Source: Candidatus Bathyarchaeota archaeon
Lineage (GTDB): Archaea > Thermoproteota > Bathyarchaeia > Bathyarchaeales > Bathycorpusculaceae
Direction of reading: 5' to 3'
Length of the DNA stretch: 64,000 bases
Assembly: GCA_963733095.1 (NCBI GenBank)
Contig: CAVTBV010000004.1
Span: forward strand, 1 to 64,000
Shown: positions 1 through 64,000 of the stretch, one piece after another
How positions within the stretch are numbered: position 1 is the first letter of the stretch
Layout: each line of letters begins with the position of its first letter
Translations under genes and position numbers: made by a program
Notes under the pieces: model-generated
Told to the model about the DNA's origin: nothing
Databases searched by the model: none
What the model saw: only the letters and a program-made list of their open reading frames with translations

Positions 1-1762
1 AAGTTGGCTGGGGTGTTTGTTGTGTATGTTATTGTAACGTCTGAAGTGCTGACTGTTCTTGAACTGATGGATTGCCATTGATTAGTTACAAAGTTGTATA
101 GGTATAAAGTTTGTGATTCGCTCTTAGAGTAACTGCCGTCATACATTATAGTTAACTTTTTCACTATTGAAGGTGACCCGTCAATTTTTGTTGTGATGTT
201 CCAATCTATAATATAATAGTTACCTGATTTTGAAGACTTTATTGATAAGTCAACATTATCGTTTGAAGAAAGTGAAGTTACGCTACCAGATGTGATTGTT
301 CCTGTGTTGATGCTCACTGAGGTCGGATTGTAATTTTTTGTGTTTGGGTTGGTGTGGGTGTTGGTGTTTGGGTTGTTGACTGGTAGATTCTTATTTCTAC
401 TATGTGGGCTGCTAAGTTTGCTGTGTTGCCGGTTACGGTTATTTTGATGTATTTTGCTGTTACTTGGTTGAATGTGTCTGTTACTGTGCTGTGTCCGGTT
501 TTGGTTGGTACTATGGTGTTCCAGTTTGAGCCGTCGGTTGATGCTTGGATGTAGTATGTGTATGTTCTTGTGTCGTCGTCGTAGAAGTGGGTGGTGATTT
601 GGCTGATGGTGGTTTGGGTTCCAAGGTCGAGTTGTAGCCATTGGGGTAGTTTGCCTGAGGTGATCATGGCGTTTGTTCCCCAGTAATTCCATGTTGTGTC
701 ATCTCCGTCTATTGCTAGGTTTGGTGTGTGGGTGCTGTCGTATGAGGAGGCGGTTGCGCTTGACACTGTAACTTGATTCGATGTAGGTGCAGGTGAGGAA
801 TCTAACTGCACTGGAAAACTGAAAACGTCTTCTGAATCAGTCAACCATGTTGAGTTCCATACGGAGTAGGTAGATGTGGTAACTGTTTGGCTATTTAAAT
901 CAAAAGTGTAGATTCTTGTTGAACATGCACCTTGGTCATTATCATTGTACTGGTCATCAAATTCAATTTGGGTTCTTCCATTCACTTGGTTGTGGACATT
1001 TATTGGGTCTATCTTAGGACTTGTATGCCCATTGAGAGTTAAGAAAACATTTGGATAGTTATTAAGTAGAGTCTGTAGATTTTGTTCCCATGTTGGGGAG
1101 TATGGCAAATCATTGGTACTGAAATCCAAATCTGGTGAAGCCAAGTATGCATGAGTTGCAACTATGATATTGTAGTTCAAACCTGAGTAGGTATTCAATA
1201 AGTTTGTTGCCCAAGTCAGGGCAGTATCATTTGCTTCTGATTCTAAGTTTATCACAAGGAAATTGTATCCATTAAAAGAAAACTTTGCAGCAGTGTTCTT
1301 GCCTTGAATTGAACTTCCAACCCAGTAACTTTGACTGCTAAAAGTTGATGGATTGAAAGCAGAATATTGATTGCCCACCCAACCTGAGTTTGGGTTGTCC
1401 ATTCCATTTTGGTCATGGTTGCCTGCATCCCATGTGTAAGGAACATTTGCGGAAGTTAGAAGTGACATTGCATTGTTTGCATTTTGCCATTGTGTTGAGT
1501 CATAGTACTGGTCTACCAAGTCTCCAGTGTGAATAACCATTTTTACATTGTAAGTACCCACGTTATTTGCTATCCATGTTGTCAATGAACTGTATAAGTT
1601 TGGATACTGTGATGAAAGAAATTGTGTGTCAGATATTTGCATTATTGAAAAGCTGTTGGTCGATGCTGAAGCTATATTTATTTTTAATCTATCATACGTT
1701 AATGTTGAAGCAAGAATTAACGTAAGTATTATTGTTAGAATTTTTTGTTTACTTACGTTCAT
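1..1762 (-). CDS. Secreted calcineurin-like metallophosphoesterase + F5/8 type C (CBM32-like) domain + PT linker; frameshifted near 334-339, continues beyond the window start
   Basis: ORF 314..1762 has an N-terminal signal/TM, DTQ, GDLVD, GNHD, THAY and NGH phosphoesterase motifs and a discoidin-like domain (AIDGD, WLQLDLG, STDGSNW). Another frame reads open from about 333 to base 1 (NYNPTSVSINTGTITSGSVTSLSSNDN...). Confidence 0.8.
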
Positions 1763-2086
1763 CTTGACGCCCTCTTTTTATTTAGAAGCGCCTAACCAAC
1801 CCGCTTCAACAATTAATAAAGAGACAAAGCAACGCGCTTGGTAGCAGTCTAACCGACTAACAGTACTTGGGTATGCTTGATTCAAATATATAATTACATC
1901 TTTAGAACTTAAATTTTTGCTAATTCTTCAAGCAACCACAAACTATGCAACTTTGCGAATTTCATTTTAAATGCTATCAAAGTTAGTAAACGGAGAACTT
2001 GGCTAAAACCCTTAATTTGGAGAAAAAAAATAACCCAAACCATTTTTGGGACAAGGTAGCGCGTTTCTTTCCAAGAAGACAATCCT

Positions 2087-2422
2087 TCAATAACCCTTTA
2101 TCGGTTTCTTCAATAAGTATTGGTCTTGTTGAGCATCTTTAGCCCCGTCCGACACAAAATCGACTACGACGAGTTTATGTTTTAACCATCTGCGAACCTG
2201 TTTTTCTGATTGATAGGAGTTGCAGAAGTTTGTTCCCAAGTATTTTGTAGCTACCACAACAAGCTCTCCAGATTCATATTTCTGTTTTTCTGGGTTGTGT
2301 AAGCGTTTAACTCCGTGAACGGTGATAAGCAGATACCCGCCAGTGTTTTTGCTCAAGCTTGGTATACGGTGGAACATCTGGAGCTCTGAAACACACACAA
2401 GATTAAAATTTAATTCAACCAA
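2087..2422 (-). pseudogene. Probable C-terminal remnant of a class I SAM-dependent methyltransferase
   Basis: GGYLLITVHG, Y.S...VRRW and QDQYLLKK resemble methyltransferase C-termini; no SAM-binding motif I is present. Confidence 0.45.
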
Positions 2423-2549
2423 CTTGGCGCTTTATAATAATTGTGTTTTCTAATTTGGCGGCAATTTGGGAACAAAATGGAAAAACCAATTAATAATATC
2501 TAAAACATGAACAAGTTTGAAAACTCTAACCATAAAGGAGGAGCAACAA

Positions 2550-2792
2550 ATGAAACAAATACAATCGCATGTGTTGGACTTAACTCGAATAGATGGAAAT
2601 GGAGAATTTCTTTGTCCAGAATGTGGAAATAGAATATCCCCAGATGATTGCGCCGAAGAAGGATATTCAATTTTGGAGATAAAGGTCGAAACACAAAGTC
2701 TTGATGAAGTGATAATTCAATGCAACAAGTGTGCAACTATAATCCATTTAACCGGTTTTTCTTTACTGAAAAACCTAACTTCTTTAAACTAA
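2550..2792 (+). CDS. Small zinc-ribbon protein
   Basis: CPECG and CNKC pairs; GGAGGAG SD before ATG 2550. Confidence 0.75.
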   Translation: MKQIQSHVLDLTRIDGNGEFLCPECGNRISPDDCAEEGYSILEIKVETQSLDEVIIQCNKCATIIHLTGFSLLKNLTSLN

Positions 2793-2875
2793 CAAAGTAT
2801 TATGTCTGAAATTTGTGCTGTTCTGTGGAGAAGAAACATCAAATAGCTCAGAGAGTAACATAACTTAGGTTAACG

Positions 2876-3916
2876 ATGTTTTCAAAGCCAGTTTGGTTTA
2901 CTGTTAAAGAGAAGAAATGGCAGGTTGGTTACTTTGGCAAGTTTTCTTGGACTGGTGAGGAAAATTTTTGGGACTCGGATAATTGCACGGTTAGTTTTGC
3001 GAGAACTCTAAACAATGAATGCCTGATTGTTGTCCGAAGCAGCCAAACAATACAGAGTAGTTTCATGGAAAAAGAAGTTACGCTTCGGTACATGCTGGGC
3101 TTTGAGATCTCGACAAAACCCTTCGAACCCAAAACCGAGCTGTATACTGCAAGGAATAACATTCCAAACAGAAGAGAGGGCCCAAAAAATCGGTGGGTCT
3201 TCCAGCTTGACAATAAACATTGGATCTGGGAGTGGGCACAGCAAGGAGTAGACATCACCAATTCAACAATCTACAGCCTGTACAACGAGATAGTAAATGA
3301 AATGGACCATCCATCCAAGAATCCAAATAACATCTTCGATGTACAAATAGATGTGCAAGACGACACGGTGATCCCCGTTGTATATCAGCCGAGCGTTGAT
3401 GCCTTAAAAAATTTCCTTCGCGAAATCCACTACGCAAAAGGACCCCCAAACCAAGACGGATCCTATGAAATGGAGGTTTCTCTTCTATTCAACAACGAAA
3501 GACTCCGTCAGCACGGGATCTTGAATTCTATCTACCAAGGGCTACGACGATTAATCTACGGAAGGGTGATGGATCTAGAATCATTCAAGATTCTCTTCGC
3601 CAAGGATCCGGCTAATGATGGATTTACCTTCGAAGGAATATACAGCTATGAGAACGGAATGAATGAGGATTCAATCCACGGCGACAAAACTCCTCCACCA
3701 GCACCAAAACATCCCATCAAGTACTATTTTGTGGACCATAAGCACCCGGTTGTGTTCGTAAACACAGCAAACCATGCCCTGGCTGAACACGACGCGAACG
3801 ACAGGATCTGGAAATGGGAGTATATCCCGTGGCTTGAGGATACCCCAGTTAAGCTAGGCACCAAGACCAGAAAAGCAATTGAAGAGAGCTTCAAGTCACC
3901 GCTCAAATTCTGGTAA
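2876..3916 (+). CDS. Hypothetical protein, 346 aa
   Basis: Long ORF with protein-like composition; no family recognised. Confidence 0.8.
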   Translation: MFSKPVWFTVKEKKWQVGYFGKFSWTGEENFWDSDNCTVSFARTLNNECLIVVRSSQTIQSSFMEKEVTLRYMLGFEISTKPFEPKTELYTARNNIPNRREGPKNRWVFQLDNKHWIWEWAQQGVDITNSTIYSLYNEIVNEMDHPSKNPNNIFDVQIDVQDDTVIPVVYQPSVDALKNFLREIHYAKGPPNQDGSYEMEVSLLFNNERLRQHGILNSIYQGLRRLIYGRVMDLESFKILFAKDPANDGFTFEGIYSYENGMNEDSIHGDKTPPPAPKHPIKYYFVDHKHPVVFVNTANHALAEHDANDRIWKWEYIPWLEDTPVKLGTKTRKAIEESFKSPLKFW

Positions 3917-4071
3917 ATCAAAATACGATTTAACCCATCCGGATTGCCCCAGTTTTTTAAATTGGCGCAGTTTGCACCCGCAAAAAAACATTAAACTAAA
4001 CCGGCAAGAATGACCACTACTGCCCCAAGCCCTCGCGTCATCTTTCTAATGAGAAAAAAGCGCATTAAAGG

Positions 4072-4242
4072 TTACAACAGTTTTCCGCCGCACATAGGGC
4101 ATACTGCTGGAAATTTATCTTGCATATTAATCAATTGAATCCCACAATAAAAGCATAGGTAAATTTGGCATTTTGGGCAATGTTGAACTCCACCGCCAAC
4201 CATTCTTCCGCAAGCATCACAAGGACGTGATAAATCGACCAT
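4072..4242 (-). CDS. 56-aa C8 RING-like zinc-finger microprotein (absent from the ORF track)
   Basis: Manual translation MVDLSRPCDACGRMVGGGVQHCPKCQIYLCFYCGIQLINMQDKFPAVCPMCGGKLL has four CxxC pairs; a TTATAAAG box lies about 23-30 bp upstream. Confidence 0.8.
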   Translation of the reverse strand: MVDLSRPCDACGRMVGGGVQHCPKCQIYLCFYCGIQLINMQDKFPAVCPMCGGKLL

Positions 4243-4478
4243 AGCTGGCTTTGGGGTCTAAATTCTTTATAAGAGACATGCTCTACCGACCTCATTGCAC
4301 AGTAGAGTCTACAATGAAGCTGAAATATGGCGACGTTAGCGCAGAGCAAAATTAAAGTGCCCTTTTCCTTGTCCCACAATGGGGCGAAAAATGATGTAAA
4401 TGTTGAATAAACCTCCCTTTCTTGTTAAATATTATATTTCTCACTTCTGTACTATATAATGGATAATACGCCGCATGG

Positions 4479-5030
4479 ATGCGACATGTTTTGATAACCG
4501 CTGATTCGGTTAGGGAAAGATGCACTGCTGTGCGAGTATTAAGCAACGGGGTTACTGTTGTTTTTAGACCAATTGAGCCATCTGACCAATCGAGACTAAA
4601 CGATTTTGTAAAGTCTTTATCTTTGGAGAGTCTGCACTTTAGGTTCCTAGAAATAATCAAAGAACTGCCTTTGGAAACACTGCAGCGAATGTGCAATATA
4701 GACTATAGCCAAGAGATAGCAATAGTCGTTCAGCCCAAAAGTGAAGATAAAATAGTCGCTGTTGCGCGGTTGAACATGGATAGAAGTTGGAGGCGCAGTG
4801 AATTCGACCTTGTCGTTGCTGACGCTTGGCAAGGAATAGGGTTGGGGACTCAACTTATGGGCTATGTTTTCGAAATAGCCAGGGACTGGGGGCTTTATGA
4901 GATTAATTTTTTTGTTTCATGGGACAACTATAAAATGATTGCACTTTCAAAAAAGATGGGGCTCAAAATTAAGTCTGCAGACGGAGATACCTTAGAAATG
5001 ACTTCGCAGCTGTTTTCTGAGATGACCTGA
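4479..5030 (+). CDS. GNAT family N-acetyltransferase (Pat C-terminal-like)
   Basis: RPIEPSD, SLHFRF, VADAWQGIGLG acetyl-CoA motif, N..MIAL..KMG. Confidence 0.85.
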   Translation: MRHVLITADSVRERCTAVRVLSNGVTVVFRPIEPSDQSRLNDFVKSLSLESLHFRFLEIIKELPLETLQRMCNIDYSQEIAIVVQPKSEDKIVAVARLNMDRSWRRSEFDLVVADAWQGIGLGTQLMGYVFEIARDWGLYEINFFVSWDNYKMIALSKKMGLKIKSADGDTLEMTSQLFSEMT

Positions 5031-5123
5031 AGTTACCATGTACTAAAATTATTGATCAACGATTACAGCCACTTGGAACTACCTTGGAGTGTTTCTGTCA
5101 AAATCAAAGTTGAAGCCCTTTTC

Positions 5124-7550
5124 TCAATGCATCAATTTCTTTTTAATTTGGTCATTTACAACGACGCCGAAGAAAAAGAACCAGCTCAGTACAATGGCGA
5201 CATATAATGGTTGTATTGGCACAAGTCCAGGAATACCGATTATTGAGATTAGTGATGAAACGACTATGTCTACTACAATTGCCCCTAACAGTAGCCTGCT
5301 GGGTTTCGATTTCCAAAAATTTCCTCGCTCGCGAACAACAAAAATTGTAAAGAGACCACCGAATAACAGCATGTCAAAGACAAACGTGTTTAGCTGCGCA
5401 ATATTTGAGAGGTCTAAGTATGTTATGCCTATGTAAAGAAGCCCGAAGGATTCAGCAACGACGAATATCCCTAAAACGATTGATGCCTTAAGAAGCGATG
5501 CTATATTCCATGTTTCTGGTCTTTGTGAAGGCCGAACATTATCGGTAGCTAGAGATATGGTTACAAAATCTACTAAAAACAGTAAGAGAACAACTTGGAA
5601 AGCATTGATAACAAACAGTCCTGTAAACAGAAAGGCTAAGACGACGAACACAACTATTTGGAAGGTTTTTACTATTTTGTTAAATATCCACGTAAGAATC
5701 CTTTGATAAATCATGCGTCCAGAAATAACCAGGCTGAAAATATTAGTTAGTCCCGGCTCTGTTAGAACTACACTAGCTGCACCTTTTGCAACATCGGTTG
5801 CATTACTTACTGCTATTCCCACTTCAGCTTGCTTAAGCGCTGGGGAATCATTTATGCCATCTCCAGTCATCCCAACAACATGCTTTTTAGCCTGCAATGC
5901 CCGCACAATCTGATACTTACCCTCAGGGTAAATCTCCGCAAAGCCATCGCTGTTCTCAGCGATCTCTACTGCAGCAATCGCATCTTTACTAGATGTCTCC
6001 TTTAGCTCGGGAGTCCGAATAACCTTGTTTCCCAAGTTTACTTCAGCAGCTACCTGTTTTGCGATTGGCAGCGAATCACCAGTTAGCATTTTCACTGATA
6101 TACCTAATCCTCGGAGTTTCTCAATCATTTTTGCAGAATCAGGTCTCGGTTTATCATAGAGCGCTACTAAGCCTGCGAGTTCAAAACTTCTATCCTGATA
6201 GCTTACACCAACTGCAATTATTCGGTACCCCTTACTTGCGAAAGTCTCCATCTGCACTTCTAAATCAGCAAAGTCCTTTCCCATTATGCCCGCCAGGGGC
6301 GTTATGACTGTAACCGCACCTTTAGCGACTCTAATTTTTTTCCCATTCCTCTCCAAGACCGCTTCTGTTCTTCTTGTCGAGGGATCAAACGGTATGAATT
6401 CTCTTGGAGTAAATTCGGATAGAGGCAGATTCTTGTCTTGAGCCGCTGTTAAGAAGGCTATGTCTATTGGGTCCTGATTCGCTTTTTGGGATGCTAAAGC
6501 ACCGAATAATATGGCATCATCTTTTCTATATTTGCCAAACTCCAAAACGTCAGCTACATTCAGCAAGTTTAACGTCAATGTGCCAGTTTTGTCCACACAT
6601 AGAACATCCATTAATGCCGCATCCTCTGAGGCGCTAAGTCGAGTAACTAGAACCCCTTTTTTTGCAAGTTCAAGTGAGCCTATCGCCATTGTAACTGTAA
6701 ACATTGTTGGCAAGGCAACAGGGATTGCAGAAACCAACAGAATCAACGCCAAAGATAGCACATCCAAAAGATTCATGCCTCTTATCCACGATACCGCAAA
6801 AGCGATGGCAAGCAGAGAAATAACCAAGACAAGCAGCCATTTCATCAATCCAGTGATGACTGTTTCCATATGGAGCTTTGGCTTTGCCAGTTGGACCAGT
6901 TGAGTTGTCTTGCCAAAGTACGTATGAGCGCCAGTGGATGTCACTACTCCTGTTGCTTCACCTTTACGTATCAATGACCCAGAATAGATGAGGTCACTTT
7001 TCTTTTTTTCAAGCGGCATCGACTCTCCAGTTATGGCTGATTGGTCCACCGTAAGTTCAGTATCAATAATTTTAAGGTCCGCAGGTACAAGGTCACCAGA
7101 CCTCACGCGAATAATATCTCCTGGAACTAACCCTGCTGCGCTGATTGTTGACCATGAACCATCTCTTAGCGCCCGTGTTTGCAGTTGAAGCTTTTGTTTG
7201 AGCGCTTTTACAGCTCTTGTTGCTTGCTGTTCCTGGAAAAAACCCAAAAAGGCATTCACAAGAAGCAACGCCAATATGATGTACAAGTCTAGGAAGTTGC
7301 CTAAAACAAAAGAAATAACTATTGCTATCTCAAGCATCCAAGCTGTTAAACCCCAAAATCGCTTAAAAAACGCGATAATTGGGTTTTGATGTTTTTCCTC
7401 AACGGCGTTAGCGCCATACTGTCTAATTCTTTGTTTAGCCTCTGTTTGGGTCAAACCTGTCGATGGGTTGCTCTGCAATCGACTAAATATTTCATCTACA
7501 GAAAGATCGCTGAAGTCATCGGGGCCTTGACTTTTGCTCATATTTACCAA
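5124..7550 (-). CDS. Plasma-membrane proton-efflux P-type ATPase (P3A)
   Basis: TGES, IPVALP, DKTGTLT, MLTGD, GDGINDSP, TM6 Asp (LVDF). Confidence 0.9.
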   Translation of the reverse strand: MVNMSKSQGPDDFSDLSVDEIFSRLQSNPSTGLTQTEAKQRIRQYGANAVEEKHQNPIIAFFKRFWGLTAWMLEIAIVISFVLGNFLDLYIILALLLVNAFLGFFQEQQATRAVKALKQKLQLQTRALRDGSWSTISAAGLVPGDIIRVRSGDLVPADLKIIDTELTVDQSAITGESMPLEKKKSDLIYSGSLIRKGEATGVVTSTGAHTYFGKTTQLVQLAKPKLHMETVITGLMKWLLVLVISLLAIAFAVSWIRGMNLLDVLSLALILLVSAIPVALPTMFTVTMAIGSLELAKKGVLVTRLSASEDAALMDVLCVDKTGTLTLNLLNVADVLEFGKYRKDDAILFGALASQKANQDPIDIAFLTAAQDKNLPLSEFTPREFIPFDPSTRRTEAVLERNGKKIRVAKGAVTVITPLAGIMGKDFADLEVQMETFASKGYRIIAVGVSYQDRSFELAGLVALYDKPRPDSAKMIEKLRGLGISVKMLTGDSLPIAKQVAAEVNLGNKVIRTPELKETSSKDAIAAVEIAENSDGFAEIYPEGKYQIVRALQAKKHVVGMTGDGINDSPALKQAEVGIAVSNATDVAKGAASVVLTEPGLTNIFSLVISGRMIYQRILTWIFNKIVKTFQIVVFVVLAFLFTGLFVINAFQVVLLLFLVDFVTISLATDNVRPSQRPETWNIASLLKASIVLGIFVVAESFGLLYIGITYLDLSNIAQLNTFVFDMLLFGGLFTIFVVRERGNFWKSKPSRLLLGAIVVDIVVSSLISIIGIPGLVPIQPLYVAIVLSWFFFFGVVVNDQIKKKLMH

Positions 7551-7780
7551 TTCACAGTTTTAGAATTAGGGCGCTCCAAATTTGTTAGTGCCCAAGTGTA
7601 GCTATGTTAGGAAATACTTTAGGCAAGCTATAGGGTTTTTGCAACTTCACTTAACGGTTTAACGGGTCTACTCAGAGAGTCATTGATTCGAAGAATTTTT
7701 GATTATTTCTAGTTCTTGAACATCAACTTATGCAACTAATCAAAGATACCACCTCATCAGTATAACTGGCGTGTGTAGCT

Positions 7781-7808
7781 TGGCGGGTTCGACGGGAACC
7801 GACCCTGT
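7781..7808 (-). repeat. Degenerate copy of a tRNA 3' end (possible att relic)
   Basis: gcgggttcgacggga (7783-7797) matches gcgggtccgacggga (10083-10097) at 14/15 nt in the same orientation; on the minus strand it ends in GCCA. Confidence 0.45.
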
Positions 7809-7933
7809 ACATGCGCTTCTATACTAATTTTCCTTTTTTTATTCTTGGAAGTTAGAAAATTATCTAACATTATGTTAGTTAGTAATGCCTTAATAGTGTT
7901 TCAACATAACTAGACTATTTACTCATCAGCTCA

Positions 7934-8860
7934 GTGATTGGTTTGATAGAAACTGAGAATTTAACAAAAAAATTCGCTGGCTTGACAGCTGTAGATAGCG
8001 TTAGTCTTCGAGTTAATGATGGCGAAGTTTTCGGTTTCCTGGGACCCAACGGTGCAGGAAAAACCACCACCATTAGGATGCTTTGTTGCCTAATATCAAA
8101 GACAAGTGGAAGCGCCACAATAGGCGGGTATGAAATAGGCAATAAAGAAGGTTCTTTAAAGATACGTAAAATGATTGGGTTGGTTCCTGATAATGTGGGG
8201 TTATCTGAACATCTAACCGCTTATGACAACTTGGACTTTTTTGGAAAAATATATGATTGCTCGGATGCTCAAAGGAAAGAAAATATCCAACGTTTCCTCG
8301 ATATGTTGGGGCTTTGGGATAAGAGAAACATTTTAGCTGGGACCTTTTCCAAGGGCATGAAACAAAAACTCGCCATAGCCCGCGCCCTCATCCATGACCC
8401 ACAAGTACTTTTCATGGACGAGCCTACTGCGAATCTAGATCCTGAGGCTTCGAAAACAGTCCGGGATTTCATTCTTCAACTAAAAAAAGAGAAGAAGACA
8501 ATCTTTCTAAACACCCACAACCTCGACGAGGCACAAAGAATCTGCGACAGGGTAGCAATAATGAATACAAGTATTAGGGCAATCGGGACTCCGCAGGAAC
8601 TTGAAAGGTCCGTTAGCGGCAAAAAGACAGTTATCGGATTAGAACAGCAAATCAACGATGCCGTTTTGGGGGCACTGAAAAAAATGCCGCTCAAAAACCT
8701 GGTCACCGACGGCGACACAGTAACATTTAGTGTGGAAAACCCAGACAAGGAAAATTCGCCTGTTATAGAGTCTATAGTGCTGGCGGGCGGTCATGTCAAA
8801 TCAATCAATGTGGTGGGCTCAACTTTAGAAGATACCTATCTAAAACTTGTGAGGAAATAA
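7934..8860 (+). CDS. ABC-2 type transporter ATP-binding protein
   Basis: GPNGAGKTT, FSKGMKQK, MDEPT, THN. Confidence 0.92.
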   Translation: MIGLIETENLTKKFAGLTAVDSVSLRVNDGEVFGFLGPNGAGKTTTIRMLCCLISKTSGSATIGGYEIGNKEGSLKIRKMIGLVPDNVGLSEHLTAYDNLDFFGKIYDCSDAQRKENIQRFLDMLGLWDKRNILAGTFSKGMKQKLAIARALIHDPQVLFMDEPTANLDPEASKTVRDFILQLKKEKKTIFLNTHNLDEAQRICDRVAIMNTSIRAIGTPQELERSVSGKKTVIGLEQQINDAVLGALKKMPLKNLVTDGDTVTFSVENPDKENSPVIESIVLAGGHVKSINVVGSTLEDTYLKLVRK

Positions 8861-8862
8861 AT

Positions 8863-9607
8863 ATGAGGCTCTCAAAGGCGTGGATCGTAGCAGCTAGGGA
8901 CTTCAAGATATTTAGGCGAGTAAAAAATGTCTGGTATTCAATCATCAGTCTTCCCTGTTGTTATCTCGGTCTTGTTTCCGGTGATACTGGAGTATTTAGC
9001 GATAAGGGGGAGCCATGGACTTGCAGCGCCTGGTGTGCTTCCAAATTTGCTTAACTCTTTTTCTTTCTTTTTAGTTATAGGAGCAGCGTACGTTCCCTTG
9101 GGAATTGCCTCCTACAGTATAGTGGGGGAGAAAGTTGAGAAGAGTCTGGAACCGCTTCTAGCAACACCTCTTACTGATGGAGAGATTTTGCTTGGAAAAG
9201 CCATTTCCGCAGTTATTCCAACTTTAGTGGCGATGTATGCGGCTGCAGCAGTCTTCATGGTGGGCATTGATGAGGTTACTTTCAGTACGCTTGGCTATTA
9301 TTATTTTCCAAACTGGAATATCGCCACTTTGCTGTTAGTTTTGATGCCGGTCGCCATTGTTATGAGTGTTCTGTTCAGTGTGATGGTTTCTTCAAGAGTT
9401 AATGATGTGCGTAGCGCTAACAGTTTTGGAATTTTTATTCTCTTTCCCCTCCTTGGCATATACCTTCTCAGCGAGACAAGCGTAATAACTCTTGACGTAA
9501 ACACTTTGCTCGTAATTTCAGGGGTTATCTTAGCTGTTGGTGTGGCGCTGTTTTTTGTCAGCACCAAGACTTTCCGAAGGGAGGAAATACTAACAAAGTG
9601 GAAGTAG
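8863..9607 (+). CDS. ABC-2 type permease with a single-base frameshift near 8947
   Basis: ORFs 8863.. and 8927..9607 join if one base near 8947 is removed (YSII-VFPVVISVLFP); GEK..KSLEPLLATP permease motif. Confidence 0.8.
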
Positions 9608-9641
9608 CGAAGTTGGAAGCGAAGAGGGCGGAGGTGGAACA

Positions 9642-9824
9642 TTGGATCCGAGTAAATATTATCAGACAAATAAGGGGAGACTCCTTGCGTTTGGAACCGT
9701 ACTAATAGTTTTGGGCATCGTCCTCTTTTTTGCAAAAGGCATCCAAGATGCGCTCGTATTACCCGTCTTTGGATTGGTGTTGCTTATTGCCGGCATTATT
9801 TATAATCCGCGCAAAAAGAAATAA
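9642..9824 (+). CDS. Small 2-TM membrane protein
   Basis: GGAGGTG SD before TTG; two hydrophobic helices and a basic tail. Confidence 0.7.
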   Translation: MDPSKYYQTNKGRLLAFGTVLIVLGIVLFFAKGIQDALVLPVFGLVLLIAGIIYNPRKKK

Positions 9825-10083
9825 AACGTCACAAATGACGCGCCATAGGCAGGATTTCCCGATCGCTTGGATATCTGTCTATTCGATCCATCTTTTTCCA
9901 TTATTCTGAGTTCATAGCAATAGAATCGGTATTTTTTTAAGTTAGATGTTATGTCTTCTGCGCTCGATATTTGAGGGAGCACTACCTCAATGCTTTTTTC
10001 AGATTCGCCCCCTTAACCCAAACATTGGATTGTGGTTTTCTAATTTGACACCAACAAGACAGCATTATAACCAAAAGAATTAG

Positions 10084-10158
10084 CGGGTCCGACGGGAGTT
10101 GAACCCGCGACCCTCGGATTAAAAGTCCGATGCTCTAGCCTGACTGAGCTACGGACCC
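10084..10158 (-). tRNA. tRNA-Lys (TTT), intronless, CCA not encoded
   Basis: GGGTCCG/CGGACCC acceptor stem, TCGGA-CTTTTAA-TCCGA anticodon arm, GGTTCAACT T-loop. Confidence 0.96.
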
Positions 10159-10238
10159 GCAAAGATTCGTTGCGGCTGATAGGAAAAGACGAAGGGGTTT
10201 TTTAGTATTTCTATTGGTTTAGTGAAAAAAAGGAATTA

Positions 10239-10610
10239 CTAAGGGGTTGTTTGCGCTCTAAGGATTGTTGATATGAAGCTCTTGATTTTTTCTTGGGAGT
10301 TGAGGATGGTTCCGATGGTTTTTGTGCCTTTTTCGGTGAGTTTGTAGACTCTCTTGCGTTCGATCCAGATTCCTTCAACTAAACCGTTTCGTTCCAGAGA
10401 ATACAGCAGGGAGTAGACGGTTCCTGAGCTTGCGAGGAATCCGAATTTGTTGTGTATGAATGATATGACGTCGTATCCGCTTATGGGGCCGTTTTGGAGT
10501 TCGGCCATTATTATTGTGTCCATGAAGCTTTTGATTACGCGTTCGCGCATTTTTTTGATTATTATTGCTTCGGATTTTTCTCCGTTTACTGTGATTGTTA
10601 ATGCTACCAT
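10239..10610 (-). CDS. PadR family transcriptional regulator
   Basis: SGYDVI, SSGTVYSLLYSLERNGLV, RVYKLTEKG. Confidence 0.9.
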   Translation of the reverse strand: MVALTITVNGEKSEAIIIKKMRERVIKSFMDTIIMAELQNGPISGYDVISFIHNKFGFLASSGTVYSLLYSLERNGLVEGIWIERKRVYKLTEKGTKTIGTILNSQEKIKSFISTILRAQTTP

Positions 10611-11028
10611 GTTGTTGTGCTCCTTATCCGTTGTTTATTCTTGTTTATATATATAAGATTTATTCAGATTTAGAATAAAAAGTTACAACAAGGCTGAAAA
10701 AGTATAAACAAAATGAACTCTTTTCTCGAACCTGAAAAGCTAACTTCAACAATAAAACTTCATAAATTGTCCCGAGTGCATTTTCATGTATAGTTACATA
10801 ACATACCCATAGATGCCTGATAGTTGACATAGAAGTGTTATCTTATCCCCCTTAATTTCAAGAAAAATTTCACTATTTATATACATAAACCTCTACAAAC
10901 CCACCACGTTTTAACGTTAAAATATCCATTTTTCTGCCCACTCGCCCGAATTTAATAGTTAGCGATATATGTACATGTTAACAAACGTTAATTCTCATTT
11001 TGCCCACCCAAGGTACGGTGCCCTAAAC

Positions 11029-13167
11029 GTGATTTCATGGAAATATACATTTAAACGATTAAATGAAGAATACGAAATAGCCAACAAAAAGAAGCAGGCC
11101 TTAGACAACCTCTTTGTTACAGGCAAAATCTCACAAGCCACTCGCGACTCATTCACAGGCGACATCACCGCAGCAATAGCAGAAATCGAAAAACAACGAC
11201 AAGAACTCGGCGAAAAGATGCAGGCAAAAACCCTCGAACTAGAAAGCCAATTGAAAACCTTAGAAACCCTTCTCGCTAACTACGAAATTCAACATGTAGT
11301 CGGAGAAATAGACGAGGAAAGCTATACAAGAGAAATAAGCCTCCTCTCAAACACTCTTGAAACAACAAGAAACGAACTGGGCGTAATAAAACAAGCAACC
11401 GATCAACTTTTTCCCAGCGCTCAACCAGTCCAAGCTCCGGAACCAGCTCCAATAATGGAAGCTCCAGCAGTTCAACCGACGGCGGTAGAAGCGGTCCCTT
11501 TAGAGGTCCCAGTGGAAGCTACACTTGTTGAGTCAGCTCCAATCATAGAAACTTGCCCCGTTGAAGCAGCGCCAATCGAAACTGCCCCCGCTGAAACTGC
11601 TCCAGTAGAAGAGGCAGCCCCAATTGAGTGTGCTCCAGCTGAAACTGCTCCAGTAGAAGAAGCAGCTCCAGTGGAGACGGCGGTCCCTTTAGAGGCCCCA
11701 GTGGAAGCTCAAGTTGAGCAAGCCACCATCGAAGCCCAAGTTGAAACCGCTCCAGTAATCGAGAATACACCAGTTGAGGCAGCTCCAGTTGTTGAGGCTC
11801 CTGCGGTTGAAATCCCAACCGAGGTGCCAACGATCGCAGAGCCAGCAGTTGAAGAGCCAGTTGCAGAAGCTCCAGTAATTGAATCGCCTGTTGAAGACGG
11901 TGTTGCAATAATCGAAGAAGCTCCAGCGGAAATGGTTGATGAGGCAGCTCCAGTTGAGCAACCAGCCATCGATATGGAAGAAGCCCCGGCAATCAGCATT
12001 GAAGCTCCAGCAGAGATTGCGCCAATGGAACAAGCTCCAATTGAAGCTCCGGTTGAAGAAGCCGTAGCAATCGTTGAAGAAGCTCCAGCCCAGATAGTGG
12101 AGGAAGCAGCCATAGTCGAGCAAGCTCCAGTGGAAGTCGCTCCAGCAATAGTTGAAGAAGCAGCTCCAGTAGTTGAATCACCTGTTGAAGAAACTGTAGC
12201 AATCATCGAAGAAGCTCCAGCTCAAATAGTGGAGGAAGCAGCCATAGTCGAGCAAGCTCTAATTGAAGAAGCCCCAATCGAGGCAGCCCCCATAGAAGAC
12301 ACACCAGTCGAAGTTGCTCCCACCATCGTTGAGGAAGCCCCGGCAGTTGAAGTTGTTGCCCAAGCAGAGCCAATTATTGAAGAAGCCGCTCCAGCAGAGA
12401 TTGCGCCAATGGAACAAGCTCCAATTGAAGCTCCGGTTGAAGAAGCCGTAGCAATCGTTGAAGAATCTCCAGCTCAAATGGTTGATGAGGTAGCTCCAGT
12501 TGAGCAACCAACCATTGAAGTCGCCCCAATTGAAGAAGCCCCAATCGTTGAGGCTCCAGCAGTTGAAACTCCAGCCGAAGAATCTCCAGCAATCGAAGTA
12601 TCAGTTGAAACAACTCCAATTATTGAAGTAGCCCCAGTGGAAGAAGCTCCGATAGTTGCCGCTGAACCAGAAGCAACTGAAATAATAAACGATGCAGTAA
12701 TCGCAGAGCCAGCAGTTGAAGAGCCAGTTGCAGAAGCTCCAGTAATTGAATCGCCTGTTGAAGACGGTGTTGCAATAATCGAAGAAGCTCCAGCGGAAAT
12801 GGTTGATGAGGCAGCTCCAGTTGAGCAACCAGCCATCGATATGGAAGAAGCCCCGGCAATCAGCATTGAAGCTCCAGCAGAAATAGTTGCCCCAACAGAG
12901 ACAGTTGCAGAATCAGCCCAAGAACAGCCTGTAGTTGAAGCGCCACTCCAATCCTTTGAGGTAACAGAGCAAGATCCAGTTGAAACTACCCTTGAAAAAG
13001 TTCTAGAAGAGCCAGCAATTGAACCTGTTTCCATGGTGGAGGAGGCCCACATTCCGGCCCACCCTTTAGAAGCGCCTCAGCAGGCGCATTCAGAGTTGAC
13101 AACGGAAGCAGACAGCGACCAAACCCACCAAGCAGACGAAAACGACGAAAACACCACAACTGAATAA
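11029..13167 (+). CDS. CdvA-like coiled-coil protein with a long Glu/Pro/Ala/Val-rich acidic tail
   Basis: N-terminal ~125 aa helical domain (KKQALDNL..GKISQ.T, EIQHVVGEIDEESY) resembles CdvA-like proteins. Likely GTG start at 11029; the ORF track starts at 10969. Confidence 0.7.
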   Translation: MISWKYTFKRLNEEYEIANKKKQALDNLFVTGKISQATRDSFTGDITAAIAEIEKQRQELGEKMQAKTLELESQLKTLETLLANYEIQHVVGEIDEESYTREISLLSNTLETTRNELGVIKQATDQLFPSAQPVQAPEPAPIMEAPAVQPTAVEAVPLEVPVEATLVESAPIIETCPVEAAPIETAPAETAPVEEAAPIECAPAETAPVEEAAPVETAVPLEAPVEAQVEQATIEAQVETAPVIENTPVEAAPVVEAPAVEIPTEVPTIAEPAVEEPVAEAPVIESPVEDGVAIIEEAPAEMVDEAAPVEQPAIDMEEAPAISIEAPAEIAPMEQAPIEAPVEEAVAIVEEAPAQIVEEAAIVEQAPVEVAPAIVEEAAPVVESPVEETVAIIEEAPAQIVEEAAIVEQALIEEAPIEAAPIEDTPVEVAPTIVEEAPAVEVVAQAEPIIEEAAPAEIAPMEQAPIEAPVEEAVAIVEESPAQMVDEVAPVEQPTIEVAPIEEAPIVEAPAVETPAEESPAIEVSVETTPIIEVAPVEEAPIVAAEPEATEIINDAVIAEPAVEEPVAEAPVIESPVEDGVAIIEEAPAEMVDEAAPVEQPAIDMEEAPAISIEAPAEIVAPTETVAESAQEQPVVEAPLQSFEVTEQDPVETTLEKVLEEPAIEPVSMVEEAHIPAHPLEAPQQAHSELTTEADSDQTHQADENDENTTTE
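11833..12881 (+). repeat. Exact internal duplications: 182 bp (11833-12014 = 12700-12881) and 78 bp (12004-12081 = 12388-12465)
   Basis: Direct comparison of the sequences; both offsets are in frame. Confidence 0.9.
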
Positions 13168-13179
13168 AATAAACAGTAT

Positions 13180-13210
13180 TCTTCTTCTTTTATTTTTTGT
13201 TTGTTTTAGC
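13180..13210 (+). terminator. Oligo-T/pyrimidine-rich archaeal terminator
   Basis: ttcttcttcttttattttttgtttgtttt just after the stop codon. Confidence 0.55.
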
Positions 13211-13365
13211 TCTTCCATTATTTTCGTTTTCTTGTTCGCAAATTTATTGTTTTTTAACATGTTAATGGGTGTTTTTTCGCAATATGGACCTCCACCACTA
13301 TAGTTTGTGCACTACATTTCTATTGGGATCCACATATGTTCCTACATACCTCAAAAGCAAGAAAA

Positions 13366-14103
13366 TTATTTTTCAAGCAGTGCCTGGAGGAGTTTTATGG
13401 CTGACCAGGCTGCAAGGGCACTGGTATGTGGGTTGTCTGGGTGAGGGTCGTTGGCAAACCGTAGCGTCATTTCGCCGAAGCGCCATTTTACTTGGATTTC
13501 GTGAGTGTTGCGTTTGACAGATGGGTCAGAAACAACTTGTACCTTTACCTTTACAGGTTTAACAGTTAGCGCCAATGTTGCGGCAACGTTCATTTCGCGT
13601 GGGAACAGTTTCGCCGCTTCTTCTGCCATGCCCTCGTAGATGATGGCTTCCTCGGTGTTGGTTTTGCCCAGCGCTTTTGGATTTTTGCGCGAAATCAACA
13701 TGACCTCGTCGATGCCTGCGTTGGCTGCTGCGGAGAGGGCGTCAAGTCCGCCGATGGCTCCTGCGGGAAAATGTACTTTGGAAGTGTCAGTGTTTAAACC
13801 CAACAAGGCGCCTGTGCTCATGAAGATTAGTTCAGCTTTTGAAGCCAGAAGCTTCTCGTAGTATTCCCGAACTGCTTGTTGACCCGCGGCTTCAACAACC
13901 ACCTTCGGCTTGGATGCAAGCAATTCGTCAACGTTGACTGCTATTCTAACGGGAAACTTAAGAGCTGCCTTAAGCTTCTGAGCTTTGGATGCATCAACAT
14001 CAAAAATGACGAGTTCATCGCAAACCACCAACTTGCGCTCAATCGATTCAGCAAGAACAGTTCCGATGGCGCCGCAGCCAATCAACCCAACTATTTTCGC
14101 CAT
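13366..14103 (-). CDS. nadX: L-aspartate dehydrogenase
   Basis: GCGAIG, VVEAA, GAIGGLD, NVAA, NTHEI, NPHTSALAA. Confidence 0.88.
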   Translation of the reverse strand: MAKIVGLIGCGAIGTVLAESIERKLVVCDELVIFDVDASKAQKLKAALKFPVRIAVNVDELLASKPKVVVEAAGQQAVREYYEKLLASKAELIFMSTGALLGLNTDTSKVHFPAGAIGGLDALSAAANAGIDEVMLISRKNPKALGKTNTEEAIIYEGMAEEAAKLFPREMNVAATLALTVKPVKVKVQVVSDPSVKRNTHEIQVKWRFGEMTLRFANDPHPDNPHTSALAAWSAIKLLQALLEK

Positions 14104-14112
14104 AAAATATCC

Positions 14113-16572
14113 CTAGTATTCAGGTTTTATGTAGACTTCATATTGCGCGACTTGTCTGCCCTCAGCCTTTTCGGCAACTACTTTGACGTTTTCGATTTTC
14201 AGGGTAGCAGCTATGTCTATGCATCCCTGCTTAACTGCTTCGGCGGTGGAAGCGTTTCCTGCGTAAATGATTAGGTTTTTGATTGGTGCGTTGAGGGGCA
14301 GTTTATTCTCAGCCTTGTCGCGTCGGACTTCGCTCATTATGGCAGTGATTAAGTCGCCATCTTTTTCAGCTGCTTCGTCGATGAGGTCTGGGTTAGTTTT
14401 TGGCCAGGGGGAAACTTGCAGGCTCTTGAAGCCCTTGCCTTCCAAGTACGTGTACTGGTAAATCTCTTCGGTTAAATGTGGGGTTACGGGTGCGAGGAGT
14501 TGGAGCATGCGGTATAGTACTTCGTAGAGTGTGTATTGGGCTGCCGCTCGGTTAGCTGCACCGTAAACGTCTGACTTGTAGAGTCTGTCTTTGACGGCTT
14601 CCACGTAGAAGTCGCAGAAGATGTGCCAGGTGAAGTTGCGTATGTCTTCGACGGCTATGTTGAATTGGCATTTTTCTAAGGCTTCAGTGACTTTTTGGGT
14701 TAATTTTTCAGCTTTGCTTAGAATCCACTTGTCGAGCAGTTCAAGTTTCATGTTGGCGCCGTCTTGGGGTTTGTAGTCGGCTAAGAGGTTGCTTGCGAAC
14801 CCTGAAACGTTCCAGAGTTTAACTAGGAAGCGTCTGCCATATTCGACATCTTGGGCGCGGAAAGGTATGTCAGAACCTGTAGCTCCACCACCAGCAGCCC
14901 ATTGCCTAGTTGCGTCTGCGCCGCTTTTGTTGAGTACTTCGGGTGCCGCCGCGTAGTTTTTGAGGGATTTACTCATTTTTCTGCCGTCAGCGCCCAGAAC
15001 CATGCCGTTTATGAGGACGCTGTTGAAGGGGCGCTGGTCAAACAATGCGAGGTGGCGTACCATAAGATAGTATGCCCATGTTCGGATGATATCTGTGCCT
15101 GAGGGGTGCATGCTTGCTGGGAACAGGTGCTTCCAGTCTGCGCGGTCGGGCCAGCCCGCGTGGACTGCACAGGTGATTGAGGAATCCATCCAAGTATCCA
15201 ACACATCAGTTTCGCCCACGAATTCGACTCCACCGCATTTGGGGCACGCCTCGATTCTGGGCTTCTCCATCCTCGGGTCGATTGGCACCCAGCCCTCGTC
15301 CGCGACGATGACTTCGCCACATTTCTTGCAGTACCAAACCGGAATCGGCGTTGCAAACAGTCTTTGTCGGCTGACTACCCAATCCCAATCCAGGGCGCGG
15401 GTCCAGTCGATGAGGCGGTTTTTCATGTAGTCGGGGTACCAGGTGATTTCGTTAGCATTCTTCTCCACGGCTTCAGAGAGAAGCATGGTTTTCATAAACC
15501 ATTGTTTAACCTCGAGGATTTCGACTTGAGCTTTGCAGCGATCACAAACTCCGACTTCATGCTGGACCTTCTCCGATTTTTCCAGCAATCCAGCGGCTGC
15601 TAAGTCTGCAACGATGGCTGCGCGTGCTTGGTTAACGTATAACCCTGCGTATTTGCAGCCTGCCTCGCTGATTTGCCCATTTTCCTTTAAAAGTCGAATG
15701 ACTGGGAGTTTATGTTTTATGACGGTCTTCACGTCTTCTTTGTCGCCGTACGTGCAAATCTGAACAACGCCCGTACCAAAGCAAGGGTCAACTGATTCCT
15801 CAGCAATGATCGTCACTTCACGATTCATCAGCGGCACAGAGATTTTTCTACCAATGTACTTGTTGTAGCGTTCATCTTTGGGATTAACTTCCACAGCGAC
15901 ACAGGCAGGTATAAATTCGGGACGTGAAGTCGCGATTAGCAGGTATTCGCTGCTTCCTTCAAGGTTAAAACGAATATAATGAAGAACACCCTCTTTCTTC
16001 ACATGGTCAACTTCAGCATCGGCGATAGCTGTTTCGTCTCTGGGACACCAGTTCACCGGATGCGTGCCCCGATACATGTAACCTTTCTTGTGCAGCAAAA
16101 CAAAGCTCAGTTGTGTACGGCGCCAATAGTCTGGGTTCATCGTTTTGTATTCGGTGGTCCAATCGATGCTGGCTCCCATCTTAAGGATGCCCTCTTTCAT
16201 CATGGCAATGTATTTCTCGACGAGCTCGATGCACCATGAACGGAACTGGTCGGCTGGGACATCACGTTTGCGGATGTTTTTGGCTTTTTCAACTTGAATT
16301 TCTATTCCCAAGCCATGACAATCCCAGCCCTGCGGAAACAGCACGTTATAACCTTGCATGCGTTTGAAGCGAGCAACCATATCAAAATAGGTCCAGTTTA
16401 AAACATTGCCCATGTGCAACTCGCCCGAAGGGTAAGGAGGTGGCGTGTCGATGCTGAATGGAATGCGCTCATTGTCGTCCCAGTCGTAGTGGTAGATGCC
16501 CATCTCTTCCCATTTCTGCTGCCACTTACTTTCTATCTCGGCGAAATTGTATTCTTTAGGCATAGGCTGCAT
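14113..16572 (-). CDS. valS: Valyl-tRNA synthetase
   Basis: DTPPPYPSGELHMGN, GWDCHG, DWVVSRQR, KMSKS; start likely 16572 or 16563. Confidence 0.96.
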   Translation of the reverse strand: MQPMPKEYNFAEIESKWQQKWEEMGIYHYDWDDNERIPFSIDTPPPYPSGELHMGNVLNWTYFDMVARFKRMQGYNVLFPQGWDCHGLGIEIQVEKAKNIRKRDVPADQFRSWCIELVEKYIAMMKEGILKMGASIDWTTEYKTMNPDYWRRTQLSFVLLHKKGYMYRGTHPVNWCPRDETAIADAEVDHVKKEGVLHYIRFNLEGSSEYLLIATSRPEFIPACVAVEVNPKDERYNKYIGRKISVPLMNREVTIIAEESVDPCFGTGVVQICTYGDKEDVKTVIKHKLPVIRLLKENGQISEAGCKYAGLYVNQARAAIVADLAAAGLLEKSEKVQHEVGVCDRCKAQVEILEVKQWFMKTMLLSEAVEKNANEITWYPDYMKNRLIDWTRALDWDWVVSRQRLFATPIPVWYCKKCGEVIVADEGWVPIDPRMEKPRIEACPKCGGVEFVGETDVLDTWMDSSITCAVHAGWPDRADWKHLFPASMHPSGTDIIRTWAYYLMVRHLALFDQRPFNSVLINGMVLGADGRKMSKSLKNYAAAPEVLNKSGADATRQWAAGGGATGSDIPFRAQDVEYGRRFLVKLWNVSGFASNLLADYKPQDGANMKLELLDKWILSKAEKLTQKVTEALEKCQFNIAVEDIRNFTWHIFCDFYVEAVKDRLYKSDVYGAANRAAAQYTLYEVLYRMLQLLAPVTPHLTEEIYQYTYLEGKGFKSLQVSPWPKTNPDLIDEAAEKDGDLITAIMSEVRRDKAENKLPLNAPIKNLIIYAGNASTAEAVKQGCIDIAATLKIENVKVVAEKAEGRQVAQYEVYIKPEY

Positions 16573-16695
16573 GCAAATCATTATCCTGAAGTTAATGTTT
16601 GACTTTAGCAAAACTATAGAAGAACCTAAAAACGTTACCCTATATCGAGATTTAACTGAGTTACAAGTGATTCTTTTTTTCGCCTGAACTCAACG

Positions 16696-17520
16696 TTACT
16701 TTAGCTTTTTTAGGAGTGCATTTAGCGCTTCTTCATAAGTTATCGAAATTTCACCCATTAACCCCAAATCTTTGAGTTTGGTGAAAAGTCTAGCTATCGA
16801 CGGCAATTCAAGTCCCGCGGATTCAAGCAACGCCACATCCTGCAAAACAGCGTGCATTTCTCCCCCGCCCAACAATGACCCACGACTAACAACTATTACT
16901 CGATCCGCAAGCTCCGGCAAAGCCTCCACATCATGCGTTGATACAATAATTGTCGTGCCTGCACGGTTCAATTCATTGAGTGTTTCAATCAAGCCCCGCC
17001 TAGAAACGAGGTCCAAGTTTGCCGTGGGCTCATCCAAAATTAGTAGCTCTGGTTTTAGTACTAACGCTGTGGCTAGGGAAACTTTCTTTTTTTCTCCAAA
17101 ACTGAGGCGGTGCGGCGGGCGATTCTTCAAATGCTCAATGCCCATTTTGTCGAGAACATGTGCACTTCTCTTTTTGATGTCTTCCTCTTGTAACTTGAGA
17201 TTTTTAGGTCCATATTCGATGTCTTCTATTACGCTGGGCGTGAACAGTTGGTCGTCTGGATCTTGAAATACCAAACCTATGCGCGACCTGAGTTTCTGAA
17301 AGTCTTTCGAAGTTGTTTGTTCCCCGAACACTTGGATATCGCCTTTACTCGGCATTAACAAGCCCGCTATGAGTAGGATAAGGGTTGATTTTCCTGAACC
17401 GTTTGGACCCAAAATGGCAACACGTTCACCCTGTTTAATATCTAATGATACACCTTTTAATGCGCTGACGCCTGCTGGGTAACTAAATTTGACATCTTTC
17501 ACCGAAACAATGGGCTGCAT
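16696..17520 (-). CDS. ECF Ni/Co transporter ATPase (NikO/CbiO)
   Basis: GPNGSGKST, FQDPDDQLF, LSFGEKKK, LDEPT. Confidence 0.9.
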   Translation of the reverse strand: MQPIVSVKDVKFSYPAGVSALKGVSLDIKQGERVAILGPNGSGKSTLILLIAGLLMPSKGDIQVFGEQTTSKDFQKLRSRIGLVFQDPDDQLFTPSVIEDIEYGPKNLKLQEEDIKKRSAHVLDKMGIEHLKNRPPHRLSFGEKKKVSLATALVLKPELLILDEPTANLDLVSRRGLIETLNELNRAGTTIIVSTHDVEALPELADRVIVVSRGSLLGGGEMHAVLQDVALLESAGLELPSIARLFTKLKDLGLMGEISITYEEALNALLKKLK

Positions 17521-17529
17521 ATGTCCCCT

Positions 17530-18342
17530 CTACAGTATGGCAAATAGAACGAACGCAACTATTATTGATGACGCAAAAAATATGTCCCTCAACTTGAGCG
17601 AAGGCATGACAAGTTTGCTACTGCTGTCGATTTCGAAGCCTCGAGCTTTCATCGCCAAATAAACCCTCTCTGAACGCTCGTAGGTACGAATGAACAGCGT
17701 TGCTAGAATGTTTCCTAGGTCACGGAGCGATTGCATGTTTAGGGTGCGTTTTTGCACGTAGGTTCGGGCTTCTTTAGCCATCAAGACGCTTTGGGCTTCA
17801 TGGACAGACACAAAGAAGTATCTATACGTTAACGCAAACAGTTGGACGACTACACCAGGCACTTTTATGGAAGCGAGAAGTTTGAGCATCCTATCAAACC
17901 CAGTCGAGAGAATGAGCAGTGTAAGGGATGCAACGCAGAACCAGACTCTCACGGTGAAAACCAGAAACCGTGTCACACCTTCCATGGTTACCGTTAGGTT
18001 TGCTAAGCCAATATTAGCGGTCCAAATTGGGCTGCCCGAAGTCAAGAACAGGATGGGTATTGAGATCACCGCCGCAAAGACTGGGATTAACGCTGTTCGT
18101 GAAAAGAAGTGCCTGAGCGGAATCTTTGAGGCTACCGCCAAGATGATTGGGATAACGCAGACCAAAACCAAGTATGAAAGGTTCAAGATGAAGAGTGAAG
18201 CCACAATCATCGAGATTATTGCGACCAGTTTTGCCAGGGGATTTATGGTTTGCAGAAACCCCTTTTTGCTGCTTAAATCTTCAATGTAAACCAGCGATTC
18301 TGCACCTTCAACTAAGTCTCTTAGCGATTGAGGTACTCTCAT
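17530..18342 (-). CDS. ECF Ni/Co transporter T component (NikQ/CbiQ)
   Basis: INPLAKL, TYRY, EAR and ERSERVYLAMKARG motifs. Confidence 0.9.
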   Translation of the reverse strand: MRVPQSLRDLVEGAESLVYIEDLSSKKGFLQTINPLAKLVAIISMIVASLFILNLSYLVLVCVIPIILAVASKIPLRHFFSRTALIPVFAAVISIPILFLTSGSPIWTANIGLANLTVTMEGVTRFLVFTVRVWFCVASLTLLILSTGFDRMLKLLASIKVPGVVVQLFALTYRYFFVSVHEAQSVLMAKEARTYVQKRTLNMQSLRDLGNILATLFIRTYERSERVYLAMKARGFEIDSSSKLVMPSLKLRDIFFASSIIVAFVLFAIL

Positions 18343-18641
18343 TTTCTCAACTCCTTCTTTTTCAGCAGTTTAGCAACTACAAAGCTAACAATGAACAGTA
18401 AGAGGGTGCTGGCAACGCCGACAATAAGCGCGCCCCAAACATTATCTAAACCAGGAATGCTGTAGTCGGCAAGGGGGGCTTTGTAGACGGGTTTTTCTTC
18501 CATCCCAAGCTGCTCCGCCTGTTTATCCAGCGTCTCCATAGAATACGAAAACACAAAAACACCAACTAAAACAAAAATCAAAGCAACCGTCAACCCAACT
18601 ATGAGAGTTTTTTGGTTTAGACGTTTAAAATTCTTCGTCAC
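18339..18641 (-). CDS. NikN-like (PDGLE-type) 2-TM component
   Basis: Two TMs flanking APLADYSIPG; located within the MNQO operon. Confidence 0.75.
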   Translation of the reverse strand: MTKNFKRLNQKTLIVGLTVALIFVLVGVFVFSYSMETLDKQAEQLGMEEKPVYKAPLADYSIPGLDNVWGALIVGVASTLLLFIVSFVVAKLLKKKELRK

Positions 18642-18644
18642 TTT

Positions 18645-19340
18645 TTATTCCTCCTCCTTAGACTCGATTTTGTTTTTGAACATGGGCAGTTTGCCAAGTA
18701 TGAGGCTTTTCTGCAAGACATCTGGACGCAACTTCAGCAGTGTCCCGATGAGAATTACGGTTACTATGCCCTCTGCAACACCGATTATTGAGTGGTTTAT
18801 TGCCATAGCTGGGACAGCTACGCTTAAACCATACTGGAAGGTTGGGGCGGATAAGCCAAGTTCGGTGCCTGCGGCTATGGCTGCGAGCACGTCGCCGACG
18901 AAGGCTGAAATGAAGATGGTCGCGTACAAGCTTGTGGTTGTTTTTATTTTGAAAACTTTGTTGGATGCGAGGAATATTGCACAGGGGATGAATACGCCGA
19001 TTATGCCCATGTTCAAGACGTTGGCGCCTAGTGTGGTGAGTCCGCCGTCGCCGAATAGGAATGCTTGCAGGACTATGATTATGGTTACGGATATGCATCC
19101 TGCGAAGGGTCCTAGGATTAGTCCGATTGATGCTCCTCCTAAGAGGTGGGCGGTTGTTCCGCCGATTATGGGGTAGTTCATCATCATGGCTGCAAAGAAT
19201 AGGGCGGTTAGGAGTCCCATTATGGGGACTTGTTGGTCGGTTAGTTTTATTTTTTTGATGGAGATGGTCCAGAAGAGGATTGTTATTATGAATGCGGGTA
19301 TGATGACGTTTAATGTTAGGAATCCGTCGGGTATGTGCAT
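18645..19340 (-). CDS. ECF Ni/Co S component (NikM/CbiM)
   Basis: MHIPDG N-terminus, GTTAHLLG, QAFLFGDGG..TLGAN. Confidence 0.92.
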   Translation of the reverse strand: MHIPDGFLTLNVIIPAFIITILFWTISIKKIKLTDQQVPIMGLLTALFFAAMMMNYPIIGGTTAHLLGGASIGLILGPFAGCISVTIIIVLQAFLFGDGGLTTLGANVLNMGIIGVFIPCAIFLASNKVFKIKTTTSLYATIFISAFVGDVLAAIAAGTELGLSAPTFQYGLSVAVPAMAINHSIIGVAEGIVTVILIGTLLKLRPDVLQKSLILGKLPMFKNKIESKEEE

Positions 19341-19362
19341 TCTTTTTTCTCCTGGCTATGTG

Positions 19363-19428
19363 GTAACACGATTTTAAAAAAAGGTGTTACTTAAATATAA
19401 GTATTACTTAATTTAAAAAAGGTAACAC
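19363..19428. promoter_or_regulatory. Two tandem 28-bp NikR-like operators flanking a TATA-like element
   Basis: GTAACAC-N14-GTGTTAC (19363-19390, perfect) and GTATTAC-N14-GTAACAC (19401-19428, one mismatch), either side of ttaaatataa. Confidence 0.75.
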
Positions 19429-19611
19429 CATGCAAGTGAATAATAAACCAAAACAGCCCAAACCGCAACCTGAAAACAAAATGCAACTTACAGTTCAAGC
19501 GTCAATTTGTTGTTGTGCCTTAGCAACAAATCAAAAAACTCCAAATGGTAACTGAGAGTTAAGTCTGAAAATTCTTTATAATATCCACCTACATTATAAA
19601 TATCGATAACG

Positions 19612-20796
19612 ATGAACATAGACCAGCGAAAAATCGCAAACATTCACGATTTCTATTTAGATTTTGATACAATGTCAAGTCACCTTTTAGAGTTGAAACC
19701 CAAGTTTCCCTCTGGCCTAATAATTCCAATTTTAGGCGACGACATTAACAGTCCCGGTTTAGCCAAGATTATTTCTGAAATCAACCAATGCAGTTACCTA
19801 AATAAGGTATTCATTGCCCTCTCAGCCGAAGATCCAAATCACTATGATGAAGCTATAAGGCTAAGCCACTCATTCAAAGTTCCCTGCGAAGTGGCATGGT
19901 GTAACAAACCTGAAGTGCTAGAAGTCCTGGAAGAACTCAAAAGAAAAGGTCTTGACGTCACAGAGTTATCGGGAAAAGGCAAAGACGTATGGATGACTAT
20001 GGGCATAGCATCTCTGGACCTCTTTGCATTTGCAGTCCACGACGCTGACATTGTTTCTTACACTAAAATGCTGCCCACAAAGATGTTGTATCCACTCATT
20101 GAACCTGAACTTGATTTTTTCTTCACTAAAGGGTACTATGCAAGAATCAATCCAGATAACAAAAAATTGTATGGACGAATCCACAGGTTATTTATCAATC
20201 CGCTGCTTGAGGTTCTGCAGGAAAAACTCCGTTATTCCAAGTTTCTAACTTACCTGCAGTCCTATAGTTATCCGCTTGCAGGCGAGATTGCCCTCTACTG
20301 CGACTTAGCAACGCACCTGCGGGTACCCAGTGATTGGGGGCTTGAACTGGGTTTGCTATCGGAGGTTTATAGGAATGCAGCTTATGGACGAATTTGTCAA
20401 ATAGACTTAGGATTCTACGATCACAGACATAAACCCTTTGATGCAAATGCTTTGCAGAGAACTGCAGAAGACAGCTTTGTAACCTTATTGCGAACTCTGG
20501 CAGAAACTGAAAGCGTTGACATTTCCGAGCCGTTTTTGATTAGTTTACAAGTAGCCTATAGACGTCTTGCCCAAGACAAAATAAGGCAGTATCACGCAGA
20601 TGCCACATGCAACAGATTATCTTTTGACAGACATGAAGAAGAAACAAACGTCGATTCTCTCTGTTCAGTCATACTTTCAGGCGGAAGAAAATACTTAGAA
20701 AATCCCACAAAAACTCAACTGCCCGACTGGCTACGAACAAGGGCAGCCATGCCAAATATTCGCGAGCGGCTTAGGGAAACAGCAATTGAACAGTAA
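19612..20796 (+). CDS. gpgS: Glucosyl-3-phosphoglycerate synthase-like glycosyltransferase
   Basis: GKGKDVW, HDADI, KGYYAR, YGRI.RLF, YPLAGE, DWGLELG, YDHRHK; coupled to a HAD phosphatase. Confidence 0.75.
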   Translation: MNIDQRKIANIHDFYLDFDTMSSHLLELKPKFPSGLIIPILGDDINSPGLAKIISEINQCSYLNKVFIALSAEDPNHYDEAIRLSHSFKVPCEVAWCNKPEVLEVLEELKRKGLDVTELSGKGKDVWMTMGIASLDLFAFAVHDADIVSYTKMLPTKMLYPLIEPELDFFFTKGYYARINPDNKKLYGRIHRLFINPLLEVLQEKLRYSKFLTYLQSYSYPLAGEIALYCDLATHLRVPSDWGLELGLLSEVYRNAAYGRICQIDLGFYDHRHKPFDANALQRTAEDSFVTLLRTLAETESVDISEPFLISLQVAYRRLAQDKIRQYHADATCNRLSFDRHEEETNVDSLCSVILSGGRKYLENPTKTQLPDWLRTRAAMPNIRERLRETAIEQ

Positions 20797-21562
20797 AAAC
20801 CCAAAGGTTATCGTTTTCGCCGACCTCGACGGAACCCTGCTTAACGAGAAATACTCTTCCAAAGACGTGGAACCAACCCTCAACCAGCTCTTATCCTTAA
20901 ACGTCTCCATCGTTTTCAACAGTAGTAAAACCAAAAGCGAAATTGCTTACTACAGAAAAAAATTGTGCATAAACGACCCCTTCATCGTTGAAAACGGGTC
21001 AGCCATAATAATACCCGACAACTACTTTCAAGTAAACTACAAATTTTCAAAGCATACTTCAGGTTACAACATAATTGAACTTGGAACTTCCTATGCCAAT
21101 GTAAGAAAAAAACTATCCGCCATAACGAGGCAAACAGGTGCTGCCATCGTTGGATTCGGAGATATGACAGTGGAGGCTATAGCTAGAGACAGCGGTTTAC
21201 CCTTATCCTTGGCGCGTTTAGCTAAAAAAAGACAATACAGCGAACCATTCAAGATTTTAAGCGGAAAAGAAAGCGAGGTCTTGCAGGCTATTGGTAAAGA
21301 AGGGCTTTGCTACGTTAAAGGCGGGCGGTATTTCCATGCTACTGGAAGCTGCGATAAAGGAAAGGCCATTTTGATTCTAAAAGAGCTGTTTTTGCATCAG
21401 TACCCTGAAATCTTTACAATCGGCGTGGGGGATAGCGATAATGACTTGCCCATGCTCGAAGTCGTCGATAAGCCCTTTTGCGTAAAAGATACGGCGGAGA
21501 AAAAAGCGGTGTGGAGCAATATCCAAGCGCTTGCTGAACCTAAATTAACGGGGTACAACTAA
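20786..21562 (+). CDS. Mannosyl/glucosyl-3-phosphoglycerate phosphatase (HAD-IIB)
   Basis: DLDGTLL, SSKT..E, FIVENG, RQYSEP, GGRYFH, GDSDND.PML. Confidence 0.9.
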   Translation: MNSKNPKVIVFADLDGTLLNEKYSSKDVEPTLNQLLSLNVSIVFNSSKTKSEIAYYRKKLCINDPFIVENGSAIIIPDNYFQVNYKFSKHTSGYNIIELGTSYANVRKKLSAITRQTGAAIVGFGDMTVEAIARDSGLPLSLARLAKKRQYSEPFKILSGKESEVLQAIGKEGLCYVKGGRYFHATGSCDKGKAILILKELFLHQYPEIFTIGVGDSDNDLPMLEVVDKPFCVKDTAEKKAVWSNIQALAEPKLTGYN

Positions 21563-22794
21563 TACTGGTCATACAAGTAATGCCTAAGTTCTCTGAAGAC
21601 TTTTGCTTCTTCCAGCACTCTTAATTCAGCTTTTTCACGAGATTCATGCCACGTCTCTTTTAAGAAAGCAGCAACCCGTCCGATCCAAAGCACCCTTAAC
21701 GCATCGATTAACGTGGCTCTATCTGTGAGGTGGCTTTTGTGGAATCCTGCAATAAAAGAATAAACGGTTTTTGCCCAAACCTCAGAAGAAAAGACAATGT
21801 CTGTTTTGTCTATGTTTTTTAGTTCATCGAATTTATCAATTATCTCTTGAGCTAACCATTGTTTGTAGACTGGGTAGAAAGAGTCGTAGTTACTCTTGAA
21901 TGCCTCTATGGTTCCTGGAAGGGAAACTTGGATTTGTTCGGGTGTAGAGTGGTTCTGTTTTTCACCGATCATTTCTGTTTCTGAGAAACCATCTGTTTTT
22001 TTCCACACCGCTTCGTAATTTTCGATTAAGGTAAACATGGTGTTCATGACTTGCCTAAACATGGACGCCAATTGGCTTGATGGGTCTTTGGCGTCGTGTG
22101 CTTTGATGCCTAAATAGGCTTGCTTTACTTCGTAGTCTTTTGCCAAAGCAGTGAAGGTTTCAAAGATATCGATGCCGAATCGGTTAACGTCGGACAGATC
22201 CCACATCGGCGAATTCAAAAGGTCGTTCACTAACTCGGAAGAAAAGCCAAAGTCTCCGCCAATGGGTTGCCTAATATCTTTTCCAAACAAGCTTGTCGTT
22301 ATAGGATAACATAGGAAATTGGTTATTGTTCCGTCGTATTTTCGACGGTTATAGTAGGGGGCTACAAACCCTGTTCCAGTCATTGTTGGAGAAATTAATA
22401 GTTTCATCCACTCGGGGGTTATGCTGCGTAAGTCTGAATCGACCAACGCTACACTCTTAACGTTTAAGATTTTTGCTGCCTCAAAGATAGCCCTGACTGC
22501 TCTTCCTTTGCCCGATATACCCATGTAGATTGCAGGTATCAATTTGACTTCAGAGGGTAAATAGACTTTCTTAACAGATGTTAAAGTATCATCCTTGGAG
22601 TTTCCATCCGACACAAATATGGCGGATTTATATTTTGGAAAATACGTATCCAACCCCTTGGTTACTTGAGAGAGTACATAACTTGCCGTGAGCACGTTGT
22701 TGAACGAGGGAATGCCGACTAAAATGTCGGCTGTTTCAATGTTATGCAGGTAAATGTGAGCATCTAAGGATAATGCGGAATCTTCAATCTTCAT
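21559..22794 (-). CDS. Glucosylglycerate synthase (Ggs)-like single-step glycosyltransferase
   Basis: GIPSFNN, DGNS.D.T, GKG.A, DSDLRSITPEW, YDGTITN, RQPIGGDF, FGIDI. Confidence 0.72.
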   Translation of the reverse strand: MKIEDSALSLDAHIYLHNIETADILVGIPSFNNVLTASYVLSQVTKGLDTYFPKYKSAIFVSDGNSKDDTLTSVKKVYLPSEVKLIPAIYMGISGKGRAVRAIFEAAKILNVKSVALVDSDLRSITPEWMKLLISPTMTGTGFVAPYYNRRKYDGTITNFLCYPITTSLFGKDIRQPIGGDFGFSSELVNDLLNSPMWDLSDVNRFGIDIFETFTALAKDYEVKQAYLGIKAHDAKDPSSQLASMFRQVMNTMFTLIENYEAVWKKTDGFSETEMIGEKQNHSTPEQIQVSLPGTIEAFKSNYDSFYPVYKQWLAQEIIDKFDELKNIDKTDIVFSSEVWAKTVYSFIAGFHKSHLTDRATLIDALRVLWIGRVAAFLKETWHESREKAELRVLEEAKVFRELRHYLYDQY

Positions 22795-22900
22795 TAAGCA
22801 TCCTGAATGTAAATCGTTTCTTTTCTAAAAAATCATTCGCATAAAAACGCAGCTAACTGGAGAATAACTGAAACATGGGTTTCCAACGAATAATGCGTTT

Positions 22901-24268
22901 TTATCCGATAATCAGTGAAACGTCATTTACGTTGGTTCCCGTTGGTCCAGTAAAGATCAAATCCCCGAGTTTTGACAAGAAATGGTAAGAATCATTTTCG
23001 GCAAGATAGTGTTTAGGATCTAACCCCAACTTTTCTGCCCTCTTAAGAGTGTATGAATCCACGATTGCTCCTGCCGCATCGGTTGGTCCATCAACACCAT
23101 CCGTACTAAAAGAAACAAAAACGCATTCCCGATTTTCCTTCAAGTTTAATGTAGCAGAAAGCGCAAGCTCTTGATTTCTACCCCCTAATCCTTTGCCGGT
23201 CACGGTTACCGTTGTTTCTCCACCTGCAACAACCGCCAAAGGCTTTGGAACAGGCGCGTCAGGAGCAAGCAACCTGCAAGCAAATTCCGCCAAACTTTTG
23301 CCTGTGTCCCTTGCTTCTCCCTCTAAAGTGTCAGCCAAAAATAGTGTGTTGAAGCCTTGTGAGTTTAAGTAATCAACGGCGGTTAAGGTTGCAGTTCGAT
23401 TGTTACCGATAATCATGTTGTAAACTTTTTTGAACACTGGATCCTTCGGCTTAGGTGTCTCTTCTATCAACCCTTCCGTTCCTTTTGATAGGACTTGACG
23501 AATGGATTTGGGCGTATTCGCCCACAGGTTGTATTTTTCCAGAATTTGTTTTGCCTGCTCAAATGTGGATTGATCGGGTACTGTTGGTCCGGAAGCGATT
23601 GAATCTAACGGGTCACCCATGACATCGGATAGGACAAGATTTAGAACTGTAGCTGGATACGCTTTTTTTGCGAGCCAACCGCCTTTGATTGCGGAAAGAT
23701 GTTTGCGTACACAGTTAATCTCAGTGATCGGAGAGCCGCTCTTAAGAAGCATACTTGTTAACGTTTGCTTATCCTTCAGACTTATCCCTGTTCTTGGAAG
23801 TGGCATAAGACTTGAACCCCCACCCGAAATTAAACAAACAACCAGATCATCCTTTTCTGCTTTTTCAGCAATTTCTATAATAAGTTGGGTGCCTTGAACG
23901 CCTGCTTCGTTGGGAATTGGATGGCTAACCTCGTTAAGTTCGATGACTTGGGTATTTTGTCTTGTGCCGGTGGGTATGTTTACCGCGCCCGCAGTTATGT
24001 GCTCTCCCAGAACTTCTTCGATGGCTTGCGCCATTTTAGCCCCCGCTTTGCCGCCGCCAACCACATAAACATGCTTGAACTTGCTTAAGTCAAAAGAAAA
24101 GCTTTCCACTTGAAGATGACCGTTTTCAACTTTAACTTTACGCTTTACCAACTGCTTGGGCTCAACCGCGTTAACTATATGCTCTATACATTGGAGTCCT
24201 ATGGCGCGGTATTTTCGCGTGATCGGCGTTTCGCCGTTTTCGACTAATTTTTCTTGATTTTGTGTCAT
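22901..24268 (-). CDS. Glycerate kinase, type 2 (MOFRL)
   Basis: GGGKA, HPIP, LISGGGS, IASGPT, GGETTV, GGRNQE, TDGVDG, TGTNVND. Confidence 0.92.
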   Translation of the reverse strand: MTQNQEKLVENGETPITRKYRAIGLQCIEHIVNAVEPKQLVKRKVKVENGHLQVESFSFDLSKFKHVYVVGGGKAGAKMAQAIEEVLGEHITAGAVNIPTGTRQNTQVIELNEVSHPIPNEAGVQGTQLIIEIAEKAEKDDLVVCLISGGGSSLMPLPRTGISLKDKQTLTSMLLKSGSPITEINCVRKHLSAIKGGWLAKKAYPATVLNLVLSDVMGDPLDSIASGPTVPDQSTFEQAKQILEKYNLWANTPKSIRQVLSKGTEGLIEETPKPKDPVFKKVYNMIIGNNRTATLTAVDYLNSQGFNTLFLADTLEGEARDTGKSLAEFACRLLAPDAPVPKPLAVVAGGETTVTVTGKGLGGRNQELALSATLNLKENRECVFVSFSTDGVDGPTDAAGAIVDSYTLKRAEKLGLDPKHYLAENDSYHFLSKLGDLIFTGPTGTNVNDVSLIIG

Positions 24269-24442
24269 TAGTTTACCGTCGAATAAATATCAGCTAAGAG
24301 TTTAGATAATAAAAATATTTACTAAAACGTTAACACGACTCCGCCGCGTGGAAAAAAAATTTTTTAGTATAGGAGCTGGCTGCAACAAACAAGATAAGAA
24401 ATTAGCAACACTAATATGGCACAAAACTGCTTATCCATCTTA

Positions 24443-24538
24443 GTTCTTGGGGAGCTGGGAAAATGACCTGGCTGAGAGGACGGCTGTTTGCTGTCGACCC
24501 TTAGGAACCTGAACCAGGTAATACTGGCGGAGGGAAAC
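24443..24538 (+). ncRNA. TPP riboswitch (THI-box)
   Basis: GGGG..P3..CTGAGA..P3a(GACGGC/GCTGTC)..ACCC..ACCTGA.CCAG-GTAATA-CTGG-CGGAGGGAA, directly upstream of thiT. Confidence 0.92.
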
Positions 24539-24542
24539 ATAA

Positions 24543-25091
24543 TTGAACACCCCAAATACAAGTGAATATAAAAACCAAAATTCCTTTAGAAATCCCAAAG
24601 TTTTAGCTGAAACCGCGATTTTTATTGCCTTGGCAACCGCGCTAAGTCTAATTGTTGTGTATACTTTGCCACAGGGTGGATCCATCACTGCTGCATCGAT
24701 GGTTCCGATTTTGTGGTTGGCGCTTAGAAGAGGACCCAAAGTAGGTATAGCCGCAGGAGTTTTGTACGGGTTTATTCAGCTTGGCCTTTTACCCTATGTG
24801 ATTAATCCAGTGCAGTTGTTACTTGATTATCCCTTAGCATTCGGAGTCCTTGGCTTAGCAGGATTATTCCAAAAATATCCTCTTGCTGGTGCAGCTGTTG
24901 GAATTTCTGGAAGATTCATTATGCATTTTGTTGCAGGTGTATTTTACTGGGCACCAATAGAGGCTCCAAACCTAAACCCGTTTGTTTACTCAGCCGTATA
25001 CAACGCAAGCTACATACTCCCAGAACTTGTAATAAGTGGATTCATACTTTATTTGCTGCAGAAGAGTAACGTCCTGCGAGCGTTCATGTAA
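24543..25091 (+). CDS. thiT: ECF thiamine S component ThiT
   Basis: PQGGSIT, RRG.K.G, Q.LLDY.LAF, H...GV.YW, YS..YN.SY. Confidence 0.9.
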   Translation: MNTPNTSEYKNQNSFRNPKVLAETAIFIALATALSLIVVYTLPQGGSITAASMVPILWLALRRGPKVGIAAGVLYGFIQLGLLPYVINPVQLLLDYPLAFGVLGLAGLFQKYPLAGAAVGISGRFIMHFVAGVFYWAPIEAPNLNPFVYSAVYNASYILPELVISGFILYLLQKSNVLRAFM

Positions 25092-26090
25092 TTGGGAAAA
25101 CTTAATGCTAAAGAACTCCAAAAAATGTTGGATTGCATTCGGAAGGATTTTCGAGTTATCGTCCCACCCATGATTGGGTACGATGCAGGAGTACACCTTT
25201 TACATGGCAAGTATGTGGCCGTCGCAACGGATCCATGCACTGGCGTTCCTGAAGAGTGGTTTGGTTGGTTAATGATTAATTATGCTGCTTCGGATGTGGC
25301 TTTGTTTGGAGCTAGACCTGAATTTTGCACCATAACCCTCCTCGGACCGATAGGAACAAAACCTGAAGTCTTCCAAAAAATCATGAAACAAACCTGCAGT
25401 GCCGCCGACGAATTAGGAATAGCTATTGTTCGCGGGCACACAGGTATGTACGGCAGCATCAAAGAACCGCTTGGAGTATGCACAGTTTACGGAATCGTGG
25501 AACCCAAGAAGTTGATTACGCCGGGAAACGCCAAGGCGGGCGATTTGATTCTGTGCACAAAGCCGCTTGGTTTAGAGACAATTACCAACTTCTCGCTGAC
25601 CCAAAAGGAAAAAGCCCGGGAGCTCTTTGGTGCTGATAAACAAGGAGAATTCGAAAAACTGGTCTACTTGCAAAGTTGCGTAAAGGAAGCTTTTGAGCTT
25701 GCAGAAGTAGGTGGGGTCCATGCGATGCATGACGCGACGGAAGGCGGGTTTGTGGCAGCGCTCAATGAGTTGGCCGGGGCTTCCAAGGTTGGTTTTAAGG
25801 TTGAATGGGAAAAATTGCCCCTAACCAACGAGGTCTTTGCCTTGCAGAATCACTTTAAGCTCACTGATGAACAGGTCTTGGCGATGTCTTCAACGGGCAC
25901 TATTTTGGCGGCTATTAAATTAGAAATGCAAGAAAAAGTTAAAGCAGCATTAAACAAAAATGGGCTTTCATCTTGCATCATAGGTGAATTCACTGAAAAA
26001 CAAGAACGCATCTTGATTAAGAAAGGAAAAGATACACCTTTTCCAAGCCTTGCCGACGATCCCTACACACAGATTCTTTCAGGGAAATAG
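25092..26090 (+). CDS. AIR-synthase-related (PurM/ThiL/HypE fold) protein
   Basis: MGKL, G.DAG, TDP, SD...GA.P, GHT, GD..L.TK, MHDATEGG. Confidence 0.8.
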   Translation: MGKLNAKELQKMLDCIRKDFRVIVPPMIGYDAGVHLLHGKYVAVATDPCTGVPEEWFGWLMINYAASDVALFGARPEFCTITLLGPIGTKPEVFQKIMKQTCSAADELGIAIVRGHTGMYGSIKEPLGVCTVYGIVEPKKLITPGNAKAGDLILCTKPLGLETITNFSLTQKEKARELFGADKQGEFEKLVYLQSCVKEAFELAEVGGVHAMHDATEGGFVAALNELAGASKVGFKVEWEKLPLTNEVFALQNHFKLTDEQVLAMSSTGTILAAIKLEMQEKVKAALNKNGLSSCIIGEFTEKQERILIKKGKDTPFPSLADDPYTQILSGK

Positions 26091-26969
26091 TTATTTTTTG
26101 ATTTCCTTTAGGACAAAAGTGACTATTTCTTCGGCGATATTAACTTTTGCGACAACCTGCAAGCCCTTCCAACCAGGCTGACTATTCACGTCAACAATGC
26201 GTGGTCCATCTGGTCCTTCAAGAATGTCTACGCCCGCGATTTTGCAGCCAACGGCCTTCGCAGATTTGACTGCTAATTCCTTGAATTCGTCACTGATTTC
26301 TGCGGGTGCAGGTTTTGCTCCTTGGCTGTAATTTGTTTTCCAGCCTGTTGCCACACGCCGCATGGAGGCTACAACTTGGTCTCCGATGACGAATGCGCGT
26401 AAGTCTGAGGTTCCGTGGGGCACGAATTCCTGCATGTAGATTACGCCGTGGTGGAAGGTGATTGCTTTGAAAACTGTGTCGGCGATGTCTACGTCGTTTA
26501 TTCGTGTGGCTCCTTGTCCGCGTGAGCCAAAGATGGGTTTAACAACGATGTTGCCGCCGAGTTCACTAAAAGCCCTCAGCGCCTCGTTTACGCTTTCGGT
26601 GGCTAAGGTGCGTGGCACAGGAACGCCTACATCTTCGAGAATGGCTAAAATGTCGTATTTGTCGACGCAGTGCTCGATGGCTGTGGGTGGGTTGACCATG
26701 TAGAAGCCTTTGCGTTCCAGCTTGTAGAGCATATCCATGCGGAAAACCAGTTCCTCCAACGAACCGCGCCCAATTGGGCGAATTATAAGGGCGTCCAAAT
26801 CGTCAAGGATGCTGGTGCCGTTAACTTTAAAGTAAGGCCTATACGCCAGTCGCGCGACAAGTCTTGGAAAAGTAAAACACTCATAGGGGATGCCCCTCTT
26901 GGTTAGTGCTTCTCTTACTTGTGTGGAGCTCCATGCTTCCATGTTCCGTGTCATGATTCCAAATTTCAT
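26091..26969 (-). CDS. RimK-family ATP-grasp alpha-L-glutamate ligase (MptN/CofF-like)
   Basis: DKY, VP.T, KPIFGS.G.G, QEF, DLR, WKTN, GVD, DVNSQPG. Confidence 0.82.
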   Translation of the reverse strand: MKFGIMTRNMEAWSSTQVREALTKRGIPYECFTFPRLVARLAYRPYFKVNGTSILDDLDALIIRPIGRGSLEELVFRMDMLYKLERKGFYMVNPPTAIEHCVDKYDILAILEDVGVPVPRTLATESVNEALRAFSELGGNIVVKPIFGSRGQGATRINDVDIADTVFKAITFHHGVIYMQEFVPHGTSDLRAFVIGDQVVASMRRVATGWKTNYSQGAKPAPAEISDEFKELAVKSAKAVGCKIAGVDILEGPDGPRIVDVNSQPGWKGLQVVAKVNIAEEIVTFVLKEIKK

Positions 26970-27381
26970 CTGGGTCGGTCCTTGCTTTTCTTTTAGAACA
27001 TGCACAGGGTTTAGCTCTTAAAGCTTCTGTGTTAAATATGGGGTTTCAGAAATTTGTCGCCAAAGAGTCAGCCAAAAGAGCTTGACGATAAACGTACATG
27101 AGGATACTGATTTGATTGATTTGGTTGAGATTTGGGAATTATTTTATATGGTATTTTTGTCATAGAAGCTTTTGGTGAATTATTTTTGGCCATTCAAGAA
27201 CAAAGAGTCCGAAAGCCCAAGTTGCCTAAAAATAAACGGTTACTTAAAAAGATCAACCGCAGATAAACTCCTTTAAGTCTAATGTTTTCTTCCCAAAAAA
27301 ATAGTCGAGGGTATGTCGCTACAAATTAGTTTCGGGAGAAAACAGAAAAAAATTGGGCTTTCCAATGTTAAATTGCCGAAA

Positions 27382-27933
27382 TCAAAAGCTTCTTAATCTG
27401 GTGTAAAACGATTCTAAGGCTTCTCTGTTTTTACCCAACACGTCACCGATGAACGCACCAAAAGCCAAGCAGATTATTAGGCTTGTTATAGCAAAGAAGT
27501 CAACACCTATGGCGCTTGAAATCTGCTCAGTAACTCCAGTTGCGTTGAAGGAAAGCACCATTGCAGCCCATATGCAGAAGCCAACGATGGATGCTCCAAC
27601 AAAAAAGAACGTTGCACGTTTATCATAACCTTCGGTAGACTTGAACCCGATGTAAAATGCTAAGCCCATGATCGAAAAAATAGTACCCAAGAGAAGTAGC
27701 TCTCTTCCCAAGGAAATCTGCATTACAAATCCAATAGTTACAGCAAAAACCAAAATGACCACAGCCAAGGTTATCCAGTAATATTTGCTCTTCAATAGGC
27801 TGAACGGTTTTGGCTGTTCCTTAAGCTGTTTCTTCTTCAGTTTGTTCTTTTTTGGCTGGTTTTTTGGATAAGTCTTGGGCATGATACATTGACTATTTTT
27901 AACTCTTATTAATTTTTCATAGAAAAATCTCAA
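27382..27933 (-). CDS. Hypothetical 4-TM membrane protein
   Basis: Basic N-terminus followed by four hydrophobic helices; the true start may be the internal MPKTY. Confidence 0.7.
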   Translation of the reverse strand: MRFFYEKLIRVKNSQCIMPKTYPKNQPKKNKLKKKQLKEQPKPFSLLKSKYYWITLAVVILVFAVTIGFVMQISLGRELLLLGTIFSIMGLAFYIGFKSTEGYDKRATFFFVGASIVGFCIWAAMVLSFNATGVTEQISSAIGVDFFAITSLIICLAFGAFIGDVLGKNREALESFYTRLRSF

Positions 27934-27959
27934 AGTCCTCGGTCAACGCTCTAAACCTG

Positions 27960-29912
27960 TTATTTTACTCTTTCAAGTCGGAGCGTGTTGAGTAGTAGCA
28001 GCATCGTTACTCCGTCGTCTCCTGATGCCACCGTAAACCATAACGGCGTCAAACCCATCAACCCCAACGCACCCAAAATCAACTTCACAACAAGCGATGC
28101 AGCTATGTTTTGTCTTGCGATAGTCATTGTTTTGTCGCTTAACTTGAGCAAATAGGGAATTTGGGCAAGTTCATCTTTGACCAGCACAACATCCGCAGAT
28201 TCCAAGGCAACATCCACTCCGCGTGCACCCATCGCGATTCCCACGTCAGAAGCCGCAAGGGCTGGAGCATCGTTAACACCGTCACCAACCATCGCAACCA
28301 AGCCACCCTTTCCCTTCATATCCTCAATGCATTGCAACTTATCTTCGGGAAACAGCTCAGAATGCACATCATCAATACCCAATGTATGCGCCGTATCGTC
28401 TGCTATCTCAGCTCTATCACCCGTTAACATGGCAGTCTTTACTTTAGATTGCTTTAGCAAACGGATAGCTTTCAAGGCGTCTTCCCTGACTTCATCAACT
28501 ACGCAAACAGCAGCCAAACCCGTTTTCCCAACCGAAACACAAACTGCAGTGTGGGTATCCCCGGCAATAACCTCAAAGGCTTCCGTGCAATCGCAGCCCA
28601 GCTCACGCATTAACTCCAAGTTACCGATTGCAACGTGTTTTCCGTTCACGATGCCCACAATTCCTTTGCCTGGGACCTCCAAAACATCAGTTACCGCGAC
28701 TTTGCTTAGGTCGATGCCTCGCTCTATAGCTTTGCGCACTATAGCTTGGGCGATTGAGTGGTTAGAATATTGGTCTAAAGCGGCTGCGTAAGTCAAAGCT
28801 TCAATTTCGCTTTTGGTGGTGTCGGGTCGTCTAATTTCGTGGACGGCTTGTCGCCCAAGCGTGAGCGTTCCTGTTTTATCGAAGACTACGGTTTTTACCT
28901 GTGCGAGTTTTTCGATGAAAATTCCGCCTTTTATTATCACACCCCTTTTCGCGGCGATTGTTATGGCTATGAAGACGGTTGCGGGAACAGATATTATGAA
29001 GGCGCTTGGACAAGATACCACAAGCAGGATGAGGGAGCGGTAGAACCATGTGCGGAAAGTTCCACCTACGAGATATGGGAGGGCACCAGCGGTGAAAATT
29101 GCCAGTGCAATCACGATGGGTACATAAACCTTAGCGAACCTATCAACCAACCGTTCTATCGACGCCTTCCTTTTCTGTGACTCCACTACAAGCTGAACAA
29201 TTCGCGAAACCAACGTTTCCGTAGCCTTCTTGGTAACCACAATCTTAAGCACCCCAGTCGTGTTTAGTGTGCCTGCGAAGACGCAGTCATTTATGTTTTT
29301 GGTCACAGGTACCGACTCACCCGTAACCAACGCCTGATCAACATGCGAAAAACCCTCAACCACGTTGCCGTCTAAGGGAATTCTTTCTCCAGGCTTAACA
29401 AGCAGAACCGCGCCAATTACAATTTCGTTTACATTGACGCTTTTTTCAGTGCCTTCACTTATTACGCGAGCGTTTTCAGGTATGACTTTGGATATTTTCT
29501 CGACTGTCCGTTTTGCCCTGTTTTGGATGTAGCCTTCAAAGTACTCTGCTAAACAGTAGAGAAACAGCACAGTTGCAGCTTCAAAACGGTAATCCAGGAA
29601 AAGTGCACCTAAACCTGCAACCGCCATCAGGAACTCAACGCTAAAGCGTTTCTCCAAAACCAGCTCTTTTAAGCCGACAGCCCCGATGTAGATAGCCGCG
29701 ATAAGTACTGCAACATAGTAGAGCACCATGGATAGGGTGGCTGGGACATTCAAGATTGGCATGGAGAAGCCAAGCTGCAAACCCTTGGCAAAAAGGTCCA
29801 GTAAGCCGCCGACAAGTATAGTTATGCCTAACCAAACAGCAAAGCCAACCAGAAGCCGCTTGTTTTCTTCGCCAGCTTTTTCTTTTTCTGGTTTCTCTTT
29901 ACAAGTGCCCAT
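27960..29912 (-). CDS. Heavy-metal P1B-type ATPase (Zn/Cd/Co-like)
   Basis: TGES, SCPS, DKTGT, TGD, GDGVNDAP; no N-terminal HMA domain. Confidence 0.9.
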   Translation of the reverse strand: MGTCKEKPEKEKAGEENKRLLVGFAVWLGITILVGGLLDLFAKGLQLGFSMPILNVPATLSMVLYYVAVLIAAIYIGAVGLKELVLEKRFSVEFLMAVAGLGALFLDYRFEAATVLFLYCLAEYFEGYIQNRAKRTVEKISKVIPENARVISEGTEKSVNVNEIVIGAVLLVKPGERIPLDGNVVEGFSHVDQALVTGESVPVTKNINDCVFAGTLNTTGVLKIVVTKKATETLVSRIVQLVVESQKRKASIERLVDRFAKVYVPIVIALAIFTAGALPYLVGGTFRTWFYRSLILLVVSCPSAFIISVPATVFIAITIAAKRGVIIKGGIFIEKLAQVKTVVFDKTGTLTLGRQAVHEIRRPDTTKSEIEALTYAAALDQYSNHSIAQAIVRKAIERGIDLSKVAVTDVLEVPGKGIVGIVNGKHVAIGNLELMRELGCDCTEAFEVIAGDTHTAVCVSVGKTGLAAVCVVDEVREDALKAIRLLKQSKVKTAMLTGDRAEIADDTAHTLGIDDVHSELFPEDKLQCIEDMKGKGGLVAMVGDGVNDAPALAASDVGIAMGARGVDVALESADVVLVKDELAQIPYLLKLSDKTMTIARQNIAASLVVKLILGALGLMGLTPLWFTVASGDDGVTMLLLLNTLRLERVK

Positions 29913-30302
29913 ATCTCAATCCCTGAGTTGCTTAAATAAAAAAATACGCCCAGCTATAAGAACAAAACATTGAATTAAAAGTATTCTAAAAACTTGAACC
30001 TTTCAGACGTTCTGTTTCTTAAAATGATAGTCTATTCTGTTTTCGAGCAAAACATCTATGAAAGCCGTACTTAGGCTTGATCCACCTCAAGTATCAACTA
30101 TTAACGAGCTTGTTTATTGTGAGCGACGTGTGCGACTGAGCGTTTTCTGTAGCTGGGCACTTCAAATTCAAAGAGCGATGTTTTCCTCAATGATTTCTCT
30201 CTCCGCCAGTGGATTAGTCGTTTTAGTTTAAAACATTTTCGCCGTTGCGTTAGCGTTTGTCATGTTAAGCAGGCACTAAACCCATATGTCTAAGGCTGCA
30301 CC

Positions 30303-30929
30303 CTAAAAGAAGCAGGGAATATATTCCCTCACTTTGAACTTTACACCTAAACTGTCAGCAACAGATTGAACTTTTGCTAAATCAACCTCAGGCACACGCA
30401 CCGCCGTAACCTCAACATCAAGCACGAAATTTGCTTTGCACACGAAATCTCGAACGGCTTCATAAGCATCCGGGGATGTAGGCCTGCAAATCTCATCGTA
30501 AGTTTTTTTGTCTCCAGCGTTTAAGCTCACGCTTACTTTATCTACGCCAGCCGCCTTCAACTCCACCGCAACGTCCCTGCTTGGGTTCAATGCATAACCG
30601 TGCCCATTTGTGTCCAAGCGAATCTGAAGCGGTCCCCCATAGTGCTGCCTCACCCACCGTGTAACTTCAAGCAAAACATCCAATCGCTCTGTAGGTTCGC
30701 CGAAACCACAGAAAACCAACTCCCCCCAACTCCTCCTATGCAAAGCCTTCTCAAGCTCAGCTTTGATTTGAACGGTGCTGGGTTCCGCTTCGAGTTTAAG
30801 ATTGAAGGCACCGACTCCGCGTTTGTAGCGTTTTAGGCAGAAATAGCAACTGTTGGAGCATTGGTTAGTTATATTTAGGTAGAGTGTGTTGTCCAGCCAG
30901 TAGACGAATCTTGGTTTTTCGTTTGACAT
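30303..30929 (-). CDS. TatD-associated radical SAM protein
   Basis: LYLNITN.CSNSCYFC, VFCGFGEP, DTNG, SVSLN. Confidence 0.85.
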   Translation of the reverse strand: MSNEKPRFVYWLDNTLYLNITNQCSNSCYFCLKRYKRGVGAFNLKLEAEPSTVQIKAELEKALHRRSWGELVFCGFGEPTERLDVLLEVTRWVRQHYGGPLQIRLDTNGHGYALNPSRDVAVELKAAGVDKVSVSLNAGDKKTYDEICRPTSPDAYEAVRDFVCKANFVLDVEVTAVRVPEVDLAKVQSVADSLGVKFKVREYIPCFF

Positions 30930-31167
30930 TTTGCCACCGCAGCATCTATGAAATGTTGTAGGTGTTGACTAAGAAAAACAATATCCTTCTCTACTAATTT
31001 TAAAATGTTAATTGCCGTGCAAATCGCCAATTCGCTTACCTCTCTTAGGCGATTGACCCTGTCCCTCCATCGTTTCAACATAGAACCTCTAATAGGATCC
31101 AAATTTGTTTCCTACCGAAAAAAAGTTCAAAAATTTGCGCCTGACGAAAAAGGGGTGCGCATATGTT

Positions 31168-31461
31168 TTATTCAACGGTTAACTTGCCGAATTTGCCAAC
31201 GTTAAGCTGAATTTCGCTCTTAAAGCTGGTAACATATCCGTTCTCGATTTTTATGTTGTCGCCGACATTGATTTGGTCAATCTGCTCGTTCCAAAGCGTC
31301 AATTTTACGCTACCCGTTTCATCTGCAACTACTGCGTCAACTATTCGGTAAGTTTCATCTTTGAATCGTGATTTAACTTCTCGCGGATCGCCTTTGTCAA
31401 CCACTTTGGCTTCAACGCTGACCCGCTTCATGCCATCCTGTAAATCTTTAATCGCAACCAT
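31168..31461 (-). CDS. ssb: Single OB-fold ssDNA-binding protein (crenarchaeal SSB-like)
   Basis: IKDL..G, DETGSV.LTLW, GD.I.IENGY, LNVGKFG. Confidence 0.85.
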   Translation of the reverse strand: MVAIKDLQDGMKRVSVEAKVVDKGDPREVKSRFKDETYRIVDAVVADETGSVKLTLWNEQIDQINVGDNIKIENGYVTSFKSEIQLNVGKFGKLTVE

Positions 31462-31587
31462 TTCAATTCACTTCTATAAACTGCTCACTAACAGACAGTT
31501 TTCAATTGCAAAAGTGACCTACAATCATATAAATCTTGCTAACTAAAAAAAAATGAAAAAAAGATGGGTAAACGTCTTTGGCGCTGC

Positions 31588-32871
31588 TTAGATTGCCCCG
31601 ACCAAGAAAATCAAGAGCAAGACAACTATAACTAAGCTTACGCCCGATATCGCGATCCGTTTGAGCATTGAGAACTCGGGTTTGAGTGCTCCAATAACAA
31701 TGGCGCCAACTGCTCCGAGCCACACGTAGGATACTAGGAACATACTCGAAACGATTGTTCTGAACGGCAGGGTTGCTGCGTCGATGTTGTTGAAGATTGT
31801 GTGTGACATTGCAGGTAATGTTCCTAAAGCGTCGGATGGGAAATATAATGCTGCGTATGGGTCAAAGCGCACTCCCAGCGATAGGTCGTAGGGATAGTAG
31901 ACTGTTGGCAATGTAAGGGTTGCTGCAAAGTTCACTAATGCTCGAATAACCATAACCATCATGGCAAAACCTATTGCCGTAAAAAGCGGCTTCCACAGCA
32001 CTGCGCTTTTCAGCAGATATCTGCAGAGAATGTAGATTAGCCCTGTCAGGATGAACCATGAGAAGATGAACTGCAGCGTGAACAGTTGCAGGAATTGGAG
32101 AAGGATTCCGGTGCTGTTGTATTGTACAGGGGTTAGGTATTCGCCGTGGAAGAACAACGCTCCGACTTGGATTGTTATGTTGGAGCTCGTGGGGTAAGTG
32201 AAAGAGAGTGTGAGTGATGTTATGTTGCTCCATGTTGGTGTGCCGCTTTCGGTCCAACCTGTAGCGTTGGGGCCTAGTGTGATTGTTAGGTTGTTCCATT
32301 GACCGATAGTTGATGCACTTGACAAGTCAGATGTTAAGTCATACTGATAGAAGGATGTGTCGCTGAGTGAATACAGCGCTAAAGTAACGTTTTGGGGTGC
32401 GCCATTGGGCTGCATCTGTTTTAGTGTTATGGAAAGGTTCTGGAATCCGCTTGGACTGCAGTCCACGTCAGTTGTGTTAGTCAAAGCAGCTACGATAGTG
32501 TTAGTGCCGTTGGCTTGCATCTGAAGACTGCTGTTTCCAAAGAGGCTATAGTATGCGTTCGAATCTGTTGGGGGAAGCCCAAAACCAGCTACATAAACAC
32601 TATAGTTGAAGAAGTCGTCAAAATTGTTGGTTAATGCAACGTTTGAGTTGCTTTGCCAGGCTGTCGCATTGATGAAATTGCCCAGTTGGTCGATTGTTGG
32701 CGTGGTCTGCTCAGTATAAGTTTTTGAGAACTGTGAGTACTCATAACCAATCGAGAGAGCAATGAATAGTACCAAAACAAGTATCGCGCCAAGATATTTT
32801 GGGTTTGAAACAATATCTTTAAAGACTTTGTGCGGCGCATAAATGACCTTCAGGATGTCGTTAATAATCAA
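31588..32871 (-). CDS. Yip1-like membrane protein with a large extracellular insertion
   Basis: KVIYAP.K.FK.I...P N-terminus, TM1, a ~200-aa N/S/T-rich domain, then further TMs. Confidence 0.6.
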   Translation of the reverse strand: MIINDILKVIYAPHKVFKDIVSNPKYLGAILVLVLFIALSIGYEYSQFSKTYTEQTTPTIDQLGNFINATAWQSNSNVALTNNFDDFFNYSVYVAGFGLPPTDSNAYYSLFGNSSLQMQANGTNTIVAALTNTTDVDCSPSGFQNLSITLKQMQPNGAPQNVTLALYSLSDTSFYQYDLTSDLSSASTIGQWNNLTITLGPNATGWTESGTPTWSNITSLTLSFTYPTSSNITIQVGALFFHGEYLTPVQYNSTGILLQFLQLFTLQFIFSWFILTGLIYILCRYLLKSAVLWKPLFTAIGFAMMVMVIRALVNFAATLTLPTVYYPYDLSLGVRFDPYAALYFPSDALGTLPAMSHTIFNNIDAATLPFRTIVSSMFLVSYVWLGAVGAIVIGALKPEFSMLKRIAISGVSLVIVVLLLIFLVGAI

Positions 32872-32991
32872 TCTTTTCGTTCCCTCGCAATGTGAAGCTA
32901 CATAGCATTTATTAAGTGTTATTCAAGTCGCAAATTAAGCTTACGATAAGTCGCTTAATTTAGGCAAGCTACGAAAAAGTGAGATGCTACG

Positions 32992-34500
32992 TTACATTCC
33001 TGTTTTGAGTCGCCGATAGGTTGTGTAGTCTACATACTCTATGAACGGGTTTTCTGCTTGGAATTTAACTGTGATTTTTTGGCGTTTGCGTTTGTCGAGG
33101 ATCTGGCTTGTTGTTCTAAGCAGGTATGCGTCGCTTCCGGCGCCTGAGCCGTAACTAGCAACCAAAATGCGTTCATCGGGTTTTGCAACATCAAGTACAG
33201 CCGCTAAACCTACGAGGGTGGCTCCAGAGTATGTGTTGCCGAACTTTGTTATTTGGATCGCGGGCAAATACTGCTCGTCTCTAAACCCAAGTTCTTTGGC
33301 GATTCTTACAGGGAACTGGGGGTTTGGCTGGTGGGGAACAAAATAGTTCAAATCCGAAGCCGAGATGTTGTGGCGTTCCATGATTTTGGTGGCCGATTTG
33401 CGTACGTGCTTGAAGTATGCTGGGTCACCCGTAAACCTGCCGCCATGCATGGGATATTGTTCGCCATCTCTGCGCCAGAAATCTGGAGTATCGGAGGTGC
33501 AGGAGTACCAGCCTTCGACTTCGGCTATGACGTCGCGTTTTCCAAATATGAATGAGGCGCCGCCGTATCCGACGTATGTGTCTAATTCTCCTCCTGCGCA
33601 GCCTCGCGGTGCTGCTTGGGAGTTGTCAGCGCCGATAACCATGGCGTAGTTTATTCCTGAACGTGGATAACTGACTAAGGCTGAGGCGTCTTTGAACATG
33701 CTTGTTCCGGCTTTGCAGGCAAATTCTGTGTCTACTGCGTCGACGCTTTGGATGTCTCCGTCTTCTTCCCCGAGCTGGAGAACTTGAGCAACTTTTGAAG
33801 CTATGGGTTTGACTGCGTAGGGGTTAGATTCCGAGCCCACATAGACTTTGCCTATCCATGCGCTGTCAAGGCCTGAGTGGATAAGCGCAAGTTTGCCCGC
33901 TTCAACAGCCGCCGTCACCGCGTCTTCATCGATGAATGGAACCGCACGTTCTAAACCGGGTTCTTTTATTCGAAAACGAGAAATGTAAGCGCCATAACCT
34001 ACAATTCCCGGCAATTCATATTCTTTAGTAGGCTCAATAACCCTGTATTCCTGGTGTGGATAGTATTCGTCGGCTAAGGTGAAAGCTAAAGAAATCGTTG
34101 GAACAACCTCGCTTTTTCCCACGGTATAGCGTCTTCGGAAGCGGGGAATTACTTCTCTGCCTTCGAGGCTGGCTAAATCCACATTGTCGCCATCACAGAT
34201 TAACTGGTCAGTTAGTCTTGCTGGAACACGGATTTTGCCGTCATGGAAAGAAACGATACCATAAACGTAGCTTGAGAGTTTGGTGAACTTGTTTGTGGGC
34301 TCGTTGACGTAGGTGCAGACTTCAAGTTTGCCCTTATCAAAGAACAAATCGATGCTGTCCATTTTGCCAAAGCTCTTTCTGCCACAGTTGCTACAGTAAT
34401 CGCGGACTTCAAAGTATTCTTTGCCACAGCTCTTACAGCGACATGCCTTTAAGCGGTCGCCTAAAAAAGAAACCCGTCGCTCTATCGGTTCACTACTCAT
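32992..34500 (-). CDS. DUF35 (Zn-ribbon + OB fold)-HMG-CoA synthase fusion
   Basis: N-terminal CKSC..CSNC plus OB-like region; HMGS motifs GSES.PYAVKP, FACKAGT, DTPDFWRR, HQPN, GNTYSG, SYGSGAGSD. Confidence 0.9.
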   Translation of the reverse strand: MSSEPIERRVSFLGDRLKACRCKSCGKEYFEVRDYCSNCGRKSFGKMDSIDLFFDKGKLEVCTYVNEPTNKFTKLSSYVYGIVSFHDGKIRVPARLTDQLICDGDNVDLASLEGREVIPRFRRRYTVGKSEVVPTISLAFTLADEYYPHQEYRVIEPTKEYELPGIVGYGAYISRFRIKEPGLERAVPFIDEDAVTAAVEAGKLALIHSGLDSAWIGKVYVGSESNPYAVKPIASKVAQVLQLGEEDGDIQSVDAVDTEFACKAGTSMFKDASALVSYPRSGINYAMVIGADNSQAAPRGCAGGELDTYVGYGGASFIFGKRDVIAEVEGWYSCTSDTPDFWRRDGEQYPMHGGRFTGDPAYFKHVRKSATKIMERHNISASDLNYFVPHQPNPQFPVRIAKELGFRDEQYLPAIQITKFGNTYSGATLVGLAAVLDVAKPDERILVASYGSGAGSDAYLLRTTSQILDKRKRQKITVKFQAENPFIEYVDYTTYRRLKTGM

Positions 34501-34502
34501 TT

Positions 34503-35690
34503 TTATGCCCTTCCTAGAATGGTAACATATGCTTTAGTGCCAAACCCCTCAAACTCCAAAACACCGCCATGTTGAGGTGAATCATTACCAACATGAACTT
34601 GTCTTTCGGCAGCTTCGCCGCGGAGTTGGCGGAAAATCTCATAAATCTGCGCTCCGCCAGTAGCCCCCAAAGGATTACCGTTTGCTTTTAAGCCGCCATC
34701 TGTGTTTACATAGAGCGGTTTGCCGTCTAGGTTATAGCAGTTTTGGCATCCATGAATGCTTTTCCAGGCGGTTCCAGGGGCGCAGAAGCCTAAGTCTTCC
34801 AAAGAAACCATCTCCATTACTGTTGACTGGTCGTAAACTTCGATTACTTGCAAGTCAGAGGGAGATACTTTAGACATTTGGACTGCTTTTTTCATTGCTA
34901 GTTCAGCTGCAACAAAATGGGACAGGTCTTCTCTTTTTGGATAGTTGAGGTAGTCGGTTGCTGAGCCAACGGCCAAGATGCTCACTGGCTGCTTTGTCTT
35001 TTTTTTGGCAACTGAGTCGCTTGTGAGGATTAGGGCTGATGCGCCATCTGAGATAGGCGCAAAATCGTAGAGTCCTAAGGGTTTATGCGCGGTTTTTCTT
35101 GCGCTTAGAACTTGTTCGATGGTGATTTTTTTTTGGAATTGGGCGTATTTGTTTTTGGTTGCGTTTGCATGGTTTTTAACGGTGACCTCTGCCAGCGCCA
35201 TGTTCAGGTTGTCGAGGTTTTCGCCCGTTATGTTGTGTTTTTTTATGTATGCGCGCAACATGAGTTCGTGGTTTGATTCGGGTGTGCCACCTGCGTAGTA
35301 ACTCCATGGGTCGTCGAGCAACATGAGGTCGTCGCGGATTTTGTCCCATCGATCCGTCATCTTCTCGATACCGCCCACCAACACGGTGCTGTAAACGCCT
35401 GCCTGAATCGCATGACAAGCCGTTAGCAAGGCGGCGCTAAATGAGCGGGTAACTTCCATGGGTACATGAAGTTCAGTTAGTTCTGAGAGGAAACCTTCTT
35501 CAAGACCCAGCTTGTTGGTGATGGGTAGAAAACAATCTGACATGTAACAAGCTTCTAGGTCTTTGCGTTCGATGTTGCATTCGTTTGAAGCGGCAAGCCA
35601 GGCTTCCTCGATAAGTTTTTCCGGTTCTTTGCCGTAGTGTTCTCCAAACTTGGTGCGGCCAACAGCAACGATAGCTGGGCGATTTTCCAT
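34503..35690 (-). CDS. Thiolase-fold protein lacking the canonical catalytic residues
   Basis: TKFG, GGIEKM, KNH.N...N..AQF, PISDGA.A, VNTDGGL, GATG..Q; the catalytic Cys and His positions are substituted. Confidence 0.85.
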   Translation of the reverse strand: MENRPAIVAVGRTKFGEHYGKEPEKLIEEAWLAASNECNIERKDLEACYMSDCFLPITNKLGLEEGFLSELTELHVPMEVTRSFSAALLTACHAIQAGVYSTVLVGGIEKMTDRWDKIRDDLMLLDDPWSYYAGGTPESNHELMLRAYIKKHNITGENLDNLNMALAEVTVKNHANATKNKYAQFQKKITIEQVLSARKTAHKPLGLYDFAPISDGASALILTSDSVAKKKTKQPVSILAVGSATDYLNYPKREDLSHFVAAELAMKKAVQMSKVSPSDLQVIEVYDQSTVMEMVSLEDLGFCAPGTAWKSIHGCQNCYNLDGKPLYVNTDGGLKANGNPLGATGGAQIYEIFRQLRGEAAERQVHVGNDSPQHGGVLEFEGFGTKAYVTILGRA

Positions 35691-35985
35691 AGTAATTCTC
35701 CCCTTTGGATAGCCTTAAACGTTTTCTAAAACAACTATTAAGTGTTTGCCAAATTGCCCCCGCAAATATGCGGAGAACAAATATGTCAATGTATAAAACC
35801 AAATATAGACATTGGAGGTGGGGGCAAAAAAGAGATTGCTAAGTAGTTTACACGAGAGAATTGATGGGTTTTTTTATAAGTGTGAATACCTAAAAGGATG
35901 CAATAAACTTTCACCGGAATTCCGACATGCCTGAAACAGCTATTGTGGCGAATATAGAAAGCGAAACCGCAAAAAAATAATCCGT

Positions 35986-37380
35986 TTAGAATCCCTTATT
36001 TATCTCATTTTTTGTTAACTGCGACTTGGTTGTTTTTATCAGGGTCTGAAGTTTTTGGCTCAGCTCCACAGGAAACACAGGAGCATTCGTCAATACCTTG
36101 TATTGGTCTGGCAGTTTAGACAGGTTTTCCGAGGCGGCAGTGCGGATTTGCTCAAGCGACGGAGAGTCACGGAAAGTTTTGCCGTTTTTCATTACTTGAA
36201 CTAGCAAACCCTCACCGCCCAAATCCTCATCAGCCAAAGCAATAACATCCCAGCTAAAACCGCCCTCTTTATCTTTAAAGCGGTAAACTTGCTTTCGCCC
36301 AGGAAGCGTGATCTTGTCTTTGCTCAGTTTCATTATTGGTGAGAACCTACCGTCTGCCATTTGGGTTTCGCAGAGTTTGTAGATGACATCCAGATAAGGT
36401 CGATCTGCGGACGTTCCCATTTTGGTCCCGACCCCAAACGCATCAATCTGAGCGCCCTCGTCGATTAGTTGTGTGATTTTGAATTCGTCCAAGTCGCCGC
36501 TGACAAAAATCTTAACATAATCCAAGCCGTTAGTGTCCAGGATTTTTCTGACTTTTTTACTGGTTTCGGTCAGGTCGCCGCTGTCCAATCGAACGCCGCC
36601 AAGTCTGAATCCTTTTTTTTCAAGCTCTTTAGCCACTATGACGGCTTTTTCAGCGCCCACTATATCATTGTAAGTGTCTATTAGGAGGGTGGATTTGTTT
36701 GGGAAGGTTTTGGCGAAGGCGCGGAAGGCGTCGATTTCTCGGGAGTAGGACATTATAAACGAGTGTGCCATGGTGCCGAAGACTGGAATCCCGTAAGCCA
36801 TCCCTGCAAGGACGTTACTTGTTCCTTGACACCCTGCGATGTAGCTTGAACGCGCCACTTTCATTCCCGCGTCAATTCCCGGTTCTCTTCGCAATCCAAA
36901 CTCAATCACTGATTTGCCCTTGGCGGCGTGGACTACCCGTGAGGCTTTGGAGGCTATCATGGTTTGCAGGTTGATAGTGTTTAAAAGAAAAGTCTCCACG
37001 AGTTGTGCTTCGATAATGGGTGCGGTAACGCGAATTAAGGGTTCTTTGGGAAAAGCCACGGTGCCCTCAGGAACAGCCCAAACTTCTCCCGTAAACTTGA
37101 AGTTGTGGAGGTATTCCAGGAAGTCTTGGCTGAACCCCTGATTTTTTAGGTAGTTCAAATGGTCCTCATTGAATTTTATGTTCTGGAGGTACTGCAACGC
37201 CTCTTCCAAGCCTGCAAAAAGAAAATAGCCTCGGTTTTCTGGCAACCGTCGTATGAAGAGGTCGAATGTGGCTGGCTCAAAGTCTTTGTTGTCAAAGTAG
37301 CTTGCACACATCGTTAACTCATAGTAGTCAGTGAATAAGCTCATGTTTTGCGGCTTAAGGAAGCCAAGAAAACTGTTCAT
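35986..37380 (-). CDS. pncB: Nicotinate phosphoribosyltransferase
   Basis: TDYYELTM, EFGLRR, GTMAHS, LIDTY, VRLDSGD, SGDLDE, FGVGT. Confidence 0.93.
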   Translation of the reverse strand: MNSFLGFLKPQNMSLFTDYYELTMCASYFDNKDFEPATFDLFIRRLPENRGYFLFAGLEEALQYLQNIKFNEDHLNYLKNQGFSQDFLEYLHNFKFTGEVWAVPEGTVAFPKEPLIRVTAPIIEAQLVETFLLNTINLQTMIASKASRVVHAAKGKSVIEFGLRREPGIDAGMKVARSSYIAGCQGTSNVLAGMAYGIPVFGTMAHSFIMSYSREIDAFRAFAKTFPNKSTLLIDTYNDIVGAEKAVIVAKELEKKGFRLGGVRLDSGDLTETSKKVRKILDTNGLDYVKIFVSGDLDEFKITQLIDEGAQIDAFGVGTKMGTSADRPYLDVIYKLCETQMADGRFSPIMKLSKDKITLPGRKQVYRFKDKEGGFSWDVIALADEDLGGEGLLVQVMKNGKTFRDSPSLEQIRTAASENLSKLPDQYKVLTNAPVFPVELSQKLQTLIKTTKSQLTKNEINKGF

Positions 37381-37631
37381 GCGCTAGTAGTAAAAGCAGA
37401 CAGGATTTAATTCTTTCTAACCCCCAGAAAATGCTACCGAGTTATGGGATCGTTGGTTTGCTGTTCTAACAAGTAGACTTAAAGGCAAATATTACAAACA
37501 AGGGGTTGATATCAAATTCCTCTAACTTTTTAGATCTAAAAGAATTTCACTTTCACTTAGCCCCCCACTGCGGAAAATAAATCATTATTCGCTTGTTTTA
37601 AATATCCCTAATCATACATCAACACTAAAGT

Positions 37632-38681
37632 GTGAATATAATGCCAGAAGACTCCGACGCTCAACTGCAAGAAAAAGAAGAATCCATACTGGAAACAAAC
37701 AAGAAAAAATACGAGTTCATAGAAGACCTGCCAGGAGTTGGACCGGCAACAGCCCAGAAACTTCGAGACCTCGGTTATCACACAGTAGAATCTTTGGCCA
37801 TGGCAACATCGCGGGAACTTGAACCTGTCGGAGTAAGCGAGAAAAAGGCGTTCCAAGTCATTGAAGCCGCACGTTCATCCATTGGCATCGCATTTATTCG
37901 GGCAGACGAGTTGTTTAAAATGCGCGAGACGGTTCTACGAGTAACCACCGGCAGCAAAGCCCTCGACAAAATCGTCGATGGCGGCTTAGAAACCCAAACT
38001 ATAACAGAGTTTTACGGTGAGTATGGCTGCGGCAAAAGCCAAATGTGCCACCAACTATGCATCAATATCCAGTTGCCTCCGGAAAAAGGTGGTCTAAACG
38101 GAGCCGCCTTGTACGTTGATACCGAAAACACCTTCAGGCTCGAACGCATTGTGCAAATGGCAAAAGCCGCTGGTTTAGACCCAGCGGAAGCCGTTAAAAA
38201 AATCATTTACGCGGAAGCGTATACTTCTGATCACCAGATGTTCCTCTTGGAAAACGCTGATGAAATAATCAAAGCAAACAACATCAAACTAATCATAGTT
38301 GATTCACTAACCGCTCACTTCAGAAGTGAATATATCGGAAGAGAAATGCTCGCATCAAGACAACAAAAACTAAACAAACACATGCATAAACTCATCGCGT
38401 TAGCGCGAGCATTCAACGCCGTTGCGATTGTAACTAACCAAGTTATGGCAAAACCCGACCAATTCTTCGGCGATGCTATTCATCCAATCGGCGGAAACAT
38501 CGTTGGCCACACAAGCGCTACAAGAATCTACTTAAGACGCGCTTCACATGGACCAATACGCATTGCACGGTTAGTTTCAAGTCCATATTTGCCTGAAGGC
38601 GAGGAAATCCTTAAAGTAACCGAGAACGGAATAGAAGATGTCTCTGAAGAAGAGAAAGCAACTAAACCGCGTGGACGCTAA
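37632..38681 (+). CDS. radA: DNA recombinase RadA
   Basis: HhH LPGVG, GEYGCGKSQ, YVDTENTF, VDSLTAHFRSEY.GR..LA.RQQ, TNQV. Confidence 0.96.
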   Translation: MNIMPEDSDAQLQEKEESILETNKKKYEFIEDLPGVGPATAQKLRDLGYHTVESLAMATSRELEPVGVSEKKAFQVIEAARSSIGIAFIRADELFKMRETVLRVTTGSKALDKIVDGGLETQTITEFYGEYGCGKSQMCHQLCINIQLPPEKGGLNGAALYVDTENTFRLERIVQMAKAAGLDPAEAVKKIIYAEAYTSDHQMFLLENADEIIKANNIKLIIVDSLTAHFRSEYIGREMLASRQQKLNKHMHKLIALARAFNAVAIVTNQVMAKPDQFFGDAIHPIGGNIVGHTSATRIYLRRASHGPIRIARLVSSPYLPEGEEILKVTENGIEDVSEEEKATKPRGR

Positions 38682-38683
38682 GT

Positions 38684-39145
38684 ATGCCCATTTCACAAGC
38701 CTTAGTTACGAGGTACTTTCAGCTCATAGTCAGCCGGCAATTTACCGAAGCTGAACGTGAGTTGGAACGAGTTAAACAAAAAATGCAGAAAACCGAATGG
38801 AACCGCGGATACTTCCGGGCACTCTACGGAATGTACCTTTCACGCAAAAACAACTCCTCCGACGACTATGCATTCTTTTCAAAGGTAGATTTAACCGACA
38901 AAGTAAGCCTGCATGCGCACAGAAAAGAGTTCCTCGAGCATATGGGCAACGGGTTACACGGGGACTTTGACCGCGGATACTTTTCAGCATGGGCAGATTG
39001 CATGCGCATAATAGCGCGTATGGACCTTCCAAGTCCAACCAGCGGGAAAGCGTCTGGAGAAGCAAAGATTGAGACTCTGCGAAGTGATAAGAGCCAAGCT
39101 ACTATAGCTAATTTTCTCAAGAAATCCGCTGAAAAAGAAGCCTAA
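38684..39145 (+). CDS. Hypothetical helical protein coupled to radA
   Basis: Starts 2 bp after the radA stop; repeated RGYF motif. Confidence 0.75.
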   Translation: MPISQALVTRYFQLIVSRQFTEAERELERVKQKMQKTEWNRGYFRALYGMYLSRKNNSSDDYAFFSKVDLTDKVSLHAHRKEFLEHMGNGLHGDFDRGYFSAWADCMRIIARMDLPSPTSGKASGEAKIETLRSDKSQATIANFLKKSAEKEA

Positions 39146-39153
39146 ATTATTTT

Positions 39154-39465
39154 TTAGGCGAGCCCAAGCACTACAACAAATACTGTGTAGAACAGGACAA
39201 AAAAGGATAGCCAAGCAAAGAAGTACATGCCAATGGCCGTACTGAGGATTTTTGATTGTTTCTCAATTTTGTTCTTGTAGTATCCTCTTATGACGTAGTA
39301 GCTAACAAAGTAGATGAGTAGGGCTATTGTGATGCTGTTTATGAGGGTGGTAAAGTCTACCATGCCAGCACTGCCGCCGAAATAAGCAGCTATAAACGCC
39401 GTTATTGCGCCTGCAACGATGCCCAATACAACTCTTAACCAGTAAAGCTGAACTACAGGTGTCAT
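39154..39465 (-). CDS. EMC6-like 3-TM membrane protein
   Basis: YWLR..LGI.AG in TM1 and AIGMYFF.W..F..LFYT in TM3 resemble the EMC6/Rab5ip pattern. Confidence 0.6.
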   Translation of the reverse strand: MTPVVQLYWLRVVLGIVAGAITAFIAAYFGGSAGMVDFTTLINSITIALLIYFVSYYVIRGYYKNKIEKQSKILSTAIGMYFFAWLSFFVLFYTVFVVVLGLA

Positions 39466-39632
39466 CTGAATCTAATCCTTTGTGTGTATATTTTGTTCTT
39501 ACTTAAAAAAGATGCCTAAGTATTAATCGTTTCTGCCAGTTCAAACGGCATTTTTGCAATTTCTCAGTTTTTCAGTGAAAACGGTTATTTTGTAGCCCAT
39601 TGCAATATAGAGTTCAGAAACGGGTGGATGCC

Positions 39633-41690
39633 TTGCGCAAGAAAGAATTCTCAAGCTTCGACATTGCCGCAGCAATCAAAGAATTGAAGACAATTTTAGC
39701 CGACTGCCGAGTTAACAACATCTATCAACTCGACGAAAAAACCGTGGTCTTCAAACTGCACAAAACCGACAAGCCGCCGATACGGCTAGTTATGGAGGCA
39801 GGCAGAAGGTTACATGTCACCAGTTACGCTGAAGAAAACCCATCGGAGCCGCCAGCGTTCTGCATGGCACTCAGGAAATACCTGCGAAACGCATGGGTAG
39901 CAGGCATTGACCAGTACGAGTTTGAAAGAATCGTAACTGTTGGCTTCCGATCCAAAACTGGAGTGCTTAAACTGGTTGTGGAGCTCTTCGGCGAAGGCAA
40001 CATTATACTGACAAACGAGCAAAACGTGATTATCCACGCATTAGTCTACAAAAAAATGCGTGACCGAGACATCCTCCACAACTTGGTGTTGGCGCTTCCG
40101 CCCTCAAGCGGCAAAAACCCCTTCAAAGTCACCCAAAGCGAGCTTGAGGAAGTTTTCAAAAATGCGGGCGAAACGGAGGTTGTTAGGGTTGTGGCGCGGT
40201 TTTTGGGTGTTGGAGGAGTTTATGCTGAAGAAATTTTGATTCGAGCAAACATAGATAAAACAAAATATTGCAGCGCCTTAGTAAGCGAAGAGGTTAAGGG
40301 GGTTTTTGATGCTCTGCAAACTTTGCTGGCAGCGGTTTCAGGGAGTAACTTGGAAGCTTGCATTGTTCTAAGTGAGGCGGACGATTTCGTGGATGTTGTA
40401 CCCATTAAGCTGAAGCGCTATGAAGGCTGCAAAATTCAGGTTTACGACTCTTTCAACCAGGCGTTAGACGAGTTCTATTTGCGGGTAATTACCGCTGAGA
40501 GGGCGTTTGCAAGCGTTGAGGTGGACACTATAAAAAAAGAGGCCGAGCGACTAAGACGCCTAGTGGCAGAACAAGAAAAATCTATCCGTGAAGATGAAAC
40601 TAAAGCCGAACGAGATAAACAAATCGGCGACGCCATCTACGCTCACTTCAACGAACTCCAAACCTTCCAAGATCAACTCCTCAAAGCCAACAATCAAGGA
40701 CACGACTGGAGCACAATCATCGCTGCCATTATGTCGGCAAAGAAAACAGGCAAAACTCCTGCGTCCTACGTTGAATCGTTTGATGGCAAAAACCTTGCAT
40801 TAAATCTTGGTATGGATAATTTCCATTTTAGCTTTAACCTAAGAGATTCCCTCTTTGACAATGCTAACAGGTACTATGAACATGGCAAACGGGCTAAAGA
40901 GAAATCTCAAGGTGCTCTCTTTGCACTTCAGGACTCCAAGAGAAAACTCGCTAAAATCGAACGTGAATTGGCAGAAGCAGAACAACTCAAAAGCCTAAAA
41001 CCAGCAGAAATGATGGAAGCACTCTCCAAACGCAAGGTGGAGCTGGAGAACAAGGAATGGTTTGAGAAGTTCCGCTGGTACATTTCCTCGGATGGTTTTT
41101 TGGTTGTTGCTGGCAAAGACACGGTTAGCAACGAAGTGCTTATAAAAAAGTACACGTTGCAGGAGGATGTGGTTTTTCACGCTGAAATTACGGGTTCGCC
41201 CTTCGTGGTCATCAAGGCGGAAGGTAGATCTGTAAGTGAGCAAGCGTTACGTGAGGCGGGTGAGTTTGCAGCTTCTTATTCTAGGGCTTGGCGAGAAAAC
41301 TTGGGCACTGCGGATGTTTACTGGGTTAAGGTTGACCAACTTAGCAAGAGCGGCCCGTCTGGGGAGTCGGTTCCTCACGGCGCCTTCTTTGTGGTAGGCA
41401 AACGTAACTGGATGCGAAACACGCCGCTTCGGGTTGCTGTAGGCATCATTGTGGGGGAAGAAACCAGCTTTGCCGGTGGTCCAGTGGAGGCTGTAAAGTC
41501 GAAAACCAAAGCTTACGTGATCCTTGTTCCAGGAGACTCAACAGGTAAAGAGTTGCTCAAACAAATCCTCAAATCCCTGATGCTAAAGCTGCCCAAGGAA
41601 CAGCGGGAAAAAGCAGGCAAAACATCTGTTGAACAAGTCCGCGAGTTTGTGCCCTACACAAAAGGCATGATAAATCAGAAAGCAAGCTGA
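39633..41690 (+). CDS. rqcH: Ribosome quality control protein RqcH/Rqc2 (NEMF/NFACT family)
   Basis: SSFDI, FCMALRKYL, FERI, ELFGEGN.IL, WFEKFRW, GKD..SNE, FHA, G.F.V.G.RN; TTG start after a GGGTGG SD. Confidence 0.9.
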   Translation: MRKKEFSSFDIAAAIKELKTILADCRVNNIYQLDEKTVVFKLHKTDKPPIRLVMEAGRRLHVTSYAEENPSEPPAFCMALRKYLRNAWVAGIDQYEFERIVTVGFRSKTGVLKLVVELFGEGNIILTNEQNVIIHALVYKKMRDRDILHNLVLALPPSSGKNPFKVTQSELEEVFKNAGETEVVRVVARFLGVGGVYAEEILIRANIDKTKYCSALVSEEVKGVFDALQTLLAAVSGSNLEACIVLSEADDFVDVVPIKLKRYEGCKIQVYDSFNQALDEFYLRVITAERAFASVEVDTIKKEAERLRRLVAEQEKSIREDETKAERDKQIGDAIYAHFNELQTFQDQLLKANNQGHDWSTIIAAIMSAKKTGKTPASYVESFDGKNLALNLGMDNFHFSFNLRDSLFDNANRYYEHGKRAKEKSQGALFALQDSKRKLAKIERELAEAEQLKSLKPAEMMEALSKRKVELENKEWFEKFRWYISSDGFLVVAGKDTVSNEVLIKKYTLQEDVVFHAEITGSPFVVIKAEGRSVSEQALREAGEFAASYSRAWRENLGTADVYWVKVDQLSKSGPSGESVPHGAFFVVGKRNWMRNTPLRVAVGIIVGEETSFAGGPVEAVKSKTKAYVILVPGDSTGKELLKQILKSLMLKLPKEQREKAGKTSVEQVREFVPYTKGMINQKAS

Positions 41691-41747
41691 ATTAAGCAGA
41701 TACGAAACTTGGATTAAGAGTTGCTATTGAAAAAAAGTCGGGTTCGC

Positions 41748-42068
41748 TTAGGGATGCTGAAACATCTGTGTTGAGAATACTCGATAACTTTCTATTCTTG
41801 GCTGTTTTTCAATTAGCTCTTGGACTTTTTTTATTGCTTGGGCAAACTCGCCCTTCTCAGATGCGTTCATTGTTTCTTCATCCTGCCAAAGCGTCAAGAC
41901 AGATAACGCATTTGGATCCTCATAAGAAAGCAGCGACATATAACCGCGAAAACCCTTTGAATTCTGCGCTAAAGTGTTTAGAATTCGGTCAAGCTCTGAA
42001 AAACCTTCTTCGCGTTTTCCCTTTTTAAAATACCAAAAAGACATTCTTGCTAAAACCACAAAATTCAC
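41748..42068 (-). CDS. Antibiotic biosynthesis monooxygenase (ABM) family protein
   Basis: K.GK.EE, KGFRG, LTLW..E pattern; ~100 aa. Confidence 0.7.
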   Translation of the reverse strand: MNFVVLARMSFWYFKKGKREEGFSELDRILNTLAQNSKGFRGYMSLLSYEDPNALSVLTLWQDEETMNASEKGEFAQAIKKVQELIEKQPRIESYRVFSTQMFQHP

Positions 42069-42191
42069 CTAAAAAGAATTATAGCTCCTGTCATTTAAAT
42101 TTTTAACGTTGACATCTATGGATATTAAGAAGTTAGGCGATAGCTACTTGGCTGTACACTATTTTTTTATTTTCAGTCAGCCAATAAGGAA

Positions 42192-42809
42192 ATGGGTGGT
42201 TTGTTGGATAAAATTGACTTAAAAAAAGAGTTAAAAAGCCTGTATAATCCGTCGGCAAAGGAAGTTTCGGTTGTTGAGGTTCCAGCCATGAACTTTCTGT
42301 TGGTTAACGGCGAAGGTGAACCCACATCACCGCAGTTCAGCGACGCTATTGAGGCATTATTCAGTGTCGCTTATACCCTCAAATTTATGGTTAAGAAAGG
42401 AAAGGGTATCGACTACGGTGTTATGCCGCTTGAAGGCTTATGGTGGGTAGATGACATGACAAAGTTTAGTCCTGACCGGAAAGATGAATGAAAGTGGACA
42501 GCCATGATAATGCAGCCCAAGTATGTCTCCGTCGAAGATTTCAACTTGGCGGTTGAACAGGTAAAAAAGAAAAAGAACCCAAATGCGCTGCCCAAGGTGA
42601 GTTTTGAAAACTTCGAAGAGGGACCTGCTGCACAAATAGTGTACATAGGACCTTTTTCGGCTGAAGGACCAATCAAAACAAAAATACACGCTTATATCCA
42701 AAACAGCGGGCACTCATTGAGTGGAAAACACCACGAAATCTACCTAAACAACCCAGCCACAACAGTGCCAGAAAATTTAAAAACCATCCTAAGGAAACCT
42801 ATGAAATAA
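42192..42809 (+). pseudogene. GyrI-like domain protein interrupted by an in-frame TGA (42489-42491)
   Basis: KIDLKKE.K.LY, VMPLEGLWW, then DE*KWTAMIMQP, HHEIYL, KTILR.P, all in one frame. Confidence 0.8.
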
Positions 42810-42914
42810 TCTGAACAGTTAGTAGGTTGAAAGAAGCCAAATCAACTTCTCCTATGGTTTCTGAAATGAACCACTATTAGAATCCAAATATGACGCATTT
42901 TAGACAATACTTGA

Positions 42915-43418
42915 TTATTTTTGCTGTAGTCGCTTCGCCAGTTCAGCGATTTGTTGCCTGAATTTTTCACGCATTTTGGTAAAACGCATTGCTGCAGATG
43001 GATGAATAATTTGGATGTATTCTATGCCGTCAATGCGCGGAGTTTCCTTTGCTGATGCACCCAAAAGCACGATTATATCTGGTTTGATAATTCTGATTTG
43101 TGTGATTAAATAGGGCAAGCATGCTCTAACCTCATCGTCAAAGGGTTTGCGGTTTTTGGGGGAAACATGCTTGACAATGTTGGTTATGAAGATGTCTTCG
43201 CGGTTTATGTCGAATTCTGTGAGGGTTTTGGTTAAATATTTTCCTGCTCGTCCAATAAAGGGTCTGCCCAACTCGTCCTCGTCGGCGCCTGGGTTTTGAC
43301 CCACAAGCATAACTTTAGCGTTTAGAGGGCCTTCCCCTGGCACGCCATGTTTTGCGCCCTGCCAGAGCCGGCATTTTTTGCAGCTATAGATTTCCATGTT
43401 CAATTCTTCAATCGACAA
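42915..43418 (-). CDS. Uracil-DNA glycosylase family 4-like, short and divergent
   Basis: CKKCRL, GEGP, GQNPG..ED..GRPFIGRAG, TNIVKH, HPSAA. Confidence 0.82.
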   Translation of the reverse strand: MSIEELNMEIYSCKKCRLWQGAKHGVPGEGPLNAKVMLVGQNPGADEDELGRPFIGRAGKYLTKTLTEFDINREDIFITNIVKHVSPKNRKPFDDEVRACLPYLITQIRIIKPDIIVLLGASAKETPRIDGIEYIQIIHPSAAMRFTKMREKFRQQIAELAKRLQQK

Positions 43419-43557
43419 AGTTATCCTGCCTCGTTGTTGCCAATTAACAGCTACGAAACCTTAAAAAATGCATCCTGACTAATATGTAATCAAGTTCTTG
43501 TGCGCCAAGCAGGAATGTATTCGGTAGTTTTTAAGCTAAATTTTAAGAGGAAAACAA

Positions 43558-43860
43558 ATGACAAATGCAGGATCTGTGTCAGAATCTTTAATCGGCAGCG
43601 CAGTCCGCGTATTAATGAGGGTGGCTTTTGTCTTTGAACCTTTAGCACCCACAGCCATCACGGCGCTGATGAACCAGCAGCTTCGCAGGTATAAGGATGC
43701 AGGTGCAATCGGCAAATACAAAACTCACACTAAACGCCTGGGCAAGTACCACTACCGAATCGAGATGGATTTAGATTTGACGGGGATGCAGGCAGCACAT
43801 CTTTTGGGTAACTTGTTTCCTAAACAATTAAGCAGGTTTAGGAGGTGGTTCCATGACTGA
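43558..43860 (+). CDS. Hypothetical basic protein
   Basis: ORF with a GAGG SD; overlaps the downstream microprotein. Confidence 0.6.
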   Translation: MTNAGSVSESLIGSAVRVLMRVAFVFEPLAPTAITALMNQQLRRYKDAGAIGKYKTHTKRLGKYHYRIEMDLDLTGMQAAHLLGNLFPKQLSRFRRWFHD

Positions 43861-44005
43861 AATGCCAGATAAGAAAGGGAAGTTGAAAGTAACAGTTGAA
43901 CTTGAAGTTAACGAGGAATTGATGAGTGTGGTTAAAGACGCAATGTCTAAGGCTTCCACCAAGATTCCTGAGATGATGAGGCGAGGCGGAGAAAACAAAC
44001 AATAA
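43853..44005 (+). CDS. 50-aa microprotein (absent from the ORF track)
   Basis: MTEMPDKKGKLKVTVELEVNEELMSVVKDAMSKASTKIPEMMRRGGENKQ with a strong GGAGGTG SD. Confidence 0.7.
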   Translation: MTEMPDKKGKLKVTVELEVNEELMSVVKDAMSKASTKIPEMMRRGGENKQ

Positions 44006-44059
44006 AGATCTTTGCCTCAAACTATTTCTAAATATTTTTCTTATTTTTTTTAATAACAT

Positions 44060-44323
44060 TTAATCTTTTGCTGCTTTCTCTAAAGCTTGTCTGATTAAAT
44101 CGTTCCTTATACCCTCAGCTTCTTCTTCACCAGCTTTTCGACCTTTCACTTTTTCCTTATGTGTCTCAGCATGGTCTTCGATGGCTTTGCTCATAAGTTT
44201 AACGTTGGGAATCAACATTATTTCTTTCCCGCAAGAGGGACACTTAATCGCCGGCAAACCTTCGTTGTGACCGATTTTTTTCTTTCTAATACTTGGCACC
44301 AATCGAACCTTCAAATTTTGCAT
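44060..44323 (-). CDS. Small zinc-finger protein (CxxC...HxxxH)
   Basis: CPSCG ... IEDHAETH. Confidence 0.7.
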   Translation of the reverse strand: MQNLKVRLVPSIRKKKIGHNEGLPAIKCPSCGKEIMLIPNVKLMSKAIEDHAETHKEKVKGRKAGEEEAEGIRNDLIRQALEKAAKD

Positions 44324-44529
44324 TCACATATACCCTGCTCTATTTGTATAAAGGTTTATTTCCCAAATCTTTAAGTTTCAGATCATAAACCCCATTGAAG
44401 GAAACATTTTGGTTAAACGCGATGCTATATTTTCAATTTTTTGCAAGGCTAAAAAACAATCAAACGAGGCTTTCTTAGTTAGAGAAAGACTTTTTACACC
44501 AAAAGAGAACCTTCTTTTAAGGAATAAAC

Positions 44530-44841
44530 ATGAAGTTTTTAATCATTCAGAAAATCAAACACAACGTACCCCTGGAGAAATGGGCAAAGCTTCTCCCTCT
44601 GCAATTTAAGTATTTTGAAAACCTCGAAAAAGAAAAAACCCTTGAAGTAACCTACCACCTCATCGGCCAGCAAGGTAGTATGCTTATCGTCAACGTTGAA
44701 TCAGACGAAAAACTCTCCAAAATCATCGGACAAGACCCAATGTTCTTCGATTCCGAAAGAGAAATCTACCCCTTAACAACACGACAAACACACGAAAAAC
44801 AAATCCGAGAACTCTTCAAGCCAGAGCCAGCAGGGTTTTAA
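44530..44841 (+). CDS. Muconolactone delta-isomerase-like protein
   Basis: MKFL, G..LI.NV.S.E.L.....DP.F....EIYPL pattern. Confidence 0.6.
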   Translation: MKFLIIQKIKHNVPLEKWAKLLPLQFKYFENLEKEKTLEVTYHLIGQQGSMLIVNVESDEKLSKIIGQDPMFFDSEREIYPLTTRQTHEKQIRELFKPEPAGF

Positions 44842-44843
44842 CG

Positions 44844-45398
44844 ATGGGTTGCCACGGCGGTTTTAACCTCGATGAAACAACGAGGCGTTCATGGTACAAT
44901 CCAGAAGCAATTCTGCAGGACCTAAAGCGCGGCATGGTGTTTATTGACGTTGGTTGTGGCGATGGCTACTTCAGCATTTTAGCTGCCAAAAAAGTTGGAG
45001 CAAACGGGAAAGTCTACGCTGTGGATACTGATGCTTCGGGGATAGATAAGCTCCAACAAAAAGCCGCTACAGAAGGACTAAAAAGCATCACTACTAAGGT
45101 TGGTAGAGCTGAGGATACTGTTTTCTGCAAACAATGCGCTGATTTCATTTTGTGTAGCATGGATCTGCATGATTTTGATGACCCTGCAAAAGTGCTCCAT
45201 AATGCCAAACAAATGATTAAGCCGTCGGGGGTTCTAGTTGATTTGGACTGGAAGAAACAGGAGATGCCGTTTGGTCCACCCGTTGCCATAAGGTTTAGCG
45301 AAGAAAAAGCCTCAGGTCTCATAGAGTCGGCAGGTTTTAAGGTAGCAGACGTTAAGGATGCTGGACCCCACCACTATATGGTTAGGGCAAAACTGTGA
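44844..45398 (+). CDS. Class I SAM-dependent methyltransferase
   Basis: DVGCGDG, VYAVD, LHD, KPSG, DW, GPP. Confidence 0.88.
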   Translation: MGCHGGFNLDETTRRSWYNPEAILQDLKRGMVFIDVGCGDGYFSILAAKKVGANGKVYAVDTDASGIDKLQQKAATEGLKSITTKVGRAEDTVFCKQCADFILCSMDLHDFDDPAKVLHNAKQMIKPSGVLVDLDWKKQEMPFGPPVAIRFSEEKASGLIESAGFKVADVKDAGPHHYMVRAKL

Positions 45399-45404
45399 TT
45401 TGTC

Positions 45405-46031
45405 CTATTCAGCGTGAGCGTAGAGTTCAAGCAAATCATGGTTAAACCGTTCAGGCTCATCTTTGTAGGCCGAGTGGTTTGCGCCATCGTAGACTATAAG
45501 TTTTGCATTTGGCAGCTTATCGGCTAAGGTACGCATGTCTTCGCCTCCGATGATGTTATCTTGAGAACCCCAGATTATGGTTGTGGAAAACGTGAATTGG
45601 CTAAACTTTTGCACTAAGTCTGGTTCAAGAGCGCGTGCAGGAGCAACTAAAAGTAAACCCTTAACTGGAAACTGGATAGCGTACCGCATGGCCATGTTGC
45701 CGCCTATGCTGGCGCCGACAAGTACCGGGTCCGCTTCCCCAAAAACGGTTTTGACCGCTTCATTTGCGAATGTAATGTTTTTTTCTGGAGAACGAGTCTT
45801 AGGTTGACATTGGCTTTTCATGCCATAAGGCATGTCTAAAGCCAAAAAAGGCACCCGCTTTCTCATAAGTAGATCAGTCACCCCAATCCGCTGCCAAATG
45901 TCGGATGTGTACGATAAACCGTGGAAAAAAACGATGGGAACACCAGGCGCCGTATAGTATAAGGCTGGGCACTTGTGGCCTGCAACGTTTAATGTTCTCT
46001 CCAACCAAATCTCCCTGTTTCCTATGTGCAA
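45405..46031 (-). CDS. Alpha/beta hydrolase (ABHD14-like)
   Basis: HG, GASIGG, WGSQD, GANH. Confidence 0.85.
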   Translation of the reverse strand: MHIGNREIWLERTLNVAGHKCPALYYTAPGVPIVFFHGLSYTSDIWQRIGVTDLLMRKRVPFLALDMPYGMKSQCQPKTRSPEKNITFANEAVKTVFGEADPVLVGASIGGNMAMRYAIQFPVKGLLLVAPARALEPDLVQKFSQFTFSTTIIWGSQDNIIGGEDMRTLADKLPNAKLIVYDGANHSAYKDEPERFNHDLLELYAHAE

Positions 46032-46102
46032 AGCCGCTTATATCATTAATTTGGGTGCGAAAGGAATAATAGCCCTACAGGGCAAGTATTGTTGGTGATT
46101 TT

Positions 46103-46579
46103 TTGACAGTTAAAGTCGGCGATAAAGCGCCTGATTTCACACTTCCCTCTCAAATGGGCGATAACGTGACGCTTTCGGAGTTTTTGGGCAAAAAAAACGT
46201 AATTTTATATTTTTATCCAAAAGATGAAACGCCAGGTTGCACAAAAGAAGCCTGCACATTCAGAGATAACTATGAACAGCTAACAAGTTTGGGTGCGGAA
46301 GTGCTCGGCGTAAGTGGGCAGAGCGTAGACTCTCACAATTCATTCGCAACACACTACGGATTACCATTCCTGCTTCTAGCCGATGTAGACAACAAGGTAC
46401 GCGAGCTTTATGGAGTGCCTTCAACCATGGGGTTTCTTCCCGGCAGAGTTACCTACATCATTGACAAGAAGGGTATTGTCCGCCACATTTTCAATTCCCA
46501 AAGCCAAGCGCAGCGGCACGTTGAAGAAGCCAAGAAAACGCTGATAGAAATAGAGAAAGAAGAGCAAGCTACCCCATAG
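46103..46579 (+). CDS. bcp: Peroxiredoxin (BCP/PrxQ)
   Basis: [33 protein letters not shown]. Confidence 0.92.
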
Positions 46580-46589
46580 ATGGCGAACA

Positions 46590-47828
46590 ATGATGCTCAA
46601 CATTTACAACACGTTAACGAGGAAAACCGAACAGTTCCAACCAGCAGAAGACATGCTGATTAAAATGTACACATGTGGACCCTCAACCTACCAACCTGCC
46701 CACATCGGAAACTACCGCACTTTTCTCTTCGAAGACATCTTTCAACGTTACCTCGAATACTTAGGGTACAAAGTAACTCGACTGATGACCCTAACCGACG
46801 TAGAAGACAAGGCGATTGAGCAAGCTAAAAAAGAAAACATAACCGTTGAAGAGTTAACACGTAAAAACGAAGCAGTTTTCTTCAAGGATTTCGAAGCTTT
46901 GAAAATTAAAAAGCCCGATTACCCAGTGAGGGCTTCAACAGCGGTAGACCAAGCAGCAAAACTAATCACACAATTAGTCGATAAAGGCTATGCCTACTGG
47001 AACACCTACAACGGCGCCCAAAACGTCTATTTTGACCCCAAAAAATTCAAGGGGTTCGGCAAACTTTCCAATTTAGACATGAGTAAGTGGCCCAAAAAGA
47101 AACGCCGCTTCCACAAAGACACCTATCCGGGAACACCTTGGAACCTTGGGGACTTTGTGCTTTGGCACGGATGCGAGGAACAGGGATTCTGTTACCAAAC
47201 GCCGATTGGCAATGGTCGACCCGCATGGAATATTCAAGATGCATCCATCATAACTAAACATCTGGGCTTCACCGTTGATGTTGGATGTGGCGGAATCGAC
47301 AATTTAGTCAGGCATCATGACTACACTATTGCTGTTATGGAAGCGGTTTCGGGTAAGCATTCCTCAAGGTACTGGCTGCACGGCGCCCACCTGTTTGTCG
47401 ATAGCAAAAAGATGTCTAAAAGTAAAGGCAACGTGTACTACCCAAACGACCTCCTAGCCAAAGGTTTCAGCGCCGAACAGCTAAGGTTCTTCCTTATCTA
47501 CGCACCATATCGGAAAAAACTAAACTTCACCTTTGAAAAGTTGAAAAAGACAAGTCAAAGGCTGGATTCATTTAAAGGCATGGTTTCGGAGTTGGAGAAA
47601 ACAAAGTCGACGAGCCAAACTGAAAAACAAGTACGCCTCACAAGCAAAATTACCGTCGATTTTGAAGAGCACATGAACAACGATTTGGACGTAAAATCTG
47701 CATTCGATAGCCTGTATGAAACAACAAATCAACTTTATGAGATGCGGGAGTCGTTGAGTTCAAAAGATGTAAAAAATGTGTTGAGTAATTTGCACAGGGT
47801 TGATGGAGTGCTTCAATGTATTCTTTAG
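46590..47828 (+). CDS. Cysteinyl-tRNA synthetase paralog (altered active site, no anticodon-binding domain)
   Basis: CGP..Y...HIGN, TDVEDK, DFVLW, GRPAWNIQD, GG.D....HH, KMSKS, MNNDL; ends at 412 aa. Confidence 0.85.
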   Translation: MMLNIYNTLTRKTEQFQPAEDMLIKMYTCGPSTYQPAHIGNYRTFLFEDIFQRYLEYLGYKVTRLMTLTDVEDKAIEQAKKENITVEELTRKNEAVFFKDFEALKIKKPDYPVRASTAVDQAAKLITQLVDKGYAYWNTYNGAQNVYFDPKKFKGFGKLSNLDMSKWPKKKRRFHKDTYPGTPWNLGDFVLWHGCEEQGFCYQTPIGNGRPAWNIQDASIITKHLGFTVDVGCGGIDNLVRHHDYTIAVMEAVSGKHSSRYWLHGAHLFVDSKKMSKSKGNVYYPNDLLAKGFSAEQLRFFLIYAPYRKKLNFTFEKLKKTSQRLDSFKGMVSELEKTKSTSQTEKQVRLTSKITVDFEEHMNNDLDVKSAFDSLYETTNQLYEMRESLSSKDVKNVLSNLHRVDGVLQCIL

Positions 47829-48073
47829 ACGAGTTCGCCTACAAGCTTTACTCTTGTGAACGTTTCTTCGCGGTGCGGGGCCATCTCAAGTTCTTCAGTT
47901 AAGTCTTTGCCTGCATCATGCATGCCCATATGGTCGCCTTCCATCCAAAAACTGCTGTCCGTGACCTCATAGACTTTGCCTTGATAGGCTATATAGGCTG
48001 GTTTACCGTTTTTTCCATTATTTTCCTGTAGTTGTTGGCGCGTTATCTTTTTTTGTTCTGCCAAAAAATTCAC
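47825..48073 (-). CDS. Cytochrome b5-like heme/steroid-binding protein
   Basis: NGKNG.PAYIA..GKVY.VT.S..W..G.H...H.AG.DLT..L..APH. Confidence 0.88.
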   Translation of the reverse strand: MNFLAEQKKITRQQLQENNGKNGKPAYIAYQGKVYEVTDSSFWMEGDHMGMHDAGKDLTEELEMAPHREETFTRVKLVGELV

Positions 48074-48127
48074 CTTTTCTTATCTGTTAAAAGTTTGAGG
48101 AGTTTTAAATGTTTAGTGGTTGCTGGG

Positions 48128-49195
48128 TCAGTTTTTTATGATGGGACCAGATGATGCTTGATAAGCCGCGTTTATGTTGATCCTGCCAAGGTTTGTTTTG
48201 CTGTTTATGTCGATGTTGCTAAGAGAAGGGTAGTTGTCTGATTGGATTGGGGATTGTTTGCCTGAAAAATGCTGCAAGTCAGCGTTTATGCTTCCCAACT
48301 TTGTTTGTGAAATGAGTTGGGCTCCAACATCACCGTCGATGACTAACCCGACGTTTACTGAACCTAAGTCCGTAACTGCGTTGATTTGCAGTTTTCCCTG
48401 AAATGTTTTAGTTTGGGTTATATCCATGGTCACTGAGCCAGCGTTTGTTTTTAGAGCAAAGGTGTTGTTGCCTTCAACGTTGATTTGGCTCATTCGGAGA
48501 TCTATATTTCCCGCTTGGGTTCTAAGTGTCACGTTCCCCGCGATGGTGATGTTTTGCAGGTTTGCGCCTACAGTTCCAGCTGTCGATTGCAGGTTGAGGT
48601 TCTCAAAGGTTGAAGGTTTATCGGCTGTTAAGCTGACTTGCCCCGCTTGTGAGGTCACGTTGAGGTTTAGGGTTAGGGCGGTGTTAAGGTAGATGTTACA
48701 GTTAGCGTTAAGTCTTGAAAAAGCAGTAGATTCCTTGATCTTCGCAGTTATTGTTAACTCGTTGCCTACTGTATCATTGTAGAAGCTAACTTGTATTGGA
48801 CTATCACCGCTGCCAAAAACAGTTTTTGAAGCTGTCCCATCGAGCGTAATCAGGAAATTATCGTTGGAAGCATTTTGGATAAAAACATTTACTCTAAGCC
48901 CCTCCGTTTGGACGTTGAGATTTAACTTGTTAATATCAGAGGTTTTGTCTTGGTATGTTTGCCCAAAAGTTACTGTTGAGAACGGTGCAGCCAGTAAGGC
49001 AGCCATGATTATGCCTCCAACTAAGATGGCAATTAACACTATGGCTCCAATTATTATTGGGTCATTTCTGATTGGTTTCATCGGGGTTAGCGGTGGCGAA
49101 GAAGCATAAGTGGCTGGTTCGACTGGGGTTCCGCATCTGTTGCAGAAATGCGCGTCCTCATCAAGTTTTGTTCCGCATCTTCTGCAATAAGGCAC
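48128..49195 (-). CDS. Zinc-ribbon + TM + beta-strand repeat (DUF4097-like) protein
   Basis: YC..CG......FC..CG, one TM, repeated T..G.V/I motifs. Confidence 0.75.
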   Translation of the reverse strand: MPYCRRCGTKLDEDAHFCNRCGTPVEPATYASSPPLTPMKPIRNDPIIIGAIVLIAILVGGIIMAALLAAPFSTVTFGQTYQDKTSDINKLNLNVQTEGLRVNVFIQNASNDNFLITLDGTASKTVFGSGDSPIQVSFYNDTVGNELTITAKIKESTAFSRLNANCNIYLNTALTLNLNVTSQAGQVSLTADKPSTFENLNLQSTAGTVGANLQNITIAGNVTLRTQAGNIDLRMSQINVEGNNTFALKTNAGSVTMDITQTKTFQGKLQINAVTDLGSVNVGLVIDGDVGAQLISQTKLGSINADLQHFSGKQSPIQSDNYPSLSNIDINSKTNLGRININAAYQASSGPIIKN

Positions 49196-49374
49196 AGTGA
49201 AACCTCAGGCTACGAGGTATGTGTTTAAAAATTTAAGCATTTACCAAGAATTTGGCCTCAACAATTAATTGCGCATGATTGTTTTGTTCTGCAGTTTATT
49301 TTAAGTGCCCTTTCTGTTTAGTGTAAAAGCTAATAGCGACCTTTACCTACCGTTTGCTTAATACTTGGTGTCAT

Positions 49375-50652
49375 ATGGAAGAGAAGCGCGGAGAATCACC
49401 TCATATGAGAAAGAAGCTTTTAGACGAAAACGAAGAAACATACAAAACAATGGAAGAAATAGCCAGCATTGCAGACAAAGGAAAAAGCACGCTAAGCTCA
49501 ATGGGGTCCCAAAAGAAATTGCCATATTCTTTAAACGACCTGCACTTTGTACCTGCCCAAATTTCCAAAATCCCCCTCAACACAAACGAAATAGTAAACA
49601 CCCAAGTTGTCATTGGACCTCAAGCAAAAAAACCTCTGAGAGTTTCTTCTCCAATCATGTTTAGCGGAATGAGTTATGGTGCTGTATCCAAAAATGTAAG
49701 GTTAATTCTGGCAGAAGTCGCTTCAAACTTAGGAATCGGATTAAACAGTGGAGAAGATATCGTTCTAACTGAGGAGATGGATATTGCATCTAAACAGCTT
49801 ATTGTGCAGTACCCAACGATGAGGTTTGGAATCACCCAAGAAATTCTAAGAAAGAGCTCAGCGGTGGAAATCAGGTTTGGGCAAGGTGCTTTTCCTGGAT
49901 GGGAGAGCTTGTTGCCTGCAACAAAGGTGTCGCCTGAAGTAGCAAAGTTGATAGGAGAAAAGGCGGCTGAAGATGCTTTCTCACCTGCACATCATCCAGA
50001 CATAAGAAACGAATCCGAGCTTAAAGAAAAAATAAGCTGGCTAAAAGAGCTAACAAGTGGCATACCCGTGGGGGCTAAGATGGGTTGTGGGAACATAGAA
50101 ACTGATGTCGAGATTCTAGCTGAAAGCGGCGTAGATTTTATTGCACTTGATGGGTTTGGAGGAGGAACGGGCGCAACTGACTTTTTTGTCAGAGAAAACG
50201 TTGGAGTGCCCATCATCGCTGCGCTTCCAAGGGCTGACAAACATTTGAGAAAGATTGGCAAACGAAACAATGTAAGCCTTATCGCGGGAGGAGGATTAAG
50301 GACCTCAGCTGACTTCGCAAAGTGTCTTGCGTTAGGTGCAGACGCCGTTTACATTGGAACTTCGGCGCTAATTGCTATAAACTGTCAGCAATACAGAATC
50401 TGCCACACTGGACAGTGCCCCATGGGAGTCACAACAAATGACCCTGCATTGGTTCAAAGATTAGGTGTTGACGAAGGCGTTCGTCGATTGACAAATTTTA
50501 TCAATGTTTCAAATACGGAAGTTGCGAATTTTGTGAGGATTGTTGGAAAAGATGACGTAAGCAAGTTGGGGATAGAAGACCTTGTTGCTTTGAAAAGAGA
50601 TTTAGCTGAAGTCACGGGGGTTATTTGGTTAAATGGAAAAGGGTTTTCTTAA
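49375..50652 (+). CDS. FMN-binding glutamate synthase family protein (GltB2-like)
   Basis: MSYGA.S, NSGE, EI..GQGA, SP..HPD, DG..GGTG, C.Q.R.CHTG.CP.G. Confidence 0.88.
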   Translation: MEEKRGESPHMRKKLLDENEETYKTMEEIASIADKGKSTLSSMGSQKKLPYSLNDLHFVPAQISKIPLNTNEIVNTQVVIGPQAKKPLRVSSPIMFSGMSYGAVSKNVRLILAEVASNLGIGLNSGEDIVLTEEMDIASKQLIVQYPTMRFGITQEILRKSSAVEIRFGQGAFPGWESLLPATKVSPEVAKLIGEKAAEDAFSPAHHPDIRNESELKEKISWLKELTSGIPVGAKMGCGNIETDVEILAESGVDFIALDGFGGGTGATDFFVRENVGVPIIAALPRADKHLRKIGKRNNVSLIAGGGLRTSADFAKCLALGADAVYIGTSALIAINCQQYRICHTGQCPMGVTTNDPALVQRLGVDEGVRRLTNFINVSNTEVANFVRIVGKDDVSKLGIEDLVALKRDLAEVTGVIWLNGKGFS

Positions 50653-50762
50653 GACTCAGGAAGTTAGTTTATACTAAACTTGGATATTGGGACGTATTGT
50701 CCCTGTTTTGGTACAATTCATTTTAAATACGCGTGGTGCTAACGATTTGTTGGAGATAGAGT

Positions 50763-52457
50763 TTGCCTGAAAAAGTTTTAGTTACATCCGCTTGGCCATA
50801 CATTAACGTCACCCCACACCTTGGCAACCTCGTCGGCTCCGTCTTGTCCGCCGATGTTACAGCCCGATACTACCGCCTAAAGGGCAGTGACGTTTTGATG
50901 GTGAGCGGTTCAGACACACATGGCACACCCATCGAGGTAGAAGCCATAAAACAAGGAATAACACCCAAAGAATTAACTGACCGCAACCACGCCAAAGTAT
51001 CCGAACTACTCCGACGATGGGGCGCCTCCTTCGATAACTACACCAGCACCGAAAGCTCAATCCACAAAGAATTCGTCCAAAAAACCCTCCTCGAAATCCA
51101 AAAGAACGGTTACATATTCGCTCAAGACACCCAAATGCTCTACTGTGAAACCGACCAACGCTTCTTGCCCGACCGCTTCGTAGAAGGCAAATGCCCCTAT
51201 TGCGGCTGCGAAAAAGCCCGCGGCGACCAATGCGACATCTGCGGCAAACTCTTGGAACCCACCGCTTTAGTAGACCCGTACTGCGTTATATGCAAGAACA
51301 AACCCACAGTGAAAACCACGCGGCACTGGTACATCGACCTCACAAAACTTTCCAAACCCTTAACTGAATACTTAAAAAACAACCCTCAACTTCCAACTAA
51401 CGTCAAAAATTTTAGTTTAAACTGGATAAAAGAAGGTTTAAAACCCCGAGCCGTCACCCGCGACATCGAATGGGGGATTCCCGCGCCGTTTGAGGGTGCA
51501 CAAGGCAAAACCATCTATGTTTGGGTTGATGCAGTTTTAGGCTATGTTTCTGCGACTATTGAGCAGTGCCAGCGGTTGGGGCAGCCTGAAAAGTGGCGTG
51601 AGTTCTGGTTCGACAAGCAAACCAAGACATTATACTTTGTGGGTAAAGACAACATTCCCTTCCACACCATAATCCTGCCAGCGCTACTGTTGGCTTCAGG
51701 GCAAGGATATAACTTGCCATGGAATGTTTCTGCCACCGAATTCCTCCAGTTCCGCGGACAAAAAGCCTCCAAGAGCCAGCGCGTGGGCATCTGGATAGAC
51801 GAAGCCTTAGAAATGTTCCTCGTGGATTACTGGCGATTTTTCCTCATTGCCACACGCCCGGAGAGCAAAGACACAAATTTCACCTGGACAGCATTCGCCG
51901 AGAAAATTAACGCCGACCTAAACGATACCTTCGGCAACTTTATCCACCGCACCCTATCATTCATAAACAGCAAATTCGACGGGCAAATCCCAGCGCCAAC
52001 TAAACTTGACAAAGACGACGAAGCTATACTGCAAATAGTTAAAGAAAAGGTAGAGCAAGCTGCCAAGGAGATTGAAGATTCATGGCTTCAATCCGCCGCT
52101 AATACGCTCATCGCCATAAGTCGTATCGGAAACCAGTACTTAAACACCAAAGAACCCTGGAACCTGATGAAAACCGACAAGGAAAAAGCTGGAACCATCT
52201 TCTACGTGGCAACACAAGTGGTCAAGGCAATCGCCGTGGTATCTGAGCCTTTCATGCCGCAAACGGCGCAACAGCTTTGGCAAACATTAAACCTGCCCGA
52301 AAGCGTAGGCAAAAGCAGTTGGAGCGACGCAATTAAACCCATAGAAGCAGGACACAAAATCGCCAAGCCCACACCGCTATTCCACAAAATCGAAGCCGAC
52401 GAAACTAAACTCGATGAGCTGCTGGCACAGATAAGAGCTGAGGCACCTCCAAAATAG
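50763..52457 (+). CDS. metG: Methionyl-tRNA synthetase
   Basis: SAWPY.N..PHLGN, GSD.HG, Zn knuckles, YVW.DA..GY, GKDNI.FH, KASKS. Confidence 0.95.
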   Translation: MPEKVLVTSAWPYINVTPHLGNLVGSVLSADVTARYYRLKGSDVLMVSGSDTHGTPIEVEAIKQGITPKELTDRNHAKVSELLRRWGASFDNYTSTESSIHKEFVQKTLLEIQKNGYIFAQDTQMLYCETDQRFLPDRFVEGKCPYCGCEKARGDQCDICGKLLEPTALVDPYCVICKNKPTVKTTRHWYIDLTKLSKPLTEYLKNNPQLPTNVKNFSLNWIKEGLKPRAVTRDIEWGIPAPFEGAQGKTIYVWVDAVLGYVSATIEQCQRLGQPEKWREFWFDKQTKTLYFVGKDNIPFHTIILPALLLASGQGYNLPWNVSATEFLQFRGQKASKSQRVGIWIDEALEMFLVDYWRFFLIATRPESKDTNFTWTAFAEKINADLNDTFGNFIHRTLSFINSKFDGQIPAPTKLDKDDEAILQIVKEKVEQAAKEIEDSWLQSAANTLIAISRIGNQYLNTKEPWNLMKTDKEKAGTIFYVATQVVKAIAVVSEPFMPQTAQQLWQTLNLPESVGKSSWSDAIKPIEAGHKIAKPTPLFHKIEADETKLDELLAQIRAEAPPK

Positions 52458-52467
52458 AGGCTAACTG

Positions 52468-53130
52468 ATGCAGATAAAAGCAGACCTCCACGTTCACACA
52501 ACATACAGCAAAGATTCACTCATAACCCCCAAAGACCTCGTTTACTACGCTAAAAAGTGTGGGTTGAACGCTGTCGCAGTCACAGACCACAACCAACTCG
52601 ATGGCGCCTACAAGATCGCCGAAGAAACCGATTTTTTAATCATTCCAGGCATGGAAGTGTCCAGTGCTGACGGACACATAGTTGCGCTTAACGTACATGA
52701 ACTCATACCTCGCGGTTTAAGTGCCGTCGAGACGGTTGAGCGAATCCATAATGCAGGTGGAATTGCAATCGCCTGCCACCCCTTTGTCCTGTTCAAGGGA
52801 TGCCTAAAAGAAAACGTCGGCGAAACCTTTGACGCCATCGAAATCATAAACGCCCGAGCATTTCCCTTCAAAAGAAGCATAAAGAAGGCTACTGAAACGG
52901 CTGAGCGCTTAAATCTTTCTTGCGTGGCTGGAACCGACGCGCATTATGGTCCCCAAATCGGCTATGGCTATACTGTCATCGAAGCATCTGAACCGAGTGT
53001 GGAAGCCATAACAAAAGCCATCGTGGAGGGACATTGCCAACCCTTTGGCAGACCAGTACCAGTCACATTGAACCTTATGCAAGAGTTTCAACGGATAAAA
53101 CGCAGGTTAAAAATAGGCAACCGCGTTTAA
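52468..53130 (+). CDS. PHP domain phosphoesterase
   Basis: DLHVHT..S.D, TDHN, GMEVS, GH, CHP, GTDAH. Confidence 0.88.
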   Translation: MQIKADLHVHTTYSKDSLITPKDLVYYAKKCGLNAVAVTDHNQLDGAYKIAEETDFLIIPGMEVSSADGHIVALNVHELIPRGLSAVETVERIHNAGGIAIACHPFVLFKGCLKENVGETFDAIEIINARAFPFKRSIKKATETAERLNLSCVAGTDAHYGPQIGYGYTVIEASEPSVEAITKAIVEGHCQPFGRPVPVTLNLMQEFQRIKRRLKIGNRV

Positions 53131-53165
53131 GCAGATTCACGCTTAAGATAATCTACACTTAGTTA

Positions 53166-53960
53166 TTACGCGGAATTAAGCCGGAAAGCCAACATATCCA
53201 AACCAATCTTCTTCGCATCCCGAACAGGATTAACTTTTGAGGCGCCTTTTTCCCGCTCAGACCATTGAACCGCCACTTCAGCCACGGGGAACCCAAGTTT
53301 TTTGCACCGCACAATCATTTCCGTATCAAAGAAATAGCCGTCAGATTTGGAAACGTTGAGCACTGCTTCGGCAACTTCACGATTCATCGTTTTGAATCCG
53401 CATTGGTGGTCGTGGATTCCGTCAAGAAAAAGCAGGCGCACAGCCAAATTATAGGTTAGACTAAACAGAGTCCGCGAAAAACTGCGTTGCACACGTGAGC
53501 CCTCAACGTGCCTTGAACCGATAGCCATGCCACCGTTCTTCTTAACTACCTGAAGAAGCTGAGGTAAACATTCAAGGTTAGTGGCTAAGTCAACATCCAT
53601 GAAAGTTATGATTTTGCCTCTGGAAAAGCTAAGGGCGTTTTTTATGCCTTTGCCTTTTCCCAAGCGTGTGGGTGAATGCAGCAGAAACAGGTTAGGGTTG
53701 CGTTTAGCCATCTTCGCCACGATAGCATCTGTGCCGTCGGTGCTGCCGTCTTCGGACACGATTATCTCGTAGGATTTTGAAAAAGAACGAACAGCCCCCT
53801 CAACTTCAAGGACGCATTTTTCAATCTGTGCCGCTTCGTTGTAAGCTGGCAGAAGGATTGAAATTTCTTTGTCAGGTACCCCACGCTTCAATTCGTTATT
53901 CGCCCTTTCCAAACTGGAAAAACAAAGCATTCTTAACCATAAATGAATTGTGTATCTCAC
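53166..53960 (-). CDS. GT2 polyprenol-phosphate glycosyltransferase (DPM/DPG synthase-like)
   Basis: PAYNE, EDGSTDGT, GKG, MDVD, GSR, D.QCGFK, FDTE; the true start may lie downstream. Confidence 0.88.
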   Translation of the reverse strand: MRYTIHLWLRMLCFSSLERANNELKRGVPDKEISILLPAYNEAAQIEKCVLEVEGAVRSFSKSYEIIVSEDGSTDGTDAIVAKMAKRNPNLFLLHSPTRLGKGKGIKNALSFSRGKIITFMDVDLATNLECLPQLLQVVKKNGGMAIGSRHVEGSRVQRSFSRTLFSLTYNLAVRLLFLDGIHDHQCGFKTMNREVAEAVLNVSKSDGYFFDTEMIVRCKKLGFPVAEVAVQWSEREKGASKVNPVRDAKKIGLDMLAFRLNSA

Positions 53961-54156
53961 ACAAATTTTGACGCCGACGCCCTAGGGCTATCACAAACTC
54001 TTTTTAGATGCCACCACTAATTCTCATCCTAAAAAGGGGTCGCTAAACATCACCTCATCAACTGGCACTAGCGAGCAGCCTCCATTTAGAAAAGCGAAGC
54101 TAGGTCAGCGACCCAAAACCAGCCTGCGTCAAAAGTGGCAGGCAACTGTTGCTTTC

Positions 54157-55740
54157 ATGGAAAAATACCATTATCGACCTGTACTTCTAATTTTCTTGGT
54201 TATTTTTGCGGTTGCTGTCCTGTATAATCTGGGTTATATGTCGGTACAATGGGACGAAATGCCTCATTTGAACGGCGGCTTGCTTCTCAGTCGGGGGCAA
54301 ACATGGGATTACATGACAACCTACGGTTACTACCCGCCCATCTTTGACCTTGTAACTACGGGTTACTTCCAAATCTTTGGGGCAAACCAGGTTGCAGGAC
54401 GTTTGGTGGCGGTGGCTTTTTCGTTGTTGTCGATTTTGGTTTTGTTCGAGTTTTCCAAGAAAACCTACGGACCCAAAAACGCCTTAATCGCAGCCGTTCT
54501 ACTGGGGACGATGCCAGGGTTCTTTTGGCTCTCAAGAGTAACCATGCTAGAAACCATGCTTATCTTCTTCTTCACTCTGGTGATGTTTACTTTCTATTCA
54601 TGGTTAGCAAAGGACACCTACAAAACGCTGCTCTTTAGCGGCTTAGCCATAGGCATAGGTGTTTTAGCTAAATATCAGATTGTTGTTGCTGCCATTGCCA
54701 TGTTGTTGAGTATCCTGTTTCTGAGCCGAAAACGGTTGAAACTGAGCTTGGCAAAATTGCTATTGATTTTTGTGATTGTGGTTTTGGTTGTGGTGCCTTG
54801 GTTTGTGATGATTTACCATTATGATGGAGTCACAAAGTTCCAGACCCTACAGTATGTTATGACTGAAGGCGGCCAAGACCGCCCAGCCTACAGCAACCGA
54901 TTCCAACCCACCCCAATATTCTACCTTGTCGAGATGACATGGCCCTTCAACGACATACCTGTCCACCCGATTTCGCTGCCGATTTTCGCTTTAGGATTAT
55001 GTGGCTTAGGATTGTTTGCTTACCGAAGAAAAAAACAAGATATCTTCTTTCTCACATGGTTTGTAGTGGTTTATGTTTTCTTCACCCTTATTCCCAACAG
55101 GCAATGGCGGTATGTAACGCCGCTTTTTCCGATTTTAGCCGTTTCAGCCGCCTCCTTCATATTTTTCCTCTACGGAAGAGTCCGCGCATGGAAGCCAAGG
55201 CAGGTAGGCTTCAAGGCAGACCGCTCAAAGAAGCTGGCAGCCGCATTCTTTATTGTCGTAATAGCGTCAGCGATTGCTTACGCCAGCTACGATTCGTACC
55301 TGATGACTGCCAGAGACCAAATACACATCCCCATCCAAGAAGCAACCAACTATCTAGCAGCCCACATGGACCAAAACCAATCGGCAGTGCTTGTGTGTGC
55401 TTTCAACCTGCTCGACCAAGATATGTTCCGTTTCTACCAGCCCCCAACCATGTCCAGCGACCAAATTTGGCAGTACCCAGCTCTGGCGGTTGATGCGTTT
55501 ACGCCCAACTTTAACATAACTGAATTCGTCAGTCTCTGTCAAGAACGCAACGTCAAGTACATCATTCTTTTTGATTGGGGACCACACACAACCTTCTTCA
55601 ACACAACGCTCGATTATGCCCAGGTTCAAACTTTGATTTATAACACACATAGGTTCGGAGACCCACAAGACCAGCCGTTTTTCGGTGAATTCTCAAACAA
55701 TAAAGGCTTTAGGCTATTTTTGGTTCGATTTTTGGGTTAA
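54157..55740 (+). CDS. GT-C membrane glycosyltransferase (ArnT/PMT-like)
   Basis: WDE, YPP, R, LAKY, RY..P; multiple TMs. Confidence 0.82.
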   Translation: MEKYHYRPVLLIFLVIFAVAVLYNLGYMSVQWDEMPHLNGGLLLSRGQTWDYMTTYGYYPPIFDLVTTGYFQIFGANQVAGRLVAVAFSLLSILVLFEFSKKTYGPKNALIAAVLLGTMPGFFWLSRVTMLETMLIFFFTLVMFTFYSWLAKDTYKTLLFSGLAIGIGVLAKYQIVVAAIAMLLSILFLSRKRLKLSLAKLLLIFVIVVLVVVPWFVMIYHYDGVTKFQTLQYVMTEGGQDRPAYSNRFQPTPIFYLVEMTWPFNDIPVHPISLPIFALGLCGLGLFAYRRKKQDIFFLTWFVVVYVFFTLIPNRQWRYVTPLFPILAVSAASFIFFLYGRVRAWKPRQVGFKADRSKKLAAAFFIVVIASAIAYASYDSYLMTARDQIHIPIQEATNYLAAHMDQNQSAVLVCAFNLLDQDMFRFYQPPTMSSDQIWQYPALAVDAFTPNFNITEFVSLCQERNVKYIILFDWGPHTTFFNTTLDYAQVQTLIYNTHRFGDPQDQPFFGEFSNNKGFRLFLVRFLG

Positions 55741-56180
55741 CATTCTAGAAATTCAAAGCCTGTTTCCTTGTTCTTTTCCCGTTTAGCCGAGCCACCTGTT
55801 AACTCGAGAATCACAACCTCACCTATTTGCCAAACGTCCACACCCATACGAACGCAACCGGTGATGGCTTTGTCGTTTCTGCCAAAACTAGCATGCATAT
55901 GCAACTTGGGGGTTCCTTCTTGGTCTGTAAAGATTGTACCTACCCCGCAGCCTTCATGGACACCCTTCAAAAGCGTAACCATAGGCTGAGGAGGCATCGC
56001 ATTGCCTTCTTTTGGTCCCACAACGACTTTGCTTTTATCCTGTGCGCCACCAAGGAAGAAGCAGAGGGCGCTTTTGATTTGTTTTTGGGCTGCAAATTTC
56101 TCTATCACTTCGTGGAGTCGTTCGTCGTTGTGGAGTCTTATGATAAAGATTCTTCCGAGGTTTGCTTCGGTGTAATTCAA
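55737..56180 (-). CDS. PPC/DUF296 domain protein
   Basis: GR.F..RL, LGG, G.GTI, LHMH..FG, GE. Confidence 0.85.
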   Translation of the reverse strand: MNYTEANLGRIFIIRLHNDERLHEVIEKFAAQKQIKSALCFFLGGAQDKSKVVVGPKEGNAMPPQPMVTLLKGVHEGCGVGTIFTDQEGTPKLHMHASFGRNDKAITGCVRMGVDVWQIGEVVILELTGGSAKREKNKETGFEFLEC

Positions 56181-56573
56181 GGTTTATGCCTCTTTCGTGT
56201 TTAAAACGGAGAGTATCAAGTATAAAAGAATTGAATTATGGAAAACTGTTCTGCTTAAAAAGAAGCTTGTGCTTATATTCTGTTTAAGTAGAGTGTTTTT
56301 TGGGCGTCTTCTTTTCTTTTCTGTGAAGGCACGGTTGGTTTGCTGGCGTCTGCTGTTGTAACCGTTATTTTGGTGGTTATTTGGCAGTTTGAGCGGTGCC
56401 TTGCTTCATTTTTCTGTGACATATTTTTCGACCTCTTGAAGAGCCATCGATGTGGCAAGTTGCACTTATAAACTTTATTCTAATTTTAAAAATGTGCTTT
56501 GAATTAATAAATGGTTGTAAATGAAAAATATGACACACGCATAGGCAGTTTATTCTACACAGCATTATAATAG

Positions 56574-57172
56574 TTAGCGCTTGAAACGGTCATTTCTCCA
56601 CACATCAGCGCTGTCACTGTACCCCCGCCGCTCCCAAAAACCAAGTTCCTTGCCCTAGTAAACCGCAAACGCACAACCCAGAGCGCACTCTTATACGCAT
56701 ACTTACTCGGCACAATCAAACGTACAGGAAAACCCAACCCCTCATCCAACACCTCACCATTAAGCTTGTACGCCAACAACACATCATCACAAGCAAGCTC
56801 CTCACGGAAGAGCGAAGTCGTATATATGTCGGCACACTCAAAAGTCACAGCACGCGCCACATCCTTTGGCTTAACAAGTTTTTCGATGTCTTTAATTTTG
56901 ACGCCTTCCCACTTGCAATCCAAAACACTCCAGCCCTCCACACAGTGAAAATCGCTGATGGAAACGGTTTTGGGAAGTTGCATAAAATCGTTCCAGCTTA
57001 GCTTCAAGGGGTTTTCTACTTCACCGTCAACGGTCAGCATGTAGGTTTCCAGTTGCACTTGTGGGTTGGTTGAGGTTATTCCCGGATGGTCTTTTCCCCA
57101 GCGTAAGATTCTGTCAGTAACCTGCTGGTCGGGCGGCAACCTGCTTTTATGTTTACTATCCAAAATAATCAC
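56574..57172 (-). CDS. Molybdopterin-dependent oxidoreductase (sulfite oxidase/MsrP-like), frameshift near 56653-56655
   Basis: RLPP.Q, DFHCVEGWS, WEGV, G.P.RL..P..YAYKS..W; the expected tail GFWERRGY...ADVW..DRF is in the shifted frame. Confidence 0.85.
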
Positions 57173-57238
57173 TAAGATACATACCGTTTAGGGAAAAGAA
57201 AAAGTTTGCTCAGGTAACTGGAAACGTTGACAGAATAG

Positions 57239-57469
57239 CTATGGTTTTTGGAAGATTGTGTAGCCATCTGCTGTTACTGTGGTCATTAATCCCCGGTCAT
57301 TGACGATCTTATCGAAGCAGCCTCTTTCGTTTTCATCGTCCCATTTGATACTTAAGCTCCATCTTCCTTGCTTAAGGCTTGGCATGAGGGAGACAACCGG
57401 CGAGAAACGCATCGATTCGCATACAACCATCAATTCCTTCAGCAATGAAAGCACTTCGTCTCTTTTCAT
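57239..57469 (-). CDS. Hypothetical protein, 76 aa
   Basis: ATG-started ORF with protein-like composition. Confidence 0.6.
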   Translation of the reverse strand: MKRDEVLSLLKELMVVCESMRFSPVVSLMPSLKQGRWSLSIKWDDENERGCFDKIVNDRGLMTTVTADGYTIFQKP

Positions 57470-57550
57470 AGTTTCAACTCAGGGGATTATATGTTCGATA
57501 GCTTACAAGTTTGATTTAAGGCTTATTCAGAAAAAACGAAAAAATATGTT

Positions 57551-58657
57551 TCAAAGGGTGTTTTGGAAAAAGCTCGTCAGTGATTTCTGCCTTGGCTCAT
57601 CCTTGCTAAAACCCGAAACTTTAACGCCGACTCTGCGTACTTCAAGCGTGGATTCGGCCAAAAATCTCTCAAAAAGAAACTTGACGTTTCGAGTTATTGT
57701 TTCTTTATCTTTTGCGGGTTGCTCAAGCGTTATCAAGCGACTTTTGCTGCTCAAATCGGCGTTAACCACATAAATTGAAACTGTCTTAAAACTTAAGCCT
57801 TTCTCAGAAACTTCCCGGTAGACAGGCTCGACTAGTTCATAGGTTTTCTGCAAAATAAACTTTAAATCATGTGTGTCCTGCTTTAGTGTGCCGATTCTGC
57901 TTATGGATTCCGCTTCACCCTGCTCGATGACGGGTTCGTTGTCTATGGCGTTTGAGGCGTTATGAAAGTAGAGGCCGAGACTTTTGCCAAATATGCTGAT
58001 GAGCCCCTGAACATCGTACTCAGCCAATTCACCTATCGTTTTTACACCCATCTGCTCCATCTTGACCGACGTCTTTTTCCCGACCCCCAGCAAGCAATCA
58101 ACAGACAAGGGCATAAGGAAAACTTGAGCTTCTTCAGGTTTAACTATTGTTAAGCCGTCGGGTTTTTGGCTGTCACACGCAATCTTTGCGATAAGCTTGT
58201 TGGGTCCAACACCGATCGAAAAAGATATGCCAACTTCTGCTTTCACATCAGCTTTGATTTTTTGTGCATAGTCTCTTGCTTTCTCAAAATTGCCTTCAAC
58301 TTGTTCAGTAACATCCAAGTACGCTTCGTCCACGCTGACTTGCTCAAGACTGGTTGCGTAGCTGCGGAATATCTGCATTATACGGTCGCTGATTTGATCA
58401 TAATAATCGTGGTCTACAGGGAAGAAAACTGCATCGGTGCCCTCCAACTTGCGTTTAGCCATGAATAGGGGCATGCCAGATTTGACGCCATATTTGCGGG
58501 CGATGTAGTTGCTGGTGCTTACAGCGCCACTTTCCTCTGTGCGACCAGAATAGACGCCTACGACGATGGGTTTATCCTTAGAGGCTGGGTTGCGCAGTTC
58601 CTCGCATTGAGCAAAAAAATAATCGAAGTCAGCCAGCATAATTACCCGATTTTGCAT
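57551..58657 (-). CDS. dinB: Y-family DNA polymerase IV (DinB/Dpo4)
   Basis: DFDYFFAQ.E, NY.AR..GV.SGM, SVDEAYLD, NKLIAK, KPDG, R.VGV. Confidence 0.95.
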   Translation of the reverse strand: MQNRVIMLADFDYFFAQCEELRNPASKDKPIVVGVYSGRTEESGAVSTSNYIARKYGVKSGMPLFMAKRKLEGTDAVFFPVDHDYYDQISDRIMQIFRSYATSLEQVSVDEAYLDVTEQVEGNFEKARDYAQKIKADVKAEVGISFSIGVGPNKLIAKIACDSQKPDGLTIVKPEEAQVFLMPLSVDCLLGVGKKTSVKMEQMGVKTIGELAEYDVQGLISIFGKSLGLYFHNASNAIDNEPVIEQGEAESISRIGTLKQDTHDLKFILQKTYELVEPVYREVSEKGLSFKTVSIYVVNADLSSKSRLITLEQPAKDKETITRNVKFLFERFLAESTLEVRRVGVKVSGFSKDEPRQKSLTSFFQNTL

Positions 58658-59532
58658 TGCTCATCCTCCTTTACCTTGGGCATAAGCCATGACCCATCAC
58701 ACACCGCCGTGCTTAAACCATGTAGACCTTCGCGGCAAACCCCAAACTGCAACCCCCTTGCCAACGCCACATCCCTCACACCCTTTAGGAGCTTATAGCG
58801 GAAATCTTTAGGAAGCAACGCGCTTCCCCCGACTTTTTCACCCTCTTGGAAATACAACGGCTTTAGCTGCTCCATCACCCGGGGCAAAGCTTGGCTTAAA
58901 CGCGCCCAATTGTCGGATTTGGCTTTGTAAGTCGAGCATGTTATATGTTTGACACCGATTTCTGCAAGGGTTTTGATGAGTTTTTGGGGTTGGTCGTTAA
59001 CGGTGGGAATAATTGGGTCGATACGAACTGAGACAGGTACGCCTGCTTTAATCAAGTCTTGGGCAGCGCGTAGCCTTTGAGAAGGTGTCGGCGCTTTGGG
59101 TTCGATGGCGCTAGCTATAACCTCGTTGTCAGTGGTTATGGTTAGAGCCACTGTTGCGGGAATCTTGCTTAGAATGTCGTCATCTCGAGCTACGATGTTG
59201 CTTTTAGTTATGATTTGAACTTTACAGTTGCACTCTGCCAAAACTTCAAGACATCGCCTAGTTAATCCTTCTGAGGCTTCGATCCGGGGGTAGGGGTCAG
59301 AGGAGTTTGCAATGGATATGGTTTCGCCTCTAAGTTTTGTTGCTTCCCGCCTTAAAGTGGCAAGTAGGTCTTTTTTTGGGTGGCAAACCTTGAAGTTCGG
59401 AATGTAGCTTGACGCGTAGCAGTAGGTGCATTGGTGGTCGCATCCCGTATAGGGGTTAAACGTTAGTTTATTTGGGCATGTGCAGAGGCCAGAGCGCCAA
59501 GGGTCAAAGCTTGAGATTAGAGGCACTAACAT
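58642..59532 (-). CDS. SplB-like radical SAM protein
   Basis: NPYTGCDHQCTYCYA, SDPY, ITKS, R.DPIIP; overlaps the dinB start. Confidence 0.82.
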   Translation of the reverse strand: MLVPLISSFDPWRSGLCTCPNKLTFNPYTGCDHQCTYCYASSYIPNFKVCHPKKDLLATLRREATKLRGETISIANSSDPYPRIEASEGLTRRCLEVLAECNCKVQIITKSNIVARDDDILSKIPATVALTITTDNEVIASAIEPKAPTPSQRLRAAQDLIKAGVPVSVRIDPIIPTVNDQPQKLIKTLAEIGVKHITCSTYKAKSDNWARLSQALPRVMEQLKPLYFQEGEKVGGSALLPKDFRYKLLKGVRDVALARGLQFGVCREGLHGLSTAVCDGSWLMPKVKEDEQCKIG

Positions 59533-59736
59533 TCACTTATGAATAGATGTGCCGTGGGCAAACAAAAAGTATTCGCACAATCCACCTATTTAGATCCTAC
59601 TATTGGTTCATTGCAGAAACGATAGGGGTAGGTTTATTGGCTGAAAACAAGTGTAACGTCATTTTTAAAAACATAGTTATCTTACGACAAAGAAAATTAA
59701 CATGTAGTTGTTTTATTTCAGAGATGATTTCAGCTA

Positions 59737-60356
59737 TGGTTCTAAAGAACGTCTCGCTTTCTTCGCTTTAGTCCTCATCTCTACCTAGCAGTCTCTGTAG
59801 TCGCCTTCAACAATATCTATATTGGTCCTTCAACTTAGCCGCACGTTTATTTGCCCTAAACGTTTTCATCGCTTTAAGCATCGATGCTATTATATCCCGT
59901 TCATAAAGGAAATTACATTTTTCTTCAGAAAATCCTTCATAAGCGTGCATCATTATTTCGCCGAAGTTGGGTTGTTGCTCATAACCTTGCACCCGATTGT
60001 CGTAGTAATTCTAACGTTAAACCCGATGCTTCTTTTGCCAGACTTTAGCCCCTTCTACCATTTCCAGTTCTACGGCGCAGCATAGTACTGCTCGCAGTTT
60101 ACATCGCATTTGACCCGGTGCATTTTGAAAAAAATTAATTCTAATTGGCGCCTTTTCCACTCGCTAATGTACGTGGCGCTACTTTTCGGTGTGGTTCAGG
60201 CTAACCTTGCAGATTAGCTCTTCAAAAGTCTTTCTTATGGTTATTTATGATGTGTTGTTTGCGGGTGTGCTGGTGGCGTTTGGTTTGAAACGTTTGCAGT
60301 TCTACCGAATTAACGCACGCAAAACAAAATGGTTAACCATGGAAAACAAATCTTGA
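59737..60356 (+). pseudogene. Degraded ferric-reductase-like transmembrane (heme b) protein
   Basis: Fragments in different frames: NLAARLFALN, SFISVHHYF..GL..ITLHP, WRLFHSLMY.AL.FG, IYD.LF...GLKRLQ. Confidence 0.62.
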
Positions 60357-60380
60357 CTATCCTGCAAGTTGAAGAAACGC

Positions 60381-60421
60381 CTGAATTAAACTAGTTTTTA
60401 GAAAAAACTTAATTAATTCAG
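60381..60421. promoter_or_regulatory. 41-bp imperfect palindrome upstream of uvrB
   Basis: CTGAATTAA.../...TTAATTCAG outer arms and AGTTTTT/AAAAACT inner arms; 16 of 20 positions pair. Confidence 0.45.
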
Positions 60422-60459
60422 TCTATTTGGTCATTTATAGTCGTTTATGGGGAAGCAAA

Positions 60460-62409
60460 GTGCAATTCGAACTTGTAGCGCCATTTCAAATCTCTCCTGG
60501 ACAGCAAACTGCGGTAGAGGAGCTTGTGAAAAATTTTTCCACAAAACCCAAGCAAACACTCTTGGGCATCACGGGCAGCGGCAAAACCTTTGTTATGGCG
60601 AACGTAATCAACAAACTCCAAAAATCAACTCTAATCATCGCTCACAACAAAACGTTGGCTGCGCAGCTTTATGCGGAGTTAAAAGAGCTTTTTCCTCATA
60701 ATCGTGTGGAGTATTTCATCAGTTTTTATGATTATTATCAGCCTGAATCGTATTTGCCCGCTCAAGACATGTACATCGAAAAAGACTCCACCGTCAACGA
60801 GCAGATAGAGAAGATGCGCATGCATGCGGTTTCGAGCATTGTTAGCCGAAATGACACGATCATCGTGGCGAGTATAAGTTGCATCTACAGCTTAGGCAAC
60901 CCCGACGACTTCCGAACTATGGCTGCTGACCTCGAGGTCGGAAAGCAAATTTCGCGGCAACAGCTCATCCGTGAACTTGTAGATATGCAGTATGAACGTA
61001 ACGATATGGTTCTTGAGCCCGGCAGGTTCCGCGTGCGCGGCGACACAGTGGATGTTGTGCCTTCTTACGAGAACGAAATTCTGCGTGTGGAACTTGAAGG
61101 CAATGCAATTAGGAAAATAAAAGAGGTTAACCTGTTAAATGGTGATGTGAAGACTGCGCTCGACAAGTTTACGCTTTATCCTGCACGCCAGTATGTGGTA
61201 CCTGAAGAGAAGCATGCCTTGGCGCTGGAGCTTATCAAACAGGAATTGGAAGCGCGGTTGCCTAGTTTGCCTCCGCTTGAAGCCCACAGGCTCAAACAAC
61301 GTACCAACTATGACCTCGAGATGATAAAGGAAGTGGGGTTCTGTGCCGGCATGGAAAACTACAGTCGCCACTTCGATGGACGAAAACCCGGAGAACCTCC
61401 TTTTACGCTTATGGATTACTTCCCCAAAGATTACCTGCTAATAATCGACGAGAGCCATCAAACCATTCCGCAAGCCCGCGCCATGTACAACGGAGACTAC
61501 GCAAGAAAAAAGAATCTCGTCGACTTCGGCTTCCGGCTTCCAAGTGCTTTGGATAACCGACCGCTCATGTTTGATGAGTTTGAGAAGAAGATGGGCAAAG
61601 TCCTCTTCGTCTCCGCCACGCCAGCCGAATACGAACTGGAAAAAAGTGGTCCCCCAGTCGAATTAATCACCCGTCCCACTGGTCTTTTGGATCCTGAGGT
61701 TGAAATGCGACCAATCGAGGGGCAGATGCAGGATTTGATGGTAGAAGCCAAGAAAACCATTGAGCGTGGTGATCGCGTTTTAGTTACAACCTTGACTAAA
61801 CGGATGGCTGAAGACTTAGCGGACTACCTGTCGAAGGAGGGCTTCCGTGTTAGGTATATGCACTCCGAAATCGAAAGCCTTGACCGTATCGAACTTATAA
61901 GAGAACTACGCGTAGGTGATTTCGATATCCTTGTAGGAATCAACCTGCTTAGGGAAGGCTTGGACATCCCCGAAGTCTCAACCATATTCATCTTGGATGC
62001 AGATAAAGAAGGTTTTTTGCGTGACCAACGGAGCCTAATCCAGACTATAGGGCGAGCAGCACGAAACGTAAACGGGAAGGTTATTCTCTACGCCGACATT
62101 GAAACCCAATCGATAAGGCACGCAATCGAAACTACCTATTATCGCCGCAGATTACAGAAACGCTACAATCAGCAATACGGAATCACTCCAAAAACCATCG
62201 TCAAAGGCGTCTCTCACAAAGAAAGCATCATCAAAGGAGCCAAGCACCTGCCAAAATCAGACATAAAGCGACAAATAGTCGATTTAGATGCTCAGATGCG
62301 GGAAGCAGCGGAGAAGCTTAACTTTGAACGCGCTATTGAACTGCGCGATGCGATCGCAGAGCTCAATAAAGCACTGTCTCGTAAGCTGGAAAATGAACCT
62401 GTGCAGTAG
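60460..62409 (+). CDS. uvrB: Excinuclease ABC subunit B
   Basis: GITGSGKT, HNKTLAAQL, YDYYQPE, DESH, SATP, GINLLREGLD.PEVS, QTIGRAARN, C-terminal UVR coiled coil; GTG start. Confidence 0.97.
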   Translation: MQFELVAPFQISPGQQTAVEELVKNFSTKPKQTLLGITGSGKTFVMANVINKLQKSTLIIAHNKTLAAQLYAELKELFPHNRVEYFISFYDYYQPESYLPAQDMYIEKDSTVNEQIEKMRMHAVSSIVSRNDTIIVASISCIYSLGNPDDFRTMAADLEVGKQISRQQLIRELVDMQYERNDMVLEPGRFRVRGDTVDVVPSYENEILRVELEGNAIRKIKEVNLLNGDVKTALDKFTLYPARQYVVPEEKHALALELIKQELEARLPSLPPLEAHRLKQRTNYDLEMIKEVGFCAGMENYSRHFDGRKPGEPPFTLMDYFPKDYLLIIDESHQTIPQARAMYNGDYARKKNLVDFGFRLPSALDNRPLMFDEFEKKMGKVLFVSATPAEYELEKSGPPVELITRPTGLLDPEVEMRPIEGQMQDLMVEAKKTIERGDRVLVTTLTKRMAEDLADYLSKEGFRVRYMHSEIESLDRIELIRELRVGDFDILVGINLLREGLDIPEVSTIFILDADKEGFLRDQRSLIQTIGRAARNVNGKVILYADIETQSIRHAIETTYYRRRLQKRYNQQYGITPKTIVKGVSHKESIIKGAKHLPKSDIKRQIVDLDAQMREAAEKLNFERAIELRDAIAELNKALSRKLENEPVQ

Positions 62410-62496
62410 GAAAATTAAGGATTTAACGCAAAAAGGTTCTAATCTACCTGAATAAACTCTTACAAAATATAATCAGATTGAACTTTGGTTTAAATT

Positions 62497-64000
62497 ATGA
62501 GAGATAACGTTTCAATTAAGGGTGCACGGGAACACAACTTAAAAAACATCGATTTAGAGTTGCCCCGAAACAAGTTTATAGTGATTACTGGGCTTTCAGG
62601 CTCAGGAAAATCTACCCTTGCGTTTGACACGATTTACGCTGAAGGGCAGCGGCGGTATGTGGAGAGCCTAAGCGCTTATGCAAGGCAGTTTCTGGGACTT
62701 ATGGATAAGCCCGATGTGGATTCGATTGAAGGATTATCACCAGCAATCTCTATCGAACAAAAGAGCACCAGCAAGAATCCACGCTCAACTGTCGGTACAG
62801 TCACCGAAATCTATGATTACCTAAGGCTTCTCTTTGCCCGAATTGGGGTTCACCACTGCCCCAAATGCGGTAGCAGCATCCACCCGCAGAGTGCAGAAAA
62901 CATCACCAGCCTCATTGTGGCTGAAAAAGGAAAAACCCTCACCTTCTTAGCCCCAGTCATACGAGGCATGAAGGGAACACACGAACAGATTTTTGACGAC
63001 TTAAAAAAAGAAGGCTACACCAAGATTCGGGCTGACCAAAAAATCTACGAATCCGACTCAATCAAAGAAGAAGTCAAACTAGTGCGATATGAGAAGCACT
63101 GGATAGAAGCAGTAATCGACACTGTCACCATCAGCGACGAGGAACGCTCACGAATCGCTGAAGCCGTCGAAGGCGCCCTCAAAATGGGCAAAGGTACCAT
63201 GATTGTAATTGATGCGGCCAACGCGGATGCTGGTAAGAAAAAAGAGCTGGAACGTTTCGAAGGCGAAACCATGTACAGCACCTTTGGAGCCTGTCCAAAC
63301 CACCCCGAAATCGTCTTCGAAAGCCTCGAGCCCCGCATGTTCAGCTTTAACTCGCCGTTTGGCGCTTGCCCAACTTGCCACGGCTTAGGAGAAATCACTG
63401 AGGTTACCGCCGACAAAGTAATCCCTGACCCGTGTCTTTCCATAATGGATGGAGGTTTGGCAGTTTATAAGGGCACAATGGAACTGAGTTGGCGTGCCCA
63501 GCAGATCGCGATGGTGGGCAAAAAATACGGCTTCGACGTGTTCATGCCCCTTAAGGATTTCACTGAACAGCAGCTCCAAGTGCTCCTCTATGGCGACAAA
63601 GAACCCATTAACGGCAACTGGTCTAACGGCGCGAGCATGTGGATGCGTGACGGCTGGGAAGGCATTATCCCACAGACTATGCGTCTTTATCGGCAGACTG
63701 AGAGTGAATGGCGCAAAGAAGACATCGAAAAATTCATGACTTCCCGTCCCTGCGGAACATGCAAGGGCAAAAAACTCCAACCAGTCGTTCTCGCCGTAAA
63801 AGTCTTGGACAAAAGCATAATCGACATAACAGACCTCTCCATCGAAGAATCAGTTGACTTCTTCCGAGACTTGCCAGAGAGGTTAAACGAAAATGAATTG
63901 TTCATAGCCAAGCAGATTCTTAAAGAAATCAACGAGCGGCTCGGTTTTCTTAAGAACGTTGGTTTGGGTTACCTCTCGCTTTCTAGGGCTGCAAAGACTC
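62497..64000 (+). CDS. uvrA: Excinuclease ABC subunit A (partial, runs off the window end)
   Basis: [71 protein letters not shown]. Confidence 0.97.

Follow-up and report, generated by a model that had tools for sequence, protein, structure and literature searches.

The window, a 64,000-nt stretch of DNA from a Candidatus Bathyarchaeota archaeon (GCA_963733095.1, CAVTBV010000004.1:1-64000), holds a TPP riboswitch aptamer followed at once by thiT, which encodes the S component of a thiamine-specific ECF transporter, and by a gene of the PurM superfamily (Table 1). ThiT matched PF09515 with 140 bits (1.2e-40; cut-off, 25.8) and TIGR02357 with 122.3 bits (cut-off, 108.45), and the PurM-like gene probably lies in the same operon as thiT.

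Table 1. Features of the thiT leader and operon, with pairing of each helix across 83 compact leaders
Feature	Position	Strand	Remarks	Cells paired	Pairs with two-sided changes
TATA-like box CTAATATG	24411..24418	+	A/T-rich block at a fixed distance from relatives' aptamers		
TPP riboswitch aptamer	24438..24552	+	Rfam RF00059 match		
5' flank GUUCUU, nominal P1 5' strand	24443..24448	+	Better predicted partner AGGAAC, 24503-24508		
P1 as aligned (fixed register)	24443-47 with 24536-40	+	2 of 5 pairs nonstandard in the window	52%	5
P2	24449-51 with 24498-500	+	Encloses P3, CUGAGA and P3a; pairs checked	87%	1
P3	24454-59 with 24467-72	+	Inside P2	99%	3
CUGAGA motif	24472-77	+	Inside P2		
P3a	24479-84 with 24490-95	+	Inside P2	95%	5
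Pyrophosphate-sensor arm P4 + P5	24508..24533	+	Rfam alignment, pairs checked	88%	1
P4	C24508-G24533, C24509-G24532, U24510-A24531	+	Rfam alignment; G24511 opposite G24530, unpaired		
P5	24514-17 with 24524-27	+	Rfam alignment		
GGAGGG, Shine-Dalgarno inside aptamer	24529..24534	+	Complementary to the genome's 16S 3' end		
Spacer AAACATAA (A-rich AAACAUAA), nominal P1 3' strand	24535..24542	+	Ends in in-frame TAA		
thiT, thiamine-specific ECF S component	24543..25091	+	182 aa, TTG start; PF09515, TIGR02357		
PurM-superfamily (AIRS/AIRS_C) gene	25092..26090	+	TTG abuts the thiT stop codon		

A cmscan search of the whole window returned a single riboswitch match, to RF00059 (TPP), which scored 56.3 bits (E 2.4e-8) over model positions 1-105 of 105, ~2 bits above the gathering score of 54.3 bits, and which is also the sole RF00059 match in the 2.84-Mb genome (16 contigs). 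The core motifs (CUGAGA after P3, ACCUGA and GCG.AGGGA) are intact in the window and were invariant across an alignment of 83 compact leaders (A2). An earlier note on this DNA, made from the sequence alone, had claimed all the TPP hallmarks for the element, and the full-length, above-threshold match and the intact core bear this out. The genome carries an archaeal small-subunit rRNA on contig 11 (RF01959, 1484.5 bits), and the named homologues of the window's ThiT, at about 67 to 72% identity, are labeled "Candidatus Bathyarchaeia/Bathyarchaeota archaeon"; by these sequences, the host genome belongs to Bathyarchaeia. We took the window element to be a real TPP aptamer, carried by an archaeal genome.

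The hexamer GGAGGG stands, just as the earlier note had placed it, 8 nt before the thiT TTG codon at 24543, which itself lies 2 nt past the last aligned P1 base (24540). In the Rfam alignment, G24529 is the last base of the J5-4 bulge, G24530-G24533 form the 3' strand of P4 and G24534 is the first J4-1 base, so that the note's description of the hexamer as the 3' strand of P4 and P1 holds for P4, together with the junction bases, and fails for P1. An in-frame TAA (24540-24542) lies just upstream of the TTG, and no second in-frame ATG, GTG or TTG occurs between it and the Pfam ThiT domain (residue 21); TTG 24543 is therefore the only usable canonical start, as the next in-frame one would cut into the domain. 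The 3' end of the genome's 16S rRNA reads ...GGAUCACCUCCUAAG and contains CCUCC, and GGAGG therefore makes five perfect pairs with it. Among 1,568 crudely called open reading frame (ORF) starts in the genome, AGGAG preceded 117 (22 in the in-gene control) and GGAGA preceded 116 (24 in the control), an enrichment of about five times. GGAGG itself occurred within 20 nt upstream of 59 of these starts (3.8%), so that Shine-Dalgarno (SD) use in this genome is moderate, and its spacing peaked at 7 to 10 nt (38 of the 59 starts). The GGAGG of the riboswitch lies 9 nt from the TTG, within this peak.

The same arrangement recurred among relatives. At all 29 relatives' loci, GGCGGAGGGAAA was identical, and at 28 of them, the start codon of a long ORF lay 5 to 10 nt past GGAGGG, the exception being L008, where a stop codon occurs 16 codons in. 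A start was defined as the first ATG, GTG or TTG of an ORF with a minimum length of 120 aa (80 aa in the 29-locus count), rather than by annotation. A TPP pattern was present upstream of thiT at 65 of 80 named ThiT loci, and in 54 of these 65 cases, no more than 9 nt separated GGGA from the start codon. When loci L001-L059 and L064-L143 were pooled, 87 of 115 distinct aptamers were compact, defined as a distance of no more than 12 nt between GGGA and a start codon, and the start codons of these 87 were ATG (45), GTG (28) and TTG (14). All these counts overstate the support, because related sequences are not independent. The genes that followed the aptamer were, in the first 26 cases, those for ThiT (22) and for a PF07155-like ECF S component (4) and, in a further 18, those for ThiT (9), ThiW (4), a PF07155-like protein (1), ThiC (1) and proteins with no Pfam match (3); all of the downstream genes identified by Pfam were thus thiamine genes or ECF S components. 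Noncompact aptamers with ordinary platforms also exist in the same class and phylum. Five of these (L145-L148 and L151) have a good P1, and in L147, L148 and L151, a CUCCUUCU stretch is followed by an AGGAGGUG or AAGGAG SD and then by a gene for an ABC binding protein. That the SD lies within the aptamer, as the earlier note had proposed, agrees with the pairing of this GGAGG to the genome's own 16S tail and with the conservation of the layout among relatives, and at the level of sequence, the layout is conserved as a design rather than being a chance feature of a single genome.

We also considered whether GGAGG might be kept merely as part of the aptamer core, with initiation being SD independent and the bound aptamer blocking the start codon or the 5' end by its bulk. 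AGGGA is conserved in all TPP aptamers (Rfam consensus), the SD is described as dispensable for many archaeal mRNAs (PMC8241225), and GGAGG precedes only the small fraction of crude starts given above. Against this, the compact layout is strongly associated with a G at the position that completes GGAGG (u in the Rfam consensus, CGuAGGGA), even though this G breaks one P4 pair: the base was G in 78 of 87 compact aptamers, compared with 13 of 28 noncompact ones (some of which are compact aptamers missed by the ORF rule) and 8 of 34 bacterial ones (all from Bacillota, and including six start distances of <20 nt that, by eye, are spurious ORFs over terminator hairpins). Moreover, GGAGG lies at the spacing that is optimal for SDs in this genome and is complementary to the 16S tail. 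We therefore give an SD-independent blockade little credence and favor a role for GGAGG in ribosome binding.

The helices of the aptamer were supported to different degrees (Table 1). Across the 83 leaders, the named structure was paired in 85.5% of cells, compared with 80.9 ± 0.4% after shuffling (a level reached in 0 of 500 shuffles) and 34.9 to 54.0% when partners were slid out of register. Every P4/P5 pair was invariant or compensated, save the Rfam-consensus g-u pair (columns 81-100), which was unpaired in 78 of 83 leaders. P1 is usually required for tight binding, and in other lineages, a covarying 5-bp P1 ends at the start codon (GGUUU/AAACC, GGUCU/AGACC and AGGGU/ACCCU); in the window's genus, only GUU/AAC is left (-0.7 kcal/mol). 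A duplex between the 5' flank and the spacer scored -1.00 for the true pairs and -0.69 ± 0.14 for permuted ones (12 of 1,000 permutations were as low), which, with the pairing in fixed register, lends P1 weak support.

This degenerate P1 raises the question whether the aptamer is a relic in decay that regulates nothing in the window's genome. RF00059 scores within the genus ranged from 53.7 to 67.6 bits, and that of the window is the lowest above the cut-off, with one relative at 53.7. No core motif has nevertheless been lost; across the genus, GGCGGAGGGAAA and the arm helices show either identity or compensatory changes, and the element has been kept in 22 of the 24 other species, so that decay is a very improbable account of it. 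Among 41 close relatives, the window's genome included, 29 had an RF00059 match, and these 29 comprised 6 of the 16 that belong to other families within the order. An even draw of the class Bathyarchaeia gave matches in 93 of 151 genomes and 48 of 79 genera, with at most four copies per genome, and a draw of the phylum gave matches in 30 of 151, among them 20 of the 131 from outside the class, all within four families (counted from family tallies). It has been written that archaea "sparingly use very few" riboswitch classes, with 79 instances in Euryarchaeota, 6 in Crenarchaeota, 1 in Korarchaeota and 1 in Thaumarchaeota (PMC5473149). The earlier note likewise called riboswitches rare in archaea, which does not hold for Bathyarchaeia, given the share of sampled genomes with an RF00059 match.

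From this anatomy, we propose that binding of the ligand directly occludes the SD, as the earlier note had supposed, and that the element probably functions as a TPP riboswitch and controls the thiT-PurM-like operon by direct translation attenuation (direct occlusion). The leader, of roughly 100 nt, would be essentially the aptamer alone, with GGAGG serving as the 3' strand of P4 and the A-rich spacer standing in for the 3' strand of P1. When TPP is plentiful, the P2-P3 and P4-P5 arms would be locked and GGAGG held on CCU (24508-10), so that the 30S subunit would be excluded and import would fall (translational OFF). With little TPP, the short and weak P4 (3 bp) would open and free the SD, possibly aided by pairing of GUUCUU with AGGAAC (24503-08), which would shift and extend P2 and take up the first P4 base. 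TPP binding by the aptamer, the OFF logic, the competitor helix and the start of the transcript are all inferred.

The putative competitor helix emerged from folding predictions. For the window's leader (24442-24575), the fold constrained to the aptamer had an energy of -32.5 kcal/mol and the minimum free energy (MFE) fold one of -38.8 kcal/mol, a gap of 6.3; over the 83 leaders, this gap had a median of 2.5 kcal/mol (range, 0 to 8.7), and the MFE retained the native P2 in 18 leaders and the native P4 in 32. An alternative that recurs is a helix between the 5' flank (AGGUU, AGUUC) and GAACCU, the sequence of J2-4 and the 5' strand of P4. In the window, it would comprise six pairs, one of them G-U (G24443-C24508, U24444-A24507, U24445-A24506, C24446-G24505, U24447-G24504 and U24448-A24503), with a duplex energy of -4.8 kcal/mol, and AGGAAC corresponds there to J2-4 plus the first P4 base. 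The same helix is the MFE structure in the near-identical leaders L012 and L016. The flank/GAACCU duplex had a median of -4.5 in compact leaders, compared with -1.7 for shuffled flanks (27 of 67 beat 95% of their shuffles), and of -3.1 in noncompact ones, compared with -2.2 (5 of 29). Predicted ensembles gave a probability of 0.39 for the native P4 and 0.42 for the flank-AACC helix in compact leaders, the alternative being ahead in 47 of 83, and of 0.73 and 0.01, respectively, in the 28 noncompact aptamers. On the strength of these models, the flank helix may be a built-in competitor that frees the SD in the absence of TPP, a suggestion to which we give somewhat less than an even chance. Pairing of UUGGGG (24448-53) with CCCCAA (24550-55), which belongs to the window's MFE when 33 nt of coding sequence are included, was rejected as a general alternative and treated as specific to the window, because the relatives examined lack the CCCCAA codons.

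A more far-reaching reading, which we offer as speculation and hold to be rather unlikely as a whole, is that P1 has been abandoned in the window's lineage in favor of a self-contained, two-state switch of ~105 nt comprising a sensor, an SD, an anti-SD (the 5' strand of P4) and an anti-anti-SD (the 5' flank), in which the U-to-G change trades a P4 pair for a perfect archaeal SD; such a switch would serve a major archaeal class as its chief means of thiamine regulation, and its operon would include an unrecognized thiamine kinase.

Upstream of the aptamer, the AT fraction was 0.79 to 0.81 at positions -40 to -31 from the first G of P2, compared with about 0.6 elsewhere, and the best A/T octamer was centered at -45 to -31 in 53 of 81 leaders. 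Archaeal TATA boxes lie about 26 nt from the transcription start, which would put the start of the window's transcript near 24439-24443. A scan for sigma-70 promoters was set aside as not meaningful for an archaeon. The RNA-library runs yielded none of the window organism's RNA and only aptamers of relatives, as contigs in four runs (shares 0.04). Of eight such records, five extended from the 5' side over some or most of the aptamer, two covered only 24504-24539, and one lay in the downstream gene; a 295-nt contig with about 87% likeness spanned the aptamer and the 5' end of thiT. The loose ends of relatives' contigs extend upstream across the TATA-like box, and these libraries may contain some DNA; such contigs cannot show where transcripts start, but those that cross the box would, if they are RNA, argue against the predicted start.

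The aptamer might bind TPP and yet act mainly on the transcript, through oligo-U termination or mRNA decay rather than ribosome binding. Archaeal RNA polymerase terminates at oligo-T tracts, a T5 run occurs at about 24620-24624 inside thiT, and structure models leave part of the SD paired in both states: in nearest-neighbor folding without ligand, G24532 and G24533 stayed paired (unpaired probability, 0.02). The T5 run, however, lies within conserved coding sequence, and a search for a hairpin plus T-run between the aptamer and the thiT start found none. Only two weak terminator-like sites were detected (1.0 ± 1.0 in shuffles), neither of them between the aptamer and the start. With just 8 nt separating the SD from the start codon and no terminator-like site there, the earlier note was right that no room is left for a separate expression platform; the Bacillota relatives that use terminators have platforms of 45 to 140 nt. 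The strict distance of 5 to 10 nt between GGAGGG and the start codon makes sense only for control of initiation. An action mainly on the transcript is thus improbable, and direct occlusion of the SD remains the reading that we favor.

The genes of the operon, and those found elsewhere in the genome (95% complete), bear on what such a switch would govern. ThiC, ThiE, ThiN and TPK had no match in this genome, and the organism therefore probably depends on imported thiamine; nor was a full-length Thi4 found in it, the only matches being short ones to the FAD motif. By gene content, then, the host is probably unable to make thiamine and relies on import. Four genes of the EcfT/CbiQ family occur in the genome, and the EcfT encoded in the window was rejected as the partner of ThiT because it is part of a CbiM-CbiQ-CbiO cobalt cluster. 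The PurM-like protein scored below the cut-offs for SelD, ThiL and HypE, with HypE and SelD as its best solved relatives, and the canonical thiL is another gene of this genome (G000:C12:78355-79308, 252 bits). Homologues of it were found at 75 of the 149 loci searched and directly follow thiT at most of the Bathyarchaeia ThiT loci. The PurM-like enzyme is a candidate salvage kinase.

The earlier note had suggested that the riboswitch and thiT were acquired together from bacteria. TPP riboswitches are described as overwhelmingly bacterial (PMC5473149), the ThiT proteins of four Bacillota genomes are 50 to 55% identical to that of the window and fall among the archaeal rows, and two of these four (L127 and L137) also have a TPP aptamer before thiT. 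We examined this with a quick maximum-likelihood tree, unrooted and limited to the best 80 of 588 ThiT relatives (L128 was dropped as too short). Of these 80 rows, 63 were labeled Bathyarchaeota and formed a deeply branched set, and the four Bacillota rows made up two pairs in the poorly supported half of the tree. The window's ThiT fell in starred clades of 9 and 13 rows; the latter (99) comprised 11 rows labeled Bathyarchaeota, the window's own and 1 unlabeled archaeon, with no bacteria. Recent transfer into the window's genome is therefore unlikely, its ThiT being nested in a clade free of bacteria within diversified Bathyarchaeia. The spread of the aptamer over genera of the class, before genes for ThiT, ThiW, ThiC and others, also speaks against joint arrival in the window's lineage, as does the lack of an RF00059 match in ThiT-encoding genomes of Methanofastidiosum, Thermofilaceae and one "Thaumarchaeota" metagenome-assembled genome. 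We consider such a joint arrival unlikely, and no donor can be named, because the tree is unrooted and covers only the best 80 of 588 relatives.

Placing the SD in the aptamer is a known design, since Barrick and Breaker (2007) defined it as "direct translation attenuation," in which no more than 15 nt lie between the core of the aptamer and the start codon, and named TPP, together with preQ1 and SAM-I, among its commonest users (PMC2258182). In their account, the purine-rich conserved 3' region of the TPP aptamer replaces the ribosome-binding site (RBS), chiefly in Actinobacteria and Cyanobacteria (PMC2258182). The window element agrees with this type in that its start codon lies <15 nt from the core, its RBS is made of aptamer bases and it has no terminator or sequestering hairpin, and so resembles the bacterial examples in start position, in drawing the RBS from the 3' region of the aptamer and in lacking a platform (PMC2258182). 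It differs from them in that Bathyarchaeia use the compact layout as their main one, with a G that completes a perfect GGAGG, and in that the window's genus has a degenerate P1 and a predicted 5'-flank competitor helix. Since the mechanism is not new, the value of the element lies in its taxonomic reach and its convenience as a model rather than in a new principle. What is new is the dominance of the compact TPP design in an archaeal class outside those surveys, together with the SD-completing G, and possibly, going by the folding models, the flank helix. A search of the literature found no paper on TPP riboswitches of Bathyarchaeia, although Gupta and Swati (2019) and Rodionov (2002) may bear on prior description. 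A TPP switch in about 6 of every 10 sampled genomes of an abundant uncultured class, mostly in the minimal form of ~105 nt, is nonetheless of practical interest: because the SD is a standard GGAGG, this form should be testable in vitro and probably also in E. coli, and the riboswitch marks a thiT-PurM-like operon that points to thiamine dependence and a missing salvage enzyme.

To our knowledge, experiments on an archaeal TPP riboswitch have yet to be reported. Rodionov (2002) reportedly placed TPP riboswitches of Thermoplasmatales upstream of membrane transporters. As of 2021, the Thermococcus fluoride riboswitch was described as the only natural archaeal riboswitch determined experimentally (PMC8241225). 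The Thermoplasmatales aptamers are likewise archaeal, lie before predicted transporters and are expressed in metatranscriptomes (bioRxiv 10.1101/538918); Thermoplasmatales belong to a different phylum from the Bathyarchaeia host. The thiT riboswitches of Bacillota (L127, L137 and the controls) share both the aptamer class and the transporter family with the window element, but they have a GC hairpin plus T-run 45 to 140 nt downstream (transcription termination), and T precedes AGGGA in 23 of 34 of their aptamers. In E. coli thiM, a separate downstream platform holds the SD some tens of nucleotides past the aptamer. Unlike thiM, the window element would need no more than the aptamer and some 6 nt of flank on its 5' side to hold all its parts; thiM, a strand-exchange switch, is of the same aptamer class, is likewise a translational OFF switch acting via SD access, and may share with the window element the logic of an SD, an SD-pairing strand and a competitor (PMC10907184). 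A passage of that 2024 review places TPP under strand exchange only (PMC10907184). The SAM-II, SAM-III, preQ1-I and preQ1-II riboswitches also join aptamer and RBS in one unit in which the ligand hides the RBS, with folds and ligands that differ from those of the TPP element (PMC10907184).

In most Bathyarchaeia ThiT loci, the gene directly after thiT encodes a homologue of the same PurM-superfamily protein as in the window, where this gene abuts thiT. It is distinct from the canonical ThiL, which we located elsewhere in the source genome. We found no ThiC, ThiE, ThiN or TPK in the source genome, and the PurM-superfamily product is a candidate for a hitherto unrecognised thiamine salvage kinase. 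The window's sole EcfT-family gene was considered as the shared module for ThiT and rejected because it belongs to a cobalt/nickel ECF cluster.

Locations of the features discussed (G000, source genome; other G numbers, relatives' genomes; C, contig)
Feature	Location	Strand	Remark
CbiM-CbiQ-CbiO cobalt/nickel ECF cluster	window 16696-19340	-	includes EcfT-family gene
PurM-superfamily gene	window 25092-26090	+	abuts thiT: TAA, then TTG
Canonical ThiL	G000:C12:78355-79308		separate gene
Aptamer pair	G061:C19 6091 + 8438		
Aptamer pair	G141:C42 3525 + 5179		
Aptamer pair	G126:C81 85 + 2956		
Aptamer pair	G079:C46 9291 + 12585		
Aptamer pair	G163:C7 8045 + 11656		

The compact riboswitch leader also precedes an ECF S component other than ThiT, of ~180 amino acids and with a weak match to PF07155, at four loci of the window's genus (L004, L024, L027 and L029) and at one in its order outside the same-genus set (L020). 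At these five loci, the leader is conserved and the transporter gene beneath it has been swapped. At another locus (L008, on G015:C4), GGAGGG, spacer and GTG are arranged as usual, yet 16 codons into the thiT frame a stop intervenes; translation could restart at a TTG farther downstream. The gene may be broken or its start shifted. In the window's own leader, UUGGGG (24448-24453) is complementary to CCCCAA (24550-24555), which falls within thiT codons 3-5, and the resulting helix prevails in the predicted minimum-free-energy fold; these codons are not conserved in the relatives compared.

Across the class-wide genome sample, two TPP aptamers occur on the same contig in several cases, separated by 1.6-3.6 kb. 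This spacing points to clusters of thiamine genes that are each switched separately. Loci L145-L148, L151 and L152, which come from other families in the phylum, have TPP aptamers upstream of ABC-type binding-protein genes; P1 is good in L145-L148 and L151. Three of them (L147, L148 and L151) also show a separate platform, in which a CUCCUUCU stretch precedes the Shine-Dalgarno sequence AGGAGGUG or AAGGAG. The compact layout (GGAGGGA, 8 nt, TTG) recurs at L149 and L150, before another membrane protein.

Among the Thermoplasma volcanium rows in supplement 1 of PMC2258182, one TPP aptamer row starts CAGUUCAUAAAG-GGG-AGC. Judged from the 5' part of that row, its AGUUC 5' flank resembles the Bathyarchaeia flank complementary to GAACC.

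Follow-up and report, generated by a model that had tools for sequence, protein, structure and literature searches.

An undescribed CysRS-derived family without anticodon-binding domain in Bathyarchaeia

The 64,000-nucleotide stretch of Bathyarchaeota DNA analysed here (the window) encodes a CysRS paralog that belongs to a distinct, strongly conserved and undescribed CysRS-derived family, in which the adenylate-forming machinery is complete and the anticodon-binding domain lost. The data establish its fold, its catalytic motifs, their conservation and the presence of a separate canonical CysRS in the same genome. As to function, we tentatively favour an anticodon-independent, ATP-dependent cysteine ligase whose acceptor would probably be anionic, an assignment that is possible but by no means secure.

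Results

The gene and its surroundings are listed in Table 1. The paralog starts 10 bp 3′ of the end of bcp (gap 46580-46589); if the second ATG is used as start, as in the homologs, the gap is 13 bp. On the other side it converges on a gene for a cytochrome b5-like protein, the tails of both genes sharing 4 nt. The ORF coordinates thus agree with the initial annotation, which had described a CysRS-like ORF 10 bp after bcp converging on a cytochrome b5-like gene. The gene order of the block was found in most of 91 family loci.

Table 1. Features of the paralog and its neighbourhood (positions in the window; residue conservation counted over 83 distinct family sequences, with E. coli CysRS 1li5 as alignment reference)
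Feature	Coordinates	Strand	Evidence
Upstream conserved block: MIase/YCII-like 103 aa (+), SAM methyltransferase 184 aa (+), alpha/beta hydrolase 208 aa (-)	44530..46031		Pfam, locus comparison
bcp, Bcp/PrxQ-type peroxiredoxin (CxxxxC)	46103..46579	+	Pfam AhpC-TSA, 138 bits
CysRS-derived paralog, 412 aa	46590..47828	+	ORF list, Pfam, NCBIfam, AF2 model
Cys29, at the position of zinc ligand C28 in E. coli CysRS and of C43 in MshC	46674..46676	+	Alignment; invariant 83/83
HIGN, HIGH-type ATP-binding signature	46701..46712	+	H38, G40, N41 invariant 83/83
Family-specific basic loop KWPKKKRRFHKDTYPG in CP domain	47085..47132	+	Aligns to CysRS CP1 loop
WNIQD in place of WHIEC	47226..47240	+	W, N, Q, D invariant 83/83
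GGIDNLVRHHDYT, GGxD ribose-binding motif retained, PHHENE replaced by RHHDYT (47310-47327)	47289..47327	+	Alignment, conservation
KMSKS loop	47409..47423	+	K, M, S, K (K274-K277) 83/83; final S278 79/83
Cytochrome b5-like small protein, 82 aa	47825..48073	-	Pfam Cyt-b5, E 1.5e-8
Zinc-ribbon membrane protein, downstream member of conserved block	48128..49195	-	Pfam, locus comparison

The paralog matches Pfam tRNA-synt_1e at 256 bits. It stays under the curated cut-offs of both related NCBIfam models, scoring 318.6-320.8 bits against TIGR00435 (cysS; cut-off 340), of which positions 1-399 of 466 are covered, and 184.1 bits against TIGR03447 (MshC; cut-off 485.1). The alignment comprises the Rossmann catalytic domain, the CP domain, the stem-contact fold and the helical bundle, where it stops before the anticodon-binding domain. 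No Pfam CysS_C or DALR_2 match was obtained for the paralog even at E≤10; in the canonical CysRS of the source genome both domains are recognised, CysS_C spanning residues 423-470. The presumed absence of the anticodon domain is therefore borne out by TIGR00435 coverage, alignment end and the missing CysS_C match. The AF2 model reached a pLDDT of 92.5, and its top PDB folds were CysRS (TM 0.84-0.89; 8qhp 0.89) and MshC (TM 0.82-0.84; 3c8z 0.82). A search for longer or fused relatives returned five proteins with 33-38% identity, none looking like a fused family member: P0271 was rejected for its canonical WHIEC and PHHENE motifs, and the other four because they carry Pfam CysS_C and DALR_2. In the ESM Atlas, short CysRS-like and MshC clusters were the sole leads.

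The zinc ion of CysRS is ligated by Cys28, Cys209, His234 and Glu238 (PMC7563103, in part), which align to C29, D217, H242 and T246 of the paralog. The claim that two of the four zinc ligands are replaced, read at first from the letters, thus holds in the 1li5 alignment (C209 to D217, E238 to T246), and so does that of an intact HIGN and KMSKS, whose core residues are invariant. HIGN as such was considered as a defect or peculiarity and rejected; the majority of the closest canonical CysRS representatives have it too. Within WNIQD the Trp is the same, His is changed to Asn, Glu to Gln and the zinc ligand C209 to Asp217. G235 and D237 of GGxD are invariant in all 83 sequences, as are C29, D217, H242, T69 and W213. 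Of the RHHDYT motif, R241, H242, H243, D244 and Y245 are invariant in the family; position 246, the former ligand E238, varies (T in 62, N in 11, I in four, V in three, A in two and S in one). The surroundings of the metal site have lost two acidic residues and gained one Arg, since E208 is replaced by Q, E238 is lost and P233 corresponds to R241. As the substitutions are the same in 83/83 distinct sequences, the observation is real and not due to chance. Asp at the C209 position also occurs in the full-length CysRS representatives P0161, P0210 and P0270.

The CP1 loop follows the pattern WP-KKK-RR-F-H, in which W167, P168, H175, D177 and Y179 are invariant, R172 is found in 81/83 and R173 in 80/83. 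The paralogs have a pI of 8.3-9.6, compared with 5.9-6.7 for seven of nine canonical copies of the same genomes.

Carriers of the signature amount to at least 577 species-level genomes, mainly of soil and peat Bathyarchaeia and some Asgard archaea, and family members share 43-91% identity over this range with the signature retained. A median dN/dS of 0.115 (48 pairs, range 0.04-0.20) reveals that the family is under purifying selection. In the phylogeny the family branches off as a clade of its own, on a long stem (SH-aLRT 99). Paralog-level matches were present in 12 of 201 genomes of the class, i.e. 11 intact copies and a pseudogene with seven stops (G175), and in nine of 401 genomes of the phylum. 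The gene is accessory, not essential. A metagenome scan, in which a divergent member served as lead query and picked generic patterns, found relatives encoded in 138 of 591 stretches. The Asp-type motif appeared in four of 80 kept loci (L141-L144): L142 and L143 repeat the known gene block, L144 is a locus on a 1.5-kb contig, and L141 has bacterial-looking surroundings with no informative neighbour. In agreement with the earlier claim of an undescribed protein, no described family claims the paralog, which scores too low for either NCBIfam model, cysS or MshC. Our literature search found the family described nowhere; the available part of a review names CysRS* and MshC as the only CysRS paralogs (PMC9437257), and the family is unmentioned in the portions at hand of PMC8762117 and PMC2922099.

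A canonical cysS is located on contig C14 of the source genome (507.8 bits, TIGR00435), and a canonical copy was found in all 16 paralog-bearing genomes checked. Hence the paralog is not the genome's Cys-tRNA route. Two outcomes had been named beforehand as speaking against the initial annotation, a sole route to Cys-tRNA and substitutions that vary among homologs. Neither was found, because canonical cysS accompanies the paralog in every carrier checked and the substitutions are fully conserved. SepRS, SepCysS and the selenocysteine genes, among them SepSecS and SelD, all stayed under the cut-off in the source genome. Its only tRNA-Cys species, with the sequence at C10:9925-9998, is present as two identical copies; a tRNA-Sec was not called. 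Aragorn reported a tRNA match in five of 90 family loci, none of them Cys or Sec. The mycothiol partners MshA, MshB and MshD did not exceed the cut-off in the source genome, which is 95% complete.

In 70 of 91 loci, bcp immediately precedes the paralog and is read in the same direction; the gap is 8-18 bp in 54 of the 67 loci measured. The cytochrome b5-like gene follows the paralog in convergent orientation in 62 of 91. Every bcp-linked row falls inside one clade of 74 rows (eight changes on the tree). The link arose once and is confined to this clade. Divergent members without bcp neighbour a Y-family polymerase gene, carA, glycolytic genes and others. In one genome of the same genus (G102), bcp and the cytochrome b5-like gene adjoin and the paralog is absent. 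The proposed operon with a peroxiredoxin is therefore supported for one clade, and does not extend to the divergent members or to this genome. A complex prediction for paralog and Bcp gave a score of 0.00, which is no answer and counts as evidence neither way.

Discussion

If the paralog is a cysteine ligase, it would bind ATP via HIGN, GGxD and KMSKS and hold L-cysteine, or a thiol that closely resembles it, at a metal site made up of three residues, Cys29, Asp217 and His242. Thr69 and Trp213 would position the amino acid at this metal site, which would be of the MshC kind. An aminoacyl adenylate would be formed, and the aminoacyl group would be handed to an acceptor selected without the tRNA anticodon. 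In MshC the zinc is bound by the substrate thiol together with C43, C231 and H256, and T46, T83 and G44 hold the alpha-amino group (PMC9736012, in part). The MshC motif HHEYS resembles HHDYT of the paralog, and MshC was the best PDB match of the 51-aa active-site segment (31.4 versus 28.8 bits). The phylogeny was calculated without MshC sequences; thus the MshC-like motif may be a convergence. The exchange of C209 for Asp leaves in place a side chain that can ligate a metal. Because the pocket resembles the three-ligand site of MshC and retains Thr69 and Trp213, we still regard cysteine as the likeliest amino acid substrate. The earlier conclusion from a rebuilt pocket to a non-standard substrate is weakened accordingly: the E238 position is variable and is Ser in MshC, Asp can still ligate a metal, and C29, T69 and W213 are invariant. 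The Asp in place of Cys, together with the invariant Asn214, Gln216, Arg241 and Tyr245, could mean that the site takes another metal or none, or that another amino acid is bound. The acceptor may be anionic, to judge by the basic CP1 loop and pI. In the main Bathyarchaeia clade, bcp and the paralog are probably co-transcribed, which points to a thiol or oxidative-stress role. Against the ligase reading stands that neither an acceptor nor a partner pathway was found and that the context is unconserved beyond one clade. Furthermore, an RNA substrate would account for the basic pI and CP1 loop at least as readily, and the stem-contact fold and the helical bundle are retained.

These last features lead to the strongest, albeit rather unlikely, alternative, in which the paralog is still RNA-dependent, either as an anticodon-independent aminoacyl-tRNA synthetase like CysRS* or as an RNA-modifying enzyme like GluQRS/YadB, with the CP1 loop gripping a tRNA, or some other RNA, by its acceptor end. 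In CysRS this loop reads the first acceptor-stem base pair, 1:72 (PMC5389517, in part), and the WP-KKK-RR-F-H pattern lies at that very site in a protein far more basic than most of the canonical copies. Consistent with such a role, a CysRS engineered to lack the anticodon domain and to bear the CP1 motif of CysRS* charged its dedicated tRNA with cysteine; native CysRS* had no activity in E. coli (both PMC5389517, in part). The gene also stands alone, without biosynthetic neighbours, in divergent lineages. The same basic features weaken the tRNA independence that the initial annotation had only inferred. On the other hand, no tRNA gene is linked to the family, few of whose loci have any aragorn match, and the source genome has a single tRNA-Cys species, no tRNA-Sec call and neither SepSecS nor SelD above the cut-off. 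Moreover, in E. coli CysRS the exchange C209D strongly reduces translation activity (PMC10655014 and PMC7563103, in part), and MshC retains the same domains yet uses no tRNA.

Quite improbable is the version originally put forward, in which a tRNA-independent ligase would act on a non-standard substrate (e.g. cysteine sulfinate, cysteate or homocysteine) and serve thiol repair, for instance by activating oxidised cysteine with the neighbouring peroxiredoxin. Activation of a sulfinate by ATP has a precedent in sulfiredoxin, and the invariant changes E208 to Q and P233 to R241, the invariant Y245 and the lost E238 would suit an altered substrate, as would bcp upstream of most loci. Yet the Tyr and Ser/Thr changes are common to MshC, a user of plain cysteine (PMC9736012, in part), and C29, T69 and W213 are intact. 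The link to bcp has a single origin and is missing from other clades. Since G102 retains bcp and the cytochrome b5-like gene without the paralog, the peroxiredoxin is independent of it.

A dedicated cysteine persulfide synthase, in which the PLP-dependent CPERS side activity of CysRS would have become an enzyme of its own and supply antioxidant persulfides beside the peroxiredoxin, seems more improbable still. If CPERS activity is ATP-independent, the invariant ATP-site residues would be needless for it. E. coli C28D and C209D lose translation activity and retain persulfide synthesis (PMC5660078 and PMC10655014, in part), the family shows no substitution at the counterparts of K73, K266 and K269, and a peroxiredoxin gene is the neighbour. 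These three lysines are, however, general CysRS residues, and the paralog fails the full PLP-binding set of K73, K76, K266 and K269 (Akaike 2017): the K76 equivalent is Lys in 0/83 sequences (A in 42, T in eight, E in seven, others), and K76A markedly lowers CPERS (PMC5660078, in part).

A non-catalytic remnant or regulatory pseudo-enzyme, to which the patchy, accessory distribution, the decayed G175 copy and the clean loss in G102 might point, is scarcely credible given an omega of ~0.115, catalytic motif residues invariant in 83/83 and a signature kept at 43-91% identity over at least 577 genomes. A Zur-type low-zinc backup CysRS was also considered, and no sign of zinc regulation was seen here; the described proteobacterial Zur-type paralogs retain the zinc residues (PMC2770081, in part).

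Returning to the cysteine ligase, we can only speculate on the system it might serve, and the following proposal is an unlikely one. The paralog might be the ligase of a cysteinylation system new to archaea, which would either make a new low-molecular-weight thiol that contains cysteine, feeding peroxiredoxins in oxygen-exposed soil Bathyarchaeia or place cysteine onto RNA or an acidic protein via the CP1 loop. If this were true, the Cys/Asp/His/Tyr site would represent a new solution for amino-acid selection in the class I synthetase fold. The family merits attention for its spread over at least 577 genomes, its purifying selection and its invariant rebuilt active site. Its hosts are poorly characterised archaea that dominate many soils and peats, and their thiol and redox biochemistry is essentially unexplored. 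Knowledge of the substrate pair would bring to light either an archaeal thiol cofactor of a new kind, a novel modification of RNA or protein, or a case in nature where metal-based amino-acid selection has changed.

Comparison with known systems

One of the nearest described systems is MshC, the L-cysteine:GlcN-Ins ligase of mycothiol synthesis (TIGR03447; 3c8z, 8hfm). Both proteins are CysRS-derived, ~410 aa long and devoid of the anticodon-binding domain, and both carry a HIGH-type motif and KMSKS. In both, the Glu that serves as fourth zinc ligand has given way to a small hydroxyl residue after Tyr (PHHEYS in MshC, RHHDYT in the paralog). The folds agree with TM 0.82-0.84 at 22-23% identity in Foldseek structural alignments. 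In contrast to the Cys/Cys/His site of MshC, that of the paralog is predicted to be Cys/Asp/His, with Asp as second ligand, and WNIQD, Arg241 and the basic CP loop set the paralog family apart. MshC is actinobacterial, whereas the paralog is archaeal and its source genome has no MshA, MshB or MshD above the cut-off.

Canonical CysRS (TIGR00435; 1li5, 1u0b, 8qhp) is the best overall match to the paralog (220 bits, TM 0.89) and has in common with it the catalytic motifs and the equivalents of Cys28, Thr68, Trp205 and His234. The paralog differs in its score under the cut-off, the lack of CysS_C or a scoring DALR_2, Asp at C209 and the unconserved E238, and it forms a separate long-stem clade beside a true cysS in the 16 carriers checked.

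CysRS* of Desulfobacterales is likewise a second CysRS copy with lost anticodon-binding domain and altered CP1 (Mukai et al. 2017, PMC5389517, in part). It adjoins selC* and selB*, while the paralog loci show no tRNA or selB linkage and the source genome has no Sec machinery above the cut-off.

GluQRS/YadB and further truncated paralogs of class I synthetases derive from a different parent synthetase; we take them to be comparable in that a catalytic core without anticodon domain serves a new acceptor. Such paralogs are listed in Table 1 of PMC9437257 (in part). Time and again, paralogs of this truncated type have proved to be the central enzymes of surprising chemistry, for instance mycothiol synthesis, queuosine glutamylation and UGA recoding.

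Results

The region at positions 46103-48073 of the window contains three genes (see table): the peroxiredoxin gene bcp, followed after 10 bp by the gene for a short CysRS-like protein, hereafter the paralog, which overlaps tail to tail by 4 nt with a cytochrome b5-like gene. All motifs quoted in the initial annotation were found in place, and the anticodon-binding domain is indeed missing. The paralog covers positions 1-399 of the 466 in the curated cysS model with 318.6 bits, below the cut-off of 340 bits, and has no Pfam match to DALR_2 or CysS_C even at E≤10. In alignments, the paralogs end with a helical bundle and canonical enzymes run about 60 residues further. The predicted structure (AlphaFold2, pLDDT 92.5, 56 family sequences as input) was closest to CysRS structures on superposition (TM 0.84-0.89); the mycothiol ligase MshC came next (TM 0.82-0.84).

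Features discussed in the text (window coordinates unless a genome or locus is named; G000, the genome of the window; other G, comparison genomes; C, contigs; L, compared loci)
Feature	Location	Strand	Remark
Bcp/PrxQ peroxiredoxin	46103-46579	+	Pfam AhpC-TSA, 138 bits
CysRS-like paralog, 412 aa	46590-47828	+	Pfam tRNA-synt_1e, 256 bits
Cytochrome b5-like protein, 82 aa	47825-48073	-	Pfam, E 1.5e-8
TPP riboswitch	24438-24552	+	56.3 bits, above Rfam gathering score
AIR-synthase/ThiL-like ORF	~25098-25910		
tRNA-Cys(GCA)	G000 C10:9925-9998		
tRNA-Cys(GCA)	G000 C11:2-75		At extreme contig edge
Decayed paralog	G175:C14:55410-56638		L017/L046
Divergent family member	L141:2236-3477		49% identity, WNVQD and RHHDYN
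f29 short CysRS-like ORF	G111:C12:21317-22408		
f29 short CysRS-like ORF	G128:C79:6198-7301		
f29 short CysRS-like ORF	G134:C15:12741-13850		
f29 short CysRS-like ORF	G158:C2:100745-101842		
f29 short CysRS-like ORF	G182:C7:92929-94053		
f29 short CysRS-like ORF	G200:C1:125309-126451		

The paralog is not the only route to Cys-tRNA. A canonical CysRS with both DALR_2 and the anticodon-binding CysS_C is encoded on contig C14 of the same genome (507.8 bits), together with one ordinary tRNA-Cys (GCA, G37, U73) in two identical copies, which may be a single locus split by assembly. SepRS, SepCysS, SepSecS and SelD gave no match above cut-off in this genome, which is 95% complete. The TPP riboswitch of the window lies upstream of an AIR-synthase/ThiL-like ORF with a weak selD-model match (93 bits, below cut-off). 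In a sample of 201 class genomes, an intact paralog is present in 11 and a decayed one in G175. All 11 intact carriers have a second, canonical-type CysRS match; five more carriers, including two Asgard genomes, have cysS above cut-off. The paralog is thus an accessory gene that never stands alone (16 of 16 carriers checked). A paralog-level match was found in 9 of 401 genomes of the phylum, all from three Bathyarchaeia genera. The copy in G175, from the genus of the window, has seven in-frame stops (four TGA, two TAG, one TAA) and still lies between bcp and the cytochrome b5-like gene.

Over 120 clusters with 73-91% identity and a length near 411 aa came from a large protein database, and a representative search added members down to 43-49% identity with unchanged motifs. 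Scanning one genome per prokaryotic species yielded at least 593 signature matches, and at least 577 encoded a relative. By record label, the best 80 of these comprise 72 Bathyarchaeota/Bathyarchaeia MAGs, three entries named 'uncultured archaeon', two Asgard archaea (Freyarchaeota, Hodarchaeota), one Methanocella and two Acidobacteriota. Isolate names of many Bathyarchaeia MAGs point to peat and mire sources (palsa, bog, fen, SPRUCE). The Methanocella- and Acidobacteriota-labelled carriers (L100, Methanocella; L071, Ca. Acidoferrum; L114, Ca. Sulfotelmatobacter) are probably mis-binned because a typical Bathyarchaeial gene block surrounds the paralog. The metagenome contig L141 carries a divergent member next to bacterial-looking genes (S30AE/HPF-CSD, CorC/CNNM, MacB/FtsX, GH3). 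NCBI labels family members only as 'class I tRNA ligase family protein', and our literature searches found no description of the family.

Across 85 full-length family CDS (83 distinct), the substitutions are conserved, and C29, T69, W213, N214, Q216, D217, G235, D237, R241, H242, H243, D244, Y245, K274, M275, S276 and K277 are invariant. Of 57 pairs more than 80% identical, 48 had 0.05<dS<1.5; for these the median Nei-Gojobori dN/dS was 0.115 (range 0.04-0.20). The paralog is a member of this family and not a decaying copy. A quick LG+G4 tree without bootstrap, built from 86 CysRS-like sequences, groups the family together (SH-aLRT 99, stem 0.38) and separates it from the clade of canonical Bathyarchaeia CysRS; a small number of further short CysRS-like representatives branch close to the base of the family. 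In f29, another Bathyarchaeia family, genomes contain a different second short CysRS-like ORF (410-456 aa, 33-36% identity to the paralog), and the short representatives P0129, P0136, P0142, P0162, P0177 and P0200 have canonical zinc ligands. CysRS copies devoid of the anticodon domain seem to have more than one origin.

Of the 91 loci in the neighbourhood set, which includes two pairs that are the same record twice, 70 have bcp immediately before the paralog and on its strand, and in 62 the cytochrome b5-like gene comes next downstream in convergent orientation. The gap between bcp and the paralog was measured in 67 loci and spans 8-18 bp in 54 of them, a layout that fits co-transcription. 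Every bcp-linked member falls into one clade of the family tree (74 rows, SH-aLRT 96), so that the association is essentially one inherited event; the linkage takes a minimum of 8 state changes. Neighbours in other clades are a Y-family DNA polymerase (5 loci), carA, a DUF2070 membrane protein, an M48 peptidase, an aldolase with PFK, or a LonB-like (archaeal Lon) protease. At L041-L045 (G199, G148, G090, G160 and G007, from two other Bathyarchaeia families), the Dpo4/DinB-like polymerase follows the paralog on its strand with anything from a 29-bp overlap to a 19-bp gap, and no bcp lies in front. Within the genus of the window, G102 has bcp and the cytochrome b5-like gene adjacent with the paralog cleanly absent, and G094 lacks all three. 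The proposed operon with peroxiredoxin therefore holds for most loci but is confined to one clade, and bcp occurs without the paralog. The linkage hints at a redox role but does not prove an obligate system.

Within the genus, the paralog has diverged more quickly than canonical CysRS (64-73% versus 79-89% identity). Between Bathyarchaeia families (G000, G038, G187, G193 and G157 against G078, G199, G160 and G007; L001, L127-L134), the values are 48-57% versus 38-49%. This closer relationship of the paralogs between families, together with Asgard copies 56-62% identical to the paralog of the window, suggests that the paralog spread laterally, that canonical CysRS types were replaced, or both. 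The identities between families likewise suggest that one gene or the other, or the two of them, moved by lateral transfer. Canonical cysS genes across the families are of HIGN or HIGH/HLGH types.

Discussion

The ATP site of the paralog is intact, HIGN being the usual form also in the nearest canonical CysRS. E. coli CysRS binds zinc through C28, C209, H234 and E238 (PMC7563103). In the family, Cys and His are retained, Asp takes the place of C209, and the residue at E238 varies (T62, N11, I4, V3, A2 and S1 in 83 members), a pattern reminiscent of MshC. When the active-site segment (51 residues) was searched alone, the best PDB match was MshC, in which PHHEYS corresponds to RHHDYT. In MshC, zinc has no ligands other than the substrate thiol, C43, C231 and H256, and the alpha-amino group is held by T46, T83 and G44 (PMC9736012). 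The six equivalents in the paralog, C29, D217, H242, S32, T69 and G30, are all invariant. Three full-length CysRS-like representatives (P0161, P0210, P0270; 455-462 aa, anticodon domain present) read GWHIED and so carry a natural Asp in place of C209, with the Glu ligand retained. Given these residue patterns, cysteine would be the most straightforward candidate for the amino acid. However, the family-specific invariant residues Asn214, Gln216, Arg241 and Tyr245 lower the acidity of the pocket, so a changed metal or substrate is conceivable.

Paralogs from nine genomes are basic (pI 8.3-9.6) versus pI 5.9-6.7 for canonical CysRS in seven of the nine. Where CysRS has its CP1 loop, the paralogs have a basic loop that hardly varies, KWPKKKRRFHKDTYPG; the CP1 loop is reported to read the first acceptor-stem base pair in CysRS and to be altered in CysRS*, the Desulfobacterales copy devoid of the anticodon-binding domain (PMC5389517). 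The tRNA independence put forward in the initial annotation finds no support. We tentatively rank first an anticodon-independent cysteine ligase acting on an anionic acceptor. Charge and loop position would suit an RNA-dependent enzyme no less well, which we place second and consider rather unlikely, since aragorn called a tRNA gene in only 5 of 90 loci, none of them Cys or Sec, selenocysteine machinery is absent from the genome of the window (SepSecS and SelD below cut-off), and MshC keeps the same domains yet uses no tRNA. By analogy with E. coli CysRS, in which C209D and C28D reportedly reduce translation activity strongly, the paralog would hardly be an efficient Cys-tRNA synthetase; the same variants retain unchanged persulfide-synthase side activity (PMC5660078, PMC10655014), but a persulfide synthase is a weakened candidate because the K76 equivalent is lysine in none of the 83 family members.

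Among known systems, the paralog appears to resemble MshC most, in architecture and ligand logic. Even so, it does not qualify as an MshC: its score is 184 bits versus the MshC cut-off of 485, it has Asp where MshC has Cys, and MshA, MshB and MshD were not found above cut-off in the 95% complete genome. Nor does it qualify as a canonical CysRS, by score, zinc-ligand set and domain content, and it departs from CysRS* in lacking tRNA or selB linkage. The family belongs with the truncated synthetase paralogs.
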